Assembly: GCA_965261385.1 (NCBI GenBank)
Contig: CBDHDB010000001.1
Location: 161,145-225,144 of the forward strand
DNA: 64,000 nt
Reading direction: 5' to 3'
DNA from: Dehalococcoidia bacterium
GTDB lineage: Bacteria > Chloroflexota > Dehalococcoidia > Lucifugimonadales > Australimonadaceae
Notes under the pieces: model-generated
Database searches by the model: none
The model's input: only the letters and a program-made list of their open reading frames with translations
What the model was told of the DNA's origin: nothing
Shown here: one piece after another, positions 1 through 64,000 of the stretch
How the letters are laid out: the number at the start of each line of letters is the position of its first letter
Numbering within the stretch: position 1 is the stretch's first letter
Made by a program: the position numbers and the translations under genes

Positions 1-102
1 GGAGGCCGAGGCCGCAGCCCCGACGACAGGGAAACCGCGCTAACCGCCTACCAAGAATCATTGAACAAGACCTAAGACAACGCTTAGACTCGCGTCTATG
101 TT

Positions 103-702
103 TTGAGGCGCCAGGGTTGCCTGTCGCCGGCTGGGAGCCCTGCTCTGCGCGTCACGGGCGGTACGGCAAGGGGATTCACCCTCGGCTCGCCGAAGGCCCC
201 AGGCGTAAGGCCCACCACGGATAGGGTCCGCGGGGCCCTGTTTAACATCCTGGCGCGCTACGGCATCGAGGATGTCCACGTGGCCGACTTCTTCGCGGGC
301 ACGGGGTCGTTGGGAATCGAGGCTCTCAGTAGAGGCGCGGCAAGGGCGGATTTCGTAGAGGCAGACCGGAGGCAGGTAGCAGTGATCAGGGCCAATCTCC
401 AAGCGACAGGCTTCGCTCAGCGGGGGACCGTTCACACCGACCGCGTCGAGAACGCGCTCGGCCGGCTCGGCCGCTACGACTTGGTGCTGATGGACCCCCC
501 CTACACCCAGCCTTTCCCCGCTGGCCTTATAGCGGCGATCGGCGAGGCGGGGCTGCTGAACGAAGGGGGAATCCTGGTGTGCGGCCACTCGAGCCGCGCA
601 TCCGCCGACGACGCCTGCGGTACGCTCACGAAATGGGACAGTCGACGCTACGGCGACTCCTCCCTGGCGTTCTACAGCCGCGATGGGGAGGCTCCGGCAT
701 GA
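103..702 (+). CDS. rsmD: 16S rRNA (guanine966-N2)-methyltransferase RsmD-like
   Basis: 199-aa ORF with RPTTDRVRGALFNIL, a GTGSLGIEALSRGA SAM loop and the LVLMDPPY catalytic motif. The stop overlaps the coaD start (ATGA at 699-702). The TTG start is uncertain. Confidence 0.8.
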   Translation: MRRQGCLSPAGSPALRVTGGTARGFTLGSPKAPGVRPTTDRVRGALFNILARYGIEDVHVADFFAGTGSLGIEALSRGAARADFVEADRRQVAVIRANLQATGFAQRGTVHTDRVENALGRLGRYDLVLMDPPYTQPFPAGLIAAIGEAGLLNEGGILVCGHSSRASADDACGTLTKWDSRRYGDSSLAFYSRDGEAPA

Positions 703-1196
703 CGACCGCAATCTATCCCGGTCGCTTCGACCCCGTAACTGCGGGACATCTCGATATCGTCCAGCGGGCATCACGCCTGTTCGAGCGAGTCATCGTTGCC
801 GTGTTCGAGGCGCCCGAGAAGCAAACGATGTTCTCGACGAACGAACGCATGGCGATGTTCGAGGCCGCGCTGGGCGATAGCCCCACCGTGGAGGTGAAGA
901 GCTTCCACGGCCTGATCGTGGACTACGCGCGCGCCCAACAGGCGACCGCAATCGTCCGGGGAATCAGGATGAACGCGGACTTCGAGTACGAGTTCGAGAT
1001 GGCGCTGATGAACCGGAAGCTGGCGCCGGACTTGGATGTCGTTTGCCTGATGACCGACATCCAATACCAGTTCGTTCGAGCGAGCCTCTTGAAGGAGGTC
1101 GTACGTCTAGGCGGCAACGTCAGCGGACTCGCTCCCGACAGCGTGATTGCGGCATTGAAGGACCGATTCGGGCAGGCATCCCCCGGGGACTCATAA
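699..1196 (+). CDS. coaD: phosphopantetheine adenylyltransferase
   Basis: Internal ATG at 699 of ORF 579..1196. N-terminus is MTTAIYPGRFDPVTAGHLDIV (nucleotidyltransferase T/HxGH motif). Typical ~165-aa length. Translationally coupled to rsmD. Confidence 0.9.
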   Translation: MTTAIYPGRFDPVTAGHLDIVQRASRLFERVIVAVFEAPEKQTMFSTNERMAMFEAALGDSPTVEVKSFHGLIVDYARAQQATAIVRGIRMNADFEYEFEMALMNRKLAPDLDVVCLMTDIQYQFVRASLLKEVVRLGGNVSGLAPDSVIAALKDRFGQASPGDS

Positions 1197-1229
1197 CCGG
1201 CAGCCCCGGCGACCAATTAAGGAGAGAGC

Positions 1230-1754
1230 ATGGAGATTCTAGAGCTAGTCGACAAGCTGGAAGCGATGGCCGCGCAGGCGCGGAAGACGCCCATCACGGG
1301 GCGCGCGAAGATTGACGCGGAAAAGTTGCTCGAGCTGACCGAGCTGATGAGGGCTTCGATCCCGCGCAACATGCAGGACGCCCAAGACGTGCTCCAACGG
1401 CGTGAGCAGATCGTCAACCAGACGATGCTCGACGCCCGGAGAATCCGCGCCACCGCCGAAGGCGACGCCCGAGCGCTCGTCGATGAGCATGGGCTCGTGA
1501 AGGCCGCCAACGAACGCGGTGCGGCACTCATCGAGGAGTCAGGCCAGAAGGCTGCGCGCATCATTTCCCTCGCCGAGCAAGAGGCGCGGCGGCGGCGTGA
1601 GGGCGCGGACCGCTACTGCCAGGAGACTCTCGAACGGCTCGAGGGGCAGATCGTCTCGCTGCTCGGCACGATTCGCGCAGGCCAGCGCGTGCTCTCTCCG
1701 GGCCTCGACACACCGCGCGAGGGCGTGGAGAAGCCCGTTCTCTCCGCCAACTAG
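1230..1754 (+). CDS. charged coiled-coil protein of unknown function (ATP synthase b / DivIVA-like composition)
   Basis: 174-aa ORF with GGAGAG 6 nt upstream of the ATG. Highly charged helical sequence with clean coding-frame bias. No catalytic motif recognised. Confidence 0.6.
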   Translation: MEILELVDKLEAMAAQARKTPITGRAKIDAEKLLELTELMRASIPRNMQDAQDVLQRREQIVNQTMLDARRIRATAEGDARALVDEHGLVKAANERGAALIEESGQKAARIISLAEQEARRRREGADRYCQETLERLEGQIVSLLGTIRAGQRVLSPGLDTPREGVEKPVLSAN

Positions 1755-1828
1755 GTCCACCCGAGGGAGACCGCAAGGAGCGGACACTCGGCGCGAGCGC
1801 CGCTCCGGCTCCGACAATTGGAGGAGCA

Positions 1829-1887
1829 GCGCCTCCCCATCCGTTCACGGAAGCTTCGAGAGGCTCCGGCGAACGGATGGGGAGCGC
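1829..1887. repeat. long imperfect inverted repeat (hairpin)
   Basis: GCGCCTCCCCATCCGTTC (1829-1846) pairs with GAACGGATGGGGAGCGC (1871-1887). The 24-nt loop can itself pair (CGGAAGC / GCTCCG). No T-run follows. Confidence 0.5.
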
Positions 1888-1961
1888 CCCTTCCAGGCGA
1901 TAGACCGCAAATCCCCTCCCAACTCGTCATTGCCTCGAAAATAAGCGCCCACGCCCCCTTC

Positions 1962-1987
1962 CGTCATTCCCGCGCAGGCGGGAATCC
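1962..1987 (+). repeat. REP-a palindromic element (CGTCATTCCCGCGnAGGCGGGAA)
   Basis: CGTCATTCCCGCGCAGGCGGGAATCC, with hairpin TTCCCGC/GCGGGAA. Same unit at 2077, 12832, 29093, 44601, 47135 and 47176. Confidence 0.85.
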
Positions 1988-1994
1988 AGGAACC

Positions 1995-2014
1995 CCTCCC
2001 GTCTGCGGGAGGGG
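1995..2014. repeat. REP-b type G/C hairpin
   Basis: CCCTCCCG-TCTG-CGGGAGGG perfect 8-bp stem. Related to the CTCCCCCGTCTGC...GCGGGGGAGAG units elsewhere. Confidence 0.6.
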
Positions 2015-2076
2015 ACGCGCAAGCACAGCGAAGCGCGGGGGAGGAGAGCGCCCCGCCCGCCAACCCCCTCCTCTTC

Positions 2077-2101
2077 CGTCATTCCCGCGCAGGCGGGAAC
2101 C
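2077..2101 (+). repeat. REP-a palindromic element
   Basis: CGTCATTCCCGCGCAGGCGGGAACC. The flank ...CTCG(T/C)AGCGGCGCG... also matches the copy at 47176-47220. Confidence 0.85.
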
Positions 2102-2147
2102 TCGTAGCGGCGCGGTCCCTGCCCTTCGTGGAGCGACGCCCCACTCC

Positions 2148-2538
2148 CACTGCGACATTTGCCCCTTACCCCAAACTCCCAACCTTTCGTAAAATTAACC
2201 CCTGCCATGCCCTCCAAAGACGAGAACGCCTCCTCCCCGACGCCCGCGCCCTCCGACGCGGCAACCTCCCTTATGCCCATTACGCCACTCGCCTCGCGCA
2301 ACAAACACAAAATTCTGGGTGATCCACTTTTGGCTCCCAGGAAGCAGGCCACGGCCATGAAAACACCCTCCAAAACCCCCGTCTCACCGTACAACTTGGA
2401 CAATTTTCACGCCTGGCACCCAGCGAATCCCAGCGAAACGGACAACTTTTTACGCCTGGCAAAAGTGAGTTGGACAACTTCTTCACGCCTAGCAAAATGT
2501 GGTGATCAACTTTTTTCGCGCAAACGGACAGCTTCCCC
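2148..2538 (+). repeat. composite element copy A (gene-less derivative of the 47334-49030 element)
   Basis: Left box CACTGCGACATTTGCCCCTTACCCC (2148-2172). CGTAAAATTAAC (2188-2199). 64-bp remnant of the rep 5' end from ATG 2207. Core AGGAAGCAGGCCACGGCC (2339-2356). Direct repeats at 2398, 2440, 2472 and 2503, plus terminal half repeat 2526-2538. Confidence 0.75.
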
Positions 2539-2633
2539 GCCCGCGCCGGCTCTCCCCGTCTGCCTACGGAGGAAGAACGGGAGGGGGTGCCCAATACGGC
2601 TATACTCGTTCGCATATCCTGCGGAGGTTTTTC

Positions 2634-3974
2634 ATGTCCGCCACCCAATCCCTAGCCGACTTCATCGCCCGCGCAAACACCGACGACCTCCCCGAGTGGT
2701 CCATTCACGAGGCGAAGCGCACGCTTATCAATATCCTGGGCGTATCGCTCTCGGCGTCGCCCGCAGCCGGCAGCCGGACGCTCCTCGAATGGGCCAAGAA
2801 CGAAGCATGCGCGCCCAAGGCCTCCATTGTGGGATCGTCGCTGCGAACGAGCGCCTTTACCGCTTCGATGGTCAACGGCTTCTTGGCGCACCTCCAAGAC
2901 TATGACGACACGCACTTCCCGACCGTTCTCCATCCCACGGCGCCTGTATGGCCTGCGGTGCTGGCCGCCGCCGAGGAGCTGGGCGCATCGGGCAAGGACG
3001 CTCTCGCCGCGTTCGTCCTCGGCGCTGAGGCAGCGTGCAGGGTCGCTATGTCGGTCCATCCTTGGCACTACGACATGGGCTGGCATATCACCGGCACCGC
3101 GGGAGTATTCGGGTCAGCGGCGGGAACCGGCAAGGTGCTGGGGCTCGACGCGTCCGCTATGAACATGGCCATCGGTCAGGCCGGAACCTACGCCGCCGGT
3201 GTTCGCGAAGTGTTCGGCTCCCACTCCAAGCCGATGCACGCGGCCCGCGCCGCGAGCAACGGTTTGCAGGCCGCCTACCTGGCCCAACACGGCTTCTCCG
3301 GAGCAGACGACATCCTCGGCGGGAGGCGCGGCTTCTGGGAAGTGCTGTCGCCGAACGGCCATAGCGAGGAGGCGCTTCTCGACGGCTTGGGCTCGCGTTG
3401 GGAGCTTCGGAACAACGGCCTCAAGCCCTACGCAAACGGCGTCGTGTCCCACCCGATTCAGGACGCTGTGATCGAGCTGCGGAACGAGCACGGGCTGCAA
3501 GCAGAGAATGTCGCCTCGATCGACGCGCGAGTGCACCCGTTGGTGTTCGAGCTGATGAATCGCCCCGAGCCGCGCCGGGGTTTGGAAGGCAAGTTCTCCT
3601 TCCAGCACTGCGCCGCCGCCGCCCTCGTGGACGGCGCCGGCCACGACACCCAGTTCTCCGACGCCAAGGTCGCCGACCCCACAATCGCCGCCCTACGCGC
3701 CAGGGTGCATGGCACGATTGACGAGTCCCTCCGTGAGGACGAGGTCCATCTCTCCATCAGCCTGAACGACGGACGCGCGGTATCGACCTATGTGGAGCAC
3801 GCCTCCGGCTCGCCCGATAATCCCATGAGCGACGCCGCCTTGGAAGCCAAATACCGCGACCTCGCAGGCGAGGTGTTGGACAAAGGCCAGGTCGAGGACT
3901 TGCTCGGCTCCATTTGGGAGATGGACAAGGCGAAGGACGTGGCGGCAGTGGCCCGGCTCATGACCAAGTCTTAG
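2634..3974 (+). CDS. MmgE/PrpD family protein (2-methylcitrate dehydratase-like)
   Basis: ATG 2634 preceded by GGAGG (2623-2627). ~446 aa. The N-terminus (LADFIA...DLPEW...AKRTLINILGVSL) and overall layout are typical of the MmgE/PrpD family. Confidence 0.85.
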   Translation: MSATQSLADFIARANTDDLPEWSIHEAKRTLINILGVSLSASPAAGSRTLLEWAKNEACAPKASIVGSSLRTSAFTASMVNGFLAHLQDYDDTHFPTVLHPTAPVWPAVLAAAEELGASGKDALAAFVLGAEAACRVAMSVHPWHYDMGWHITGTAGVFGSAAGTGKVLGLDASAMNMAIGQAGTYAAGVREVFGSHSKPMHAARAASNGLQAAYLAQHGFSGADDILGGRRGFWEVLSPNGHSEEALLDGLGSRWELRNNGLKPYANGVVSHPIQDAVIELRNEHGLQAENVASIDARVHPLVFELMNRPEPRRGLEGKFSFQHCAAAALVDGAGHDTQFSDAKVADPTIAALRARVHGTIDESLREDEVHLSISLNDGRAVSTYVEHASGSPDNPMSDAALEAKYRDLAGEVLDKGQVEDLLGSIWEMDKAKDVAAVARLMTKS

Positions 3975-3987
3975 ACGGTGTAAGACG

Positions 3988-4701
3988 ATGACGTACCCGC
4001 TATTCCACCACGATGCCTACGCCCGGAGCTTCCAGGCCCTAGTGACTGCCGCCGACGGCCCTGCGGCTGTGCTGGACCGCACAGCCTTCTTCCCCGGCGG
4101 GGGTGGTCAGCCCTGCGACACCGGTACGCTGACGGTCGGCGGCGCCGTTCTCAGGGTAACGTCCGTCAAGCGGCGCGACGGCGAAATATGGCATGAGCTC
4201 GACGGCGGCGGAGTCGACGTAGGCGCCAGTGTCCACGGAGAGGTGGACTGGGACAACCGGCATAAGCTCATGCGTACGCACACGGCGCTCCACATTCTGT
4301 GCGGCGTAATTTGGCGCGATTTCGGCGCCCACGTAACAGGCGGGAACATGACGCCCCTCGCGGCCCGGATGGACTTCGAGCTCGAGCAGATGAGCGTCGA
4401 TTTCGCCGAACGCATCGAGGAGCTGGCCAATGCCGAGATAGCGCGAGGGCGCGGCGTCAGCGTCCGTTTCCTTCCGCGCGACGAGGCTTTCGCCCACCCT
4501 GACCTCATACGCACGAAGATCAATCTGCTGCCCGAGGGCATCCAAGAGATCCGCATCGTCGATATCGACGGCCTCGACGTTCAGGCGGACGGTGGGACGC
4601 ACGTGGCCAACACGCGGGAGGTGGGCCGCATAAGTGTGGTGGGGCACGAGAGCAAGGGACGCATCAACAAGCGCCTCAGAATCATCGTGGAGGACGCATA
4701 G
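3988..4701 (+). CDS. alaX: alanyl-tRNA editing protein AlaX-M type
   Basis: 237 aa with HTALHIL and GGTHV zinc/editing-site motifs of the Ala/Thr-tRNA synthetase second additional domain. Confidence 0.8.
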   Translation: MTYPLFHHDAYARSFQALVTAADGPAAVLDRTAFFPGGGGQPCDTGTLTVGGAVLRVTSVKRRDGEIWHELDGGGVDVGASVHGEVDWDNRHKLMRTHTALHILCGVIWRDFGAHVTGGNMTPLAARMDFELEQMSVDFAERIEELANAEIARGRGVSVRFLPRDEAFAHPDLIRTKINLLPEGIQEIRIVDIDGLDVQADGGTHVANTREVGRISVVGHESKGRINKRLRIIVEDA

Positions 4702-4751
4702 CACGACTTCAGCGACCTGGCGCTGGCAGGCCGGCGGCGCTCTACTTCTGG

Positions 4752-5606
4752 GTGGGCGTCGGGGTGCTGTGCGTTTCGCTCGCCTCCATTTTCATAAGAC
4801 TCGCGGACACCGACCCGCTCACCGTCGCCGCCTACCGGATGACCATCGCCAGCGTGGTGGTGTCCGCCGTCACCGTCGCGCTGGCTCGGAATCAGCTCTC
4901 AGCGGTCAAGCTCGGCGACCTTCCGCTTCTGGGCGTCTCCGGCGTGTTCCTCGCGGCGCACTTCGCGCTCTGGATCACATCTCTCTCACATACTTCAGTC
5001 GCCAGTTCCGTCTTGCTGGTGACAACGACTCCCGTATTCGTTGCGGCAGCGGCTGTCCTCTACACGAACGACCGCATCGGGCGGGTGACCACGGCGGCTA
5101 TCTTGGCGAGCATGGCGGGCGGCGCCCTCCTCGCCGCGGGTGACTGGGCGGAGGGCGAGCAGCGACTGAGCGGAGACGCGCTCGCTCTCGCCGGGGCCGT
5201 TGCCGTAGCCGGCTACTTGATTGTGGGCCGGAAGGTCCGCGGACGCATCCCCAATCTTCCGTACATCACGGTGGTGTATGCGGCCGCCGCCGTGGTCCTG
5301 GTGGTGGCGGCGGTCGTAAGCGGCGCGCCGTTGCTGGGACTCCCCATCGAGACGTACTTCTGGATGGCGATGGCGGCGCTAGTGCCGCAGGCGATCGGCC
5401 ACTCTCTCCTGAACTGGTCGCTCGCCTACTGGCCCGCGACCAACGTGACGCTTGCCGTGAGGGCCGAGCCGGTCATCGCGACACTGCTCGCGATTCCGGT
5501 TCTCGGCGAGGTCCCGCCCTGGACGGTCATCCCCGGCGGAGCTTTGGTGATGCTCGGGGTATACCTCGCGGTCAAGAGCGAGAGATCGCGCCAGCCGGAC
5601 GTATAA
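4752..5606 (+). CDS. EamA/DMT family transporter
   Basis: 284-aa polytopic hydrophobic protein (~10 TM) with two EamA-like halves. GTG start. Confidence 0.75.
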   Translation: MGVGVLCVSLASIFIRLADTDPLTVAAYRMTIASVVVSAVTVALARNQLSAVKLGDLPLLGVSGVFLAAHFALWITSLSHTSVASSVLLVTTTPVFVAAAAVLYTNDRIGRVTTAAILASMAGGALLAAGDWAEGEQRLSGDALALAGAVAVAGYLIVGRKVRGRIPNLPYITVVYAAAAVVLVVAAVVSGAPLLGLPIETYFWMAMAALVPQAIGHSLLNWSLAYWPATNVTLAVRAEPVIATLLAIPVLGEVPPWTVIPGGALVMLGVYLAVKSERSRQPDV

Positions 5607-5615
5607 TCGCGTCCC

Positions 5616-7337
5616 ATGCTCGTCGAACTGACCGTCCAAAATCTGGCCGTCATCGAAGAGACCCGCCTTACCTTCACGCCGGGGTTGAACGTGGTCACCG
5701 GCGAAACCGGAGCCGGGAAGTCGCTCCTCGTCGACGCCCTGGAGTTCGTTCTCGGCGGAGCGGCCGACCGAGACCTGATGCGAGCAGGGGCGGCGTCCGC
5801 AAGGGTCGAGGCCGTGTTCGCGACGGCCGGCGAGCCCCAAGTGCAGCAAGCCCTCCGCGCGCTCGATGTGGAGATCGACGATGAGGGACTCGTTGTGCTG
5901 GCCCGCGAGGTTCACCGCGAAGGTCGGACTATCTCGCGGCTGAACGGTCGCGCGGTGCCGGTTGGGATTGTTCGCGCGGTGGGCGACGCGCTCGTGGACA
6001 TCCACGGGCAGGGCGCTCACCTGTCGTTGCTAGACCCTTCCTACCAACGCCGTGTCCTGGATGACTGCGGAGGACTCGCTGAGCAGCGGAGGGCTGTCGC
6101 GGGCGCTATTGCCGACGTGGAGCGTATCCGACAGGAGCTCCTAGCCATCGCATCCAACGCACGCGACGCTGAGCAGAAGCGCGACCTGCTCGCCTTCCAG
6201 GTGAACGAGATCGACGCGGCGGGGCTGGCGCGCGGGGAAGAGGAGGCGCTGGTCCGTGAGCGCGATGTCCTTGTGAGCGCGGAGTCCATCCGCGAGGCGT
6301 GCGCCGCAGCATACGGCATGCTCCGCGAGGAAGGGAGCAACGCGGCCGACCTCATCGCGGAGGCGGTCCAAGCTCTTCGTCGCGCACCCGACCCAACGGG
6401 CGTCCTAGGCGCGCAAATCGAGGCATTAGAATCAGCGTCCGCTCAGATCGAGGAGGCGGCCCGCGAGACGCGCTCCTTCGGCGAACGCGTCGAATCCGAC
6501 CCCACGCGCTTGGCTGAAATCGAGGAGCGCATCGAACTCCTCCGCCGCCTCAAGCGTAAGTACGGCGACTCCGATGTCGAGGTCATCGCATTCGCCGATG
6601 AAGCCCGCCGCCAGTTGGAAGGAATCGACAATGCCGAAGAACGACGCGACGAAGCGGCGCGAGCGCTCTCCGGCGCAATGGAGCAGGCGGGCAAGCTCGC
6701 GTGGGAGCTATCCGAGGCGCGGAGTGCAGCGGCACGCTCCCTGAGCGCCGCTGTCGAAGCGGAGCTCGGCGAGGTCGGTTTGGACGGTGCCGCATTCGGC
6801 GTTGAAATCGAACGAACTCAGGCGAGCGACGGCCTCCCTGCGCCGGACGAAGCACACTACGCCTACTCGTCCGACGGCATCGACCGAATATCGTTTTCGC
6901 TCCGCGCGAACCCCGGCGAGGACATGAAGCCCCTTGCCACGGTCGCCTCCGGCGGAGAGACCTCCCGCATGATGCTTGCCCTCAACAGCGCGCTCCAAGC
7001 CACGTCCGGCGCGCCGACGCTCGTGTTCGACGAAATCGACGCTGGCATCGGCGGGCGAACGGGAACGGTCGTCGGCGCAAAGCTGTGGACTGTCGCCAGA
7101 CGCGCGCAAACGTTGTGCGTCACGCACCTCCCGCAGATAGCCGCCTACGCGGACAGACACTTCCGCGTCGACAAGGCGGTGTACGGAGAGCGCACATACG
7201 CCAGCGCCGAGGTCGTGGAGGACGAGCAACGCGTTGCCGAATTGGCCGGGATGCTGGGCGACGGAGACTCGGCGAGCCTCTCCGAGGCGGCGAGAGAGAT
7301 GCTGAAAGACGCGACGCGCTCGAAAACTGGCGTCTAG
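5616..7337 (+). CDS. recN: DNA repair protein RecN
   Basis: 573 aa. N-terminal Walker A GETGAGKS, long coiled-coil middle, C-terminal ASGGETSRMMLAL signature and LVFDEIDAGIGG Walker B. Confidence 0.92.
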   Translation: MLVELTVQNLAVIEETRLTFTPGLNVVTGETGAGKSLLVDALEFVLGGAADRDLMRAGAASARVEAVFATAGEPQVQQALRALDVEIDDEGLVVLAREVHREGRTISRLNGRAVPVGIVRAVGDALVDIHGQGAHLSLLDPSYQRRVLDDCGGLAEQRRAVAGAIADVERIRQELLAIASNARDAEQKRDLLAFQVNEIDAAGLARGEEEALVRERDVLVSAESIREACAAAYGMLREEGSNAADLIAEAVQALRRAPDPTGVLGAQIEALESASAQIEEAARETRSFGERVESDPTRLAEIEERIELLRRLKRKYGDSDVEVIAFADEARRQLEGIDNAEERRDEAARALSGAMEQAGKLAWELSEARSAAARSLSAAVEAELGEVGLDGAAFGVEIERTQASDGLPAPDEAHYAYSSDGIDRISFSLRANPGEDMKPLATVASGGETSRMMLALNSALQATSGAPTLVFDEIDAGIGGRTGTVVGAKLWTVARRAQTLCVTHLPQIAAYADRHFRVDKAVYGERTYASAEVVEDEQRVAELAGMLGDGDSASLSEAAREMLKDATRSKTGV

Positions 7338-7495
7338 CGCGCCTTCGCCGCCTCCCCTGCTTGGAGCATTATCCGATCCATCTGGTCCACGATGGGACCC
7401 GAGGTGCGGAGACGCACCGCCTCAGCTTCTCTCTTCGCCGACCAAGGAACGCCGCCGCGCCGCCCAACAGACTCTCAATGGCGACGGTGACAAGG

Positions 7496-8527
7496 TTAGG
7501 GCGTTTGCGCCTCGGGGATCTCGTCCGTCGGGGCGGGCTCGACGGCCTCGCGCTCAGGCGCGGCGTTGCCCTCGACCGTTGCGTCGCCCTCGATTGCGGC
7601 GCTCATCGCAGCGATAGCCACTTCGATCTGGCCGTCGTCCGGCGGGCGGGTGGTCAGCGCCTGCAAGGCGAGGCTGGGCAGGGTTCCGGCGCGCACGAGA
7701 GCATTGCCGCTGTGCGCGGCGTTGAAACGGATTACCTCGTAGGCGACTCCCGCAATCACGGGAATGAGGATGATCCGCGAGGCGATGCGCAGGGGAAGAT
7801 CGGGCGTGCCGAGGAAAGCAAATATGATGATTGACACAATCATCACGGTGAGCAAAAAGGCTGTTCCACATCGGGGGTGCGCGGCGGGGAAGAGCCGCAG
7901 ATTCTTGTTCTCCAAGGACAGCAACGCCTCATGCGTGTGGACAGCCATGTGCTCGGCGGCGTGATAGCCGAACACCCGGCGAATACTCGGCATGAGGCCC
8001 ACCAGGCCGAGGTAGAGGAAGAAGATGACGAGCCGGAGCACGCCCTCGCCGGTGTTGCTGATTATCGAATTGTCCGTGAAGCGATCGATGAACCCGGCGG
8101 TGAGCAGCAGGGGCAGGATGAAGAAGAGACCCACGCCCAAGCCAAGGGATATGGCCAGCGTGAGCGCGAGGGTCCAAGGCGGGATCGGCTCGTCGTCGTT
8201 CTCGTCTTCCCCGGCGGCGACCTGGGCCGAGTAGGTCAGAGCACGCATTCCGACGACAAGGGACTCGGAGAGGACGAGTGTGCCTCGGATGAAGGGTATG
8301 CGCCGCCAGCGGTTGACGCTCCAAGTGGGCACGGAACGCGTAACGGTCTTGATGGCGCCGCTTGGGTGGCGGGCGGCTACGGAGTAGACGTGACGCCCCC
8401 GAATCATCACGCCTTCGATGACCGCCTGTCCCCCGTAGACCGAGTGTTGCTGTGGTGCTGCTGCCATGCCCTTAGGATACGAAACTGCCCCAGTCTTTGC
8501 GCTGGGGCAGTCGAACAGTCTCTTCAT
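7496..8527 (-). CDS. DUF1385 (YqhQ-like) membrane protein
   Basis: GGQAVIEGVMIRG N-terminal motif followed by TM helices. Sits directly downstream of rpmE, a common context. An alternative start at 8467 is possible. Confidence 0.8.
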   Translation of the reverse strand: MKRLFDCPSAKTGAVSYPKGMAAAPQQHSVYGGQAVIEGVMIRGRHVYSVAARHPSGAIKTVTRSVPTWSVNRWRRIPFIRGTLVLSESLVVGMRALTYSAQVAAGEDENDDEPIPPWTLALTLAISLGLGVGLFFILPLLLTAGFIDRFTDNSIISNTGEGVLRLVIFFLYLGLVGLMPSIRRVFGYHAAEHMAVHTHEALLSLENKNLRLFPAAHPRCGTAFLLTVMIVSIIIFAFLGTPDLPLRIASRIILIPVIAGVAYEVIRFNAAHSGNALVRAGTLPSLALQALTTRPPDDGQIEVAIAAMSAAIEGDATVEGNAAPEREAVEPAPTDEIPEAQTP

Positions 8528-8533
8528 CCGTGT

Positions 8534-8737
8534 CTACTGAAGGTTGAATCGCCTCTTGAGGCGCTCCACGCGGCCTTCCGTGTCCACGATGCGCTGCTCG
8601 CCGGTGAAGAAGGGGTGACAGACGCTGCATATCTCCACCTTAATCTGCGGCTTGGTCGCTCCGATGGTGAACGTGTTGCCGCAAGAGCAGGTGACGACGG
8701 CTTCCGGGTAGTAGGCGGGATGTATATCTGTCTTCAC
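8534..8737 (-). CDS. rpmE: 50S ribosomal protein L31
   Basis: [10 protein letters not shown]...CSCGNTF...[10 protein letters not shown] (zinc-binding type A L31), 67 aa. Confidence 0.95.
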
Positions 8738-8772
8738 GAAGCGCTCCTCAGCGGGTCCGGCGGCTCTCTGCT

Positions 8773-9027
8773 CTAGGCGGGCACGATGTTCGCGCGCTTG
8801 CGGAGCTTCGTGGCGTGGTCAAACTTGACCTCGCCGTCCACGAGCGCGTAGAGCGTGAAATCCCGGCCCATGCCGACGTTCACGCCGGGGTGAATCTTGG
8901 TTCCGCGTTGACGGGTGATGATCGTGCCGGCTAGGACTCTCTGACCTGCGAAACGCTTCACCCCGAGCCGCTGCCCGTTGCTGTCTCGTCCGTTCCGGCT
9001 GCTGCCGCCTGCCTTCTTATGCGCCAT
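8773..9027 (-). CDS. rpmA: 50S ribosomal protein L27
   Basis: [29 protein letters not shown]..., 84 aa. Confidence 0.95.
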
Positions 9028-9368
9028 TAGCCGCCTGCCTCCGCCGCTTCGCCGCCGCTCACGACCTGCTTAATCGTGAGCTTCGTGACCTGCTGCCGAT
9101 GTCCGTTCTTCACGTGGTGGCGGGTCTTCGGCTTGTACTTGAGCACGATGACCTTCTCGGCCTTGCCCTGAACTGCAACCTCCGCGACGACCTTGGCGCC
9201 GTCCACGGTCGGCTGACCCACGGCAACAGCTGAGTCCTTGCAGACCAGCAGGACCTTGTCCAGTTCGACGGTGTCTCCCTCGTCGCCCGCGAGCTTCTCC
9301 ACAGTGATGGAGTCGCCGGGTTTGACGCGGTACTGCTTACCGCCCGTTTCTACAATTGCATAGTCCAT
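9027..9368 (-). CDS. rplU: 50S ribosomal protein L21
   Basis: [19 protein letters not shown]... from ATG 9368 (the track ORF starts 3 codons earlier at a TTG). The stop overlaps the rpmA start. Confidence 0.9.
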
Positions 9369-9455
9369 GGCAACCAAGGGATTTTACGCGAGGAAGAGGC
9401 CATTGGGCAAGCAGGCGCGACGCGGTCCTAGCAGGACCCGCCGCACCTTGACCCT

Positions 9456-12260
9456 CTATGACTCCTCGCCGTCCTCCGCAAAGTCGTCGTCAAGGTCCTG
9501 CTCATCGAGGGGCTCCAGCACGTCTCCCACGGCGGGAAGCTCCATCGCAAGCTGGGGAGAGGCGGAATTGCCGTTCGCGCCCGTGCCGTTCGCGCTAACC
9601 GCGCCGTTGGTCTTTGGCTGCGGGGCTGCGACCTCCGGCATCTGGTCGAAATCCGCAGGGGTGCGCTCGCGGAACGCGCTCATCGAGATGACCACGTCGT
9701 CACCGGAGAGCTTAGTCATCACCTGCACGCCCTGCGTGTTACGGCCTAGGCTGCGAATCTCCCCGATCGCCGTCCGATAGACCATCGCCTTGCGTGAGCC
9801 AACCATAATCTCCTCGACGTCGGGGCCGGTGACCACCGCCCCGGCGATGGGGCCAGTCTTGTCGGTGATCTTCATGGCGATGACGCCCTGCACGTTGCGG
9901 CCCGTCTTGCGGAAGTTGCCTACTGCCGTGCGCTTCCCGTAGCCGCGCTCACTCAGAATCATCATCTGGCCGCTGCCGAGGATGTACTCCGCCTTCTGAT
10001 CGCATCCCTCGATGTCGCAGGGCTCGAAACGCTCCTCCGGCGGAAGGTGCAGGGGCCCCTTCTTCTCCTCGCCGGGGTGCTCCTTGCGCCACTGCGCGTA
10101 GTGGGGCTGGCACATATGCCGCTCCTGCGGGGCCACGTCCATCGCGGCGACCTCGTCGTCGTCCGCCAGGCGGATGCCGCGTACGCCGCCGGCGCCTCGG
10201 GTCTGACGCTCCGTAACCTTATCGAGCTCGAAGCGTACTCCCTTGCCGTTCCGCGTAACGAGCACGGTGGTCATTCCATCGTCGGCCAGCCGGGCGGTCA
10301 GCAGGCTGTCGCCCTTCTCCAGGTCGAACGCCGCCAGGCCGTTGCTGCGGATGTTCTGGAACTGGTTGAGGTGCATCTTCTTCACCTCGCCCTTGCGCGT
10401 GGCCATGAAGATGGACAGGTCCGCCTTCGGGTCCGATATGGCGACGACCGCCGTCACGGTCTCTTCCGCCGGATTTATCGCTTCGATCAGGTTCTGGACG
10501 GGCGCCCCGCGCGTCTGCCGGGTCGCGTCCTGCCCGACCTCGAACACGCGCTTGCGGTACACGCGGCCCTTGTCCGTGAAAAATAGGAGCCAGTCGTGCG
10601 TATCGGCAACAATTAGCTGTTGGACTGCGTCGCCCTCACGTGTTTCCTGCCCGCGCACTCCCTTGCCGCCGCGGCGCTGGAGGCGATAGAGGGCGATGGG
10701 CAGACGCTTGACGTAGCCACGGTCGCTCAGGGTAAAGACCACGTCCGCGTGGGGGGTCAGTTCCTCGGGTGTCTGGTCCCGCGCCTCCTCGTCCGATATG
10801 GCGGTGCGGCGGGGCTCACCGAAGGCCTTGCGGAGCTCGGCGGTCTCCTCCTTAATAACTTGGAGAACACGACCTACGTTGGCCAGAAGCTCTTCGAGGT
10901 CGGCAATCTTCCGCATCAGCTCCTGGTACTCGTTCTCGATGCGCTCGCGTTCGAGTGCGGCCAGGCGGCGCAACTGCATCTCCAGGATGGCTTGCGCCTG
11001 GGGCTCGGTGAGGCCAAACTCCTGCGTCAGCGCATTCCGCGCGCCCTCGGCGTCCGCCGACGCGCGGATGAGGCGGATGACCTCGTCCAGATTGTCCAGC
11101 GCGACGCGCAGGCCTTCGAGGATGTGCGCTCGCTCGCGGGCCCTGGCCAAGTCGTACTCGGCGCGGCGGCGGATGACGTTCCGCCGGAACTCGATGAAGT
11201 GCTGAAGCGCGGAGCGCAGGCTGAGGACGCGGGGCTGGCCGTCGACGAGCGCCACCATGTTGACGTGGAAGGCGCTCTGCATGGTCGTGTGCTGGTACAG
11301 GTTGTTCAGCACCACGCTGGCCGCGGCGTTCCGTTGCAGCTCAATGACGACCCGCATCCCCTCACGGTCCGACTCGTCGCGGACTTCAGAGATGCCGTCG
11401 ATCTTCTTGTCCTTGGCGAGGTGGGCGATCTTCTCCACGAGAGAGGCCTTGTTGATCTGGTAAGGCAGCTCTGTGACGATGATGCGCTGGCGAGCGCCTT
11501 TTTCCATTTCCTCGAAAGAGGCCTTGGCGCGAACGACGATGCGCCCGTGCCCCGTGTGGCAGGCCTGCTCGATGCCCTCGCGTCCCATGATGGTCGCAGC
11601 GGTTGGGAAGTCGGGGCCCTGGACGAAGTTCATCAGCTCGTCGGCTGTGGCGTCCGGATTATCGATGAGGTAGGTGAGAGCGTCGCATACCTCGCGGAGG
11701 TTGTGCGGCGGGATGTTCGTGGCCATGCCTACGGCGATGCCGGACGCGCCGTTGACGAGAAGGGTCGGAACGCGCGAGGGAAGCACCGTTGGCTCGCGCT
11801 GGGAGCCGTCGTAGTTGTCGACGAAGTCAACGGTGTCGCGGTCGATGTCCTGGAGGAGCTGCTCGGCGATGGGAGCGAGCCTGGCCTCGGTGTAGCGCAT
11901 GGCAGCGGGCGGGTCGTCGTCGACGGAGCCGAAGTTGCCCTGGCCATCGACGAACCGATGGCGCATGGAGAATTCCTGGGCCATGCGGACGAGGGCATCA
12001 TAGACAGGCGAGTCGCCGTGGGGGTGGTATTTCCCGAGGACCTCGCCGACGACGGCGGCGCTCTTCTTATAGGAAGAGCCGGGACGGAGGCCCATGCCCT
12101 GCATGGCGTAGAGGATGCGCCGGTGTACTGGCTTGAGCCCGTCACGAACGTCGGGAAGCGCGCGGGCCACGATAACGCTCATCGCGTAGTCGAGGTACGC
12201 GCTGCGCATCTCTTCTTCGATTCGAACGAGCCTGACGTTGCCGGTGTTGCCCGTTACCAT
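9456..12260 (-). CDS. gyrA: DNA gyrase subunit A, with an extra Cys/His-rich insert in the C-terminal domain
   Basis: 934 aa. [10 protein letters not shown] active-site Tyr region, QRRGGKGV GyrA-box-like motif, repeated beta-pinwheel blades, acidic tail. Insert at aa ~711-765 (nt 9966-10130). Confidence 0.95.
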
Positions 12261-12365
12261 GCGGGTCCTTTCACGTTCATGCAGGGAGGCGGACTACCGG
12301 TGAACCCACTACATATGGTGGTCCGGAAATCGTCCTCTCCCAGAGATACCCTAAAATACCACCTG

Positions 12366-12394
12366 ATTATAGCGGATGCCCCTCTAATCCCCAA
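12366..12394 (-). promoter_or_regulatory. candidate sigma70-type promoter for gyrA
   Basis: Minus strand reads TTGGGG (12394-12389), 17 nt, TATAAT (12371-12366). About 105 nt upstream of the gyrA ATG. Confidence 0.4.
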
Positions 12395-12504
12395 TAGGAA
12401 AGAGGATCGTGCTCCGCTCTTTCACTCCTCTGTCTATCCCCATGGGAGATTTACCTGCAGATCCCCCCGACTGCGAAGCTTGCGCGACTCCCGGCCGCGA
12501 CGCA

Positions 12505-12778
12505 GGGCAAAGTCCCCGACTTTCGATGAGGTTACGAGTGAAAAGTCCCTGATTCTCGGTGAGGTTACGAGTAAAAAAAGTACCCGAAAATCGACGACAT
12601 TGAAGGGTTGACAGAGGGCGTTTTCGTGGCCGTGGCCTGCTTCCTAGACCTTGGAACTACTTCCTGACCGAGATTGTTTTCTTATTGGCATGCGCCCCGC
12701 CTCCTCTCTCAGTCCCCCGCACACGGGGGCGGAGGGAACGAGTGCGGCGCCGGTTGGCAATGGGCAAGTGTCACTGTG
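12505..12778 (-). repeat. composite element copy B (gene-less derivative, inverted orientation)
   Basis: On the minus strand: CACAGTGACACTTGCCC (12778-12762). A REP-b hairpin. CGCATG remnant of the rep 3' end. TCAGGAAGTAGTTCCAA (12667-12651), an identical 17-mer to 48851-48867. AGGAAGCAGGCCACGGCC (12645-12628). Two 23-25 bp direct repeats plus a terminal half repeat (12585-12505). Confidence 0.75.
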
Positions 12779-12831
12779 CATCGGCGAAGCGCCTGCGCTG
12801 GAATGACGGGGAGGCGCGGGGAGGGCTGCGA

Positions 12832-12853
12832 GGTTCCCGCCTGCGCGGGAACC
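12832..12853 (-). repeat. REP-a palindromic element (core)
   Basis: GGTTCCCGCCTGCGCGGGAACC. An adjacent degenerate half, GCCTGCGCTGGAATGACGG, lies at 12791-12809. Confidence 0.8.
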
Positions 12854-12908
12854 CCTCATGTTGGGCTGATGCCCCACACCACAACCGACGAAAGTAGCGG
12901 GCCGGGCG

Positions 12909-12950
12909 GCCCCCTCTCTAACTCTCCCCCGCAGACGGTGGAGAGGACTT
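12909..12950 (-). repeat. REP-b element
   Basis: Reverse complement of CTCTCCACCGTCTGCGGGGGAGAGTTAGAGAGGGGG. Near-identical to units at 47003-47063 and 47231-47291. Confidence 0.8.
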
Positions 12951-13067
12951 TCGAAGCAATGACGGAGGGGGGGAATGGCGGAACGGCGGAGGGGGAATCG
13001 CGGGCGTAAACGAAGAGGCCCCCGCTCGATTGCGGGGGCCTCTTGAGTTTGCCTGGAAAAGGCTGGA

Positions 13068-14738
<1,671 letters not shown>

Positions 14739-15032
14739 CTAGCTAACCTTCGCCAGGACGTCGGTTTCCCTCATGACCAGGAACTCTTCTCCGTCCTCCT
14801 CAAACTCCGTGCCGGCGAACTTCGAGTAGATGATGGTGTCCCCGACCACGACATCCATCACGGCCCGCGTGCCGTCGTCATTCACCTTGCCGGGTCCTAC
14901 GGCGATGACGCTCCCCTCTTGGGGGCGCTCCTTCGCGCTGTCCGGGATGTAAATCCCGCTCTTGGTCTGGGTCTCTTGCTCGACCGCCTTCACAACGATA
15001 CGGTCGCCCAGGGGCTGCAACTTTCGCGCCAC
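14739..15032 (-). CDS. groS: co-chaperonin GroES
   Basis: 97 aa. LQPLGDRIVVK...KSGIYIPDSAKE. AAGGAGG lies 6 nt upstream of the GTG start. Confidence 0.95.
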   Translation of the reverse strand: MARKLQPLGDRIVVKAVEQETQTKSGIYIPDSAKERPQEGSVIAVGPGKVNDDGTRAVMDVVVGDTIIYSKFAGTEFEEDGEEFLVMRETDVLAKVS

Positions 15033-15085
15033 GGTTACCTCCTTGCGCTAGCTACCAGCGATTAGCACTCGCTTCGGTAGCCTGA

Positions 15086-15112
15086 TTAGCAGTCAGTGCC
15101 TCAGACTGCTAA
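15086..15112 (-). promoter_or_regulatory. CIRCE-like HrcA operator (variant)
   Basis: Perfect inverted repeat TTAGCAGTC-N9-GACTGCTAA, compared with canonical TTAGCACTC-N9-GAGTGCTAA. Lies 54-80 nt upstream of groES. A canonical half site TTAGCACTC is at 15062-15070. Confidence 0.75.
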
Positions 15113-15121
15113 TCAGGCGAA

Positions 15122-15151
15122 ATGGTATGGCCCGCTGCGACTGGCTGTCAA
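15122..15151 (-). promoter_or_regulatory. candidate groESL promoter
   Basis: Minus strand reads TTGACA (15151-15146), 18 nt, TACCAT (15127-15122). The CIRCE-like repeat starts ~10 nt downstream, which is the classical arrangement. Confidence 0.45.
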
Positions 15152-15254
15152 GTGCCCCCTGGCGGACCCGGGCAGCGCCGCCCGGCCTTCGCCGGTCCTC
15201 GATTGACACCCGCGAAAGCCGGGCCGAACATCCGCCAAGAGAGGGTGGGAGGCC

Positions 15255-15962
15255 ATGGCGGACGCGAGTGGAATAGTCGTCGGAACACAGGAGGGCATCG
15301 TCCGCGTCACGTGGAGCGAGGAAGCCGGTCCCGGCAGTCTCGCCACTGTTCTGCGCGACATCGACGACACTCCTGGGGCGCGCGTCCTCCTCATCTCCGG
15401 CAGGTGGGACCGCGCGACCGCCGACCTACCCTGGGCGCCCAACGACGACCCCGTCGCGGCCCTTGCCGCGCTCCGTCTTCCCACCGTCGCCTGGATCGAC
15501 GGCGCCTGCCGCGAGGAAGGCCTGGAACTAGCGCTGGCGACCGACATCCGCGTCGCGTCCCCCGGGGCGTCTTTCCGCATGGCTCACGCGGCCCAAGGGA
15601 GGATGCCGGCGCACGGCGGCACGCAACGGCTGGCCCGGCTCGCCGGAAGGGGGCGCGCCTTGCACATGCTGCTCACGGGCGAGGCGCTCTCCGCCGATGA
15701 AGCATCGCGGGCCGGTCTCGCGCAGACCGTGGGCGGCGTCGATGAAGCCCTCGCCACAGCCGCCGCGATCGCGAACGCCGCGCCCATCGCCGCGCAGTAC
15801 GTCAAGGAGGCAGTGCGCGCCTCCGCAGACCTCGCCCTTGGCGACGGGCTCCGGCTCGAAGCCGACCTGAGCTTCCTGCTGCACTCGACGGAGGACCGCG
15901 CCGAGGGTCTCCGTAGCTTCATCGAGAAGCGCCCGCTCCCGCCGAAATTCGAGGGCCGATGA
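15255..15962 (+). CDS. enoyl-CoA hydratase/isomerase (crotonase) family protein
   Basis: 235 aa. Crotonase-fold pattern (...AWIDGACREEGLELALATDIRVAS...). GGGAGG upstream. Stop overlaps the next gene (ATGA). Confidence 0.75.
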   Translation: MADASGIVVGTQEGIVRVTWSEEAGPGSLATVLRDIDDTPGARVLLISGRWDRATADLPWAPNDDPVAALAALRLPTVAWIDGACREEGLELALATDIRVASPGASFRMAHAAQGRMPAHGGTQRLARLAGRGRALHMLLTGEALSADEASRAGLAQTVGGVDEALATAAAIANAAPIAAQYVKEAVRASADLALGDGLRLEADLSFLLHSTEDRAEGLRSFIEKRPLPPKFEGR

Positions 15963-16675
15963 CCACCTTCAGCACGGTCCTCTACGAGAAGCGCGGCGCA
16001 GTTGCATTGCTGACGCTCAACCGGCCGGAGACGATCAACGCGTTCAACGTCCAGATGCGGGACGACCTATGGGAGGTCCTCGGCGCCGTCCGCGATGACG
16101 ATGACGTTCGCGGTCTGCTGATATCGGGCGCGGGGGAAAAGGGATTCTGCGCAGGGGCCGACCTCACCGAGTTCGGGAGCGCGCCATCTCAAGCGATAGC
16201 GCGGCGCGTGCGATGGGAAAGGGACCTGTGGACCGCGCTGGTGGAGCTGCCGAAGCCCACGATGGCCGCGGTGCATGGCTACTGCTTCGGCTCCGGCGTC
16301 GAGATTGCGGCGCTCTGCGACCTCCGCATCGTGTCCGCCGACACTGTATTCGGCATGCCGGAGGTCGGGCTCGGACTCATCCCTGCCGCAGGCGGCACGC
16401 AGGCCCTTCCGCGCATCGTCGGAGAATCCCGGGCGATGGCCATGATGCTGGCGGGCAGCCGTATCACGGCAGCGGAGGCGTTGGAGTCCGGCCTCTCGCA
16501 CTGGGTCGCGCCACGCGGACAGTTGCTGTCGGAGGCCGAACGCCGCCTGCGAGGAGTCCTCGATGCTTCCCCAGACGCGCTCGCGCTCATCAAGCGGGCG
16601 GTCAACGAGGGAGACGATATGACGCTCGACGACGGCCTACGGCTTGAGCGACGACTGGCCGCTCGGCTAGTCTGA
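15959..16675 (+). CDS. enoyl-CoA hydratase/isomerase family protein
   Basis: 238 aa. LNRPETINAF, FCAGADL, AAVHGYCFGSGVEIAALCDLRI oxyanion-hole motifs. Confidence 0.85.
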   Translation: MTTFSTVLYEKRGAVALLTLNRPETINAFNVQMRDDLWEVLGAVRDDDDVRGLLISGAGEKGFCAGADLTEFGSAPSQAIARRVRWERDLWTALVELPKPTMAAVHGYCFGSGVEIAALCDLRIVSADTVFGMPEVGLGLIPAAGGTQALPRIVGESRAMAMMLAGSRITAAEALESGLSHWVAPRGQLLSEAERRLRGVLDASPDALALIKRAVNEGDDMTLDDGLRLERRLAARLV

Positions 16676-16691
16676 GACGCCGCCCCTCCTC

Positions 16692-16720
16692 AATCCTCCC
16701 CTACAGACGGGGGAGGAGGG
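16692..16720 (+). repeat. REP-b' hairpin overlapping the Shine-Dalgarno of the acyl-CoA ligase gene
   Basis: AATCCTCCCCTACAGACGGGGGAGGAGGG. The CCTCCCC/GGGGAGG stem and its purine arm end 5 nt before ATG 16725. Same unit (reverse complement) inside midA at 19258-19284. Confidence 0.7.
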
Positions 16721-16724
16721 AATA

Positions 16725-18302
16725 ATGGGGCTTGGAGGCTTGGTCCTGCATACCCACGACATCCTCACCATAGCGGCGGCAATCGTCCCCGACCGTCCGG
16801 CGCTGGTCCTCGACGACCGGTCGATCACCTACGCGGAGCTGGCGGACCGCTCCAACCGGCTCGCGAACTCGCTGGCGTCGCACGGCGTCGGCGCCGGCGA
16901 CCGCATATGCATCATCGACATCAACACGCCGATGCATTTCGAGACCTACTTCGCCGCCGCACGGCTGGACGCCATCTACGCGCCGCTGAACTTCCGTGGG
17001 CGCGGCGACGAGATAGGCTACCCACTGCGGAACGCCGCTCCGAAGGCTGTCATCGCTGGCGAGCGGTACGTCTCGCTTATCGACGGGCTGCGGCGCGACG
17101 CGGAGTCCGTCGCGCTGTTCGCGGCGGAAGGCGGCGCGCAGCCGGGATGGCGCGCTTTCGAGGAGCTCGTGGCGGACGGCGAGCCGGAAGAGACGGCGTT
17201 CCCGGAAGCGTCGCCCGACGCAACCGCCGTGCTGCTGTTCACCGCCGGCACTACGGGCCGCCCCAAAGCCGTCATGCTGTCGCATTCGAGTTTCACTTCC
17301 TTCATGCTTACGAGCATGGAGCCGCCTGACCCCGACTCCGAGGAGCGCACGCTCCTGACGCTGCCGCTCTACCACGTCGCGGGCCTGCAGGCGGCGCTGG
17401 CGGGCGTCTACGGAGGCCGCACCATTGTGCTTCAGCGGCAGTTCGAGCCCCGCGAATGGATGGGGCTCGTGGAGAAGCACGGCATCGAGCGCGCACTTAT
17501 CGTGCCCACGATGCTGAAGCAAGTCCTCGATCACCCCGACTTCCAACGCCATGACCTCTCCAGCCTGCAGGTTGTGACCTACGGCGGAGCGTCGATGCCG
17601 CCTTCGCTCATTGAGCGCGCTCTCCCGCTGCTGCCCGGCGTCCAATTCATCAACGCCTTCGGCCAGACCGAGACCGGCTCGACGATAGCGATGGTCCCGC
17701 CCGAGGACCACGTCCTGGAAGGCCCGCCCGAACTCGTCGCGAAGCGCCGGCGACGCCTATCGAGCATCGGGAAGCCCCTGCCCGATGTCGAAGTCCGCGT
17801 AGTCGACGAGGACGGGCGCGACCTCGGGGTGGGCGAGCAGGGCGAAATAGTCGCGCGCGGCCCGAGGCTCATGCGGGGCTACTGGGGCGAGCCCGACGCC
17901 ACCGCTCAGGCGCTCCACGACGGCTGGCTATACACGGGCGACCTGGGCTATCAGGACGAGGACGGCTATCTCTACCTGGAGGGCCGGGCCAAAGACTTCA
18001 TCAAGCGCGGCGGGGAGATGGTCGCTCCCGAGGAGATCGAGCACCTGCTGCACGCCTGCCCCGGCGTCGAGGAGTGCGCCATCATCGGCCTGCCGGACGA
18101 GACTTGGGGCGAGCGCGTCGTCGCGGTCGTCGTCCCCACGCCGGGCGTCGAGCCGTCCGAGGAGTCGTTGCTGGAAGCGTGCCAAGCGCTCGCGCGGTTC
18201 AAGCGTCCAGAGCAGGTGATCTTCGTCGACGGCTTGCCACGGAACTCACTGGGCAAGGTGCTCAAGAAGGACCTGCGCGCCGAGTTCAGCCCCCCTGGTT
18301 AG
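16725..18302 (+). CDS. AMP-dependent acyl-CoA synthetase/ligase
   Basis: 525 aa. LLFTAGTTGRPKAVMLSH AMP-binding motif, YGQTE-like GQTETGS, GDLGYQDEDGYLYLEGRAKD, GKVLKKDLR. Confidence 0.88.
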   Translation: MGLGGLVLHTHDILTIAAAIVPDRPALVLDDRSITYAELADRSNRLANSLASHGVGAGDRICIIDINTPMHFETYFAAARLDAIYAPLNFRGRGDEIGYPLRNAAPKAVIAGERYVSLIDGLRRDAESVALFAAEGGAQPGWRAFEELVADGEPEETAFPEASPDATAVLLFTAGTTGRPKAVMLSHSSFTSFMLTSMEPPDPDSEERTLLTLPLYHVAGLQAALAGVYGGRTIVLQRQFEPREWMGLVEKHGIERALIVPTMLKQVLDHPDFQRHDLSSLQVVTYGGASMPPSLIERALPLLPGVQFINAFGQTETGSTIAMVPPEDHVLEGPPELVAKRRRRLSSIGKPLPDVEVRVVDEDGRDLGVGEQGEIVARGPRLMRGYWGEPDATAQALHDGWLYTGDLGYQDEDGYLYLEGRAKDFIKRGGEMVAPEEIEHLLHACPGVEECAIIGLPDETWGERVVAVVVPTPGVEPSEESLLEACQALARFKRPEQVIFVDGLPRNSLGKVLKKDLRAEFSPPG

Positions 18303-18422
18303 CTTTCCCTCGGAGACGCAGACCGGCAGGAACGCCACCCCCTGTAGGTTCGTGGTGAGCCTGTCGAACCACGGGGCCTGCCAATCAACACTCGTTAGGC
18401 GCCCTCCCCCGAAGGGACGCCG

Positions 18423-19661
18423 CTAACGCAGCAACTCGTCCCACGTGGGCATCGATTGCGGCTGAGGAGGCGTTCCCAGCGGCATGTGTTCAGGCGTCGG
18501 AAGCGGGGCCCGGCCCGGCGGGCCGGACGCGACGGCCAACACCCCTGCCGCAGCCGCAGCCTTCGCGAAAGCCATAACGCGGAACGAGCCCATCCCGTTG
18601 GGGTCGACCAGCGAGTCGATCTGCCGCAAATTGGCCGCCCGCGCCGCGGGGCTCATATCGGCGCGTCCGGCGATGTCCCGCCAGAACTCGTCGATACCCA
18701 AGCCGCGCAGCAGAGCGGACTGGCTCATCGCCCCAGCCTCGACGAACCCCGCGGCAGCAGCCGCTGCACGCAGCGACGTCAGCTCAACGTGAACGCTGAT
18801 GTCCTGACGCCCTACGTTGACATACGGATTCATGCCGAGCGTATGCCCTGCGTAGCAGCGCAGCGTCCCCTGGCGGCGTGAGTCGTCGTAATAGTCGGAC
18901 GCCTCGTGCCCGTAGTCGATGAGTAGCAGATAACCGGAATCTATCGCCCCGAACGCCGACTCCACCCACGCCCGCAGGCCCAGATTGACTTCCGCTCGAT
19001 GCCCCTCCGAGAACCGCACGCCCAGCGATGCGAGCCGCTCGGCGAGGGCGGGCGTCGACGGAGCGCCGGCCATCTCCACGAGACGCCCGTCCGGCGACAG
19101 CCCAACGAACAGCTCCCGCAGCTCGCCTTCCTCGATCGTCACCCGGTGGACCGGCATCGCGTCGAGAAGCTCGTTCCCGAGCGTCACCCCCGGACTTCCG
19201 GCGGACGGCAGCTCTCCCCCCTCGACCCTCGCCCACTCGATGCCTCCCCTTGCCTCTCCTCCCCCATCTACAGGGGAGGATTGGGGTGGGGGCTCCCGCC
19301 GCTCGACCCCCACGTACGCCAGCGCCCTTGCGAAACCGGCGTCCAGCGCGGGCGCGTGCTCGATGATGTCTGCAGCAAGCCTGCCCGTTCCCGCTCCCGC
19401 CTCGACAACCGCGAACCGCTCAGGCCGGCCAACAGCCCGCCACATCGTCTCCAACTGCCGGGCAATCAGCGCCCCGAAGACCGGGTGTGTGAGGGGCGCC
19501 GTATAGAAGTCCCCCGCCGCTCCGAACGCCCGGCGCGTCGAGTAGTACCCCCCGTCGGGCCAGTACAGCGCGACCTCCATGAACTCGGCGAACGTCATCG
19601 TCCCCCGCTCACGGATGCGCCGCCGCGTCTCTTCCTCAGCGCCCGTGGGCTTGAACAGCAT
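18423..19661 (-). CDS. MidA/NDUFAF7-like SAM-dependent methyltransferase (DUF185) with an in-frame REP-derived insert
   Basis: VVEAGAGTGRLAADI SAM loop and GNELLDAMPVHRV motif. ATG 19661 overlaps the antitoxin stop (TGATG). Residues PPPQSSPVDGGGEARGG are encoded by a REP-b' unit. Confidence 0.8.
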   Translation of the reverse strand: MLFKPTGAEEETRRRIRERGTMTFAEFMEVALYWPDGGYYSTRRAFGAAGDFYTAPLTHPVFGALIARQLETMWRAVGRPERFAVVEAGAGTGRLAADIIEHAPALDAGFARALAYVGVERREPPPQSSPVDGGGEARGGIEWARVEGGELPSAGSPGVTLGNELLDAMPVHRVTIEEGELRELFVGLSPDGRLVEMAGAPSTPALAERLASLGVRFSEGHRAEVNLGLRAWVESAFGAIDSGYLLLIDYGHEASDYYDDSRRQGTLRCYAGHTLGMNPYVNVGRQDISVHVELTSLRAAAAAAGFVEAGAMSQSALLRGLGIDEFWRDIAGRADMSPAARAANLRQIDSLVDPNGMGSFRVMAFAKAAAAAGVLAVASGPPGRAPLPTPEHMPLGTPPQPQSMPTWDELLR

Positions 19662-19954
19662 CAAGCCGCTTTTGTTGCGATGGTCAGCCGGACGCCCAAC
19701 GCGCTCAGCACCTTCATCACCGTGCCGATTCGCGGGTCGCGGTCGCCGGACAGCGCCTTGTACAAGCTGGGCCGGCCAAGTTGAGTCTCCTCGGCGATAG
19801 CGGTCATGCCCACGGCGCGGGCGGCGTTGCCGACGGCCTTCACAAAGAATTCCGGATCGTTCTCTTCGAGCGCCGCCGCCAAGTACTCGGCGACCGCCGC
19901 CTCATCGGTGAGAAGCTCTGCGCTGTCCCACGGGGTATAGGTCTCTTTGCTCAT
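19661..19954 (-). CDS. addiction-module antidote protein (HigA-like HTH antitoxin)
   Basis: Internal ATG 19954 gives 97 aa: MSKETYTPWDSAELL...EYLAAALEENDP..FVKAVGNAARAVGMTAIAEETQLGRPSLYKALS. This is the typical partner of the upstream toxin. Confidence 0.8.
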   Translation of the reverse strand: MSKETYTPWDSAELLTDEAAVAEYLAAALEENDPEFFVKAVGNAARAVGMTAIAEETQLGRPSLYKALSGDRDPRIGTVMKVLSALGVRLTIATKAA

Positions 19955-19964
19955 GCCCGCCTCC

Positions 19965-20258
19965 TCAGAACTCACTCGCCATTCGATGGGCGCGCCGTAT
20001 GTCGCGCTCCTGGCTCGACTTGTCGCCCCCACAGAGTAGAAGCAGCACGTTGCGCCCCCGTATCGTGTAGTAGACCCGGTAACCCTTGCCCACATTGATC
20101 CTGAGTTCGCTAACGCCGCCGCCCACTGCCGTATGGTCGCCGAAGTCTCCTTCCTCAACGCGGTCGATTCGCACCAAGATGCGCGCCAAGGCTCGCCTGT
20201 CGCGCAGTCTCCTCAGCCAGGTAAGGAACGTATCGCTCTTGACGGCGGTGTAGCTCAA
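19965..20258 (-). CDS. addiction-module killer protein (RelE/ParE superfamily toxin)
   Basis: 97 aa. FLTWLRRLRDRRALARILVRIDRVEEGDFGDH..VGGGVSELRINVGKGYRVYY...LLLCGGDKSSQERDI, characteristic of this toxin family. Confidence 0.8.
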   Translation of the reverse strand: MSYTAVKSDTFLTWLRRLRDRRALARILVRIDRVEEGDFGDHTAVGGGVSELRINVGKGYRVYYTIRGRNVLLLLCGGDKSSQERDIRRAHRMASEF

Positions 20259-20333
20259 AGGGAATTGTATCCATTAGGAGACGGTATGCCAATATCTCCT
20301 AGCCGCTCTTTCTTGGCGGGGCAAGAGATATAG

Positions 20334-20363
20334 CGAAAACGCCCCGGTTCCCACCGGGGCGTT
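20334..20363 (-). terminator. rho-independent terminator
   Basis: Minus strand reads AACGCCCCGGT-GGGA-ACCGGGGCGTT followed by TT. 11-bp perfect stem, 24 nt after the stop of the small Zn-ribbon ORF. Confidence 0.6.
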
Positions 20364-20386
20364 AAGCCATTCGTATCGAAGTCTGT

Positions 20387-20581
20387 CTATCCGCGGTTGC
20401 GGTTGGCGTGGCTGCCTTCCGACTCCCAGCTCGTTATCTGGATGGAGTTCTTGAACTCGCGGACTTCCCCGCAGCGCCTGCAGGTGCCGTAGCTCGTTGG
20501 GCCGTTCGGACTCTCGATGGCCCAATGATGTGGACAGTCAGACTCCGTTGCGACAACTACCTCGGTCCCCTGCTGCGTCAT
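20387..20581 (-). CDS. small zinc-ribbon protein (CPHH...CRRC)
   Basis: 64 aa from ATG 20581, with GGGGGAG 7 nt upstream. Contains DCPHHW...GTCRRCGEVREF. Followed by a strong terminator. Confidence 0.55.
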   Translation of the reverse strand: MTQQGTEVVVATESDCPHHWAIESPNGPTSYGTCRRCGEVREFKNSIQITSWESEGSHANRNRG

Positions 20582-20613
20582 ACTCGAACTCCCCCTCTGC
20601 ATGGTTCCGCGCC

Positions 20614-21753
20614 TTAGCCCCGCTGGTCTATCGGGACGAACTTAACGTCCATCGGCCCGTCGTACCTGATCTGCGGGCGGATGAGCATGTTCTTGTCTTG
20701 CTGCTCCAGTATCTGCACCACGTAGCCGGGCACGCGCGCCACGGCGAAGATGGAGATGAACAGGTCCTCGGGTATGCCAAGCAGGTAGTAAACGGAGCCG
20801 GCCCAGAAGTCGACGTTCACGCAGATGCCCCGCTCCGCGTACGGCCGCATGTTCTCCTCGACCCTGCTGAGTATCTGGAACCACTTCGGGTCGCCTTCCT
20901 TCTCGGCCAGGAGCCGCGAGCCCTCCCGAAGGTGGCGGGCGCGAGGGTCCTCGGCGCGGTAGACCGCGTGCCCGAACCCCATGATGCGCTCTTTGCGCTC
21001 GCGTTTGCCCGCCAGGAAATTCTCGACGTTGTCCTCGTCGCCGATCTCTAGCGCCATCTTCATCACGCCCTCCGCCGCGCCGCCGTGGAGCGGGCCTTTG
21101 AGCGTCGCGATGCCGGTGACGACCGCCCCATGCACGTCGGCGAGGGTGCTGGCCGTGACGCGAGCCGCGAAGGATGAGGCGTTCGAGCCGTGGTCCAGGT
21201 GGACGATGAGGTCCTTGTCCATCAAACGCGCCGTGTCCTCGTCCGGGCGCTCGCCGAGGAGCATATAGAGGAAGTTCGCCGCGTGGGAGAGAGATGGGTT
21301 GGGGGGAACGATGGGTTGGCCGGTGCGGATCCGGTGATGCGCGGCCACGATTGTCGGGGTCTGGGCGCTGATCTTCATCCCTTTGCGGAGGGTCGCCTCG
21401 TGGGAGATGTCATCCACCTCCGGGTCGAAGGAGGCTAGCGCCGAGACGGCGGTCCGTAGGACGTCCATCGGGTGACCACCCTTGATCCGCTCTATGACCT
21501 CGATGACCTCTTGCGGAATCTCCCGGGACTGCCGGAGCGTGGCGTCGAACTCATCGAGCTCGGCTCTGGTGGGCAAATGCCCCTTCATCATGAGGAAGAC
21601 GACTTCTTCGAAGGTGGCCTGGGTGGCCAAGTCGTGGATGTCGTAGCCCCGGTAGATGAGCCGACCGATGTCGCCGATCACGAAGCTCGACTCGGTGGAC
21701 TCGAAGTAGACATCCCTAAGGCCCCTCTTTAGCTCAACGCCCTGCTGGACCAT
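20614..21753 (-). CDS. citrate synthase (short, ~380-aa type)
   Basis: Internal ATG 21753 with GGAGG upstream. LKGPLHGGA, MGFGHAVYR and DFWAGSVY motifs. The 40-aa N-terminal extension in the track is probably not translated. Confidence 0.9.
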   Translation of the reverse strand: MVQQGVELKRGLRDVYFESTESSFVIGDIGRLIYRGYDIHDLATQATFEEVVFLMMKGHLPTRAELDEFDATLRQSREIPQEVIEVIERIKGGHPMDVLRTAVSALASFDPEVDDISHEATLRKGMKISAQTPTIVAAHHRIRTGQPIVPPNPSLSHAANFLYMLLGERPDEDTARLMDKDLIVHLDHGSNASSFAARVTASTLADVHGAVVTGIATLKGPLHGGAAEGVMKMALEIGDEDNVENFLAGKRERKERIMGFGHAVYRAEDPRARHLREGSRLLAEKEGDPKWFQILSRVEENMRPYAERGICVNVDFWAGSVYYLLGIPEDLFISIFAVARVPGYVVQILEQQDKNMLIRPQIRYDGPMDVKFVPIDQRG

Positions 21754-22310
21754 GCAACCTCCTCCGTATTCCGCCCTTGAGCGGGACCGCCCGAGAGGGC
21801 TGTCGCGCCCCGTGAGCGGATGCGGGCAAGCCCGGCTACCATCCCCTAGCGCAAACCAACCCCTTCCGCTCAATCAACGGACCGGGGTTAGTTTGAATGC
21901 GGGTTTATGACATCGCGCCAGATGTCTATCGCCTGGATGGAGTCCGGCAAACCCAAGCTCGCGCCAGCGGAAGCGAGAATACACACGACGCCAAGGGGGT
22001 GTCAAACGCCCAAAGCCCCTCTCCGTCAGGCAACCTTTCCCACCGTGCGGCCCGTCCTTCAGCGGCGGCTCCGTTTGCGCGTAGCAGGACCTGTGCACGA
22101 ATCCGTCACGCTTCGGCGCGCCGGAGCGTGATACGTGCGCTTTCCACAGGGCCGTCGTGAGCAAAACGGCAGTTGACACTCCCTCTGCCCGACACATAGC
22201 CTATTGCGGCTGAGGCTCCGAACGGACTCCCAGGTCTAACGCGCGCGCCGCGCCTTTGAGCGCGTCAGACTTCCCGGGCTCCGTTCGCCACTATCGGGAG
22301 GATCCCAGCT

Positions 22311-24023
22311 ATGGCCTACCAGAGTGAGGTCGTCGTCCGTTTCGCGGGTGAAGGCGGCCAGGGAGTCGTCACCGCCGCCGAGATGCTCGCACGGGCTTCC
22401 ACCGGCGTCGGTTTCCACGCTCTCACCTTCGCTACTTTCCCGTCCCAGATTCTCGGAGGGCCCACTTGGACGCAAGCCCGCGTTTCGCGGGAGCCCGTCC
22501 TGAGCCCAGGGGACATGGTCGACATCCTCGTCGCCTTCAACGATTTCGCCTACGAAGAGCATCGGGGCGAGGTCCGCGACGGCGGCGTCATTCTCCTCGA
22601 CCCTTCCGTCACCCCCGACCCGGACGACACCGCCCACCGATGCATCACCGTCCCCTTCGACGAGCTCGCCAAGCAGACCGGCGAGACCCGCGCCGCCAAC
22701 ATGGTGGTGATGGGCGGCCTGTCCAAGCTCGTCAACATGCCCGTCCAATTCTTCAAGGACTTCGTCTCGCAACGATTCGCCGGACGAGCGGGCGTCGTCG
22801 AGGCGAACCATAAGGCCCTCGACCTTGGCCTCGCCCATCTAGCCGAGGAACCCTCGATCAGCGACCTCGGCATACCCGACAAGCCTGACTACGAGCAGAT
22901 ATTCATCAAGGGCAACGACGCCCTCTCCATCGGCGCCCTACACGCCGGCATCGACTTCTACTTCGGCTACCCCATCTCTCCCGCCACCCCCATCCTCATC
23001 TTCATGGAGCGCAACCTCGTCGGGGAAGGCAAATTCGCCTACCAGGCAAGCTCCGAGATCGAGGCCATCACCGGCATCATCGGCGCCGGCTTCTCCGGCA
23101 AGAAATCCATGACCGCCACCTCCGGCCCAGGTTTCACCCTCATGGGCGAGGGCATCGGCTTGGCGTGGATGGCCGAGATTCCTTGCGTCATCATCGACGT
23201 CCAGCGCGGCGGCCCGGCCACGGGCCTCCCCACCAAGACCGAACAGTCCGACCTGCTAGCCGCCCTTAGTCCCGCCCACGGCGACTCTAAGATTCCGGTC
23301 ATTGCGGTCGGGACCGTCGAGGAGTGCTTCCTCGCCGCCGTCCACGCCTTCAATTGGGCGGAGCGCTACCAAGGCCCCGTTATCATCCTCAGCGAGCACT
23401 CCCTCGCCGAGCGAGCACAGAACATCCGGCGGCCCGATCTCTCTCAGATTCCCGTCGAGACCCGCAGTCTCTACAAGGGTGACAACGGCTACCTCCGATA
23501 TGAGGCCAAGGAAATCTCTCCCTTCCCCGTCCCCGGCGGCGCCGGGGCTTATGTCGCCAACGGCTCCGAGCACGACATCTACGGCGACACGACTCACCTC
23601 GCCAAGTATCACATCCACATGACGGAGCGCCGGTTCAGCAAGCTCAAGGTCCTCGAAAACGGCTCCTACGAGAGCGACAACCCCTCCGCCCCCGTCGCAG
23701 TGATGCCGTGGGGCGCCTCGAAGGGCTCTGTGCTCGAGGCCTACAACCGGCTGCGGGCCGAGGGCGTCGACCTCTCTTGGCTCTACACCATGTTCCTCAA
23801 TCCGATGCCGACGGCGCTGCTGGATGAGCTGCGCTCGAAGGACCTCGTCATCGTTCCCGAGCTGAACTACCAAGGCCAGCTCGCCAGCATCCTGCGGTCG
23901 GAAGGCGTCAACGCCCAGGCCATCACCCAGTACACGGGCCTCCCTTTCCGGCCATACGAGCTCTGCGAGTTCATCAAGGCGCGCCTGGCCGAAGCCGGGC
24001 AGAAGCAGGCGGTTAAGGCATGA
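22311..24023 (+). CDS. korA: 2-oxoacid:ferredoxin oxidoreductase, fused gamma/alpha subunit
   Basis: 570 aa. N-terminal FAGEGGQGVVTAAEMLA (gamma-like) followed by the alpha domain (YPISPATPI...). GGGAGG upstream. Stop overlaps korB (ATGA). Confidence 0.85.
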   Translation: MAYQSEVVVRFAGEGGQGVVTAAEMLARASTGVGFHALTFATFPSQILGGPTWTQARVSREPVLSPGDMVDILVAFNDFAYEEHRGEVRDGGVILLDPSVTPDPDDTAHRCITVPFDELAKQTGETRAANMVVMGGLSKLVNMPVQFFKDFVSQRFAGRAGVVEANHKALDLGLAHLAEEPSISDLGIPDKPDYEQIFIKGNDALSIGALHAGIDFYFGYPISPATPILIFMERNLVGEGKFAYQASSEIEAITGIIGAGFSGKKSMTATSGPGFTLMGEGIGLAWMAEIPCVIIDVQRGGPATGLPTKTEQSDLLAALSPAHGDSKIPVIAVGTVEECFLAAVHAFNWAERYQGPVIILSEHSLAERAQNIRRPDLSQIPVETRSLYKGDNGYLRYEAKEISPFPVPGGAGAYVANGSEHDIYGDTTHLAKYHIHMTERRFSKLKVLENGSYESDNPSAPVAVMPWGASKGSVLEAYNRLRAEGVDLSWLYTMFLNPMPTALLDELRSKDLVIVPELNYQGQLASILRSEGVNAQAITQYTGLPFRPYELCEFIKARLAEAGQKQAVKA

Positions 24024-24892
24024 GCGGGACCACAAAGAACCCCGAGTACGACTTTAATTGGTGCCCCGGCTGCGGAGACTTCGGCGTCCGTCGCGCCATG
24101 GAATTCGCCATGAGGGACTGGAACATCGAGCACGAGATACCGATGTCCCACAACGTGGTCGTCGCGGGCATCGGCTGCTCGGGCAACCTCGTCCACCTGC
24201 TGGAGGGCGAGCAGCCCTACGGCTTCCACGGCATCCATGGCCGGTCGCTTCCCCTCGCCCTTGGCGTGAAGATGGCCCGCGAGGACCTCAACGTAGTCGT
24301 CGTCGCGGGGGACGGCGACTTCCTCAGCATAGGCATGGAGCACATCGCCCCACAAGCCTCCCGCAACCTCAACATCTGCGCCGTCGTCATGGACAACGGC
24401 GTCTACGGCCTCACCAAGGGCCAGTCCTCTCCCACGACCCTCGAAGATGTCGTCACGAGCTCCACCCCCTTCGGCAAGCTCGAATCTCCGATGAACCCCC
24501 TAGACCTCTACCTCACCCTAGGCGTCACCTACATCGCCTCCGGCTACTCCAGCAAGCCGCGAGACCTTGCCGGCCTCATCAAGGGCGGCATGGAGCATTC
24601 CGGCTTCTCCATCGTTCACGTCGCGTCCCCTTGCACCACCTATAACGATACCTACGCGCAGCTCAAGGGCAACGCGAAACAGGGCATCGCCGGCACGGCC
24701 TGGGACATTCCCGACGATCACGACGCGAGCAGCAAGAGCGCGGCGCGAGGCATCATCGAGCAGGGCGGAGTCCCCATGGGCCTCGTCTACGAAGACACCG
24801 ACCGTCCCTCCCTCGACCAGCGGATCGGCGCGGTCCGCCAGCGGGTGACCTCCAAGACCCCCGACGCCCTACTCGAGTCCTTCGTCATCTAG
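24020..24892 (+). CDS. korB: 2-oxoacid:ferredoxin oxidoreductase beta subunit (TPP-binding)
   Basis: 290 aa. WCPGCGDFG and GDGDFLSIG TPP motif. Confidence 0.88.
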   Translation: MSGTTKNPEYDFNWCPGCGDFGVRRAMEFAMRDWNIEHEIPMSHNVVVAGIGCSGNLVHLLEGEQPYGFHGIHGRSLPLALGVKMAREDLNVVVVAGDGDFLSIGMEHIAPQASRNLNICAVVMDNGVYGLTKGQSSPTTLEDVVTSSTPFGKLESPMNPLDLYLTLGVTYIASGYSSKPRDLAGLIKGGMEHSGFSIVHVASPCTTYNDTYAQLKGNAKQGIAGTAWDIPDDHDASSKSAARGIIEQGGVPMGLVYEDTDRPSLDQRIGAVRQRVTSKTPDALLESFVI

Positions 24893-24978
24893 CCGCTGGC
24901 CGGGTTCCTCCTCTCCTTAGGATTGTCGCCCGGAACCCACTACCGTCGCGCATGCCGGTAGGGCTGCAAGGCACTCAA

Positions 24979-25174
24979 ATGATCAAGAATGAACGGCAGT
25001 ACCGGATCATGAGAGCGCAAGCAGACCGGTTCTCGCAGACGCTCCACGGCCTCAAACAGCGCCCTAGCGGAGCTTGAGGGGATGCACCCCGCTATCGCGA
25101 AGGCCCAGGAGGACGCCCTGAGGAGCCAGCTAGCCGACCTTGAGCAGGAGTTGCGCGCTTACCAATCTCTGTAA
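24979..25174 (+). pseudogene. frameshifted, truncated remnant of an antitoxin-like regulator N-terminal domain
   Basis: MIKNERQYRIMRAQADRFSQTLHGLKQ then a +1 shift to ..ALAELEGMHPAIAKAQEDALRSQLADLEQELRAYQSL*. Span is 196 nt, not a multiple of 3. No HTH follows. Both pieces are below the ORF-track size cutoff. Confidence 0.3.
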
Positions 25175-25202
25175 GCCGATAGGCGCCAGCCGCTGGCCGG
25201 CG

Positions 25203-25718
25203 CTAACGCTGCCCCACGTACCGGCCCAGATACTCGCGCAACGCCACCCGTCCGCGGTGGAGTCTCGCCTTGAACGCCGGCACGCTTATCCCAACGACGT
25301 CCGACGCTTCCTCCGTGGATAACTGCTCCACGTCCCGAAGCACCACCGCCGTCCTCATTTCTTCTGGCAGCGACGCCAGCGCCTCCCCCAGCTTGTCGCG
25401 CAGCTCCGTATTCAGCGCCGCCGACTCCGGGCCGGGGGTCCAGTCCGCGACCTCCAGCTCCTCGACGCCACCCTGGGTCATCTCGCGCGGCCGCTTCTCC
25501 TTCCGGATCTTCTGCAGCGCCGCGTTCACCACGATCCGGTAGAGCCAGGTAGTGACCTGAGCGTCGCCCCGGAAGCGGCCGCGCGCGCGGTAAGCCGACA
25601 CGAACGCGTCCTGCACGACATCGTCCGCGTCCGCCGGGTTGTTCACCATCCGGTAGGCGATGTTATAGGCGTAGTCGGTGTACTGCTCGACTATCTGTGA
25701 AAAGGCTTCGTCGTCCAT
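25203..25718 (-). CDS. ECF-type RNA polymerase sigma-70 factor
   Basis: 171 aa. Region 2 (DADDVVQDAFVSAY...) and region 4 HTH (LSTEEASDVVGISVPAFKARLHRGR). Confidence 0.9.
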   Translation of the reverse strand: MDDEAFSQIVEQYTDYAYNIAYRMVNNPADADDVVQDAFVSAYRARGRFRGDAQVTTWLYRIVVNAALQKIRKEKRPREMTQGGVEELEVADWTPGPESAALNTELRDKLGEALASLPEEMRTAVVLRDVEQLSTEEASDVVGISVPAFKARLHRGRVALREYLGRYVGQR

Positions 25719-25870
25719 GGTTGAAAAGCAGCGGGGCCGCGTAGCATCTTAACCCGTGGCTGCCGCATCATAAGGATACGCGAGGCGCGATGGCGCTGGG
25801 GCATTCTCTCGGAGCAGGCAGTGGGGACTCGGCATGGGCGAGCTGGTCTCAGCGCAGCGGATATGAGCCA

Positions 25871-26161
25871 ATGCGGCGACCTGAAATGATGAACACACCC
25901 CTCAAATTCCTACGCCGGTTATTCGGGAAGCCTGGCTTCGACTGCAACGACGTAATGGAGAACTGCTCGGACTACGCCGACAACGAGCTGCCGACCGAGA
26001 CCCGCGCGAAATTCGACGCCCACCTGCTCGACTGCCCCGACTGCCCCGACTTCGTGCGCTCCTTCCTCGCCACCATCAACGCCCTGCGCAATCTCCCACG
26101 CCTATCGGCCGCGCCATCCCTCAAAGACCGCATTCGGAGCCAGATCGCCTCTTCAGGCTAG
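25871..26161 (+). CDS. zf-HC2 anti-sigma factor-like protein
   Basis: CNDVMENCSDYADNEL...HLLDCPDCPDFVRSF (H-x3-C-x2-C). Divergent from the ECF sigma gene. Start is ambiguous (25790, 25871 or 25886). Confidence 0.6.
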   Translation: MRRPEMMNTPLKFLRRLFGKPGFDCNDVMENCSDYADNELPTETRAKFDAHLLDCPDCPDFVRSFLATINALRNLPRLSAAPSLKDRIRSQIASSG

Positions 26162-26167
26162 CTCGCC

Positions 26168-26788
26168 CTAGTACCCTGAGAAACGCTCCTCTCGCCAAGG
26201 GTCTCCGCGCATGTGGTAGCCGTTCACTTCCCAGAACCCCGGACTGTCCGCGTCCAGCAGCTCCACCCCTTTCACCCATTTCGCGCTCTTCCATCCGTAG
26301 CGCGACGGCACGACCAAGCGCAGCGGCCCCCCGTGCCCCCGTTCGAGAGGCGCTCCGTCCTGCCGGTGAACAAACAGCACGTCCGGCGGGCGCAGGGCGG
26401 CGAGGTCAATGTTCGTCGTATAGCCGTCGTAGCAATGAATCATCGCGAACCGCGCGCGGGCGTTCGGCGACGCCAGTCCAATCACGCGCATTGCCTGCGC
26501 CCCCTCCCAGCCCACGTTCAGCCGCGACCACTGCGTTACGCAATGGAAGTCGGCCACGACCTCCTCGTCCGCCAGACCCAGGAAATCGTCCCAGGTGAGC
26601 TCGACCGGGCTTTCGACCTCGCCGGAGACGGTCAGCCGCCAGTCCGCCATGTCGATGCGGGGCGTGCCGTTGATGCTCATCAGCGGCATCTTGGGCGTGA
26701 CGTACTGCCCCACGGGCACGCGCTCCTCCATGCCATCCGGGATGCCCCGACGGCCGAACGCGGCCCCGACCCGCCGAAATAGCTCCAT
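26168..26788 (-). CDS. sulfite-oxidase-like molybdopterin oxidoreductase (short form)
   Basis: Internal ATG 26788 gives 206 aa. DFHCVTQWS, GGPLRLVVP and YGWKSAKWV motifs. The remaining 258 N-terminal codons of the track ORF run antisense to ccmA and across a REP. Confidence 0.8.
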   Translation of the reverse strand: MELFRRVGAAFGRRGIPDGMEERVPVGQYVTPKMPLMSINGTPRIDMADWRLTVSGEVESPVELTWDDFLGLADEEVVADFHCVTQWSRLNVGWEGAQAMRVIGLASPNARARFAMIHCYDGYTTNIDLAALRPPDVLFVHRQDGAPLERGHGGPLRLVVPSRYGWKSAKWVKGVELLDADSPGFWEVNGYHMRGDPWREERFSGY

Positions 26789-26802
26789 ACCGCCTAACCT
26801 CC

Positions 26803-26885
26803 TCCTCTCCCCGTCTGCCCCAATCCCTTCCCCTGTCTGCTCCGGTCCTCTCCCCCGTCTACGGGGGAGAGTTAGAGAGAGGGTC
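26803..26885 (+). repeat. REP-b element
   Basis: ...CTGTCTGCTCCGGTCCTCTCCCCCGTCTACGGGGGAGAGTTAGAGAGAGGGT. Same family as 47003-47063. Lies between the divergent Mo-oxidoreductase and ccmA genes. Confidence 0.8.
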
Positions 26886-26956
26886 CGCGCGTCTGCCCGC
26901 CAAGCAGGGCGACCCGCAGGGTACACTAGCAGCCAGGCGCGCCGCGCCGCCTCATC

Positions 26957-27700
26957 ATGGCAGAGAACGCTCCAAACGCCCCGACGGGCGACTCCTACGC
27001 TGTCGAGCTGCGAGGCGTTTCCAAGGCATACGGCCGGACGGTAGCGCTCAGGTCGGTCGACCTCGCTGTCGGCTGGGGGCGCGTCCTCGCTCTGTTCGGT
27101 CACAATGGGGCTGGGAAGAGCACTCTCCTGCGCGTGGTCGCCACTCTTGTGAAGCCTGGCGAGGGCGCCGTGGCCGTCGCGGGCTTCGATCCCCAATCCA
27201 AGGCCCGGCTCGTTCGCGCTTCCGTCGGCTACGCGGGCCATCAAGACCTGCTGTACGACGACCTCACCCCCGTCGAGAACCTCCTGTTCTATGCCCGCCT
27301 CTACGACGCGCCCGCCGCTGACGAGCGCGTCCAGCGAGTGCTCGCCGACGTCGGGGCGCAGGGCTGGGCCGACCGCCGCGTACGAACGCTCTCGAACGGC
27401 ATGCGCAAGCGCGTCTCCATCGCCCGCGCGCTCCTCCACCGCCCCTCCGTCCTCCTCCTCGATGAGCCCGACTCCGGCCTCGACATCGAGGCGCAGGAGC
27501 TGGTCGACCTCGTCATGCGCGCCGTCGCCTCGGGCGGCGGGACCGTCGTCCTCACGACCCACGACGCGGCGCGCGGACTCGCCATCGCCGACGAGTACGC
27601 CGTCCTGCGCGGCGGCCGCCTCACCGCACGCGGGGCCGCCGCCGGAACGACCGCACCCGAGGTCGCGGCGATGCTCAGCGGAAGGGCGAGGGCATCCTGA
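26957..27700 (+). CDS. ccmA: heme exporter ATP-binding protein CcmA
   Basis: 247 aa. GHNGAGKST Walker A, LSNGMRKRVSIA signature, LLLDEP Walker B. Followed by ccmB and ccmC. Confidence 0.85.
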   Translation: MAENAPNAPTGDSYAVELRGVSKAYGRTVALRSVDLAVGWGRVLALFGHNGAGKSTLLRVVATLVKPGEGAVAVAGFDPQSKARLVRASVGYAGHQDLLYDDLTPVENLLFYARLYDAPAADERVQRVLADVGAQGWADRRVRTLSNGMRKRVSIARALLHRPSVLLLDEPDSGLDIEAQELVDLVMRAVASGGGTVVLTTHDAARGLAIADEYAVLRGGRLTARGAAAGTTAPEVAAMLSGRARAS

Positions 27701-28374
27701 TGGGAGCCCTCACGCGGGCCGCAGCCGCCGTGTTCATGAAGGACCTGCGCCTCGAAGCGCGCACCCGAGAGTCCCTCACGGCCATCCTCGCTTTCTCCCT
27801 CGTCGTGGCCTTCATCTTCAATTTCGCCTTCGACCCCTCTCCGCAGATCGTCGCCGTCGTCGGCCCCGGCATCGTTTGGGTCGCGTACATCTTCACGGGC
27901 GTCCTCGGCATGAACCGGACGTTCATCCTGGAACGCGAGCGCGGCACGCTGGACGGACTCCTGCTCGCGCCCGTGGGCCGCGAGGCAATCTACCTCGGCA
28001 AGCTTCTCGGCGCGCTGACGCTCCTGCTGGTCGTCGAGGCGCTCATGCTCCCCGTCTTCCTCGTCCTCTACGACCTCTCGCTGCTGAATCTCTGGTTCAT
28101 CGCCATCGCCGTCGCGGCCACGGTCGGGTTCGCGGCGGTCGGCACGCTCTTCTCGGCCCTCGCCGTCCACACGCGGGCCCGCGAGGCGATGCTCCCGCTG
28201 CTCTTCCTCCCGGTTGTTCTGCCCATCGTCATCGGCGCGGTGGCGGGCACCGGCGAGGCCCTCGACGGAAACGGCTGGAGCGGCGTTGGGCGGTGGCTCC
28301 AGCTCATCGTGGCCTTCGATGTCGTCTTCCTCGTGCTATCATCTTGGGCGTTCGAATTCGTGCTGGAGGAGTGA
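27700..28374 (+). CDS. ccmB: heme exporter protein CcmB
   Basis: 224 aa, 6 TM, typical CcmB pattern (FLKDLRLE..., LLAP...). Start overlaps the ccmA stop. Confidence 0.85.
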   Translation: MGALTRAAAAVFMKDLRLEARTRESLTAILAFSLVVAFIFNFAFDPSPQIVAVVGPGIVWVAYIFTGVLGMNRTFILERERGTLDGLLLAPVGREAIYLGKLLGALTLLLVVEALMLPVFLVLYDLSLLNLWFIAIAVAATVGFAAVGTLFSALAVHTRAREAMLPLLFLPVVLPIVIGAVAGTGEALDGNGWSGVGRWLQLIVAFDVVFLVLSSWAFEFVLEE

Positions 28375-29135
28375 TCTTGGCAATTGTGAGGGCCAACCGC
28401 GAGGCGCGGTCGGCCGTGTGGCGGCAGGGGCTGCTCCTCTTGGCCGGAGCCCTCGTCCTGATCGACCTCTACATGATTTTCGAGCACGCGCCGACCGAGC
28501 GCGTCATGGGGATCGTGCAGCGGCTCTTCTACTTCCACGTCCCCGTCGTCCTCACCAGCTTCATCTCGTTCGCCGTGGCGGCCGTGGGCAGCGCCGTCTA
28601 CCTGACGAGGCGCAGCCGCGCATGGGACCGGCTCGCCTACGCGTCCGCTGAAGTCGGCCTCGTCTTCTTCACCATCGCCATCATCACCGGCGCGGTATGG
28701 GCCAAGCCCGTGTGGGGAACATGGTGGGTCTGGGACGCCAACGGCACCCTCACCTTCGTCCTCTGGCTCATCTTCATCGGCTACCTCATGGTCCGCGCCT
28801 ACGCCCCCGACGCCGACCGCGGCCGCCGCTGGTCCGCCGTCGTCGGCATCATCGGCGCGGCGGCTGTTCCGTTCGTCTACAAGGCCGCGGACTGGTGGGG
28901 CGGCCTGCACCCCGAGCGCGTCACCGGCCCCGGCGCCGAGGGCTCGCTCGAAAGAGCAATGCTCACCACCCTCCTCTTCTCCTTCGCCGCCTTCCTTGTC
29001 CTCTACGTCGCGCTCATCGCCGAGCGGACCGCCCAACGCAAAGACGAGGAAACGCTCGAAGACCTACGCCGGACCATCGACGACCACTCTTCCGTCATTC
29101 CCGCGAAGGCGGGAACCTCGCAGCCCCCAGATTAG
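28371..29135 (+). CDS. ccmC: heme exporter protein CcmC, with a REP-derived C-terminal tail
   Basis: Last ~254 codons of track ORF 27291..29135. GTG 28371 overlaps the ccmB stop (GTGA). WGTWWVWD tryptophan-rich (WWD) motif. The last 16 aa (SSVIPAKAGTSQPPD) are encoded by a REP-a unit. Confidence 0.85.
   Translation: MILAIVRANREARSAVWRQGLLLLAGALVLIDLYMIFEHAPTERVMGIVQRLFYFHVPVVLTSFISFAVAAVGSAVYLTRRSRAWDRLAYASAEVGLVFFTIAIITGAVWAKPVWGTWWVWDANGTLTFVLWLIFIGYLMVRAYAPDADRGRRWSAVVGIIGAAAVPFVYKAADWWGGLHPERVTGPGAEGSLERAMLTTLLFSFAAFLVLYVALIAERTAQRKDEETLEDLRRTIDDHSSVIPAKAGTSQPPD
29093..29117 (+). repeat. REP-a palindromic element inside the ccmC 3' end
   Basis: CGTCATTCCCGCGAAGGCGGGAACC, translated in-frame as VIPAKAGT. 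The stop codon follows 18 nt later. Confidence 0.85.
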
Positions 29136-29138
29136 GAC

Positions 29139-29384
29139 ATGATGCGGACTAAGATCACAGGGCTGCTCGCCGTTCTCCTCCTCCTCGCCGTGGCCGCGCC
29201 GACAGCGATGGCCGCCACGTCCGCCCAGGAAGCGCCGGGCGAGAGCAACCTCGGCTTCCTCCTCGCGGGCACGCTCCTCACCTGGGCCGGCTTCTTCGCC
29301 TACGCCTTCTACATCTCCCGAAAGAACCGGGACCTCCGCCGCGAGATCGAGGAGCTTCGCCAGCTTCTCGACGAGCGGGAGTAG
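29139..29384 (+). CDS. CcmD-like small membrane protein
   Basis: 81 aa. N-terminal signal/TM, a second TM followed by YISRKNRDLRREIEELRQLL. Sits directly after ccmC. Confidence 0.6.
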   Translation: MMRTKITGLLAVLLLLAVAAPTAMAATSAQEAPGESNLGFLLAGTLLTWAGFFAYAFYISRKNRDLRREIEELRQLLDERE

Positions 29385-29395
29385 GCTGGCAGCTT

Positions 29396-29421
29396 CGTCA
29401 TTCCAGCAGAAGCTGGGATCC
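29396..29421 (+). repeat. REP-a variant (CGTCATTCCAGCAGAAGCTGGGATCC)
   Basis: Same architecture as REP-a, with stem CCAGC/GCTGG. Lies 12 nt after the ccmD-like stop. Confidence 0.7.
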
Positions 29422-29546
29422 AGAGTGCGCGCGAGCGCACGGGGTGAGGTAGTCGGGGAGGTGGGCGCTTGTCGTTTCGAACGGAACTCAGTGAGTCGAG
29501 GACCTCTCAGAAGATGGACGACCAGTAAACGTCCCGCAGTCAGTTC

Positions 29547-29807
29547 TTACGACAACGGCTCAATCTTCCCAGGCGTCTCTAGGCGCGTCCTGCGCTCCCA
29601 TGCCTCGTACAACTCTTCCCTGTGGAGCGCTGCCCATTCCACTACGAGGCCCAGCGCCCGCGCGGGAAGTTGGCCGCGCGTAACAGCGAGGGGGCCTATC
29701 TCGACCGTCGCTTCGTGGTCCTGATAGATCGCATGGAAGTGAGGCGGCGCGTGGTCCCTAAAATGCATCCGTATGACAATGCCGTAGAACCGTGAGAGCT
29801 CAGGCAC
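29547..29807 (-). CDS. DUF4160 domain protein
   Basis: GTG 29807 gives VPELSRFYGIVIRMHFRDHAPPHFHAIYQDHEA..., the hallmark DUF4160 N-terminus. Overlaps the upstream DUF2442 gene by 8 nt. Confidence 0.75.
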   Translation of the reverse strand: MPELSRFYGIVIRMHFRDHAPPHFHAIYQDHEATVEIGPLAVTRGQLPARALGLVVEWAALHREELYEAWERRTRLETPGKIEPLS

Positions 29808-30084
29808 TGGCCTGCGTGCTCTTCTCGGCAAGCTCCAACTCTTCCAACGTCTTGCCCGTGAGCTCCATGTAGAGGGCGTCCGCGCAGATATCGATATCGT
29901 CACCCCAGGCGATGGCGCGGTAGTCGGTGAGATGCACCGACTCGAAGAAGGCTCGGTCATCCCACGCGGCGAACACGCCTTGGCCCACCATGTCGGACAA
30001 GTCCACCTCACCGGAAGCGCCGTCGCTGTAGCGCACCCATATCCGGTAGCCTTCGCGAGCCTCTACTGCCATTGGCTTGAGCAT
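29800..30084 (-). CDS. DUF2442 domain protein
   Basis: 94 aa. ...YRIWVRYSDGASGEVDLSD......AIAWGDDIDICADALY pattern typical of DUF2442. Confidence 0.75.
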   Translation of the reverse strand: MLKPMAVEAREGYRIWVRYSDGASGEVDLSDMVGQGVFAAWDDRAFFESVHLTDYRAIAWGDDIDICADALYMELTGKTLEELELAEKSTQASA

Positions 30085-30223
30085 ACCTTCCCTCTGTCGG
30101 GAGTATAACAGTGAACGGAGCGGAAGGCGGTTGGTGCGAGGGACAGCTTCGGCGCGTACAGCCTCCCGCTTGCATCACCCCTGCGGAGGTTCGCCCCCGC
30201 CCGCCACTGCGCAGTCCTCCCAC

Positions 30224-30460
30224 CACTGTGACACTTGCCCCTTACCCAAACCCTCTGCCGTGTTCTATAACTCGCCGCCGCTCATAGAGAGAGCCAATGC
30301 CGATTTGCGTGTTTTCACATTTAATTCGCGCTCTTGAACGCAGGAAGCAGGCCGTGGCCTGCTAAACAGCCCCGATCAAGAAGCCGAAGGTACCCCTTTC
30401 AGCGACACAAACCACCAAGGTTTACGAGTAAAAACCCCCATCAAGAAGTCGATTTGCTCC
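30224..30460 (+). repeat. composite element copy C (most diverged, gene-less)
   Basis: CACTGTGACACTTGCCCCTTACCC (30224-30247). AGGAAGCAGGCCGTGGCC (30342-30359). One inverted iteron-like unit GGTTTACGAGTAAAAACCCCC (30419-30439). Direct repeat CCC(G/C)ATCAAGAAG(C/T)CGA at 30371 and 30436. Confidence 0.65.
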
Positions 30461-30585
30461 CACACCGCGGACGGGCCGGGGAGGCTATCTCCCTCGCAGA
30501 CGGTTCCACCCGCCGCCCGCCCATCTTGGCGCAGCCGCGCGGCTCGTGTACGCTCGCGGCATCCTGGCGCGCGGGAGGAATAGCT

Positions 30586-31692
30586 ATGGGCGACGAAATC
30601 GAGGTCAACCCTTACTACGGGGTCTTTCCGTATACCGACTTCATCAAGGACGAGGGCATCCCAATCCACGAGGCCTACTCCATCGACTGCCATACCGTGG
30701 AGCTCGAGCCGTGGGAGCGCATGGGAGGACTGGGCGCCTATGTCCACCTCGCCGGACGCTCCGACTATCTCTCGTCCTACGTGGTCGAGATTCCCCCGGG
30801 CGGACAGCTCAACCCCGAGCAGCACCTGCACGACGAGCTCATCCACGTCGTTTCAGGACGCGGCGCCACCGTCATCGAGACGCCCGAGGGCAAGAAGTAC
30901 TCCTTTGAGTGGGGGCCGTCCGCCATCTTCGGCATCCCGATGAACGCGAAGCACCAGATATTCAACGGCTCCGGCACGGAGCCCGCCCGGCTCGCGGCCG
31001 TCACCGACCTCCCCATCATCTTCAACGTCTTCCGCGACAAGAGCTTCATCTACGACAACCCGGTCACCTTCCCGTCCCGCTCCGACACCGCCCGATACTT
31101 CGACGGCGAAGGCGAGTTCCGCGAGGTCAAGCCCGGTCGGCATCAGTGGGAGACCAACTTCGTCCCCGAGCTCGTCAATTTCGAGCTTCCGCCGTGGGCC
31201 GCCCGCGGCGCCGCCGGGAACAACATCCAGTTCTTGCTCGCCGACTCGTCGATGCACTGCCACATCTCCGAGTTCCAGCAGGGCACGTACAAAAAGGCCC
31301 ACCGCCACAACGCCGGCGCCCACATCTTCTGCGTCACCGGCGAGGGCTACTCTCTGCTCTGGAAGGAAGGCGAGAACCCCGTGGACACGGTCCGCGTCGA
31401 TTGGAAGCCCGGCTCCCTCTACGCTCCGCCCGACGGGCCCACCTACCACCAGCACTTCAACGTCGCCGACGGCCCCTCCCGCTACTTGGTCTTCGGCTTC
31501 GGCGGCGCGCGCTACCCCGTCCTCGAGTCCAAGATGGTCGGCTACGAGAACATGGACAAGTCCGCCAAGGAAGGCGGCCACCAGATCGAGTACCAGGACG
31601 AGGACCCCCGTATCCTCGACCTCTACGAGACCGAGCTGCAGAAGCGCAGTCTCAATTCCAAGATGCGAGAGTTCGTCGGTTCGCGGACCTAG
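30586..31692 (+). CDS. bicupin metalloprotein (putative dioxygenase), paralog 1
   Basis: ATG 30586 with GGGAGG upstream, 368 aa. Two cupin metal motifs (PGGQLNPEQHLHDELIHVVSG and GTYKKAHRHNAGAHIFCVTGEG). Confidence 0.8.
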   Translation: MGDEIEVNPYYGVFPYTDFIKDEGIPIHEAYSIDCHTVELEPWERMGGLGAYVHLAGRSDYLSSYVVEIPPGGQLNPEQHLHDELIHVVSGRGATVIETPEGKKYSFEWGPSAIFGIPMNAKHQIFNGSGTEPARLAAVTDLPIIFNVFRDKSFIYDNPVTFPSRSDTARYFDGEGEFREVKPGRHQWETNFVPELVNFELPPWAARGAAGNNIQFLLADSSMHCHISEFQQGTYKKAHRHNAGAHIFCVTGEGYSLLWKEGENPVDTVRVDWKPGSLYAPPDGPTYHQHFNVADGPSRYLVFGFGGARYPVLESKMVGYENMDKSAKEGGHQIEYQDEDPRILDLYETELQKRSLNSKMREFVGSRT

Positions 31693-31722
31693 ACCACGCG
31701 GCTGGCCTAAAGGAGATTGCAG

Positions 31723-32826
31723 ATGGGCGACGACGTCGAGTTCAACCCGTATTACGGAATCTTTCCCTACCGGGAGTTCCTCAAGGAAGAGGGCGTCCCC
31801 GTGTTCGAGGGCTACGCAGTCGACTGCAACACGGTCCCCGTGGAGCCGTGGGGGCGCTTAGGCGGACTGGGCACCTACGTGCATATCGCCGGCAAGAGCG
31901 ACTACCTCTCCGCCTACGTGGTCGAGATTCCCCCCGGCGGACAGCTCAACCCCGAGCAGCACATGCACGACGAGCTCATCCACGTTATCTCCGGGCGCGG
32001 CGCCACCGTCATCGAACGCCCGGACGGCAAGAAGTACTCCTTCGAGTGGGGCCCGAGCGCGATCTTCGCCATCCCGCTCAACGCGAAGCACCAGATATTC
32101 AACGGCTCCGGCACGGAGCCAGCCCGGCTCGCCGCCGTCACGGACCTCCCCGTGATCTTCAACGTCTTCCGCAACCCGGACTTCATCTACAGCAACCCCT
32201 TCCAGTTCCCCGAGCGCATGGCCGCCGAGAAGTACTTCGACGGCGAAGGCGAGTTCCGGCAGGTCAAGCCCGGCCGGCACCAGTGGGAGACCAACTTCGT
32301 CCCCGAGCTCGTCAACTTCGAGCTCCCCCCGTGGCTCGCGCGCGGCGCCGCCGGAAACAACATCCAATTCCTCCTCGGCGACAGTTCGATGCACTGCCAT
32401 ATCTCCCAGTTCTTCGAGGGCACGTATAAGAAGGCCCACGCCCACAACGCGGGCGCGCATATTTTCTGCGTCACCGGCGAGGGCTACTCCCTGCTCTGGA
32501 AGGAAGGCGAGAACCCGGTGGACGCGGTCCGCGTCGACTGGAAGCCCGGCACCCTCTACGCTCCGCCCGACGGCCCCACCTACCATCAGCACTTCAACGT
32601 TTCGGAGGGCCAGTCCCGCTACCTGGTCTTCGACTTCGGGGGCGCCCGCTACCCTGTCCTCGAGTCCAAGATGTGGAGCTACGAGAACATGGACAAGTCC
32701 GAAAAGGCCGGGGGCATGCAGATCGAGTACGAAGACGAGGACCCGCGCATCCACGAGCTCTTCGAGAGCGAACTCGCCAAGCGGGGCCTCAGGTCCCGTA
32801 TGCACGAGTTCGTCCCGGCCAGATAA
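31723..32826 (+). CDS. bicupin metalloprotein, paralog 2 (tandem duplicate)
   Basis: ATG 31723 with AAGGAG upstream, 367 aa. Colinear with paralog 1 and identical at roughly four fifths of positions by eye. Confidence 0.8.
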   Translation: MGDDVEFNPYYGIFPYREFLKEEGVPVFEGYAVDCNTVPVEPWGRLGGLGTYVHIAGKSDYLSAYVVEIPPGGQLNPEQHMHDELIHVISGRGATVIERPDGKKYSFEWGPSAIFAIPLNAKHQIFNGSGTEPARLAAVTDLPVIFNVFRNPDFIYSNPFQFPERMAAEKYFDGEGEFRQVKPGRHQWETNFVPELVNFELPPWLARGAAGNNIQFLLGDSSMHCHISQFFEGTYKKAHAHNAGAHIFCVTGEGYSLLWKEGENPVDAVRVDWKPGTLYAPPDGPTYHQHFNVSEGQSRYLVFDFGGARYPVLESKMWSYENMDKSEKAGGMQIEYEDEDPRIHELFESELAKRGLRSRMHEFVPAR

Positions 32827-32876
32827 CCGCCGTACGATAGCCCACGATAGGCCCTCCGAATTGGAGGGCCTTCGTT

Positions 32877-33332
32877 TTGTCCGCGGCCTACCCCTGTCGA
32901 CCACGGTCGTTCTTCGGAGCAGCGCTGGCGGTCGACCAGGCCGCTGAAATCGGTCTGCCGGTCGCCAACCTGACCTCCCAGAAGACCATGGATGAAGGGC
33001 TGACCGCGGAGATCGGCGGCGAGGTGGCGGTCATGGCCGATGCTCCCCACCCGGCGGCGGCCCAGCTGTTCATCAACTGGTTTTACTCCAAGGAGGGTCA
33101 GGACGTGAACACGCGCCTAACGCTTGACCCCGACCCAGACCCATCACTGCGCAAGGACATCCCGCAGAACAAGGTCTCCGACGAGCGATTCGCTCTGGTC
33201 AGTCAGATCCCCCAGCTCCAGGAGGAGGGGAGGATCGAGGTGATTGAGTTCACCGAGGAATGGCTGAACCTCATCGAAGAATCCCGCATCTACATGGACG
33301 GCCTCTACCAAGAGTTGGGCCTTCCCTGGTAG
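32877..33332 (+). pseudogene. C-terminal fragment of an ABC substrate-binding protein
   Basis: Only ~130 C-terminal residues look SBP-like (...AVMADAPHPAAAQLFINWFYSKEGQ...). No signal peptide or N-terminal lobe. Abuts the bicupin pair. Confidence 0.55.
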
Positions 33333-33547
33333 ACCGCAGGCCTATTGATATGAATGACGAGAGGGCCGGTGCACCAAACTTGTGCACCGGCCCTCTGAGC
33401 GGAAGACAGGTCCGCGTCGGCTGCGATCCGGCCACACCAAGGATATTGACTAGTCGGTAGGAGTGGCGGTGGCTCCAACCGGAGCCGCTGTCTGTAGAAG
33501 AACGGCGGAGCCCAATCTCTCCCATAGCGGATTGGGAGCCCCAGAAC

Positions 33548-35381
33548 TTGGTAGGAGGAACGATGGGGCAGGAACGGTTGGGGGCTCTCCGCCGCCTCAG
33601 TCCGATCAAACTCAAGCCTGGCACGGGGACGCTGATAATGGCCGTCACCATTCTGGTGATTGGCTTCTATCTCATCTACCCCGTCGTGCTCCTGCTCATC
33701 ATGAGCTTCAACACTGCGCGGGATGTGCTCATCGGGCCCGCAACGTGGGGTCTGGATAACTGGATCAACGCCTGGGACCAGCCACCCCTCTTCACGTCGC
33801 TCAGGAACTCTTTCACCGTCTGGTTCTTGGTGATGATCACGAGTTTCCCGATTGCAATCACAATCTCGCTGGTCCTCGCACGGACCAACATACCTTTCGC
33901 CTACGGGCTCGAGTACGGCTTCTGGGTGGCCTACCTGTTCCCCGAGCTGTCCTCCCACAATCGGCTGGATGATGCTGGCTGACCCGGACATCGGCTTTCT
34001 CAACAAGGCCTTGGAGCTACTTCCGTTCGTGGACGAAGGGCCGTTCAACATCTTCAGTTTGCCAGGGATTGTCTGGGCCAAGCTGATGGCTGACGGGATA
34101 GCGTTCAAGGTGATGCTCTTCACTCCGGCTTTCCGGAACATGAACCGGACGTTAGAAGAACCGGCTCGTGTGTCCGGGGCGTCCAACCTGGCAACTGTGT
34201 TCAGGGTCACATTGCCGGTGATGGCCTCGCCGATCATCCTGATTCTGGCGCTCCAGCTCATCAGAGTGTTCAACGGGTTCGAGATTGAGTTCTTGCTCGG
34301 CATGAGGTGGGGGTTCTTTGTCTACTCCACCCAGATCTACAACCTCGTGTCCGGCGCCAACATCCCCGACTATGGCCAAGCAATCGTGTTGGCGAGCGTG
34401 ACGCTCTTGATAATCGGCGCGGTGTTCCCGCTCCAGCGTTGGATACTCTCGCGGCGGCACTACACCACGATCACCGGTACGTTCCAGCCTGGCCTGATGG
34501 ACCTGGGGCGCTGGAAACTGCCGGTTGTGGCGACGATTGTCCTGATTCTGCTGCTGCTCACGGCCTTGCCTTTCATGATTGTTGTCATGGGCAGCTTCAT
34601 GGCGCGCGCTGGATTCTTTAACACGACCCCGCTCTGGACGCTGGGACACTGGCAATACGTGCTCACTGACCCCGGATTCCTCAAAGGGTTCCGTACCACC
34701 ATGATCCTGGCGCTCACCGCCGGCTTCGGCAGCCCGATTCTGTTCTCCTTGTTGGCCTACATGATGGTGCGCACGACGTGGCGAGGGCGACGTCTCCTTG
34801 ACTCCATCATCTGGGTGTCGGCTGCGATTCCCGGCATCTTGTCCGGGCTGGGCCTGCTCATCATGTTCCTCAGCACGCCAGGGCTTACGTGGTTGTATGG
34901 GTCAATCTGGGCCCTGATCCTCGTCGTCGTCATCTCAGGCAACACGACGGGTACAAACGTGTTCAAGGGCGTGATGGTCCAACTCGGCAAGGACCTCGAG
35001 GAAGCGGCTCGCGTTTCCGGCGCCCGATGGCTGAGGACCTACTTCAAGGTCGTCATCCCTGTGCTCATGCCCACGATGGTGCTGATCGGGACGTTAAACT
35101 TCGTGAGCGCGGCCTCCACCACGTCAAGCATTGTGCTCTTGGCTTCACACGAAACGCGCACACTCTCGCTCATCGCATCGGAGCTCGCGTCGCCGGAGCT
35201 CAACCAGCGGGAGGCTGCCGGCGTGGTGAGCCTGTTCATCATGATGCTTACGCTAGGCCTCGCGTTGGTCGCGCGCCAACTGGGGCTGAGGATCGGGCTC
35301 CGTCAGGACATGCGGTCGAATGACGCGAAGCAGCGGAGGTCTCAAGAGCGTTCCACCGTCCCAGCGACCGATCCGATCTAG
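33548..35381 (+). pseudogene. two-domain ABC transporter permease (FbpB/ThiP-like), frameshifted
   Basis: ORFs 33548..33982 and 33852..35381 are one permease split by a 1-nt frame change near 33941-33956 (...GFWVAYLFPE | PTIGWMMLADPDIGFLN...). Two EAA-type loops (EEPARVSGAS and EEAARVSGAR). Confidence 0.7.
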
Positions 35382-35552
35382 GGGTGAAATCGTCCTGGTG
35401 GGGTTCGCCCCGCACATGCCCGCCGAGCGCGGACAACCCAGCGACCCTCTCCGTGCTGCACGCCGCGCTCCTAGGCCGAAGCGAACCCAAGGGGCCCAAC
35501 GCCGCCGCCGCATGCGGCCCCATGCCCGCCGACCCTCCATAGGCGTTATAAT

Positions 35553-36053
35553 ATGACAGGTATCACGATGCAGTACACGCCCGCACATCATACCGAACCT
35601 GCCCCGTCTCCAGGCATCGCCTCCGTTCTCACGCGGCGGCGCAAACTCATCGTGCTCGGCGTCGTGCTCCTCGCCGCCTTCGCCTACTTCGGCTTCACCG
35701 CTTTCCAGACCGCCACCTCGTTCTACCTCACCGTCGACGAGCTCGTCGAGAGCGACGTCGGCGCGGGGCAGTCGGTCCAGGTCAAGGGAAAGCTCGTCGA
35801 CGGCAGCTTCTCGCGGGACAGCGCCAACAACACTCTCGCAACCTTCCTGCTCGAGGAGAACGGCGTACAGCTTCCGGCAAGGTATGACGGCGTGCTCCCG
35901 GACCTTTTCTTCAACCCTCACTCCGAAATCGTGCTCGGCGGGACCTACGAGCCCGACGGCGGCCTCACCGCTAACCGCGTCTACGTGAAGTGCCCCTCCA
36001 AGTACCAGTCCCTCGAAGTCGAAAATCCCTACGACGACCTGACTAGCGCCTGA
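35553..36053 (+). CDS. ccmE: cytochrome c maturation heme chaperone CcmE, CXXXY variant
   Basis: 166 aa. N-terminal TM anchor, OB-fold region (VQVKGKLV...). Heme-binding site reads VKCPSKY (Cys147 at nt 35991-35993) instead of HxxxY. Start may be ATG 35568. Confidence 0.8.
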   Translation: MTGITMQYTPAHHTEPAPSPGIASVLTRRRKLIVLGVVLLAAFAYFGFTAFQTATSFYLTVDELVESDVGAGQSVQVKGKLVDGSFSRDSANNTLATFLLEENGVQLPARYDGVLPDLFFNPHSEIVLGGTYEPDGGLTANRVYVKCPSKYQSLEVENPYDDLTSA

Positions 36054-36559
36054 TGGCCCAGGCCCCTACGCCTCCCCCGCAGCGATTCGCGCAGGGCGGT
36101 CGCCAGGTTCTCGACGCCCAGTGGCTCGCCTACCTCGTGCAGACCCGCGACATCGGCGACGGCGCAGCCCTCGGGACGACCGGCCTGTTCATGCGCGGAA
36201 TCAACGAGTTCAACGAGGCGCGGTTCCAGGCCAGCCACGAGACGTGGGAGGCGCTGTGGGTCAATGCGGCCTACCCGGAGCGGCTATTCCTCCTCGCGCT
36301 CACCAAGCTCGGAGCAGGTTTTGCCCACGCGCTCCGGCGCAACCCGAAAGGCGTTCGTCGTCTGCTCGACGACGCCCTCAGATTCGCAAGGCCGTTCGCG
36401 CCTCAGTACGCGGGCGTAGACATGGAGCGGCTTCTCACGGACGTGGGCGACTGGCTGAAGTCCGGCTTCTATGGTCCGCCCTTCCCCGAGCTCACCGTCA
36501 TAGGCGAGCGTTCGCGCCCAACAGAAACCCCCGCCCTTCCGAAGAAGGACGGGGTATGA
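36053..36559 (+). CDS. DUF309 domain protein
   Basis: 168 aa. FNEARFQASHETWEALW...LLALTKLGAGFAH pattern of DUF309. Start overlaps the ccmE stop. Confidence 0.7.
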   Translation: MAQAPTPPPQRFAQGGRQVLDAQWLAYLVQTRDIGDGAALGTTGLFMRGINEFNEARFQASHETWEALWVNAAYPERLFLLALTKLGAGFAHALRRNPKGVRRLLDDALRFARPFAPQYAGVDMERLLTDVGDWLKSGFYGPPFPELTVIGERSRPTETPALPKKDGV

Positions 36560-36579
36560 ACCATGGCGATATGGAGGTC

Positions 36580-36750
36580 TTAGGCCGCGGCGTCGACTCG
36601 CTGCTCCGCGACGGCGACGGCAACCACTGGTCGATGTTGGGGCAGGTCGATCATGTGGCCGCACTGCACGCACTGGAAGTAGTCGCCGTACATGTCGCCC
36701 GACTCCCGCAAGTCCCCACCGCACCGCTGGCATGCCTTGAACTGAATCAT
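36580..36750 (-). CDS. small zinc-ribbon protein (not in the ORF track, 56 aa)
   Basis: MIQFKACQRCGGDLRESGDMYGDYFQCVQCGHMIDL... with two CxxC pairs. GGGAGGTGGAG sits directly upstream of ATG 36750. Confidence 0.5.
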   Translation of the reverse strand: MIQFKACQRCGGDLRESGDMYGDYFQCVQCGHMIDLPQHRPVVAVAVAEQRVDAAA

Positions 36751-36911
36751 CGCTCCACCTCCCTACATCCTCACTCTAACTACGATCAGGCCGTACCCTT
36801 GGGTTCTAGTCCTTCCGCGCCTGTACTGGTTAGATGCCGAAATCGCTGGACCGATGTCGCGCGCTCTAACTCTCAACAGGCTCACTCCTCAATCTTCTCG
36901 CATGCGCTTTC

Positions 36912-36940
36912 TTGACATGGACCGTATCAACCAGTACTAT
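36912..36940 (+). promoter_or_regulatory. candidate sigma70-type promoter of hspR-grpE-dnaK
   Basis: TTGACA (36912-36917), 17 nt, TACTAT (36935-36940). Lies 70 nt upstream of ATG 37011. Confidence 0.5.
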
Positions 36941-37010
36941 ACGACTTGTCCCGATAGAGCGCAATACCGCGCAGTAGGCCTGCTGAAACACGAGTAACGG
37001 GAAGTTCGAC

Positions 37011-37508
37011 ATGCAGCACCGTGGCAGACCAACCAACAGTCAGCGTTTCAGTCCTCTCTTCCAGCCCATCGGCCCTACCGAGCGCGCCGGCGTCCCCATG
37101 CGTCGTCGGCAGCCGGAGCCTGGACCCGACTCGCAGGACGCAGACCCCCGGGACGCCGAGGAAGGCCTCTACATCATCAGCGTCGCCGCACGCATCCTCC
37201 GCATGCACCCACAGACCCTGCGCAAGTACGAGCGCGTCGGCCTCGTCCAACCCTCGCGCACCATCGGCATGCTCCGCCTCTACTCGGAGCGCGACATCGC
37301 AAAGCTCCGCATGATCAAGCACCTCGTCGATGAGCTGCGCCTCAATCTCGCCGGCGTTGAGATGGCCCTCGCGGTCTTCGACCGCCTCACCAACGCCATG
37401 GACGCGGCGGAACGCCAAGCCGCGCGGCCCCCCGCGACCTTCGAGCAGGCCATGCAGGACATCTTTGACCTGTTCTTCGGTCGCGCCCACCCTTCAAACG
37501 AGCGGTAA
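37011..37508 (+). CDS. hspR: MerR-family heat-shock regulator HspR
   Basis: LYIISVAARILRMHPQTLRKYERVGLVQPSRT...RLYSERDIAKLRMIKHLV MerR HTH. Lies directly upstream of grpE-dnaK. Start could be the internal ATG (MRRRQPE). Confidence 0.8.
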   Translation: MQHRGRPTNSQRFSPLFQPIGPTERAGVPMRRRQPEPGPDSQDADPRDAEEGLYIISVAARILRMHPQTLRKYERVGLVQPSRTIGMLRLYSERDIAKLRMIKHLVDELRLNLAGVEMALAVFDRLTNAMDAAERQAARPPATFEQAMQDIFDLFFGRAHPSNER

Positions 37509-37512
37509 GCAA

Positions 37513-38070
37513 ATGTTTGCAGACGACGATCAACAGCCCCTCTCTCAGTCCTTCCCCGGGAGTGAAGAGGAAGCCGGACAAAGCCCCGAGGAGCACCTGC
37601 CCGACGACCCTATCTCCAGGCTCGAACGGGAGCGCGACGAGATGAAGGCCATCGCCTTGCGCTCCCAAGCCGACTTCGTGAACTACAAGCGGCGTGTCGA
37701 GGAGGAGCGTTGGGCGCTGGCCCGCAACGCCTCCAATCAGGTGATATTCAGACTCCTCCCCATCGTCGACGACCTGGAGCGGGCAGTCGACGCCCTCCCC
37801 GAGGACGCGCCCGAGAGCTGGGGAGGCGGCGTCAAGCTCATCCTCCAGAACATGGATGCGCTCGTCTCAGCGGAAGGCGTAACGAAGTTCGAACCCACGC
37901 CCGGCGACCCCTTCGACCCCGCCGAGCACGAGGCCGTCTACCATCAACCAACCGACGACCAACCCGCCGGCTGCGTGCTCAGCACGTTCCGCTCCGGTTA
38001 CCGGAGCCAGGACCGCGTGCTCCGGCCGGCCCAAGTGATAGTGGCGCGAGCCGCCGAGTCTCCCGATTAG
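37513..38070 (+). CDS. grpE: nucleotide exchange factor GrpE
   Basis: Internal ATG 37513, 185 aa. RSQADFVNYKRRVEEER...LLPIVDDLERA...FDPAEHEAV motifs. Confidence 0.9.
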   Translation: MFADDDQQPLSQSFPGSEEEAGQSPEEHLPDDPISRLERERDEMKAIALRSQADFVNYKRRVEEERWALARNASNQVIFRLLPIVDDLERAVDALPEDAPESWGGGVKLILQNMDALVSAEGVTKFEPTPGDPFDPAEHEAVYHQPTDDQPAGCVLSTFRSGYRSQDRVLRPAQVIVARAAESPD

Positions 38071-38137
38071 ACCGGCGGCAATCAATCAACGACTGCACAA
38101 CCCGACTGCGTAACCAAGGAGAACGAGGAGCTACGGA

Positions 38138-40051
38138 ATGGCCAAGGTAATCGGCATAGACCTAGGAACGACGAACTCGGCGATGGCCGTCATGGAAGCA
38201 GGCGAGCCCCTAGTCCTCGAAAACTCGGAGGGCGGCCGCACCACTCCGTCGGTCGTCGCCATCAACCCGAAGAGCGGCGAGCGATACGTCGGCATGGTGG
38301 CGAAGCGCCAAGCCGTCACCAACCCGGAGAACACGGTCTACTCGGTGAAGCGCCTCATCGGCCGCAAGTTCGCCGAGATCGAGTCCGAGAGGAAGACTCT
38401 CGGCTACGTAACCAAGGCCGGGAAGGTCGGCGATGTCGCGGTCACCATGGGCGGCCGGGACCACACCCCGCCCGAAATCTCCGCAATGATCCTCCAGAAG
38501 CTCAAGGCCGACGCGGAGGCCAAGCTGGGCGAGACCATCACCCAAGCCGTAATCACCGTCCCCGCCTACTTCAACGACAGCCAGCGCCAGGCCACGAAGG
38601 ACGCCGGCGCCATCGCCGGACTCGACGTGCTCCGGATCATCAACGAGCCCACTGCGGCATCCCTTGCCTACGGCCTCGACAAACGGCAGGACGAGGTCAT
38701 CGCCGTCTTCGACCTCGGCGGCGGCACTTTCGACATCTCCATACTCCACGTCGGCGAGGGCGTCTTCGAGGTGAAGTCCACCAACGGCGACACTCACCTC
38801 GGCGGCGACGACTTCGACCAGCGCATCATCGAGTGGCTTGCCGACGAGTTCAAGAAAGACCAGGGCATCGACCTCCGCAACGACCGCATGGCCATCCAAC
38901 GCCTCAAGGAGGCCGCCGAGCGCGCCAAGATCGAGCTCTCCACCGTCCAGCAGGCCGACATCAATCTCCCCTTCGTCACCGCCGACTCATCCGGTCCCAA
39001 GCACCTGACCACGACCCTCAGTCGCGCCAAGCTGGAACAGCTCACCGCTGACCTCGTCGACCGGACCGTCGGCCCCTGCCGCCAAGCGATTAAGGACGCT
39101 GGTCTCTCCCCCAACGAAATCGCGGAGGTTGTGCTCGTCGGCGGCATGACCCGCATGCCCGCCGTCATCGAAAAGGCGAAGGAGCTCTTCGCCAAGGAGC
39201 CTCACCGGGGCGTCAATCCCGACGAGGTCGTCGCCATCGGCGCCGCCATCCAGGCAGGCGTGCTCCAAGGAGAGGTGACGGACATCCTCCTCCTCGACGT
39301 AACGCCACTCACCCTTGGCATCGAGACCCTCGGCGCCGTCGCCACCGCCCTCATCAAACGCAACACCACCATCCCCACGTCCGCGACCGAGACTTTCACC
39401 ACCGCCGCCGACGGCCAGTCGAGCGTCGAGATTCATGTCATCCAGGGCGAGCGCAGCATGTCTGCCGAGAACAAGACCATCGGCCGCTTCAACCTCGACG
39501 GCATCGCCCCCGCTCCCAGGGGCATCCCCCAGATTGACGTGAGCTTCGACATCGACGCCAACGGCATCCTCAGCGTCTCCGCCAAGGACAAGGCCACCGG
39601 CAAAGAGCAGCGCATCACCATCACCGCCAGCTCCGGCCTGGCGAAGGACGAGGTCGAACGCCTCGTGCGGGAGGCCGCGGAGCACGCCGAGGAGGACAAG
39701 CTCCGCCGCGATCTCGTCGAGGCCCGAAACCTCGCCGACACCGCCGCCTACCAAGCGGAAAAGACCCTCGCCGAGTTCGCCGACAAGATCGACGCCGACC
39801 TCAAGGCCGAGGTCGAGGCTAAGATAGCCGACATCCGCTCCGTCCTAGCCCGCGAAGACGCCGACGTTCCGTCCCTCAACGCCGCAGTGGAAGCCCTTAA
39901 CGCGTCGCTCCAGAAGATCGGCGAAGCCGTCTACGCCCGGCAGCAGTCCGAGGCTGCGGCGTCCGGCGACGCTCCCGACGACACTCCACCGAGCGACGGC
40001 GGTCCTGCCGGGGACGACGACACCATCGAAGGCGAGTACCGGGAGGTCTAG
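38138..40051 (+). CDS. dnaK: molecular chaperone DnaK
   Basis: 637 aa. [17 protein letters not shown] and [10 protein letters not shown] Hsp70 signatures. Confidence 0.97.
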
Positions 40052-40203
40052 GGAGAGAATCCCCTCTACCCCAGCCTGTTGCCGACAGCCCGTGTAGAGC
40101 ACGAGCAAAGGCTTGCTACCGCATCAAGGGGTGTGTAGACTGTCCCAAATGCCCCCTGGCGTCCCCGGTCGGTTCTAGGCCGCGCATGCCAGGTTAACTG
40201 TAA

Positions 40204-40239
40204 GGGGCTGGGTAATAACCCCCAGCCCCTCTCCTTTTT
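40204..40239 (+). terminator. rho-independent terminator
   Basis: GGGGCTGGG (40204-40212), loop, CCCAGCCCC (40221-40229), then CTCCTTTTT. Lies ~150 nt after the dnaK stop. Confidence 0.6.
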
Positions 40240-40265
40240 AAATGACCATCTTGGAGGAGACCTGA

Positions 40266-40868
40266 GTGGCTAGGCTGGCAATCTTCATAGATGGAGGCTA
40301 CTTGGCGAAGCTGGCCCAGCAAGAGTTTGGAGTATGGGTGGATTTTGAAAAGCTCAGCGAGGAAGTGCGGGCTGCGATTGCGGCCAAGACCCTTGAGCCT
40401 CTTGACCTACTGAGAACGTACTTCTACGACGCTCTGCCTTACCAGAGCTCCCCTCCAACACCCGATGAGGCTATGCGATTTAGTCAACGGCGCGGGTTTT
40501 TTGCCAAGCTGAGGCAGTTGCCTAAGTACAACGTGAGAGAAGGACGATTGATGTACCGCGGGAACGACAATCGCGGGCAACCAATCTTCCAGCAGAAGCG
40601 CGTTGACCTGTTGCTTGGGCTTGACTTCGCGTTGCTTGCCGGTAAGCACCAAATCACTCATGCCGCCGTCATTTCAGGGGACAGTGATTTGCTGCCCGCA
40701 TTCGACGTCGCTCAGCAAGAAGGAATTGTCGTTTGGCTTATCCATGGACCGCGCGCGCCTCGACATGGCGGTCCTTCTACCTATGCGGAGGAACTCTGGG
40801 AAGCAGCCGATGAACGTTTCTTGCTCGACGATGCTTTCATGGCCAAGGTCGCGCGGCTAGATCGATAG
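40266..40868 (+). CDS. NYN (LabA/PIN-like) domain protein
   Basis: 200 aa. RLAIFIDGGYL...KRVDLLLGLDF...AAVISGDSDLLPA acidic-residue pattern of NYN nucleases. Visibly more A/T-rich than its neighbours. Confidence 0.75.
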   Translation: MARLAIFIDGGYLAKLAQQEFGVWVDFEKLSEEVRAAIAAKTLEPLDLLRTYFYDALPYQSSPPTPDEAMRFSQRRGFFAKLRQLPKYNVREGRLMYRGNDNRGQPIFQQKRVDLLLGLDFALLAGKHQITHAAVISGDSDLLPAFDVAQQEGIVVWLIHGPRAPRHGGPSTYAEELWEAADERFLLDDAFMAKVARLDR

Positions 40869-40938
40869 CCAATAGCTCAGACTTCACGCAGCACACCACC
40901 GAGGGCGAATACTGTGAGGTGTGGAGGCTGCCGAGCCC

Positions 40939-41289
40939 CTACCGCCCGTAGTCGTCCTCGAGCCGCACGATGTCGTCCAGTTCCGTCGTGCTCACCTCGA
41001 GGATGACCGCGTCCTCCTCCGACAAGCCCTCGATGCGGTGCACCGTACCGGGCTCGATGGCATACGCCTCGCCCGGCTCCATCAGGATGTGCCCGTGCCC
41101 GTGCTCCTCGGAGACCATTAAGTCCGCCGAGCCTTTGAGCAGCATCATCGTTTCACGCTTGCGCTCGTGGTACTGCATGCTCAGACGGTGGCCGTGCCGC
41201 ACGTTCAGGCGCTTGACACAGTACGCCTCGCACAGGTCAACGATCTCCTCGCTGCCCCACGGCTTCTCTATCACGTCGCCGGGCTTCAT
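40939..41289 (-). CDS. single-domain cupin (phosphomannose isomerase type II C-terminal-like)
   Basis: 116 aa. KPWGSEE...VKRLNV..GHRLSMQYHERKRETMMLL.G...DDIVRLEDDYGR. Confidence 0.7.
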   Translation of the reverse strand: MKPGDVIEKPWGSEEIVDLCEAYCVKRLNVRHGHRLSMQYHERKRETMMLLKGSADLMVSEEHGHGHILMEPGEAYAIEPGTVHRIEGLSEEDAVILEVSTTELDDIVRLEDDYGR

Positions 41290-41325
41290 CGCCGCCCGAT
41301 TCTACCGCGCCGCTCGGTGCGCATC

Positions 41326-42405
41326 CTAGAGTGCGGAGGCGACTAGACGCGCCTCATCGAACGCGAGCCCGAGACCGGGCGCGTCGGGCATGACGAGGCG
41401 GCCTTCCGCGTTGACCTGCGGGACCTCCTCGAATAGCGCGAATGCCCACGGCATGTGCTCGACGTATAGCCCGTTCGGCGCCGCCGCCAGCGCGTGGCCC
41501 AGAATCTCCGGCGCCAGGTGCGTCACCACCGGCAGGTTGTACGCCTCCGCCATGTGAGCGACCTTCATCCACTGCGTGATGCCGCCCACCCGCAGCAGAT
41601 CGACCATCACGATGTCGATGGAGCGCGCCTCCAGCATGTGCCGGAAGGGCTCGATGCCGTAGTGGTACTCCCCTGCCGCGATGGGCGTGGCCAGCGCGTC
41701 CGCGATGCGCGCGAGCCCCGCGTAGTCTTGGAAATGCGTCGGGTCCTCCAGCCAGAAGAGACCGTATTCCGCCATGCCGCGCCCTACCGCGATGGTCCGA
41801 TTCACGTTCCATCCCTGGTTGATATCCACCATCAGGTCGACGCCGTCGCCCACCGCCTCGCGCATCGTCCGCAGCCGGGCCAGCTCCGCCTGCGCCGACG
41901 CCTCCGCGCCCATGCGAAACTTCATCGCCCGGAACCCCTCCGAGACCAGCTCGGCCGCCGTCGACGCGAGCGCCTCCAGGTCGTAGTGCCGCCACAGATA
42001 GCCGCTGGCGTAGGTCGGCACGACGCCCGAGCTCGCGCCCAGGAGCTTCCACACCGGCATCCCTAGCGCCTTCCCCCGGATGTCCCACAACGCCACGTCG
42101 ATGGCCGATACGGCGCGCGTCACGAGCCCCGCCGGCGAGCCGCCCCCTGCCCTTGCGAGCAACCGCCCCACGATTGCGCCGGTCTCGTGCGGGTCCGCCC
42201 CCACCACAGCCCCCGCCAGTGCGTCGACGACCTCCTTCAGCCCCTTGGTCACGAGCGTCGACGCAAACCCCGCGTAGGCGACGCCCTCGATGCCGTCGTC
42301 CGTCCGCAGCTTGAGCGTGACGTAGTCCGCTTCCTCACGAGGCGCGGACGGCCCAGGCTCGCGGGGGATGCGGACGGCCCGGCTCTCGAATGACGCAATC
42401 TTCAT
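41326..42405 (-). CDS. enolase superfamily enzyme (mandelate racemase/muconate lactonizing family)
   Basis: 359 aa. ...ALWDIRGKALGMPVWKLLG..., VDLMVDINQGW, FWLEDP metal-ligand pattern. Confidence 0.85.
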   Translation of the reverse strand: MKIASFESRAVRIPREPGPSAPREEADYVTLKLRTDDGIEGVAYAGFASTLVTKGLKEVVDALAGAVVGADPHETGAIVGRLLARAGGGSPAGLVTRAVSAIDVALWDIRGKALGMPVWKLLGASSGVVPTYASGYLWRHYDLEALASTAAELVSEGFRAMKFRMGAEASAQAELARLRTMREAVGDGVDLMVDINQGWNVNRTIAVGRGMAEYGLFWLEDPTHFQDYAGLARIADALATPIAAGEYHYGIEPFRHMLEARSIDIVMVDLLRVGGITQWMKVAHMAEAYNLPVVTHLAPEILGHALAAAPNGLYVEHMPWAFALFEEVPQVNAEGRLVMPDAPGLGLAFDEARLVASAL

Positions 42406-42417
42406 GACATCAACCTC

Positions 42418-43611
42418 CTAACTGACGCCCGACATGCCCGTGAGCAGCGCGCCTCTGTCGATCTCGCCGAGCAGGCTTCCGTTGTCGGCGACGACCGCTA
42501 TCGGGTGTTCCGTCTGGGCCGCCATCGGGATGATCTCTTCGATGAAGGTCTCAGGCTCCGTGGTCATCGCGGGAACGACCTCCGCTCCTTCCAGGGTCTC
42601 CTTCCGCTGGGCAACGAGCTCCCTGACGTGGTCTTCCGTCAGTATCCCCTTGAGCGTGAAGTCGCGCGCTATCAGGAACACCGCGTCGATGCCGTAGTTC
42701 CGCATAGCGTGCAGGGCCGCGCGCGGGCCCTGCCGCTCGTACATAACCACATCCGGCTCCCGCATGATCGCCTTCGCCTGAATGACCTTAGCCCTGGACA
42801 CGTCCCGCACGAAGTCGGTCACGTAGTCGTCGCTCGGCAGCGTGACGATCTCCTCGGGCGAACCCTCCTGGATGATCTCGCCGTCCCGCATGATTGCAAT
42901 GCGGTCGCCCAGTTTGAGGGCTTCGTTCAGATCATGCGTGATGAACACGATGGTCTTGTGGAGCTCGGTCTGAAGGGTGATGAGCTCGTCCTGCATCTCC
43001 CTCCGTATAAGGGAATCGAGACCGCTGAACGGCTCGTCCATGAGCAGCACGTCGGAATTGACCGCCAGAGCCCTCGCTAGGCCGACCCGCTGCTGCATCC
43101 CGCCGCTCATCTCCCGGGGATAGTTCCCTTCCCAGCCCTTGAGCCCGACGGTCTCGATGGCCTCCGCCGCGGCCTCGTACCTGGTCTTCTTGCTCAGGCC
43201 CCTTACCTCCAGACCGTAGGACACGTTGTCCAATACGTTGCTGTTCGGAAGAAGGGCGTAGTGCTGGAAGACCATGGCGACCTTGCTGCGCCGGAATCGC
43301 ACCAGCTGCTCCGAAGAGTACGTGCGAATGTCCTCGCCGTCGAAATGGACCTGCCCCGCGGTGGGTTCCGTGAGCCTGATTAGACAGCGCACCAAGGTCG
43401 ACTTGCCGCTGCCGGACAGGCCCATGACGACGAAGACCTCTCCGCTGTTCACGGCGAACGAGACATCTCTGAGCCCGACGACGACGCCCAGCTCCTGCCG
43501 GAACTCCGCACGGCTCTTCGACGCATGCTCCGGATCGAGAGCGCGCTCCGGTCTATCGCCGAACACCTTCCAGACGTTCTCGACCTCTATCCGGCGGCCC
43601 TGCTCGCTCAT
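42418..43611 (-). CDS. glycine betaine/proline-type ABC transporter ATPase (ProV/OpuAA-like) with a tandem CBS C-terminus
   Basis: 397 aa. GLSGSGKST, MSGGMQQRVGLARAL, LLMDEPFSGLD. The C-terminal ~120 aa are CBS-pair-like. No cognate permease or SBP adjacent. Confidence 0.85.
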   Translation of the reverse strand: MSEQGRRIEVENVWKVFGDRPERALDPEHASKSRAEFRQELGVVVGLRDVSFAVNSGEVFVVMGLSGSGKSTLVRCLIRLTEPTAGQVHFDGEDIRTYSSEQLVRFRRSKVAMVFQHYALLPNSNVLDNVSYGLEVRGLSKKTRYEAAAEAIETVGLKGWEGNYPREMSGGMQQRVGLARALAVNSDVLLMDEPFSGLDSLIRREMQDELITLQTELHKTIVFITHDLNEALKLGDRIAIMRDGEIIQEGSPEEIVTLPSDDYVTDFVRDVSRAKVIQAKAIMREPDVVMYERQGPRAALHAMRNYGIDAVFLIARDFTLKGILTEDHVRELVAQRKETLEGAEVVPAMTTEPETFIEEIIPMAAQTEHPIAVVADNGSLLGEIDRGALLTGMSGVS

Positions 43612-43719
43612 GTGGCGCCTCCCGCCGGGGTAGGTCTACTACACCGAAGGTGGGCGGACAACGACATAGACCGTCAAGTAGCGCCCCTCCTTCTCAACCC
43701 CCACGCCCTTCTCGCCCCA

Positions 43720-44913
43720 TCACCGCAACCCGTGGACGGGGAATACCAGGCGCTTGATCTCGTCCGTCTGCTCCTGAGCGTAGGCGCGGGCCTTGGCGCG
43801 GATATCGGGGGCGACCGTCGCCGTCCCCTCGTCGTCGCGCAGCCGCGGGCTTTCGAGGAAAGCGCCGGCCTCGACGGGCAGCTCGTCGGGCCAGTCGCGG
43901 CCCAGCATCGCGCCGTAGGCGAGGGTCCAGCACCGGGGCACGGCGTCCAGGTCGTAGCCGCCGCCGCCGAACGCCAGCCACGGATAGCCCATCGCGCCCA
44001 GACGCTCGACGGCGGCCATGTACCCGTGCGTGCTCAGACTCAGATGCGTGAGCGGGTCGTCCACGTAGGCGTCCGCGCCGAGCTGCGTCGCGAGCACGTC
44101 CGGCGCGAACGCCTCGATCAGCGGCGGGACCACCTGGTCGAACGCATCGAGGTAGATGGCGTCGTCCGTGTACGGAAACAGCGGCAGGTTCACCGAGTAG
44201 CCCGCCGCGTCCCCAGCCCCCAATTCGGCGACCGCGCCCGTGCCGGGGAACAGCCAGCGCCCGCTCTCATGGATGGATATCGTCATCACGTCCGTGTCGC
44301 GGTAGAAGGCGGCCTGTACACCGTCGCCGTGGTGCGCGTCGATGTCCACGTAGACCACCCGCAGCCCGCGCTTCCGCAAAGCGTTGATGGCGACGACGGG
44401 GTCGTTGAAGATGCAGAACCCGGAGGCCCACCCGCGCATCGCGTGGTGCAGCCCGCCCGCCGGCGCGAACGCCGCCGACGCCGCGCCGTCCGCTACGAGC
44501 TCCGCCGCCTGGACCGACGCTCCCGTAGAGAGCAGCGCCGCCTCGTACATCCCCGGATAGACCGGATTGTCGCCCTGTTCGGAGAACCCGTGCCCCCCTC
44601 CGTCATTCCCGCGTAGGCGGGAATCTCGTCCCCTCGCCGTTCCCCCGATAGCCGGATCGGGCTGCTCCTCGCCGCTGCTCAGACGGCGCACGACGTCGAT
44701 GTAGCTCTCAGTATGGAACGTTGTGAGCTCGTCCATCGTCGCCGGACGCGGCGCGACGAGCATCGCGCTCTCGTCCTCGAATGCCCCGTAGGCGCGGAGT
44801 AGCTCGTAGGTGCGCTGAAGGCGGACGGGGACCATCGGGTGGCCCTCCCTCAGCACGTGGCGCGATAACACCTCGTCATAGACATACGCCGCCCTACCGC
44901 CTAGATGAGTCAT
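43720..44913 (-). CDS. histone deacetylase family / acetoin utilization AcuC-like deacetylase with an in-frame REP-a insert
   Basis: 397 aa. GGLHHA, DIDAHHGDG and ...GGGGY motifs. The segment ...TARGRDSRLRGNDGGGHG... is encoded by a REP-a unit on the opposite strand. Confidence 0.85.
   Translation of the reverse strand: MTHLGGRAAYVYDEVLSRHVLREGHPMVPVRLQRTYELLRAYGAFEDESAMLVAPRPATMDELTTFHTESYIDVVRRLSSGEEQPDPAIGGTARGRDSRLRGNDGGGHGFSEQGDNPVYPGMYEAALLSTGASVQAAELVADGAASAAFAPAGGLHHAMRGWASGFCIFNDPVVAINALRKRGLRVVYVDIDAHHGDGVQAAFYRDTDVMTISIHESGRWLFPGTGAVAELGAGDAAGYSVNLPLFPYTDDAIYLDAFDQVVPPLIEAFAPDVLATQLGADAYVDDPLTHLSLSTHGYMAAVERLGAMGYPWLAFGGGGYDLDAVPRCWTLAYGAMLGRDWPDELPVEAGAFLESPRLRDDEGTATVAPDIRAKARAYAQEQTDEIKRLVFPVHGLR
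44601..44625 (+). repeat. REP-a palindromic element inside the deacetylase CDS
   Basis: CGTCATTCCCGCGTAGGCGGGAATC. Read on the minus strand in-frame as DSRLRGND. Confidence 0.85.
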
Positions 44914-45407
44914 CGCAGCCGGAGTCTAGCAAAGCGGAGCCTCAACCCCACAGGATGGAAAAGGGGGAGGGAGCGGGCTTTTCGGGAGCAAGTTGGCTTC
45001 TCAATGGGATTTTTACCCATAATGTTTGGTCCTCGTGTCGCCGGAGGGGCGCCTTCGGCTTCTTAAAGAGGGGTCCACAACGGAGTCGTCGTGGCCACCG
45101 ACCGGCGTGCTCTCATGCTGAACTCCGGCATGGCGTCAAAAGACGTGGTCGAGGTTCCTATCCGGGCCTGCAAGTGGACTATAACGAGGGGTTGACCTGC
45201 TCCGGCTTGAATTTGTCCGGCAGCACGGACCAGGACTACGCTTACTACCTTGACCACAACGGCAAGAAGCAAATCAGAAGCCGGGCCAGGCCGTTGTTCG
45301 AATGCGTGCTCCGGCAAATCCACGCCGCGGCCAACCCCGCCGGCGACTAACCGGGGAAGGCACACAGGGACGGCGAACCGGAAGAAACTACGCCGGAGGG
45401 AACAATC

Positions 45408-46730
45408 ATGGCGTCACGAGAGAAGCAGAGAAGGATCGACGACCAATGGCAAGCCCTGCAACCGGGCTGGGGCCGGAAAGACTACAAGGGTGAGCGAAAG
45501 ATGCTCTACGATCTGCTGGAACCCGGCGAAGACGTCGAGCTACTGCACACGTGCGGCTTTGAGACCAAGAATGTAACGTGGGGCTCCCGCCATGACCGGG
45601 GGGTCGTGGTCGCTACCGGGCGCCGGGTAATCTTGCTGAACCGGGGCCGGTTGTCCAAGAACCGCTTTGGTCTGACTTACCTGGAAATTGACGAAATCAC
45701 GGAACCGGGACCCGGCAGGATTAGGCTCAGAGAGTCTGGAAGTGGCGACGCTACGGACAGCGAGTCGGGAGCAGTCTTTGACCTGGACTTGCAATTTGCG
45801 GCCGCTGACTTCTCCCGGTTTGTAAGAGGCCGTCTGCTGAGCGACGAAGAGTCGGTCGCGGCGGCATTTTCCCATGTCCTGGCGCGTGGAGAACAGGTCC
45901 GGCATTGGGCGCGCTGCTCAGCGGGACCGGAAACGGTCTTTCATAATCCTGGCAGTGGGGGCGGCCCGAGCGGGAGTCACACTCCGGAATCTTGGGAAAC
46001 GTCATGGGATGGCTGGCCGGCGCTCGCTGTGGACACCGGGCCCCGTATACTGCTCATTACGCTCGCTGTGGACACCGATTTGCTCCTTCATGCGCGGGAG
46101 GAGGAAGTAATCGAAATCCACGGGAGCATCCTGTCGGTGGAGTACTGGGGAGGCACGCGAGTCCGGTTCGTAGACGTGGACGCCCGGGTCCACGCTCTAG
46201 AGTTCAGGAAGGAAGCCGACGCAACCCAGTTTGTGGACCTGATTAGTCAGCATTTCGGGACAGCGGCGCGGCGGGTGTCTGCTGAGGTCAGGATTTCCGC
46301 CGAATGGAAACTGCAACACCCCCTTTGGGACCGCAGGAAAAACCATGGCGGCGAGCGCCGCAAGCTCGCGGAAATCATGGATGACGACGAGCATATCGAA
46401 GCGCTAGCTTGGGGCGATTATCGCCCGGCGGGGGCGAAAGAGGAACTCTACGGAGGCATCATAGCCGCCACCGGTCGCCGGCTCCTGTTGGTGAGCAACG
46501 GCCTGCTGCAGAAGAATGTCAGCCAGTTGCCTTACGAAGGGATAGATGGCGTCGCCTTGAAAAGCGGTGATCTGATCATCACCGCCAAGTCGGGACATAG
46601 CGGGTATGAGATCTTCAGCATAGACGACATGGATCCTCACCATTCCCGAAACAAGGGATACGGCGAAGTATTTGCATCACGTCTTCAGGTGCTGGTCGGA
46701 ATCGCTCACCGACAGGCATCAGCACCATGA
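45408..46730 (+). CDS. protein with three bacterial PH (YokE/bPH-like) modules
   Basis: 440 aa with GGAGGG upstream. N- and C-terminal modules share the pattern E(R)K(M/L)...L.PGE/DDE.(V/I)E.L..G.....G(V/I)..ATGRR.(I/L)L(L/V)..G...KN......Y..ID. Lower GC than the backbone. Confidence 0.65.
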   Translation: MASREKQRRIDDQWQALQPGWGRKDYKGERKMLYDLLEPGEDVELLHTCGFETKNVTWGSRHDRGVVVATGRRVILLNRGRLSKNRFGLTYLEIDEITEPGPGRIRLRESGSGDATDSESGAVFDLDLQFAAADFSRFVRGRLLSDEESVAAAFSHVLARGEQVRHWARCSAGPETVFHNPGSGGGPSGSHTPESWETSWDGWPALAVDTGPRILLITLAVDTDLLLHAREEEVIEIHGSILSVEYWGGTRVRFVDVDARVHALEFRKEADATQFVDLISQHFGTAARRVSAEVRISAEWKLQHPLWDRRKNHGGERRKLAEIMDDDEHIEALAWGDYRPAGAKEELYGGIIAATGRRLLLVSNGLLQKNVSQLPYEGIDGVALKSGDLIITAKSGHSGYEIFSIDDMDPHHSRNKGYGEVFASRLQVLVGIAHRQASAP

Positions 46731-46826
46731 GCACAACGGCAACAGCTCATTTAGCCTTGGCGGCAACATCCACATCTGCTCCCTGGTCATCGGTCGAAGC
46801 GGCAACTCAGAATCCCCCTAACTAAG

Positions 46827-46849
46827 CCCCACTGGCGGGGACTCGAACC
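46827..46849 (-). other. orphan tRNA 3'-end-like fragment (possible att remnant)
   Basis: Minus strand reads GGTTCGAGTCCCCGCCAGTGGGG, i.e. T-loop, T-stem 3' half and acceptor 3' strand. The upstream 50 nt cannot be folded into D, anticodon or T-stem 5' arms. Confidence 0.4.
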
Positions 46850-47002
46850 ATGTGAGGGCCCTTAAGTGCTATCGCCTGCCCCAGAGCGCAAGTCTACCGC
46901 CCACGAGTATCGAATCTTTCCGTTGCTATTACTATAAAGGGGCTCCTCGACGGCCTCGTCCAAGCCCAAGCCGACATCTCCCGCCTCAACGCCGCCTCCT
47001 AA

Positions 47003-47063
47003 CCCCTCTCCCCCGTCTGCTCCGGTCCTCTCCACCGTCTGCGGGGGAGAGCTAGAGAGGGGG
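47003..47063 (+). repeat. REP-b element (first copy of a ~95-bp direct duplication, 47001-47095)
   Basis: CCCCTCTCCCCCGTCTGCTCCGGTCCTCTCCACCGTCTGCGGGGGAGAGCTAGAGAGGGGG. Confidence 0.85.
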
Positions 47064-47134
47064 CCGCCCCACCCGCCAATCAACGCCCCCGCACCCATCA
47101 TCGCCAAGCCCATCCGTCATCGCCACGCCCCACC

Positions 47135-47159
47135 TGTCATTCCCGCGAAAGCGGGAATC
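47135..47159 (+). repeat. REP-a palindromic element
   Basis: TGTCATTCCCGCGAAAGCGGGAATC. Confidence 0.85.
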
Positions 47160-47175
47160 TAGGACGCCCACTTTC

Positions 47176-47200
47176 CGTCATTCCCGCGCAGGCGGGAACC
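47176..47200 (+). repeat. REP-a palindromic element
   Basis: CGTCATTCCCGCGCAGGCGGGAACC. Confidence 0.85.
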
Positions 47201-47230
47201 TCGCAGCGGCGCGACAGCGGCGCGGTCCAT

Positions 47231-47291
47231 CCCCCTCTCCCCCGTCCGCTCCGGTCCTCTCCACTGTCTGCGGGGGAGAGCTAGAGAGGGG
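47231..47291 (+). repeat. REP-b element (second copy of the direct duplication, 47229-47323)
   Basis: Differs from 47003-47063 at two positions (TCTGC/TCCGC and ACCGT/ACTGT). The flank GGCCGCCCCAC(C/T)CGCCAATCAACGCCCCCG is also repeated. Confidence 0.85.
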
Positions 47292-47393
47292 GCCGCCCCA
47301 CTCGCCAATCAACGCCCCCGTCCCACCAACCACCACTGTGACACTTGCCCCTTACCCCAACCCCCCTCCCCCACGTAAAATTAACGCCAGACA

Positions 47394-47427
47394 GGCCCTG
47401 GGAAGCACGGCGACCCGGGGCCTTTTT
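47394..47427 (+). terminator. terminator-like hairpin in the leader of the rep-like gene
   Basis: GGCCCTGGG, 11-nt loop, CCCGGGGCC, then TTTTT. Lies 28 nt upstream of ATG 47455. This segment is absent from copy A. Confidence 0.4.
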
Positions 47428-47454
47428 GCATCCTTGAAACAGAGGCCCCCCACC

Positions 47455-48830
47455 ATGCCCACTCCCCAAGACGACAACTACCTCCACGCCGTCTCACGCG
47501 CCCTCCGGTGCGGCAACCCCGATTGCCCGTGCGCCTCCGAACCCCCGCGACTCCACTGCCCCATCCACCCCACTCCCGACGTCCCCACCCTCACCGTCGA
47601 CTTCGACGATTACCTCGGCTTCACCTTCCAATGCTCCTCCGACTCCTGCGACGACGCCCGCATCGCCTCCGCCCTCGCCAAACGCGGACTCGCCCCCGAC
47701 TCATGGCTCTACACCTCCACCGGCGCCCAGGAAGCCGGACTCAACCCCCTCTCTCTCATGGTTCCTCACCCGCAAGACTGGCTATGGCCCAACCGCATCC
47801 CCATGGCCGCTCTCACACTCATCGCCGGATTCCCCGGCTCTGGCAAGACCGCCATCGCCCTCGACATCGCCGCACGCGTCTCCGTCGGCGCCCCTGCCCC
47901 CGACAACCCCAATGCTGCCTTCCTCCGTGCTCCCGTCCTCATCGCTCCCTTCAACCGCGCCCCCGCTTCCGCCATACCCCTCCTTCGCGCTTTCCGCGCG
48001 GACCTCTCCCTCATCTACTTCGCCGATACCCTCTCACCCGAGCACCTCGCCGATCTCCCCGAAGGCCAGTCTCTCCCGGACTACGAGGCCCTCGAGCACA
48101 AGGCCAAGCTCCACGACAGGGCACGCTCCATGGAGGACCTCTGGCAGTCCCCCATGCCCGACGAGATGAAGCGGCCCCTCAAGGTCCCCGACCGTCCTCC
48201 CTGGCCCGGACTTGACCTCCTCATGCGACGCCTCCACAACCTCATCGTCCGCGGCAGCGTAGCTCTCCTCATCGTCGACCAGGTCCGAAGACCTCGCCGC
48301 CCGCCGCGCCGCACGGCCCCTCACCGTCCTCGGCAAGCTCAACGGACTCGCCGCGCGCACCGGCGCCGCCGTTATCGCCATCGCCCACAATCCCGAGCCC
48401 GCGCTCCCAAAGGCCGCTCACTCCCTGCGCCGGACCCTCTCCGCCGCCGCCGTCGTCTTCACCACTGCCCTCGCCAGACCCAACCGTCGACGTGTCCTCT
48501 TCCCCCTCCGCCCGCCCATCGACGATGCCCCTCCCCCCATTCCCTACTCCCTCGCATCCCCCCAAATCGCCTGGCGCAAACCCATCCCGCAACGCCGCTC
48601 GCAGCTTCATCCTGCACGCCCTCGCCGGCGGCCCCAAACCCGCCGCCCGGATCAAGCAGGAAGCCGAGGACCTCGGTATCTCCAAACACCAACTCGCACT
48701 AGCCCGCGCCTTCTACAACGTGACAACTGTGAACACCCGGTCCAAGGATTCCACTGGGAAGCGGTGGTGCTGGACTTTCCCTCCCGCGCCCCCCTCGCAA
48801 GAGACGGTTCCCCTGGAAATCCCCGCATGA
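47455..48830 (+). pseudogene. replication-initiator-like gene (primase-type Cys/His finger, P-loop RepA/DnaB-like ATPase, C-terminal wHTH), two frameshifts
   Basis: Frame 1: MPTPQDD...CGNPDCPC...HCPIHPTPDVPTLTV...FQCSSDSCDD, Walker A GFPGSGKT, Walker B LLIVDQV. Shift near 48283-48287 to EDLAARRAARPLTVLGKLNGLAARTGAAVIAIAHN. Shift near 48581-48593 to ARSFILHALAGGPKPAARIKQEAEDLGISKHQLALARAF...KRWCWTFPP. Confidence 0.7.
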
Positions 48831-48932
48831 ATTACAGAACAAACATCAGTCAGGAAGTAGTTCCAATACCCAGGAAGCAGGCCACGGCCATAAAAACACG
48901 CCCCGCCAGCCCTGTTTTCGCATGTTTTTCCG

Positions 48933-49030
48933 GGAAGTTTTGACTCGTAAGCCAATGGGAGACTCGGGAATTTTTTACTCGTAGCAAAAATGAGGTGGGG
49001 AACTTTTTTCACCCAACGGGGAACTTCCCG
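48933..49030 (+). repeat. iteron-like direct repeat array
   Basis: GGGAAGTTTTGACTCGTAAGC (48933), GGGAATTTTTTACTCGTAGC (48967), GGGGAACTTTTTTCACCCAAC (48998), terminal half GGGGAACTTCCC (49019). Spacing is 34, 31 and 21 nt. Confidence 0.7.
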
Positions 49031-49051
49031 TATCCGTCCTCCGCCGCCCGC

Positions 49052-49620
49052 CTAACTCCAGACCGGGAGGGGTCCAAGGAGTGCTTCGTCGGCGCGGCGG
49101 ATGATCGTCTCGACCGTTTCATCGGGGGTCATGCCCGACGTGTCCAGCCAGAGGCCCAGGCCTTGCATCTGCTCGCGCAGCTCCGCGTCCAGGTAAGCGA
49201 ACCTCTCGGCCACGTGCTTTTCGACGCGTCCGCTGTCCCGCTCGATCGCGACCTCGACAGGGGGCGCGAGCACGATGTACCGGAGCGACCAGCGGGAGAG
49301 GACCTCCCGGTAGCGCGCCATTTGCGGCCGCAGAATGACATCGTCAACGATGGGCGTGAACCCGGCGCTCATCAACGAGTCCGCCAAGAGCGCGGAGTTG
49401 CGGGCGCCAAGCTCCAGCTGCGCGTTGGATTCAGCCAGAGGCTCCTCGCCGGGGAGCACGTACCCGGACAGGATCATCGCCCTGACCAAGTCCGTCTCGA
49501 CGTGCGCGGACCTCGGAAGCCGCCGGGCGAGTCCCCTCGAAACCGTGCTCTTCCCCGCCCCGGGCACGCCGGTGATCAGCCATACGCTATCGCTGCCCGC
49601 ACTGTCGCTGATAGAAGGCA
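49052..49620 (-). CDS. P-loop kinase-like protein (AAA_33 / chloramphenicol-phosphotransferase-like)
   Basis: GTG 49620 lies 7 nt after the helicase stop. VWLITGVPGAGKSTVSRGLARRL Walker A, ~189 aa. The track ORF extends further upstream into the helicase gene. Confidence 0.65.
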
Positions 49621-49626
49621 CCGGCC

Positions 49627-51912
49627 CTACGCTCCCAGCAGCCCGCGCAGCAGGTCCTGCGCAACGTGCTTGTCCAGCGGGTGGTTGTTGTTGCCGCACT
49701 TCGGCGACTGTATGCAGGACGGGCACCCACTAGCGCATGGGCACTGCGACACCGCATCGAGGGTCGCCGACAACAGCTCCTCGATGGCCTCGTAGCCATG
49801 CTCCGCGATGCCGACGCCGCCGGGATGGCCGTCGTAGATGAACACCTGCGGCTCGCCAGTGTCGGGATGCAAGGCCGTGGAGACGCCGCCGATATCGTTG
49901 CGGTCGCACAGGGCGAAGAGGGGCAGCACGCCGATTGCCGCGTGCTCCATGGCGTGCAGCCCGCCCGGCAAGTCGACGCGCTCGCGCAGCGCCCGGCTGT
50001 ACGTCGGCACGGGCAGGTCGAACCAGACAGCCATCGTGCGGAACTCCCAGGGCGGCAGGTCGAGCAGCTCGTCGCCCAAGTCGTCGTCCGGCCGCTCCGA
50101 GTAGAGCCCGCGCTTGCGGTAGCCGACGACGCGCCGCGACACCTCGACCTCGCCGACGCACACCCGCGCGCCGTTCAACTCCTTCTCCGCGCGCGTCTCG
50201 ATGACCCGGATGTCGGTCAGGTCGCGCGACTCGGTGTAGTAGGGCGCGTCGGTCCTGTTCAGGTAGGCGACGCCGGCGTCGAGGTCCAGGGATCCGACAA
50301 CGTAGGAGTCTCCCTGGTGCAGGTAGACGGCCCCAGGGTGGAGCTGGCTGAACGCGGAGAAGGCGTCCACATGCTCCAACACGCGACCCGACTGGGATTC
50401 GACGGCGAGGAATTGCCGGTGCGAGAGCGACCTGATGTTCACCTCTTGCGCCGGATACTCCACCGACGGCGAGATGAACCAGCGCCCGTTCCGCTCGTGC
50501 AGGGCGCCCTCGGCGGCCAGGGCCTCCACCTGCGGACCAAAGCTCCCACCGAAAAGCGCCGCGTCCTCCGGGGTGAGCGGCAGCTCGTAGGCCGCCGCCT
50601 TGAGATGCGGCCCCAGCACGTAGGGGTTGCCCGGCCGGATGCGGGCGTGCTCGTGGGAGCGTCCGAAGAAGAAGTCCGGGTGACGCATCAGATACTGGTC
50701 GAGCGGATTGTCCTGGGCGACGAGCACGCTCAGCGAGCCGTCGCCGCTCCTGCCGCTGCGCCCCGCCTGTTGCCACGTGCTGGCGATGCTGCCGGGGTAA
50801 CCCGTGAGCAGCGTCGCGTCCAGGTCGCCGATGTCGATGCCCAGCTCCAGCGCGTTCGTCGCCACCACGCCCAGCAGGTCGCCGTTCAGCAGGCCCCGCT
50901 CGACCTCGCGGCGGTCCTCGGCCAGGTACGATGCGCGGTACGGCCGCAGGCGTTTCGCCAGCGGCTCGTCGTCGCCGGTCAGCCGATCGCGGACGTTCAC
51001 GTAGACGAGCTCGGCCTGCCGCCGGGTGCGCACGAAGGCGAGGGTGCGGACGTCGCGGCGCAGCAGCATTTCGAGGAGCCGTGATGTCTCGCTCCGCGCG
51101 CTCGCCCTCGCGCCGCGCTCCTCGTCGAGGATCGGCGGGTCCCAGAACACGAAATGCTTCGAGCCGTGGGGCGCGCCGTCCTCGTCGATGACCTCGACGG
51201 GCTTGCCGATGAGGCCCTCGGCCAGCTCGCCCGGGTTCGCTATCGTGGCCGAGCAGAGGATGAATACCGGGTCGCTCCCGTAGCGGGCGCAGAGCCTGCG
51301 AAGCCGGCGAACCACGTTCGCAACGTGCGAGCCGAATACGCCCCGGTAGACGTGCGCCTCGTCGATCACCACATACCGCAACGACGGGAGCAGCCGCGGC
51401 CAAGCTCGGTGGTTCGGCAACATGCCGAAGTGCAGCATGTCCGGGTTCGTCAGGACCGCCTGCGCCGACCGACGTATCCCGCTCCGCTCCGCCGACGGCG
51501 TATCGCCGTCGAAGATGGCGACCTTCGCCGCAAGCTTGGGCGGGAGCAGCCCCTGCAACCCCCGCAGCTGGTCCTGGGCGAGCGCCTTGGTGGGGAAGAG
51601 GTAGAGCGCACGCGCCGAGGGGTCCGTCAGGAGCGCCTGGGCGACGGGAACGTGGCAGCACAGGCTCTTTCCGCTGGCCGCGGGCGTGACGACCGCCATG
51701 TCCCGCCCGTCCAGCGCCGTATCGATCGCGTGCGCCTGGTGGGTGTACAGCGGCATCTGCCCGCGGGCCGACAGCGCGGCCTCGAGGCTGGGGACGAGGT
51801 CGTGACTCAGAGATGCGTGAGCAGCAGGCCTCTGGGGGACCTCTTCGACGTGCGCGAGCTCGTTGTGCAGCGAGGTCACGCCCAAGTGCTCGACGAAGCG
51901 CGCGGCGTCCAT
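49627..51912 (-). CDS. DEAD/DEAH-box helicase with C-terminal DUF1998 zinc domain (MrfA/YprA-like)
   Basis: 761 aa. TPAASGKS motif I, VIDEAH motif II, CSATIANP, GRSGR. C-terminal CPCASGCPSCIQSPKCGNNNHPLDK four-Cys cluster. Confidence 0.9.
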   Translation of the reverse strand: MDAARFVEHLGVTSLHNELAHVEEVPQRPAAHASLSHDLVPSLEAALSARGQMPLYTHQAHAIDTALDGRDMAVVTPAASGKSLCCHVPVAQALLTDPSARALYLFPTKALAQDQLRGLQGLLPPKLAAKVAIFDGDTPSAERSGIRRSAQAVLTNPDMLHFGMLPNHRAWPRLLPSLRYVVIDEAHVYRGVFGSHVANVVRRLRRLCARYGSDPVFILCSATIANPGELAEGLIGKPVEVIDEDGAPHGSKHFVFWDPPILDEERGARASARSETSRLLEMLLRRDVRTLAFVRTRRQAELVYVNVRDRLTGDDEPLAKRLRPYRASYLAEDRREVERGLLNGDLLGVVATNALELGIDIGDLDATLLTGYPGSIASTWQQAGRSGRSGDGSLSVLVAQDNPLDQYLMRHPDFFFGRSHEHARIRPGNPYVLGPHLKAAAYELPLTPEDAALFGGSFGPQVEALAAEGALHERNGRWFISPSVEYPAQEVNIRSLSHRQFLAVESQSGRVLEHVDAFSAFSQLHPGAVYLHQGDSYVVGSLDLDAGVAYLNRTDAPYYTESRDLTDIRVIETRAEKELNGARVCVGEVEVSRRVVGYRKRGLYSERPDDDLGDELLDLPPWEFRTMAVWFDLPVPTYSRALRERVDLPGGLHAMEHAAIGVLPLFALCDRNDIGGVSTALHPDTGEPQVFIYDGHPGGVGIAEHGYEAIEELLSATLDAVSQCPCASGCPSCIQSPKCGNNNHPLDKHVAQDLLRGLLGA

Positions 51913-52205
51913 CAGGCCCAGTCGAGCGCCTCGCGCTCGACGTCGACGAGCTCGGCGTCGAAGTCCTGCGCCTCCACGAAGCGCACCGCCTTATCGAGCA
52001 TCTCGTTCACGTGTCCGAGGTCGTTGCTCACGCAGGCCAGGCCGATGACGAGCCGCTGGTGCTCGTCCACGCCGTCGACCTCCGCAGCCGCGAGGTTGAA
52101 CTTCTGCCGCAGTCGCGTGATGAGCGAGCGCGAGACCTGGCGCTTGCCCTTGAGCGAGTCGTTGCCATGGAGCCGGAAGGTGAGGCGACAAGAGCCGATA
52201 TGCAC
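51912..52205 (-). CDS. DUF503 (YlxP-like) protein
   Basis: GTG 52205 gives 97 aa: VHIGSCRLTFRLHGNDSLKGKRQVSRSLITRLRQKFNLAAAEVDGVDEHQRLVIGLACVSND. Stop overlaps the helicase ATG (TGATG). Confidence 0.75.
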   Translation of the reverse strand: MHIGSCRLTFRLHGNDSLKGKRQVSRSLITRLRQKFNLAAAEVDGVDEHQRLVIGLACVSNDLGHVNEMLDKAVRFVEAQDFDAELVDVEREALDWA

Positions 52206-52372
52206 TGAACGTCCGCCAGGGAGGGGTAGGAGCAATATAGCACGGGCCCAGCGAGGTCGGAGGACTCGGCTTCACGATTGGCAGGCGCAGTGCTATGGTC
52301 GAATTGCTATCGGCGAGGAAGCCGCCGCGCGCGGCGTCGGCTCCAGTCTGTCTATCTTAGGAGGGCAACGGC

Positions 52373-53434
52373 ATGCCAGTAATAGATGCGGATGCGCATG
52401 TTGTGGAGACGGAGCGGACCTGGGAATTCATGGACCCATCGGAGGCTGGCTTCAGGCCTGTTCTCGCAGCCCCCACGAACGCTCCCGGCAACCTTCGATG
52501 GCTGATCGACGATAAGCTCCGGCGCCGAGCGATGCTGTCGAGGAGCAACGAGTCCCTCCCGCAGGGGAGGAACACGGCGACGCCGGCCGAAGCGCGGGAG
52601 ATGGCTGACCTCGACGCCCGGCTGCGGCATATGAACGAGCTTGGGATCGACGTGCAGGTGCTGCACAACACGCTGTTCATCGAGCAGGTCGCTGAGCGGC
52701 CGGAGGTTGAGCTGGCTATCTGCAAAGGGTGGAACCGCTGGCTGGCCGATATCTGGGAGCGCGGGGATGGCCGCTTCCGATGGTCTTGCGTTCTGCCGCT
52801 GATGCGGATGAACGACGCGCTTGACGAGCTGCGATTCGCCAAGGAGCATGGCTCCGTCGCCGTCTGCCTGCGCCCCATCGAGGCGTCACGCACGCTGCCG
52901 GACGTGTACTTCTACCCGATCTACGAGGAGGCTAGCCGACTGGACATGGCGATTGCCGTCCACATAGCAAACGGAAACTCGGAAGTGTGCGACGTGCTGC
53001 GGTCCCCCTACGACCCAGGGTCGGCGTTCGGGATGTTCCGGGCGATGACCGCGGTGTCCTGCCATTCATACATGGTGAGCGAGCTGCCGAAGCGCTTCCC
53101 GGACCTCCGCTGGGGGTTCATCGAGGCAAGCGCTCAGTGGGCGCCGTGGGTGGTCCACGAAGCCGCGCGCCGACACGAGGCAGCCGGAAAGGCGTTTCCC
53201 GAGAACCCGTTCCGCGAGTTTCGGGCGTACGTGACGTGCCAGAATGACGACGATCTCCCCTATGTCCTCGGATATACGGGGGAGGACAATCTCGTCATCG
53301 GAACCGATTACGGCCACTTCGACCCGTCAAGCGAGATTGATGCAATCGCGATATTGCGAGGGCGGAGCGACATCAGTCCGCGCGTGATCGAGAAGATTAC
53401 GGACGACAACCCGCGCGCACTCTACGCGCTGTAG
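52373..53434 (+). CDS. amidohydrolase-2 family metal-dependent hydrolase
   Basis: 353 aa. MPVIDADAHVVE N-terminal His pair, ...AVHIANG..., GTDYGHFD. Confidence 0.8.
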   Translation: MPVIDADAHVVETERTWEFMDPSEAGFRPVLAAPTNAPGNLRWLIDDKLRRRAMLSRSNESLPQGRNTATPAEAREMADLDARLRHMNELGIDVQVLHNTLFIEQVAERPEVELAICKGWNRWLADIWERGDGRFRWSCVLPLMRMNDALDELRFAKEHGSVAVCLRPIEASRTLPDVYFYPIYEEASRLDMAIAVHIANGNSEVCDVLRSPYDPGSAFGMFRAMTAVSCHSYMVSELPKRFPDLRWGFIEASAQWAPWVVHEAARRHEAAGKAFPENPFREFRAYVTCQNDDDLPYVLGYTGEDNLVIGTDYGHFDPSSEIDAIAILRGRSDISPRVIEKITDDNPRALYAL

Positions 53435-53471
53435 TCAGCCTGTCCCTGGATGCACCCCCTCCCGGTGGCGA

Positions 53472-54488
53472 TTATGCCAATAGACAGGCGGCTTCGTGCA
53501 AGGGGCCGACCCGCTTCAGTTCAGGAATGGTGACCTTACATTCGTCGATCGCCACGGGGCAGCGCGTGTGGAAGACGCAGCCTGAGGGTGGATTGGCAGG
53601 GCTGGGGATAGAGCCCTGAAGCGGCACACGCTCCCGAGTTGCTTCGATGGCCGGGTCTGGGATAGGCACCGCAGAGAGCAGGGCTTGCGTATAGGGGTGC
53701 TTGGGGCTGTTATAGATGTCCTGGGAACTTGCGATCTCCATAATCTTGCCGAGGTACATCACTGCGACCCTATCCGCGATGTGCCGAACAACCGCCATGT
53801 CGTGGGCCACGAACAGGTAGGTGAGGCCCAGCTGCTCCTGGAGGTCTTGGAGCAGATTGATCAGTTGCGCCTGAATGGATACGTCTAGCGCTGAGATGGG
53901 CTCGTCGGCGACGATGAAATCGGGTTCGACGGCTAGCGCGCGCGCGATGCCGATTCGCTGACGCTGGCCCCCACTGAACTCATGGGGGTATCGCGATTTC
54001 ATATTCGGATGGAGACCGACCAAGCCGAGGAGCTCGTTGACACGCGTATCTTTCTCCTCTTTCGTACTGGCGAGCTTATGCACCCGCAACGGCTCGCCGA
54101 TGATGCTGCCGGCCGTCGCCCTCGGGTCAAGTGAGGAATAGGGATCCTGAAAAATGACCTGGAGATGCCGCCGAAACGGCTGCATCTTTCGAGGACCCAA
54201 TGCGGTGAGGTCAATTCCATTGAAGTCGACGTGCCCAGCGGTAGGCTTTTGGAGGTTGAGGATCGAGCGGCCGACCGTGGTCTTCCCAGAGCCGCTCTCA
54301 CCGACAAGGCCGAGTGTCTCGCCACGCTTGACGTCGAAGGTGACGTCGTCGACGGCTTTGATGTCGCCGATGCGCCGCCGGAGGATTCCGGAAGTAATCG
54401 GGAAGTACACCTTGAGATGGTCAACTGCGACTATCGTGTCGCCCTGGCCCATGAGGCTGGTTGCTGCATTGGACGCTTGCTCAGTCAC
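53472..54488 (-). CDS. oligopeptide/dipeptide ABC transporter ATPase (OppF/DppF-like)
   Basis: GTG 54488 overlaps the upstream stop (GTGA). GESGSGKTT, FSGGQRQRIGIARAL, ADEPISALD. C-terminal Cys-containing oligopeptide-transporter domain. Confidence 0.85.
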   Translation of the reverse strand: MTEQASNAATSLMGQGDTIVAVDHLKVYFPITSGILRRRIGDIKAVDDVTFDVKRGETLGLVGESGSGKTTVGRSILNLQKPTAGHVDFNGIDLTALGPRKMQPFRRHLQVIFQDPYSSLDPRATAGSIIGEPLRVHKLASTKEEKDTRVNELLGLVGLHPNMKSRYPHEFSGGQRQRIGIARALAVEPDFIVADEPISALDVSIQAQLINLLQDLQEQLGLTYLFVAHDMAVVRHIADRVAVMYLGKIMEIASSQDIYNSPKHPYTQALLSAVPIPDPAIEATRERVPLQGSIPSPANPPSGCVFHTRCPVAIDECKVTIPELKRVGPLHEAACLLA

Positions 54489-55477
54489 GTCGCCGTCCCT
54501 AGGGTTGTCAGATCGCCGTTCCTCAAGCACGCCGACTGGTGACCGTCGCCAACGGCGACGAGAGGGGGCAAATCCGTCGCGCATGCATCGATCGCATATC
54601 GGCAGCGCTCTCGAAAGGCGCATCCGTCGGGCAGGCTAGCGAGGTCAGGCGGCATGCCGTCGATGGACTGAAGGCGGCGCCCCAGCCTGTCAAGCCTCGG
54701 CACGGACTGCAACAGTCCCAAGGTGTACGGGTGTGCAGGCCTTGCGTACACGTCGGCAGCCGTGCCCTGCTCGACGATTCGGCCGGCATACATGACGTTC
54801 ACCCGGTCGACGTAGCGCGCGACGACGCCCAGGTTGTGGGTGATGAGGATAACGGCGGTGCCAAACTTTGCTCCAAGCTCACGGATCAGGTCGAGTATCT
54901 GAGCTTGGATGGTCACGTCCAAGGCGGTGGTTGGCTCGTCTGCAATCAGCAATTTCGGCTCGCAGCTCAGAGCAATGGCAATCATCACCCGCTGCCGCAT
55001 ACCGCCGCTGAACTGATGAGGGTAATCGTCGAGACGCCGATGCGCCTCGGGGATACCCACCATCTCCAAGAGTTCCGCGGCCCGGTCCTTCGCCGCGTTC
55101 TTGCTCATCTTCAGGTGCAACCTGAGCGGTTCGGTGATCTGGGCGCTTATACTTAATACGGGATTGAGCGAGGTCATGGGCTCCTGGAAAATCATCGCAA
55201 TCCGGTTGCCCCGAATGTCCTGCATTCGTTCGTTGGCGACCTTCAACAGGTCTTCGCCTTCGAAGAACACGTGTCCATTCGTTATGCGGCCTGGAGGAGT
55301 GGCAATCAGCCGCATGATGGCGAGCGCGCTGACGCTCTTTCCGCACCCGCTTTCTCCCACTATTGCAAACATCTCCCCGTCATGCACTTCATAGCTAATG
55401 CCATTGACGGCGCGGACGGGGCCGTCATGCGTGTTGAACTGCACTTCGAGGTCGCGGACTTCCAGCAAGGTGCTCAA
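54485..55477 (-). CDS. oligopeptide/dipeptide ABC transporter ATPase (OppD/DppD-like)
   Basis: 330 aa. [32 protein letters not shown]. Confidence 0.9.
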
Positions 55478-55603
55478 GTCAATAGGCCTGCGCTCGTGGT
55501 AGTCCGGGGGCGCTTAAACTGGGCAGTAGGCGTGTTCCCTCCCTTGGCTGTGACGTTTGGAGGGAGGCGCCGTATGCGAAGGAGCAGTCCAGCACTGAAT
55601 CCA

Positions 55604-56512
55604 TCACCGCCGACTTCGAAGAGCGGGATCGAGGAGATCCCGGAGGGCGTCGCCAAACATATTCCATGCGAAGACGGCCAAGCTGAGCGCGATCCCGGGG
55701 GCCAACGCCATCCACGGGGCTTCTAGCATCCTCGCCCGCGCGTCGGGGCCGAGCATTGCGCCCCATGAGGGAGTGGGCGGCGGCACGCCGAAGCCGAGGA
55801 AGCTGAGGGATGCCTCAATCAGGATAACGGCGGGAACCTCAATCGTGGCGAGAATGATGATTGGCGCCATCGAGTTCGGGATGAGGTGCCGCAGCATGAT
55901 GCCGACATCGCCCACGCCCACCGCACGTGACGCCTCGATGTACGGTAGTGACTTGATGGCGAGCACCTGGCTTCGAATCACGCGCGAGTTGCGAATGCCG
56001 AACAGCAGGCCGATGACGATAATGAGCTGCCACTGCCCGGGTCCTAGGACGCTGAGCATGGCAAGGGCAACCACAAGGCCAGGGAACGACATCCACGCGT
56101 CGACGAACCGCTGTCCAATCACGTCGAACCATCCACCGTAGTAAGCGCTCAGCGTGCCCACAACCGTGGCCAGGGTGATAGCTAGGCCCGTTGCGCCGAA
56201 CCCTATGAATATGGATATGCGGGCCCCGTAGATGATGCGGCTGAGCTGGTCCCGGCCAAGGTGGTCGGTCCCGAGAGGGTGGGCCAAGCTCGGCGGCATG
56301 AGCTGGTCCAAGCGCTCCGTGTGCGCGTAGTGCTGCGGCGCGAGCCAGTCGGCGAAGACAGTCATGATAATCAGCGCAACGACGACGACGAGGCCCACGG
56401 CTCCGAGGGGTTTCTCTCTGTACAGGCGCCCCAGGAACGATCTCGGCTCGAACAGCCGCCGCAGCCGACGGGTGGCGGGCCGCCCGCCCGCGGTGACGTC
56501 AACCGCAGCCAT
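55604..56512 (-). CDS. ABC peptide transporter permease (OppC/DppC-like)
   Basis: 302 aa, 6 TM, EAA-type loop YIEASRAVG. Confidence 0.85.
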   Translation of the reverse strand: MAAVDVTAGGRPATRRLRRLFEPRSFLGRLYREKPLGAVGLVVVVALIIMTVFADWLAPQHYAHTERLDQLMPPSLAHPLGTDHLGRDQLSRIIYGARISIFIGFGATGLAITLATVVGTLSAYYGGWFDVIGQRFVDAWMSFPGLVVALAMLSVLGPGQWQLIIVIGLLFGIRNSRVIRSQVLAIKSLPYIEASRAVGVGDVGIMLRHLIPNSMAPIIILATIEVPAVILIEASLSFLGFGVPPPTPSWGAMLGPDARARMLEAPWMALAPGIALSLAVFAWNMFGDALRDLLDPALRSRR

Positions 56513-56560
56513 GGGTCAGCTTCCTTAGGCATCCCGATGGGGAAGGTATAGTTGGACCCT

Positions 56561-57505
56561 TCATGCGAACCTAATCCTTGGGTCTAGCCATCCGTACGTA
56601 AGATCGATGAGGAGGTTGGTTATCACTACGATTACGGCGAGAAAGAGCGTGCCGATCTGGACAACCGGGTAGTCGAAATTCTGGATGCCGACGACGATCC
56701 ACCGACCGACGCCTGGCAGGCCGAACACGTTCTCCATTACCACGGCCCCCGATATCAGGGTAGGTATACGGAGGCCAAATAGGGTTACGACGGGGATGAT
56801 TGCGTTCTTGAGCGCGTGCCTGAAGACGACAGCGCGCTCCCTTAGACCCTTGGACCAGGCAGTACGGATGTAGTCCTGCCGCTGGACCTCGAGAATCATC
56901 GCGCGGGTGAGGCGCATCATGGGAGCGGCGCCGCCGAGGCCAATAATCAGTGCGGGTGTGATGACGTGCTGAAGGTTGGCGATAGGGTCTTCCAAGAAGG
57001 GTGTCCAGACGACTCTTGGCGCCCAGCCCAGGTAGTACGCAGGGAAGATGAGGATGAGGGTGGCGAGCCAGAAGTGCGGAACGGATAAGAAGAAGATGGC
57101 CGAGCTGCGAAGCGCGTAATCGGTCTTGGTATCTTGGCGCAAGCCCGAATAGACGCCAATGGGCACCGCCACAATGGCGGAGATGAGGAGCGCAAGCCCT
57201 CCCAACTCGAGCGTGACAGGGAGTCGCCTGAACAGCTCGCCGAACACGCTTTGGCGGTTCCACAGCGAGTTGCCGAAGTCGCCGCGCAGGGCGTCCCACA
57301 CCCAGATTGCGTATTGCACAGGCAGTGGACGGTCGAGCCCGAGCTTCTGGCGCAGGGCGTCGATGGTTGGGGCGTACGCATACTCTTCGGTCATCGCCTC
57401 GGCGACATCACCAGGGATGAGCCGCAGGATAGAGAAAACGATGACCGAGACGAGGAACAGTGTCGGTATCGCGAGCAGAAGCCTTCTGATTACGTATGCG
57501 GTCAC
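56561..57505 (-). CDS. ABC peptide transporter permease (OppB/DppB-like)
   Basis: 314 aa. MTAYVIRRLLLAIPTLF start, YIRTAWSKGL EAA loop. Confidence 0.85.
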   Translation of the reverse strand: MTAYVIRRLLLAIPTLFLVSVIVFSILRLIPGDVAEAMTEEYAYAPTIDALRQKLGLDRPLPVQYAIWVWDALRGDFGNSLWNRQSVFGELFRRLPVTLELGGLALLISAIVAVPIGVYSGLRQDTKTDYALRSSAIFFLSVPHFWLATLILIFPAYYLGWAPRVVWTPFLEDPIANLQHVITPALIIGLGGAAPMMRLTRAMILEVQRQDYIRTAWSKGLRERAVVFRHALKNAIIPVVTLFGLRIPTLISGAVVMENVFGLPGVGRWIVVGIQNFDYPVVQIGTLFLAVIVVITNLLIDLTYGWLDPRIRFA

Positions 57506-57635
57506 AGCGCCCTTGGGACCTCACATGTTCTTGGAGGAGCAGAACTGCCTTACGGGGCCCAACCTATCCGATGAGCCCCCGCTTCGGCGCATACTGAAAG
57601 CGGGGGCTCATCATACCGGTCGATGCGAGTCGGTG

Positions 57636-59372
57636 CTACGGGCTCATCCAAGTGATCTCTAGGTCGCGCCCAAAGGAGTGGAATCCCTTGTGCGGCCTGA
57701 AGTCGTGGACGTTGGCGCGCACCGCGGTAACCGGGTTGCCTATCGGGATGCGGAGTACGTAGGCCTGGGCCGCGAGATGGCGTTGTGTTTCTAGGGCGAT
57801 TTCGCGCCTGCGAGCCGGGTCGGTGGCTAGCTTCATCTCCTGCGCCAGCCTGTTGAGTTCGGGGTCGTCGACATGCGCGACGTTTGCCACGCTGCCAGGT
57901 TCAAAGGAGCGAAGGACATCCTGGAAATCGGCAATGGAGACGCGGCTGTGGGCTGCATGCTTGTAGTCGCCGCGGTTGCTGGTGCGGATGTGAACGGCGT
58001 GCGGAACGATGTCAGCGGTCGCGTTCAGCCCGATCTTCGTCCAGAAGTCGACGACCAGCTCAGGGAAGTAGTCACGCGTGCAGCAATCGCTTGCGCGGAA
58101 TTCAATCTCAAACCCCTCTGGGTAACCGGCTTCGGCGAGGAGCTCCTGGGCCCGCGTGGGGTTGTACTCCCACCATTGGGCCGCGTCGCCAAGCGCGCTG
58201 GCGTCGGCAAAGAGGTCGGGGAATGCGTTCTGGGCGATGCTGCCGTAGGTCTGGGATGCTTCGGAGCCCGACCAGCGCGTGTCGATAATGGCCTGCTGAT
58301 CGATGGACATCATGATGGCGCGCCGGACGTTGATATCGTTGAACGGCGGGGTGTCAGCACGCAACTGCATGGTCGGCATCGTCTGGATGGGGACCTCATG
58401 CCATACCTGCACGTCCGGGTTGTTGTCGATGAAAGAGTCTTGCGTTCCGGCAGGGAGCGCGCCGCCATCGGCCTGTCCAGAGGCCAGAGCGGCAACTTGG
58501 GCGGCTGAGTCTGAAGCGACGATGTATTCCCAGCCGTCTAGGTACGGGAGGCCCTCGCGGAAGTAATCCGGGTTACGCACTGCGGTGAGCTTGGAATCGA
58601 GCAGGTGCGACTCGAACATGAACGGCCCTGTCCCGATAATCTGGTCAGGCCCTTGGAACTCGTCTTCAAGAGGCCATGTATCGACCGTCGGGGCGCCGGC
58701 GACGCCCATCGGAAGGATGTTCATCATGCCCTCTGCGAGGTGCGTCAAGAACGATCCGTCCGGCTCCGACAGGTGGAATGCAACCACGTAGGGGCTAACC
58801 ACCTCCACGCTTTCGAGGGGATCGAAGTACCACCCGAAGTTGTGGCCCTCGTTCGCAAGGATCCTGTCGGCGGAGTACTTCACGTCTTCAGCCGTCATCT
58901 CACGACCGTTGGTAGCGGGCTTGTTGTGGAAGTTGACCCCTTGGCGAAGGGTAAACGTGTAGGTCAAGCCGTCGGCGGATATCTCCCAACTCTCGGCGAG
59001 GTCCGGCACAACTTCGGTTTCCCATCCGGGAACGTCGGGGCCATGCTTGTACTTGACGAGGCTGTTCGTCCAAGTGCTAAGCGCTTGGGCAGCGAGGCTT
59101 CGGATGCGAGTGACGCCGTGGGGGTCCCACCCGGACTGGTTGTCGTTGGTGGTGGTCCAGGTAAAAACGCCGCCGGTCATGGGCTCCATGGCCATGCTGT
59201 CGTCGACCGCAGCGCCACTGTCCGCGCCGGTGTCGGTCGTGCTATCAGGAGTCGCCGTGGGCGGAACCGCAGTGGGCGTAGCCGTTGGGTCCTCCGAACT
59301 GCATGCAGCCAAAGCCGCCATGGATAGGACTAGCCCCAAAGTTAGAACCGAGAGTGTTCTTCTCACCTTCAA
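57636..59372 (-). CDS. ABC transporter substrate-binding lipoprotein, family 5 (peptide/nickel)
   Basis: 578 aa. Lipobox LAAC followed by a T/P/D-rich linker. Family-5 SBP length and layout. First gene of the 5-gene operon. Confidence 0.85.
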   Translation of the reverse strand: MKVRRTLSVLTLGLVLSMAALAACSSEDPTATPTAVPPTATPDSTTDTGADSGAAVDDSMAMEPMTGGVFTWTTTNDNQSGWDPHGVTRIRSLAAQALSTWTNSLVKYKHGPDVPGWETEVVPDLAESWEISADGLTYTFTLRQGVNFHNKPATNGREMTAEDVKYSADRILANEGHNFGWYFDPLESVEVVSPYVVAFHLSEPDGSFLTHLAEGMMNILPMGVAGAPTVDTWPLEDEFQGPDQIIGTGPFMFESHLLDSKLTAVRNPDYFREGLPYLDGWEYIVASDSAAQVAALASGQADGGALPAGTQDSFIDNNPDVQVWHEVPIQTMPTMQLRADTPPFNDINVRRAIMMSIDQQAIIDTRWSGSEASQTYGSIAQNAFPDLFADASALGDAAQWWEYNPTRAQELLAEAGYPEGFEIEFRASDCCTRDYFPELVVDFWTKIGLNATADIVPHAVHIRTSNRGDYKHAAHSRVSIADFQDVLRSFEPGSVANVAHVDDPELNRLAQEMKLATDPARRREIALETQRHLAAQAYVLRIPIGNPVTAVRANVHDFRPHKGFHSFGRDLEITWMSP

Positions 59373-59564
59373 ATCCTCCCGTCCCTGGTCGGCTCAACGT
59401 TACGTGAAATGCACCCGATTACGGCGGCCAACTCGAGCGAATCGAACACCGCCGTGGGTTCTCACTGAAAACGCGACTATAACCACCGCCGCATTGCGGC
59501 GTCAACTTATCGCATCCCATTAGTCTTATAGTCCTTTGGCTTCGCTATGAGCGAGCCGACACGC

Positions 59565-60095
59565 TCAGCTCGCAAACGGCGGTTCAGTCGCCAAGCGGGC
59601 CAAGACTGCCCGCCACGAGCGATCGACAAGGTAGGCGGTAGGCTGTCCGGCGACACGCACGTAGTCGGCGGTCCCCGCAGGATTGGCCGCGCCGACATCG
59701 ATGACGAGAGATCGTTCCCCCCGCAGACGGAGCTCGATGCGGGTTACGGGCGCCGCAAGTCCGTACGACGTATCGGGCTCGGGCAGAGAGGGCAGTGCCC
59801 TGGTCGCCTTCAAACCTCGCAGGATAAGGGTGACCCCACCCCACCGCTGTTGGAGCACAGGGACAGCCGGTTCATCCTCGGAGCGCCAGCCGCCACTCAT
59901 CTTGATGAAGCCTTGGATCGTGCCTTCATGGGTTATCCGGATGCGCTCGATGTCGTCCTCGTCGACAGCGTACACCCAAGGGGCTGCCAAGGACGCTGAC
60001 GCAGGCTCCTCCGCCCACTGCGGCACGGAGAGCGCCATTACCCCCGTGACCAATACGGCGGCGAAGAGCAGCGCCCGCCCGCGGGGCAGCTTCAT
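59565..60095 (-). CDS. DUF4340-like secreted protein
   Basis: ATG 60095 overlaps the GldG-like stop. Signal/TM MKLPRGRALLFAAVLV. Usual third partner of GldG-type ABC-2 clusters. Confidence 0.6.
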   Translation of the reverse strand: MKLPRGRALLFAAVLVTGVMALSVPQWAEEPASASLAAPWVYAVDEDDIERIRITHEGTIQGFIKMSGGWRSEDEPAVPVLQQRWGGVTLILRGLKATRALPSLPEPDTSYGLAAPVTRIELRLRGERSLVIDVGAANPAGTADYVRVAGQPTAYLVDRSWRAVLARLATEPPFAS

Positions 60096-61690
60096 CGCCG
60101 GACCGCCCAGGCAACCACCGCTCCAGCAGCAGCAGCAGCAGGCAAGAGGAACCAGGCGACGTACCGGATTAGATCGAACCCCCACTGGGTCAGGACGAGG
60201 GGGCGGGCGGTTGTTGGGTTCGGGTGAAGGGAGACGAGTTCAAACTCTCCAGCCGCCCAACTCACTGCGTTTAGCATGAGGTCTGCGTTGCTGAAGGCAG
60301 TGAAATGCTCGTTGGAGGCGAACCCTGAATCGCCGATAACCACGATGGAGGTGCGTGCTCCCGGCGCTGCGGACGGCGTACGCAGCGCCAGCGCTATAGC
60401 GAAGGGGCCCGCTTCATTGGGAACGCGCTGGTCCGGGCGGCTGGGGTCCGCAGTGATCCAGCTCGCGCGCGAGGTGAACGCGAGTGTTGTGTAGCTAACG
60501 CTGTCTTGTCCCAAGGCGTCCAAGGCAGCAATTGCTTCTTCGTGGAGGCCAAGTGCGCGAGCCTCAGGGAAATAAGTCACGTCTAACTCGTTGCTGATAG
60601 CGCCACCGCCCCCTATAGCGTGATCCAAGGCATACTGGCCGCGCTGGAGCAGCACAGTAAGCGGGTCACCCACGATAGAGCTCGACGGTTCCACAATGGC
60701 TCCGGGGCCGAGAGAGACACCCCAGGCTCCGAGCAGCTGGGCGAAGGTGTCCGGCGCGTCCGGATCGAGGAGGAACACGGCATCACCGCCTGCCGCAAGC
60801 CACTGAGCGAGGGCCGCCTGCTCCACCGGCAAGAGGTCTCGCTTGGGCCCTGCCACCACCAACGCGGCAGCGTCATCGGGCACTGAGCCGGACTGGCCGA
60901 GGTTCAGTTCACTAACGATGTATCCATTCGCGGCAATCTCGTCAGTAGCGAGTCCGAACGCGTCCCGACGCGTCGCGTCTCCAGCGTCGAGCTCGAGGTG
61001 CCCAGTCAGCAGGTACACCTTCTTCAGCTGCGTCCTAGTGACAGCTAGCAGAGCGGTGAGAACGTCTCGTTCGCTGACAGGCAACGCGGAACTCGCTGCT
61101 CGGACACCGGTATCGACTGCGTCAAACACGAGCACCGGGAAACTAGAAACTCCGAACCTCCTGGCAAGCGAGGGTTGCAGGTCCGGGTCTACGGAGCGAT
61201 ACGACACCCTGCCACTGGATGCCCGGCCCATCTCGAACAGTAAGTCGTCAGCCCGGCGCATCGCCGTGAGGTGGTCTTCGCGGTCGCTCAGGAAGAACCC
61301 AGTAACCTCGATCTGCTGCGTCAGCCCGCCCAGCACGGCCTTTGTCTTAGGGGCAAGCGTGAACTGCTGGGTCTCGGTTAGGTCCCAACGCACCTGCAGT
61401 CGCTGCGCGATGAGATTGACGAAGACGCCGGTCAGCCCCACGGCCAAGACCGTCACTGCAAAGAGTGTCGTGTACCGCCCACGCGGCCCTGTGAATGTAG
61501 TGCGGATAGAGCCGGCCGAAACCACGAGGGCCAGAACGATCGCGGCGATTCCCGCTAGTGCCGTGGCTACGGAGAACGCGCGGAGGTCCGGCGCCCAGGC
61601 AACGAGGCTTGCGCCACCCACGACAGCCATGAATCCAACGATGGCGAGTGGCGCGCCGACATCCTTCAGGATTGCTCTCAACCGAAGCAC
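60092..61690 (-). CDS. GldG-like ABC-transporter auxiliary protein
   Basis: 532 aa. N- and C-terminal TM anchors flank a large extracytoplasmic domain. Follows the ABC-2 permease. Confidence 0.7.
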   Translation of the reverse strand: MLRLRAILKDVGAPLAIVGFMAVVGGASLVAWAPDLRAFSVATALAGIAAIVLALVVSAGSIRTTFTGPRGRYTTLFAVTVLAVGLTGVFVNLIAQRLQVRWDLTETQQFTLAPKTKAVLGGLTQQIEVTGFFLSDREDHLTAMRRADDLLFEMGRASSGRVSYRSVDPDLQPSLARRFGVSSFPVLVFDAVDTGVRAASSALPVSERDVLTALLAVTRTQLKKVYLLTGHLELDAGDATRRDAFGLATDEIAANGYIVSELNLGQSGSVPDDAAALVVAGPKRDLLPVEQAALAQWLAAGGDAVFLLDPDAPDTFAQLLGAWGVSLGPGAIVEPSSSIVGDPLTVLLQRGQYALDHAIGGGGAISNELDVTYFPEARALGLHEEAIAALDALGQDSVSYTTLAFTSRASWITADPSRPDQRVPNEAGPFAIALALRTPSAAPGARTSIVVIGDSGFASNEHFTAFSNADLMLNAVSWAAGEFELVSLHPNPTTARPLVLTQWGFDLIRYVAWFLLPAAAAAGAVVAWAVRR

Positions 61691-61706
61691 GGCGCGCTCC
61701 TAGTGG

Positions 61707-62432
61707 TTAGGCCCAACGCCGCCATTCCAGCGACTTCACGGTTGCGAATAAGAAGAAGATTGCAAAGGCGACGAAGTAGACCACGTCGCGGGTGTCCACG
61801 ATTCCCCGCGCCAAAGGTTCGTAGTGGGTCACGGGGGACGCCCCTGCAAGCAGCAGGGAAGGGAATCCGGCGATGGCGCCCGCTGTGCCGCTCGCGACAG
61901 TAAGCAGGAAGAGGGAGCCCGCGCTAATCACGGCCGCGACGAGCTGGTTAGAGGTGAGCGAAGAGGCGAACAGCCCGAGGGCCATCGCCGCGGAACCGTA
62001 GAGGAACAAGCCAAGGTAGCCGGATAGCAGCGGGCCGAAATCGGGGTCGCCGTACCAGAAGAGCAAGGCCGCGTAAGCGAGTGTGGGTAGAGCAGTGGCC
62101 GCAAGCACGCCGAAGCTAAAGACGAACTTCCCCAGCACAATGTCGGAGTCGTGTACAGGCATCGTGCGGAGCAGCTCGAGGGTCCCCTCCCGGTCCTCTT
62201 GCGCCAGAAGCCGCATCGTGACCAAGGGCGCCCACGCGACGATGAGTAATGATGCGCCTTTGAGGTAGGGTTCGACGGAGGCTTCAGGGAAGGGCTCCGA
62301 GATGCTGGTTACGAAGAAGGCTCCAGTGGCGGCGAGGAATAGCGCCAAGGCGATATACGCGAAGGGCGAGCCGAAGTAGGAGCGAGTGTCTCTCGCCGCG
62401 ACCTGCAAGACGACTGCCGTCCTAGCCCTCAT
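61707..62432 (-). CDS. ABC-2 type transporter permease
   Basis: 241 aa, 6 TM. Overlaps the upstream ATPase stop. Confidence 0.8.
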   Translation of the reverse strand: MRARTAVVLQVAARDTRSYFGSPFAYIALALFLAATGAFFVTSISEPFPEASVEPYLKGASLLIVAWAPLVTMRLLAQEDREGTLELLRTMPVHDSDIVLGKFVFSFGVLAATALPTLAYAALLFWYGDPDFGPLLSGYLGLFLYGSAAMALGLFASSLTSNQLVAAVISAGSLFLLTVASGTAGAIAGFPSLLLAGASPVTHYEPLARGIVDTRDVVYFVAFAIFFLFATVKSLEWRRWA

Positions 62433-63420
62433 CTCTCGCCTTTACATCAGCTACATCAACCCCGTTTGCTATCAGGCGAATGAAGGCCTCCTCAAGGTTA
62501 GGCGCTGCTTCATTCATACTGACGATCCGCCACCCGTGATTGATGATAGCCCTCACCACCCCAGCGCTTATGTCGACCTCATTCTGGGGCTCTATTGAGT
62601 AGTAATCGGCTTCGGGGCCTGGCTTCCAGGTAACGTTGGCTACTCCTGGGACAGCAGCGAGGGCTCCTGTGACGAGCTCGTGAGGGCCTACGACGGTCAA
62701 CTCGACGCCGCGGCTGCGCAGTGCCGCAGAGAGGCGAGCCGGCGACTCCTCCGCCACGAGCCGTCCCCCATGCATCACAAGCACTCGGTCGCACAGGATG
62801 GCGGCCTCGGCCAAGATGTGGGTGCTCAGCAGCACAGTCTGCGTTTGGGTGTGGCGTCTGATGAGCTCGCGGGTCTCAACAAGCTGGACAGGGTCGATGC
62901 CCAGGGTTGGCTCGTCGAGGATGAGGACGTCTGGCTCGTGGAGCACTGCCTGGGCAAGGGCCACGCGCTGGCGGTACCCCTTCGAGAGCTTCGCAATCGT
63001 CGCGCCGGCGTAGGGGCTCAGCCCGTAGTCGTCGATGACTTGCGCCAGCCGCTCACGGAGCATCTGCCCAGGCATGCCGCGCATCCGGCCAACGTGAAGG
63101 AGGTAGTCCGAGAGGGTCATGTCCGTGTACAGCGGCGCGTTCTCCGGCAGGTAACCGAGGCGTCGGCGGGCCTGCATCGGCTGAGCGGCGACGTCCCAGC
63201 CTCCTATCCGCGCGAACCCGCTAGTCGGTGCGATTGCCCCGGTGAGGATCCGAATTGTGGTTGTCTTTCCGGCGCCGTTCGGCCCTAGGAGGCCAATAAC
63301 CTCGCCCTTCTTAGCCCGGAACGACACGCCAGAGATGGCCGGATAATCGCGGAAGTATTTGGTGAGCGCTTCTGCTTCGATTGTCGTCTCGTGCATGCTG
63401 GGATTCTCCGCCTTAGCCAT
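62422..63420 (-). CDS. ABC transporter ATP-binding protein (ABC-2/GldA-like)
   Basis: 332 aa. GPNGAGKTT, LSKGYRQRVALAQAV, LILDEP. Confidence 0.9.
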   Translation of the reverse strand: MAKAENPSMHETTIEAEALTKYFRDYPAISGVSFRAKKGEVIGLLGPNGAGKTTTIRILTGAIAPTSGFARIGGWDVAAQPMQARRRLGYLPENAPLYTDMTLSDYLLHVGRMRGMPGQMLRERLAQVIDDYGLSPYAGATIAKLSKGYRQRVALAQAVLHEPDVLILDEPTLGIDPVQLVETRELIRRHTQTQTVLLSTHILAEAAILCDRVLVMHGGRLVAEESPARLSAALRSRGVELTVVGPHELVTGALAAVPGVANVTWKPGPEADYYSIEPQNEVDISAGVVRAIINHGWRIVSMNEAAPNLEEAFIRLIANGVDVADVKARDEG

Positions 63421-63428
63421 GGTCCGGT

Positions 63429-63938
63429 CTATCCCAGCGGTAGGACTACGAAGATATCGTCGGTCTGTTCCCAGGCGACGACGAACGGTTTGGCGTCCGG
63501 TGGGAGGTCGAACACCAGCCGACCGGATGCCTCCGAACCCGGCGCAAGGCTGAAGGAGCCCCAGAGCGGAGAGGGCTCCGCCGAGGCGGCGACCGCCGTG
63601 GGGTCTGCGGGCTCGCCGCCGAACGGGTCCAAGAGCGGATAGCTCTCCGTCAGGTCCCGGTTTTGCACCACAGCCGCTTGCTCGTCAACTAGCACTAAGG
63701 CCACGCCGATTTTCTCGTTTCGGAGAGTGACGTGGGCCAAGAGCAAGCTACCGTCCGGCGCGCTCGGCCGCAGGGTGAATATCTGATCATCGACCGCATG
63801 ACTCACTTCAGTGAGCGTTTCGACGCTGGATATCTCGATGACCAAAGCGCGGCCGACCCCAACCACCGGAGAGTGGTCCTGGCAAGCCACCGCCAAGAGG
63901 TGGAGCGCGGCAATCGCGCCTGCGAGGAGCACCGTCAT
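63429..63938 (-). CDS. DUF4352-like lipoprotein
   Basis: 169 aa. LAVAC lipobox. Beta-rich with ...LAPGSEASGRLVFDLPPDAKP pattern. Confidence 0.5.
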   Translation of the reverse strand: MTVLLAGAIAALHLLAVACQDHSPVVGVGRALVIEISSVETLTEVSHAVDDQIFTLRPSAPDGSLLLAHVTLRNEKIGVALVLVDEQAAVVQNRDLTESYPLLDPFGGEPADPTAVAASAEPSPLWGSFSLAPGSEASGRLVFDLPPDAKPFVVAWEQTDDIFVVLPLG

Positions 63939-64000
63939 GAGCGGCTGCCAGCGGTAGTTCGCATCAGGGAGTATTTACAGGAAAGGGCTCTCCATAGCAA

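Follow-up and report, generated by a model that had tools for sequence, protein, structure and literature searches.

The window analysed here, a stretch of 64,000 nt from contig CBDHDB010000001.1 of a Dehalococcoidia bacterium (GCA_965261385.1, positions 161,145-225,144), contains copies A to E of an element associated with arrays of short repeats. In copy D, three repeats of approximately 21 nt and a short terminal site (48932-49029) lie 3' of a gene that is no longer intact, and the whole is, judging from its sequence, a decayed cassette. The same array design, with a period of 31-35 nt, is found at 2398-2538 (copy A) and, on the minus strand, at 12585-12505 (copy B). The cassette is a one-gene unit of approximately 1.7-2.2 kb that consists of a promoter-like block, the gene, a core, a box, a site array and a terminal palindrome. 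It appears to be undescribed, and a literature search for AAA_25 (the ATPase family of the encoded protein) or Chloroflexota together with iterons found nothing.

Anatomy of cassette D and of the gene-less copies

All parts of cassette D lie on the forward strand. The outermost is an optional left block (46840-46930), which is 78% identical to positions 5745-5836 of locus L162, is also present in L110 and holds an inverted conserved box, CCGCCCACGAGTA, at 46897. For this region (46826-46925), the possibilities of a tRNA fragment and of an att site were rejected, as ARAGORN returned no prediction and the T-arm pairs fail by eye. REP-like insertions (47003-47320) separate the left block from the promoter-like block at the left end (47333-47400; CCACTGTGACACTTGCCCCTTACCCC...TAAAAT), where the homology with other cassettes begins and which is common to copies A (2140-2213) and C (30220-30270) and to L109, L101 and L162-L165. 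Promoter function of this block is inferred; a generic sigma-70 and terminator scan found nothing. The pseudogene that follows (47455-48830) encodes, in three-frame translation, a zinc finger, an AAA_25 domain and a winged helix, and is 88.6% identical to L162. It differs from the intact orthologue P0004 by an insertion of 1 nt at 48285 and by the loss of 65 nt after 48587.

The family-wide core AGGAAGCAGGCCACGGCC-ATAAAAACACGCCCC (48872-48904), which contains the near-palindrome GGCC-RY-GGCC, starts 41 nt 3' of the decayed gene. A head-like palindromic site, AGGAAGTAGTTCC (48852-48864), starts 20 nt upstream of the core and is present in every array examined of type 1, the class to which copy D belongs. 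The repeats themselves are GGGAAGTTTTGACTCGTAAGC (48932-48952), GGGAATTTTTTACTCGTAGC (48966-48985) and GGGGAACTTTTTTCACCCAAC (48997-49017), the last of which is a position-specific penultimate unit kept in L099 and L164. The short palindromic site GGGGAACTTCCC (49018-49029) forms the right cassette boundary, 22 nt from the stop codon of a convergent kinase-like gene. The successive spacings in copy D are 34, 31 and 21 nt, compared with 42, 32, 31 and 23 nt in copy A (unit starts 2398, 2440, 2472, 2503 and 2526) and 35 and 33 nt in copy B (minus strand; 12585, 12550 and 12517). These repeats had been recognised in a first-pass annotation, and each of them occurs exactly once where it had been placed, with the start of copy D corrected from 48933 to 48932. 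Promoters of the sigma-54 or ECF-sigma kind (TGGCAC...; GGAAC...CGT) were also considered for the sites by inspection and rejected, as the spacings do not fit.

The other copies in the window lack the gene. Copy A (2140-2538, plus strand) retains the promoter block, the first approximately 25 nt of the gene (ATG at 2208) and the core (2339-2371), followed by four GGACAAC-headed units and the terminal GGACAGCTTCCCC (2526-2538), and a PrpD/MmgE-like gene follows it at 2634. Copy B (12505-12775, minus strand) is situated between groEL and gyrA, upstream of gyrA, and retains a promoter-like remnant, a AGGAAGTAGTTCC site (12665-12653), the core (12645-12613), two units and the terminal GGGGACTTTGCCC (12517-12505). 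Copy C (30220-30461, plus strand) belongs to another specificity class; it keeps the promoter block, its core (30342-30374) holds the perfect palindrome GCAGGCC-GT-GGCCTGC, and GATCAAGAAG-type sites are present together with a reversed box, TTTACGAGTAAAAA (30421-30434). This copy shares 80-83% identity with the gene-less L054 and with the stretch that lies 3' of the intact gene in each of L101 and L109. Copy E (44985-45075, minus strand), directly upstream of a histone-deacetylase-like gene, is 89% identical to L165 from position 6441, which is 3' of an intact cassette in a syntenic genome. As read from these alignments, A, B and C arose by internal deletions that spared the promoter block and the site array; in E, only a truncated right part remains of a C-type element.

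Beyond the window, a contig search with the 18-mer core gave 115 matches, approximately 100 of which are chance matches in coding regions of unrelated phyla; 15 real loci were picked by inspection. A metagenome search gave approximately 14 family loci, half of which end before the 3' end, and the type 1 class is represented by only 4 gene-bearing loci. Multiple intact copies occur per genome. In the loci examined, the cassette has no integrase or partner genes, and its neighbours are unrelated housekeeping or metabolic genes.

Register, constraint and variation of the repeats

The core AGGAAGCAGGCCACGGCC has 4 matches in the window against 0.18 expected, and TTNACTCGTA has 5 exact matches, all of which fall within elements B, C and D. 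The family-wide core reads GGAAGCAGGCC-RY-GGCC...AAAACACCC, and the conserved box reads TTYACTCGTR. In each of the 20 loci whose gene is readable at its 3' end, the distance of the core from the stop codon is between -130 and +55 nt, and locus-specific repeats come after the core. The register of the array is constant in 11 arrays from at least 5 genomes: the opening unit is placed at +59 to +61 relative to the core, the array has 2-4 full units with a period of 32-34 nt, and the terminal site begins 21-23 nt after the last full unit in the longer arrays and 26-34 nt after it in the two-unit arrays. Each locus contains 5-7 sites, all of one variant and in both orientations, among them direct repeats that are unable to pair with one another.

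When loci of the same class from different genomes are compared, the sites, core and box are 87% identical and the spacers 58% identical (Fisher p 3e-13), so that constraint falls on the sites and not on the spacers. The GC content is 49-53% across the array compared with 65% in the flanks, and T-runs recur with a period of approximately 32 nt. The array centre consists of the GC-rich core palindrome and then an A-run, and is unlike a classical AT-rich unwinding element.

Repeats had been proposed in the first-pass annotation to resemble each other more within a copy than between copies, which is correct overall (similarity 0.75 within and 0.65 between copies; permutation p 0.02) and for the G-rich head (GGGAAG/GGGGAAC, GGACAAC or GGGTAC/GGGGAC, depending on the copy). 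The similarity between D and B (0.75) is on par with that within D (0.72), and the copy-specific part is therefore the G-rich head. The same proposal extended copy-specificity to the ACGCCTGGC and ACTCGTAAC bodies and does not hold for them in the wider family, as both bodies co-occur within single arrays of four relatives (L099, L105, L110 and L164). The conserved terminal element described there as a half site is indeed present in the arrays, but is better named a short palindrome, composed of a head and its inverted copy (GGGGAA-C-TTCCC).

The encoded protein and the co-variation of its winged helix with the repeats

The protein of copy D comprises a Cys/His zinc finger, a RecA-fold AAA_25 ATPase domain and a C-terminal winged helix. 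After repair, it matches Pfam AAA_25 (PF13481) with 52.1 bits (cut-off 27, E 8e-14), and PF13481 is found in 120 of 120 relatives among the matches listed. The fold of the ATPase is RecA/KaiC/RadA-like. In AF2 models the winged helix has the order H-H-H-beta-beta (pLDDT 82.6), and the closest solved folds are those of PadR, MarR and Pex (TM approximately 0.58). An hhalign comparison of the family with P0158, which contains Toprim_2/3 and AAA_25, gives a probability of 99.8 with 30% identity over 319 columns that include the winged helix. By this homology the family protein is considered a derivative of Toprim primase-helicases, and no Toprim or Prim-Pol domain was matched in D, P0001, P0004, P0020 or P0022. 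The zinc finger shows a CPxH..PTL pattern; our reading of the alignment is that it resembles the primase-type zf-CHC2 finger, for which there is no Pfam match.

Searches of Pfam, NCBIfam and PHROGs give AAA_25/DnaB-like P-loop matches only, with no Rep_3, RepC or other plasmid initiator domain. A tblastn search of 72,556 plasmids matches the P-loop region only, and the phage and IMG/VR collections yield P-loop-only matches or none. A viral search with the Toprim relative recovered truncated loci only, and defence-system models give weak P-loop matches only (mad8, TRIP13). The family was found only in Chloroflexota/Dehalococcoidia and only on chromosomal contigs. Its members are annotated merely as 'AAA family ATPase'.

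Co-variation of protein and repeats was examined with distance matrices and Mantel tests in 12 intact family loci. Iteron distance is strongly correlated with winged-helix distance (r 0.84, Mantel p 0.0002; partial r 0.84 given the ATPase part), and it is not correlated with the distance of the ATPase part (r -0.05). The correlation between the interleaved spacers and the winged helix is likewise negligible (r 0.06). Part of the correlation between iterons and winged helix could reflect co-inheritance, because the gene and its sites adjoin; the spacer control argues against this, though the spacers are near saturation.

Natural domain swaps match the prediction. In the alignment, P0071 and P0079, from the same genome, have near-identical N-terminal parts and different winged helices, and their 14-mers differ (GATCAAGGGGGCCA and GAACAAGATTTCA, respectively), whereas P0079 and P0042, from different genomes, have different N-terminal parts and the same winged helix, and both are associated with GAACAAGATTTCA. 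Additionally, three blind predictions of the iteron from the protein were recorded beforehand; two were exact, and the third was exact in the 5' half and close in the 3' half. The first-pass annotation had suggested that the repeats are sites co-evolving with an adjacent cognate protein and that protein and repeat type should co-vary among intact copies. The 12 intact loci, the swaps and all three blind predictions bear this out, in the absence of binding data and with no more than 4 gene-bearing loci for type 1, the class of copy D.

Proposed initiator-like sites and competing readings

The repeats are probably double-stranded DNA recognition sites (iterons) for the winged helix of the protein encoded immediately upstream, although no binding or replication data are available. 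Rep-iteron specificity groups, one of the two examples offered in the first-pass annotation, fit the homology with Toprim primase-helicases and the position of the sites directly 3' of the ORF. By analogy with self-loading helicase initiators, several protomers would bind by their winged helices to the phased sites that flank the core; this physical binding is inferred, as is the subsequent oligomerisation of the docked protomers, which would proceed through the ATPase domain. The oligomer may then melt the core and box region or load there; helicase action and replication-origin-like activity are likewise inferred. In such a complex the conserved zinc finger might read the conserved motifs, and the variable winged helix would provide specificity. 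Three observations count against recognition of this kind by an initiator: the winged-helix fold is closest to transcription factors, the family was found on chromosomal contigs only, and the centre of the array is a GC-rich palindrome with an A-run, although the lower GC content of the array as a whole counts in favour. The lack of integrase or partner genes and the several intact copies per genome would be unusual for a replicon.

In a competing reading, the array between the ATPase gene and the next gene is an operator region for an ATP-dependent transcription regulator, the winged-helix ATPase, which would control read-through or initiation into that next gene, and the gene-less arrays (A, B and E) are bound in trans by family members encoded elsewhere. 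This reading is unlikely. Several observations agree with it, among them the closeness of the winged-helix fold to PadR, MarR and Pex regulators. The gene-less loci L095 and L111 occupy an orthologous position in front of one shared gene and have 81% identity over 468 aligned columns (66% when only the element region is counted), with ACC changed to TTC in concert at 4-5 sites, and remnant E has been retained (89% identity) in front of the deacetylase gene after the loss of the rest of the cassette. The downstream gene is co-oriented in 10 of 11 loci examined and for 3 of the 4 window copies, but 13 of 15 is not clearly above neighbour bias (p approximately 0.13 by our own estimate with a baseline of 0.7). 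The gene-less copies are deletion derivatives with the first gene codons, and the decay of a selfish element explains them equally well. Furthermore, a primase-type zinc finger combined with a RecA-fold ATPase of the Toprim primase-helicase kind is the architecture of a replication protein. To our knowledge, no known regulator class has it.

There is little likelihood that the sites are transposase end-binding sites at the right end of a Tn7/Mu-like mobile element, the second example in the first-pass annotation. Tn7 and Mu ends do resemble the array in having several spaced subterminal protein sites that end with one at the element boundary, and homology between copies ends exactly at the terminal site (L164, L110, L105 and copy A). 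Cassettes with 86-92% nucleotide identity occur at different loci in many unrelated contexts, with flanks that share no similarity, and the deletion derivatives retain both ends in a MITE-like manner. Two genomes with flanking proteins of 79-97% identity carry, in one intergenic slot, cassettes that differ in class and face opposite ways, and cassette turnover therefore takes place; the mode of spread remains an inference. However, no DDE, HUH, serine or tyrosine recombinase is encoded, the sole ORF being the ATPase, and the IS30/IS110 genes found nearby vary from locus to locus. A GTGACAC promoter-like block forms the left end, without an inverted array or a head or box array, the right end has no TGT...ACA termini, and target-site duplications were not seen at the boundaries. 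When an empty site was sought by way of the flanking protein of the window, only the same arrangement was recovered (L170), and the syntenic genome L165 has another cassette in that slot, not an empty site.

A structured RNA in which the variation is compensatory, be it the 3' UTR of the ATPase transcript, a leader of the following gene or an antisense transcript, has the slimmest chance: the array does have a conserved promoter-like block on one side and the next gene on the other, and type 2 sites form two long inverted repeats, with L119 folding at z -3.7 and the minus strand folding better in 14 of 17 (hairpin 1) and 12 of 17 (hairpin 2) with more G-U pairs, yet the window array is made of direct repeats that fold no better than shuffles (z +0.46), and winged-helix residues predict the site sequence. 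Two independent hairpins per locus share one sequence, which a common reader demands and folding does not, and the box occurs in both orientations relative to the core. Rfam 15 has no match in the whole window at gathering scores or in 48800-49070 at E up to 10, and L119 gives chance-level microRNA matches only.

For the preferred reading, in which the repeats are iterons of the adjacent protein, the closest analogues would be self-loading helicase initiators of the SaPI Rep type and archaeal replicator-initiator pairs. P4 alpha is a further initiator of the former type. The C-terminal winged helix of SaPI Rep binds iterons directly downstream of the rep ORF, which run in opposite directions around a centre (PMC9371898). 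As in SaPI Rep, the cassette protein unites an ATPase motor and a winged helix, and the iterons follow the ORF directly, face opposite ways about a centre, differ by locus and match the cognate protein. The motor, however, is of the RecA-fold AAA_25 type (SF4-like) and not SF3/AAA+, and a catalytic primase domain is absent, leaving the zinc finger only (the comparison is with SaPI Rep/PriRep). The units are 14-mers or 32 nt long, whereas SaPI iterons are 5-6-mers, and the centre is a conserved GC-rich palindrome in place of an AT-rich tract. Unlike SaPIs, the cassettes are solitary, without integrase, regulators or packaging genes, are present in several copies per chromosome and were found in Chloroflexota only.

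Archaeal Orc1/Cdc6 genes and their ORB repeats show mosaic evolution and are thought to have been captured from extrachromosomal elements (PMC4010727). In both systems a gene for an ATPase with a C-terminal winged helix lies beside its own repeats, and several pairs with distinct linked specificities occur per chromosome. Orc1/Cdc6 is an archaeal AAA+ ATPase, whereas the cassette protein is RecA-fold and bacterial with no known origin activity, and many cassette copies are pseudogenes or gene-less. Iteron plasmids (Rep_3/RepA-type; IncQ) likewise have direct repeats by the rep gene, a partial terminal repeat and specificity groups, and IncQ RepA is an AAA_25-like helicase, to whose structure (1g8y) the family match is weak; their period is approximately 22 nt compared with 32 nt in the cassette, and neither a plasmid initiator domain nor a plasmid relative was found. 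The pRN1 origin, where a stem-loop just 3' of the replication-protein gene ORF904 and an upstream promoter block are both needed (PMC4234260), is similar to the type 2 hairpins, whose loop contains the core. ORF904 is a Prim-Pol and SF3 helicase protein of an archaeal plasmid, without iteron specificity classes.

A more comprehensive reading can be offered only tentatively and is doubtful as a whole. The cassettes would be solitary initiator-plus-replicator units built on a Toprim-less primase-helicase derivative, the recognition helix would read the 3' half-site and the wing the 5' half-site in a simple modular code, turnover would be recombinase-free by an unknown mechanism, and gene-less arrays retained in front of host genes such as gyrA would be live targets bound in trans. 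If this were true, the host would gain local programmable DNA amplification or unwinding, or an ATP-driven layer of gene control.

If the repeats are iterons of the adjacent protein, the cassettes constitute a natural set of matched protein-DNA pairs, with dozens of winged-helix variants and each site repeated 5-7 times by its gene, which would provide material for deciphering the code by which winged helices recognise their sites and for assembling DNA-binding or origin modules that are orthogonal. They would also be a bacterial counterpart of the archaeal replicator-initiator mosaics in a poorly studied and largely uncultured lineage, and how a recombinase-free one-gene cassette spreads and is replaced, and what role gene-less arrays have in front of gyrA and other genes, would become concrete questions. 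The arrays account for a recurrent class of conserved intergenic repeats in Dehalococcoidia annotation.

Copies of the module and their repeat arrays

One module, a cassette of promoter-like block, ATPase gene, conserved core, box and site array, is present in five copies (A-E) in the window, of which copy D is the most complete. On the plus strand, copy D comprises an optional left block (46840-46930) followed by REP-like insertions, a conserved promoter-like block (47333-47400), the gene as a pseudogene (47455-48830), a head-like palindrome 5' of the core (48852-48864), the core (48872-48904) and then the array. Compared with an intact orthologue (88.6% nucleotide identity), the pseudogene has one extra nucleotide, at 48285, and lacks 65 nt after 48587. 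Copies A, B and C have lost the gene and retain the promoter block, core and sites; copy A additionally retains the first ~25 nt of the gene. The gene-less copy B (12505-12775, minus strand) is found in the space separating groEL from gyrA, ~245 nt upstream of the gyrA start; should the arrays act in trans, gyrA would be a noteworthy host gene. Copy E (44985-45075, minus strand), the truncated right part of a C-type element, is located upstream of a deacetylase-like gene (43720-44913) and shares 89% identity with the stretch that follows the intact cassette of the syntenic locus L165. Copy C is followed immediately by tandem paralogous genes (30586-31692 and 31723-32826; 79% identical over the first 300 nt, offset 1137 nt); in the related locus L105, the type 1 array has a relative (35% amino acid identity) ~0.9 kb on its upstream side.

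Exact sequence matches place the array units at 48932, 48966 and 48997 in copy D (plus strand), with the terminal site GGGGAACTTCCC at 49018-49029; at 2398, 2440, 2472 and 2503 in copy A (plus strand), with the terminal site at 2526; and at 12585 and 12550 in copy B (minus strand), with the terminal site at 12517. All repeats quoted in the first-pass annotation are present where it placed them, and its spacing of 31-35 nt holds for the start-to-start distances with a single exception of 42 nt. From the last full unit to the terminal site the distance is 21-23 nt in A and D and 33 nt in B. The arrays are not due to chance, because the 18-mer core preceding every array occurs four times in the window against 0.18 expected, and all five exact matches to TTNACTCGTA in the 64 kb fall within elements B, C and D. 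The repeats had been described as copy-specific, which is true in part: similarity is higher within a copy than between copies (0.75 versus 0.65, permutation p 0.02) and the G-rich head is copy-specific, but D and B repeats are as similar to each other as those within D. The proposal that ACGCCTGG versus ACTCGTA in the body of the repeat distinguishes the copies is not sustained in the wider family, as both bodies are mixed inside single arrays of relatives.

Correspondence between winged helix and sites

Wherever a related locus includes the gene's 3' end (20 of 20 loci), the core lies between -130 and +55 nt from the stop codon and is followed, in fixed register, by repeats particular to the locus. 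The core and the box TTYACTCGTR are common to all three architectural classes. In type 1 (D, A and B), a head-like site at -20 and two to four direct units of ~32 nt from +60 are closed by a short palindrome. Type 2 loci carry 14-mers such as GACCAAGGGGGCCA at -22 and -14 (inverted), +35, +44 and +88 (direct) and +116 (inverted), with one box among them, whereas the C type (copy C) carries GATCAAGAAG-type sites and a reversed box. Comparison of same-class loci from different genomes gives 87% identity for sites, core and box and 58% for spacers (p 3e-13). Six gene-less type 2 copies (L051, L060, L081, L095, L100 and L111; noted about 260 nt upstream of the core) form a conserved family of their own (~330 nt), in the order promoter block, ATGAC start, ~15 codons and site array; the codons, seen as CYATAG repeats, resemble the protein N-terminus (MT..P..PIDRxYSS).

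Over its first 1.1 kb the gene shows 86-92% identity between cassettes; beginning with the winged helix, these cassettes share only 72-74% identity within type 1 and are unalignable across classes, so the winged helix and its sites travel as a single module. Natural swaps among the family proteins agree with this. P0071 and P0079, from one genome, have near-identical N-terminal parts in the alignment, different winged helices and different 14-mers; P0079 and P0042, from two genomes, differ there in their N-terminal parts, have the same winged helix and are both accompanied by GAACAAGATTTCA.

The co-variation of repeat type and protein proposed as a check was examined in 12 intact type 2 loci, in which site distance correlates with winged-helix distance (r 0.84, Mantel p 0.0002). 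No correlation is observed between the sites and the ATPase part (r -0.05) or between the spacers and the winged helix (r 0.06). Residue x of LGIS..TL-x-RAR tracks the 3' half-site (R with GGGGGCCA, F with AGAGTGCCA, V with AATGTCA and H with ATTTCA), and the wing tracks the 5' half-site (TPGVPSG with GAAC). Three site predictions were written down from the protein ahead of DNA retrieval: the 14-mers of P0048 and P0053 are exactly as predicted, and for P0100 the 5' half is as predicted and the 3' half close. Type 1 is consistent, with a K(R/H)QLE helix accompanying GGGGAAC heads and an LHQLRQ helix accompanying CCAACAAC heads, in a comparison that rests on only the four gene-bearing loci available. 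The relationship between sites and protein is established by computation, and the correspondence is modular. The repeats noticed in the first-pass annotation are real, and their interpretation as binding sites co-evolving with the adjacent protein is supported by the co-variation, the swaps and the advance predictions.

The ATPase family and a proposed mechanism

The repaired copy D product matches Pfam AAA_25, and its family (450-590 aa) is annotated only as "AAA family ATPase". In the family alignment, a Cys/His finger whose CPxH..PTL pattern is that of primase zinc fingers stands at the N-terminus, followed by the Walker A and B motifs and, at the C-terminus, by a helix-helix-helix-hairpin. 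In AlphaFold models, the central domain groups with RecA/KaiC/RadA folds and the tail is a canonical winged helix (pLDDT 82.6; nearest PadR/MarR/Pex). A family search gave 186 matches; all source names given and all related genomic loci found are Chloroflexota/Dehalococcoidia MAGs, with at least two or three intact paralogues per genome. In one subfamily (P0014, P0016, P0019, P0022, P0024, P0026 and P0037; also L117 about 5430-5470 and L125 about 5200-5240), the annotated ORF reads through the core, so that its long C-terminal extension shows the conserved DNA motif GAACAAGGCCGTGGCCTGCTCGATAAA as a spuriously "conserved" peptide, EQGRGLLDK.

Among 1.84 billion representatives, a profile search yields for the tight family no more than about three full-length clusters at 50% identity, together with 533 relatives that are more distant (E up to 1e-30). 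Toprim primase domains are present in three of ten distant relatives checked, and P0158, the only one of the three compared with the family profile, has the ATPase and winged helix in common with it (hhalign probability 99.8). Judged by this homology, the family is a Toprim-less branch of the primase-helicase replication proteins.

The anatomy of the cassette agrees with that of self-loading helicase initiators. The C-terminal winged helix of SaPI Rep binds iterons immediately downstream of the rep ORF, and the sites face each other across a centre, with one hexamer thought to load per side (PMC9371898). Several specificity-matched replicator-initiator pairs likewise occur per archaeal chromosome (PMC4010727), and the pRN1 origin similarly has a stem-loop downstream of the replication gene (PMC4234260). 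On the model that this anatomy makes most likely, protomers would dock on the phased sites via the variable winged helix and oligomerise via the ATPase before acting on the core and box, both of them conserved and perhaps read by the equally conserved zinc finger; the steps of binding and oligomerisation, like any activity as an origin, are inferences. No description of this cassette was found in the searchable literature. The cassette adds to the initiator-iteron theme another motor fold, a solitary multi-copy chromosomal life style and restriction to one lineage.

Neighbours, turnover and RNA folding

One rival reading, in which the protein is an ATP-dependent regulator controlling the next gene downstream, is not excluded. 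That gene is co-oriented in 13 of 15 cases and the upstream neighbour in 6 of 11 (11 fetched gene-bearing loci and copies A-D); the downstream genes mostly encode metabolic enzymes (amidohydrolase, CoA-transferase, SDR, asparaginase, PrpD-like).

Nor is it excluded that the arrays are the ends of an unconventional mobile element. Cassettes 86-92% identical are found in unrelated contexts, and homology between cassettes stops sharply at the promoter block and the terminal site; no integrase or transposase is present inside the cassettes of the loci examined. The region 42.4-51.9 kb of the window is syntenic with L165 (four flanking proteins compared, 79-97% identical; three 90-97%). The slot between the kinase-like and deacetylase genes is occupied by D (type 1) in the window and by an intact C-type cassette in the opposite orientation in L165; cassettes are thus replaced on a short evolutionary scale. 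The window retains the last ~90 nt of the L165 C-type element before the deacetylase gene, as copy E; in this lineage, a PH-domain gene and cassette D, in opposite orientation, took the place of the rest. Gene-less arrays can also persist: L095 and L111, the two copies looked at more closely, are found just upstream of orthologous copies of one host gene, with a concerted change from ACC to TTC at 4-5 sites setting them apart.

Two REP-like palindromic intergenic families flank nearly every cassette in the window and its relatives. The first, with TTCCGTCATTCCCGCGCAGGCGGGAACCTCG, is found at 1959-1999, 2074-2114, 29090-29130, 44598-44638, 47132-47213 and, on the minus strand, 12817-12851; the second, an 89-nt unit with CTCTCCCCCGTCTGCGGGGGAGAG, at 26823-26911, 47003-47091, 47232-47320 and, on the minus strand, 12897-12948. 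Such elements are inserted within the upstream region of the cassette in D and L163. An IS30-family transposase gene is close to three cassettes (L101 1801-2805, L165 3727-4731 and L163 795-1799), immediately upstream and divergent in L101 and L165, which may reflect coincidence or an insertion preference for the left flank.

A structured RNA is an unlikely explanation of the D array, which folds no better than shuffled sequence (z +0.46) and matches nothing in Rfam, even with the E threshold relaxed to 10; the folding seen in type 2 arrays (z -3.7) comes solely from the inverted-repeat arrangement of their sites. A shared protein reader rather than RNA helices is pointed to by the use of one sequence in two separate hairpins of a locus, the direct type 1 repeats, the box in both orientations and the predictability of sites from protein residues. 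For both inverted-repeat hairpins of the type 2 loci (L116-L173, e.g. L119 1770-1950), folding favours the minus strand over the plus strand, in 14 of 17 and 12 of 17 loci respectively, plus-strand A-C mismatches being G-U pairs on the minus strand; this bias could be due to composition or to an antisense transcript.
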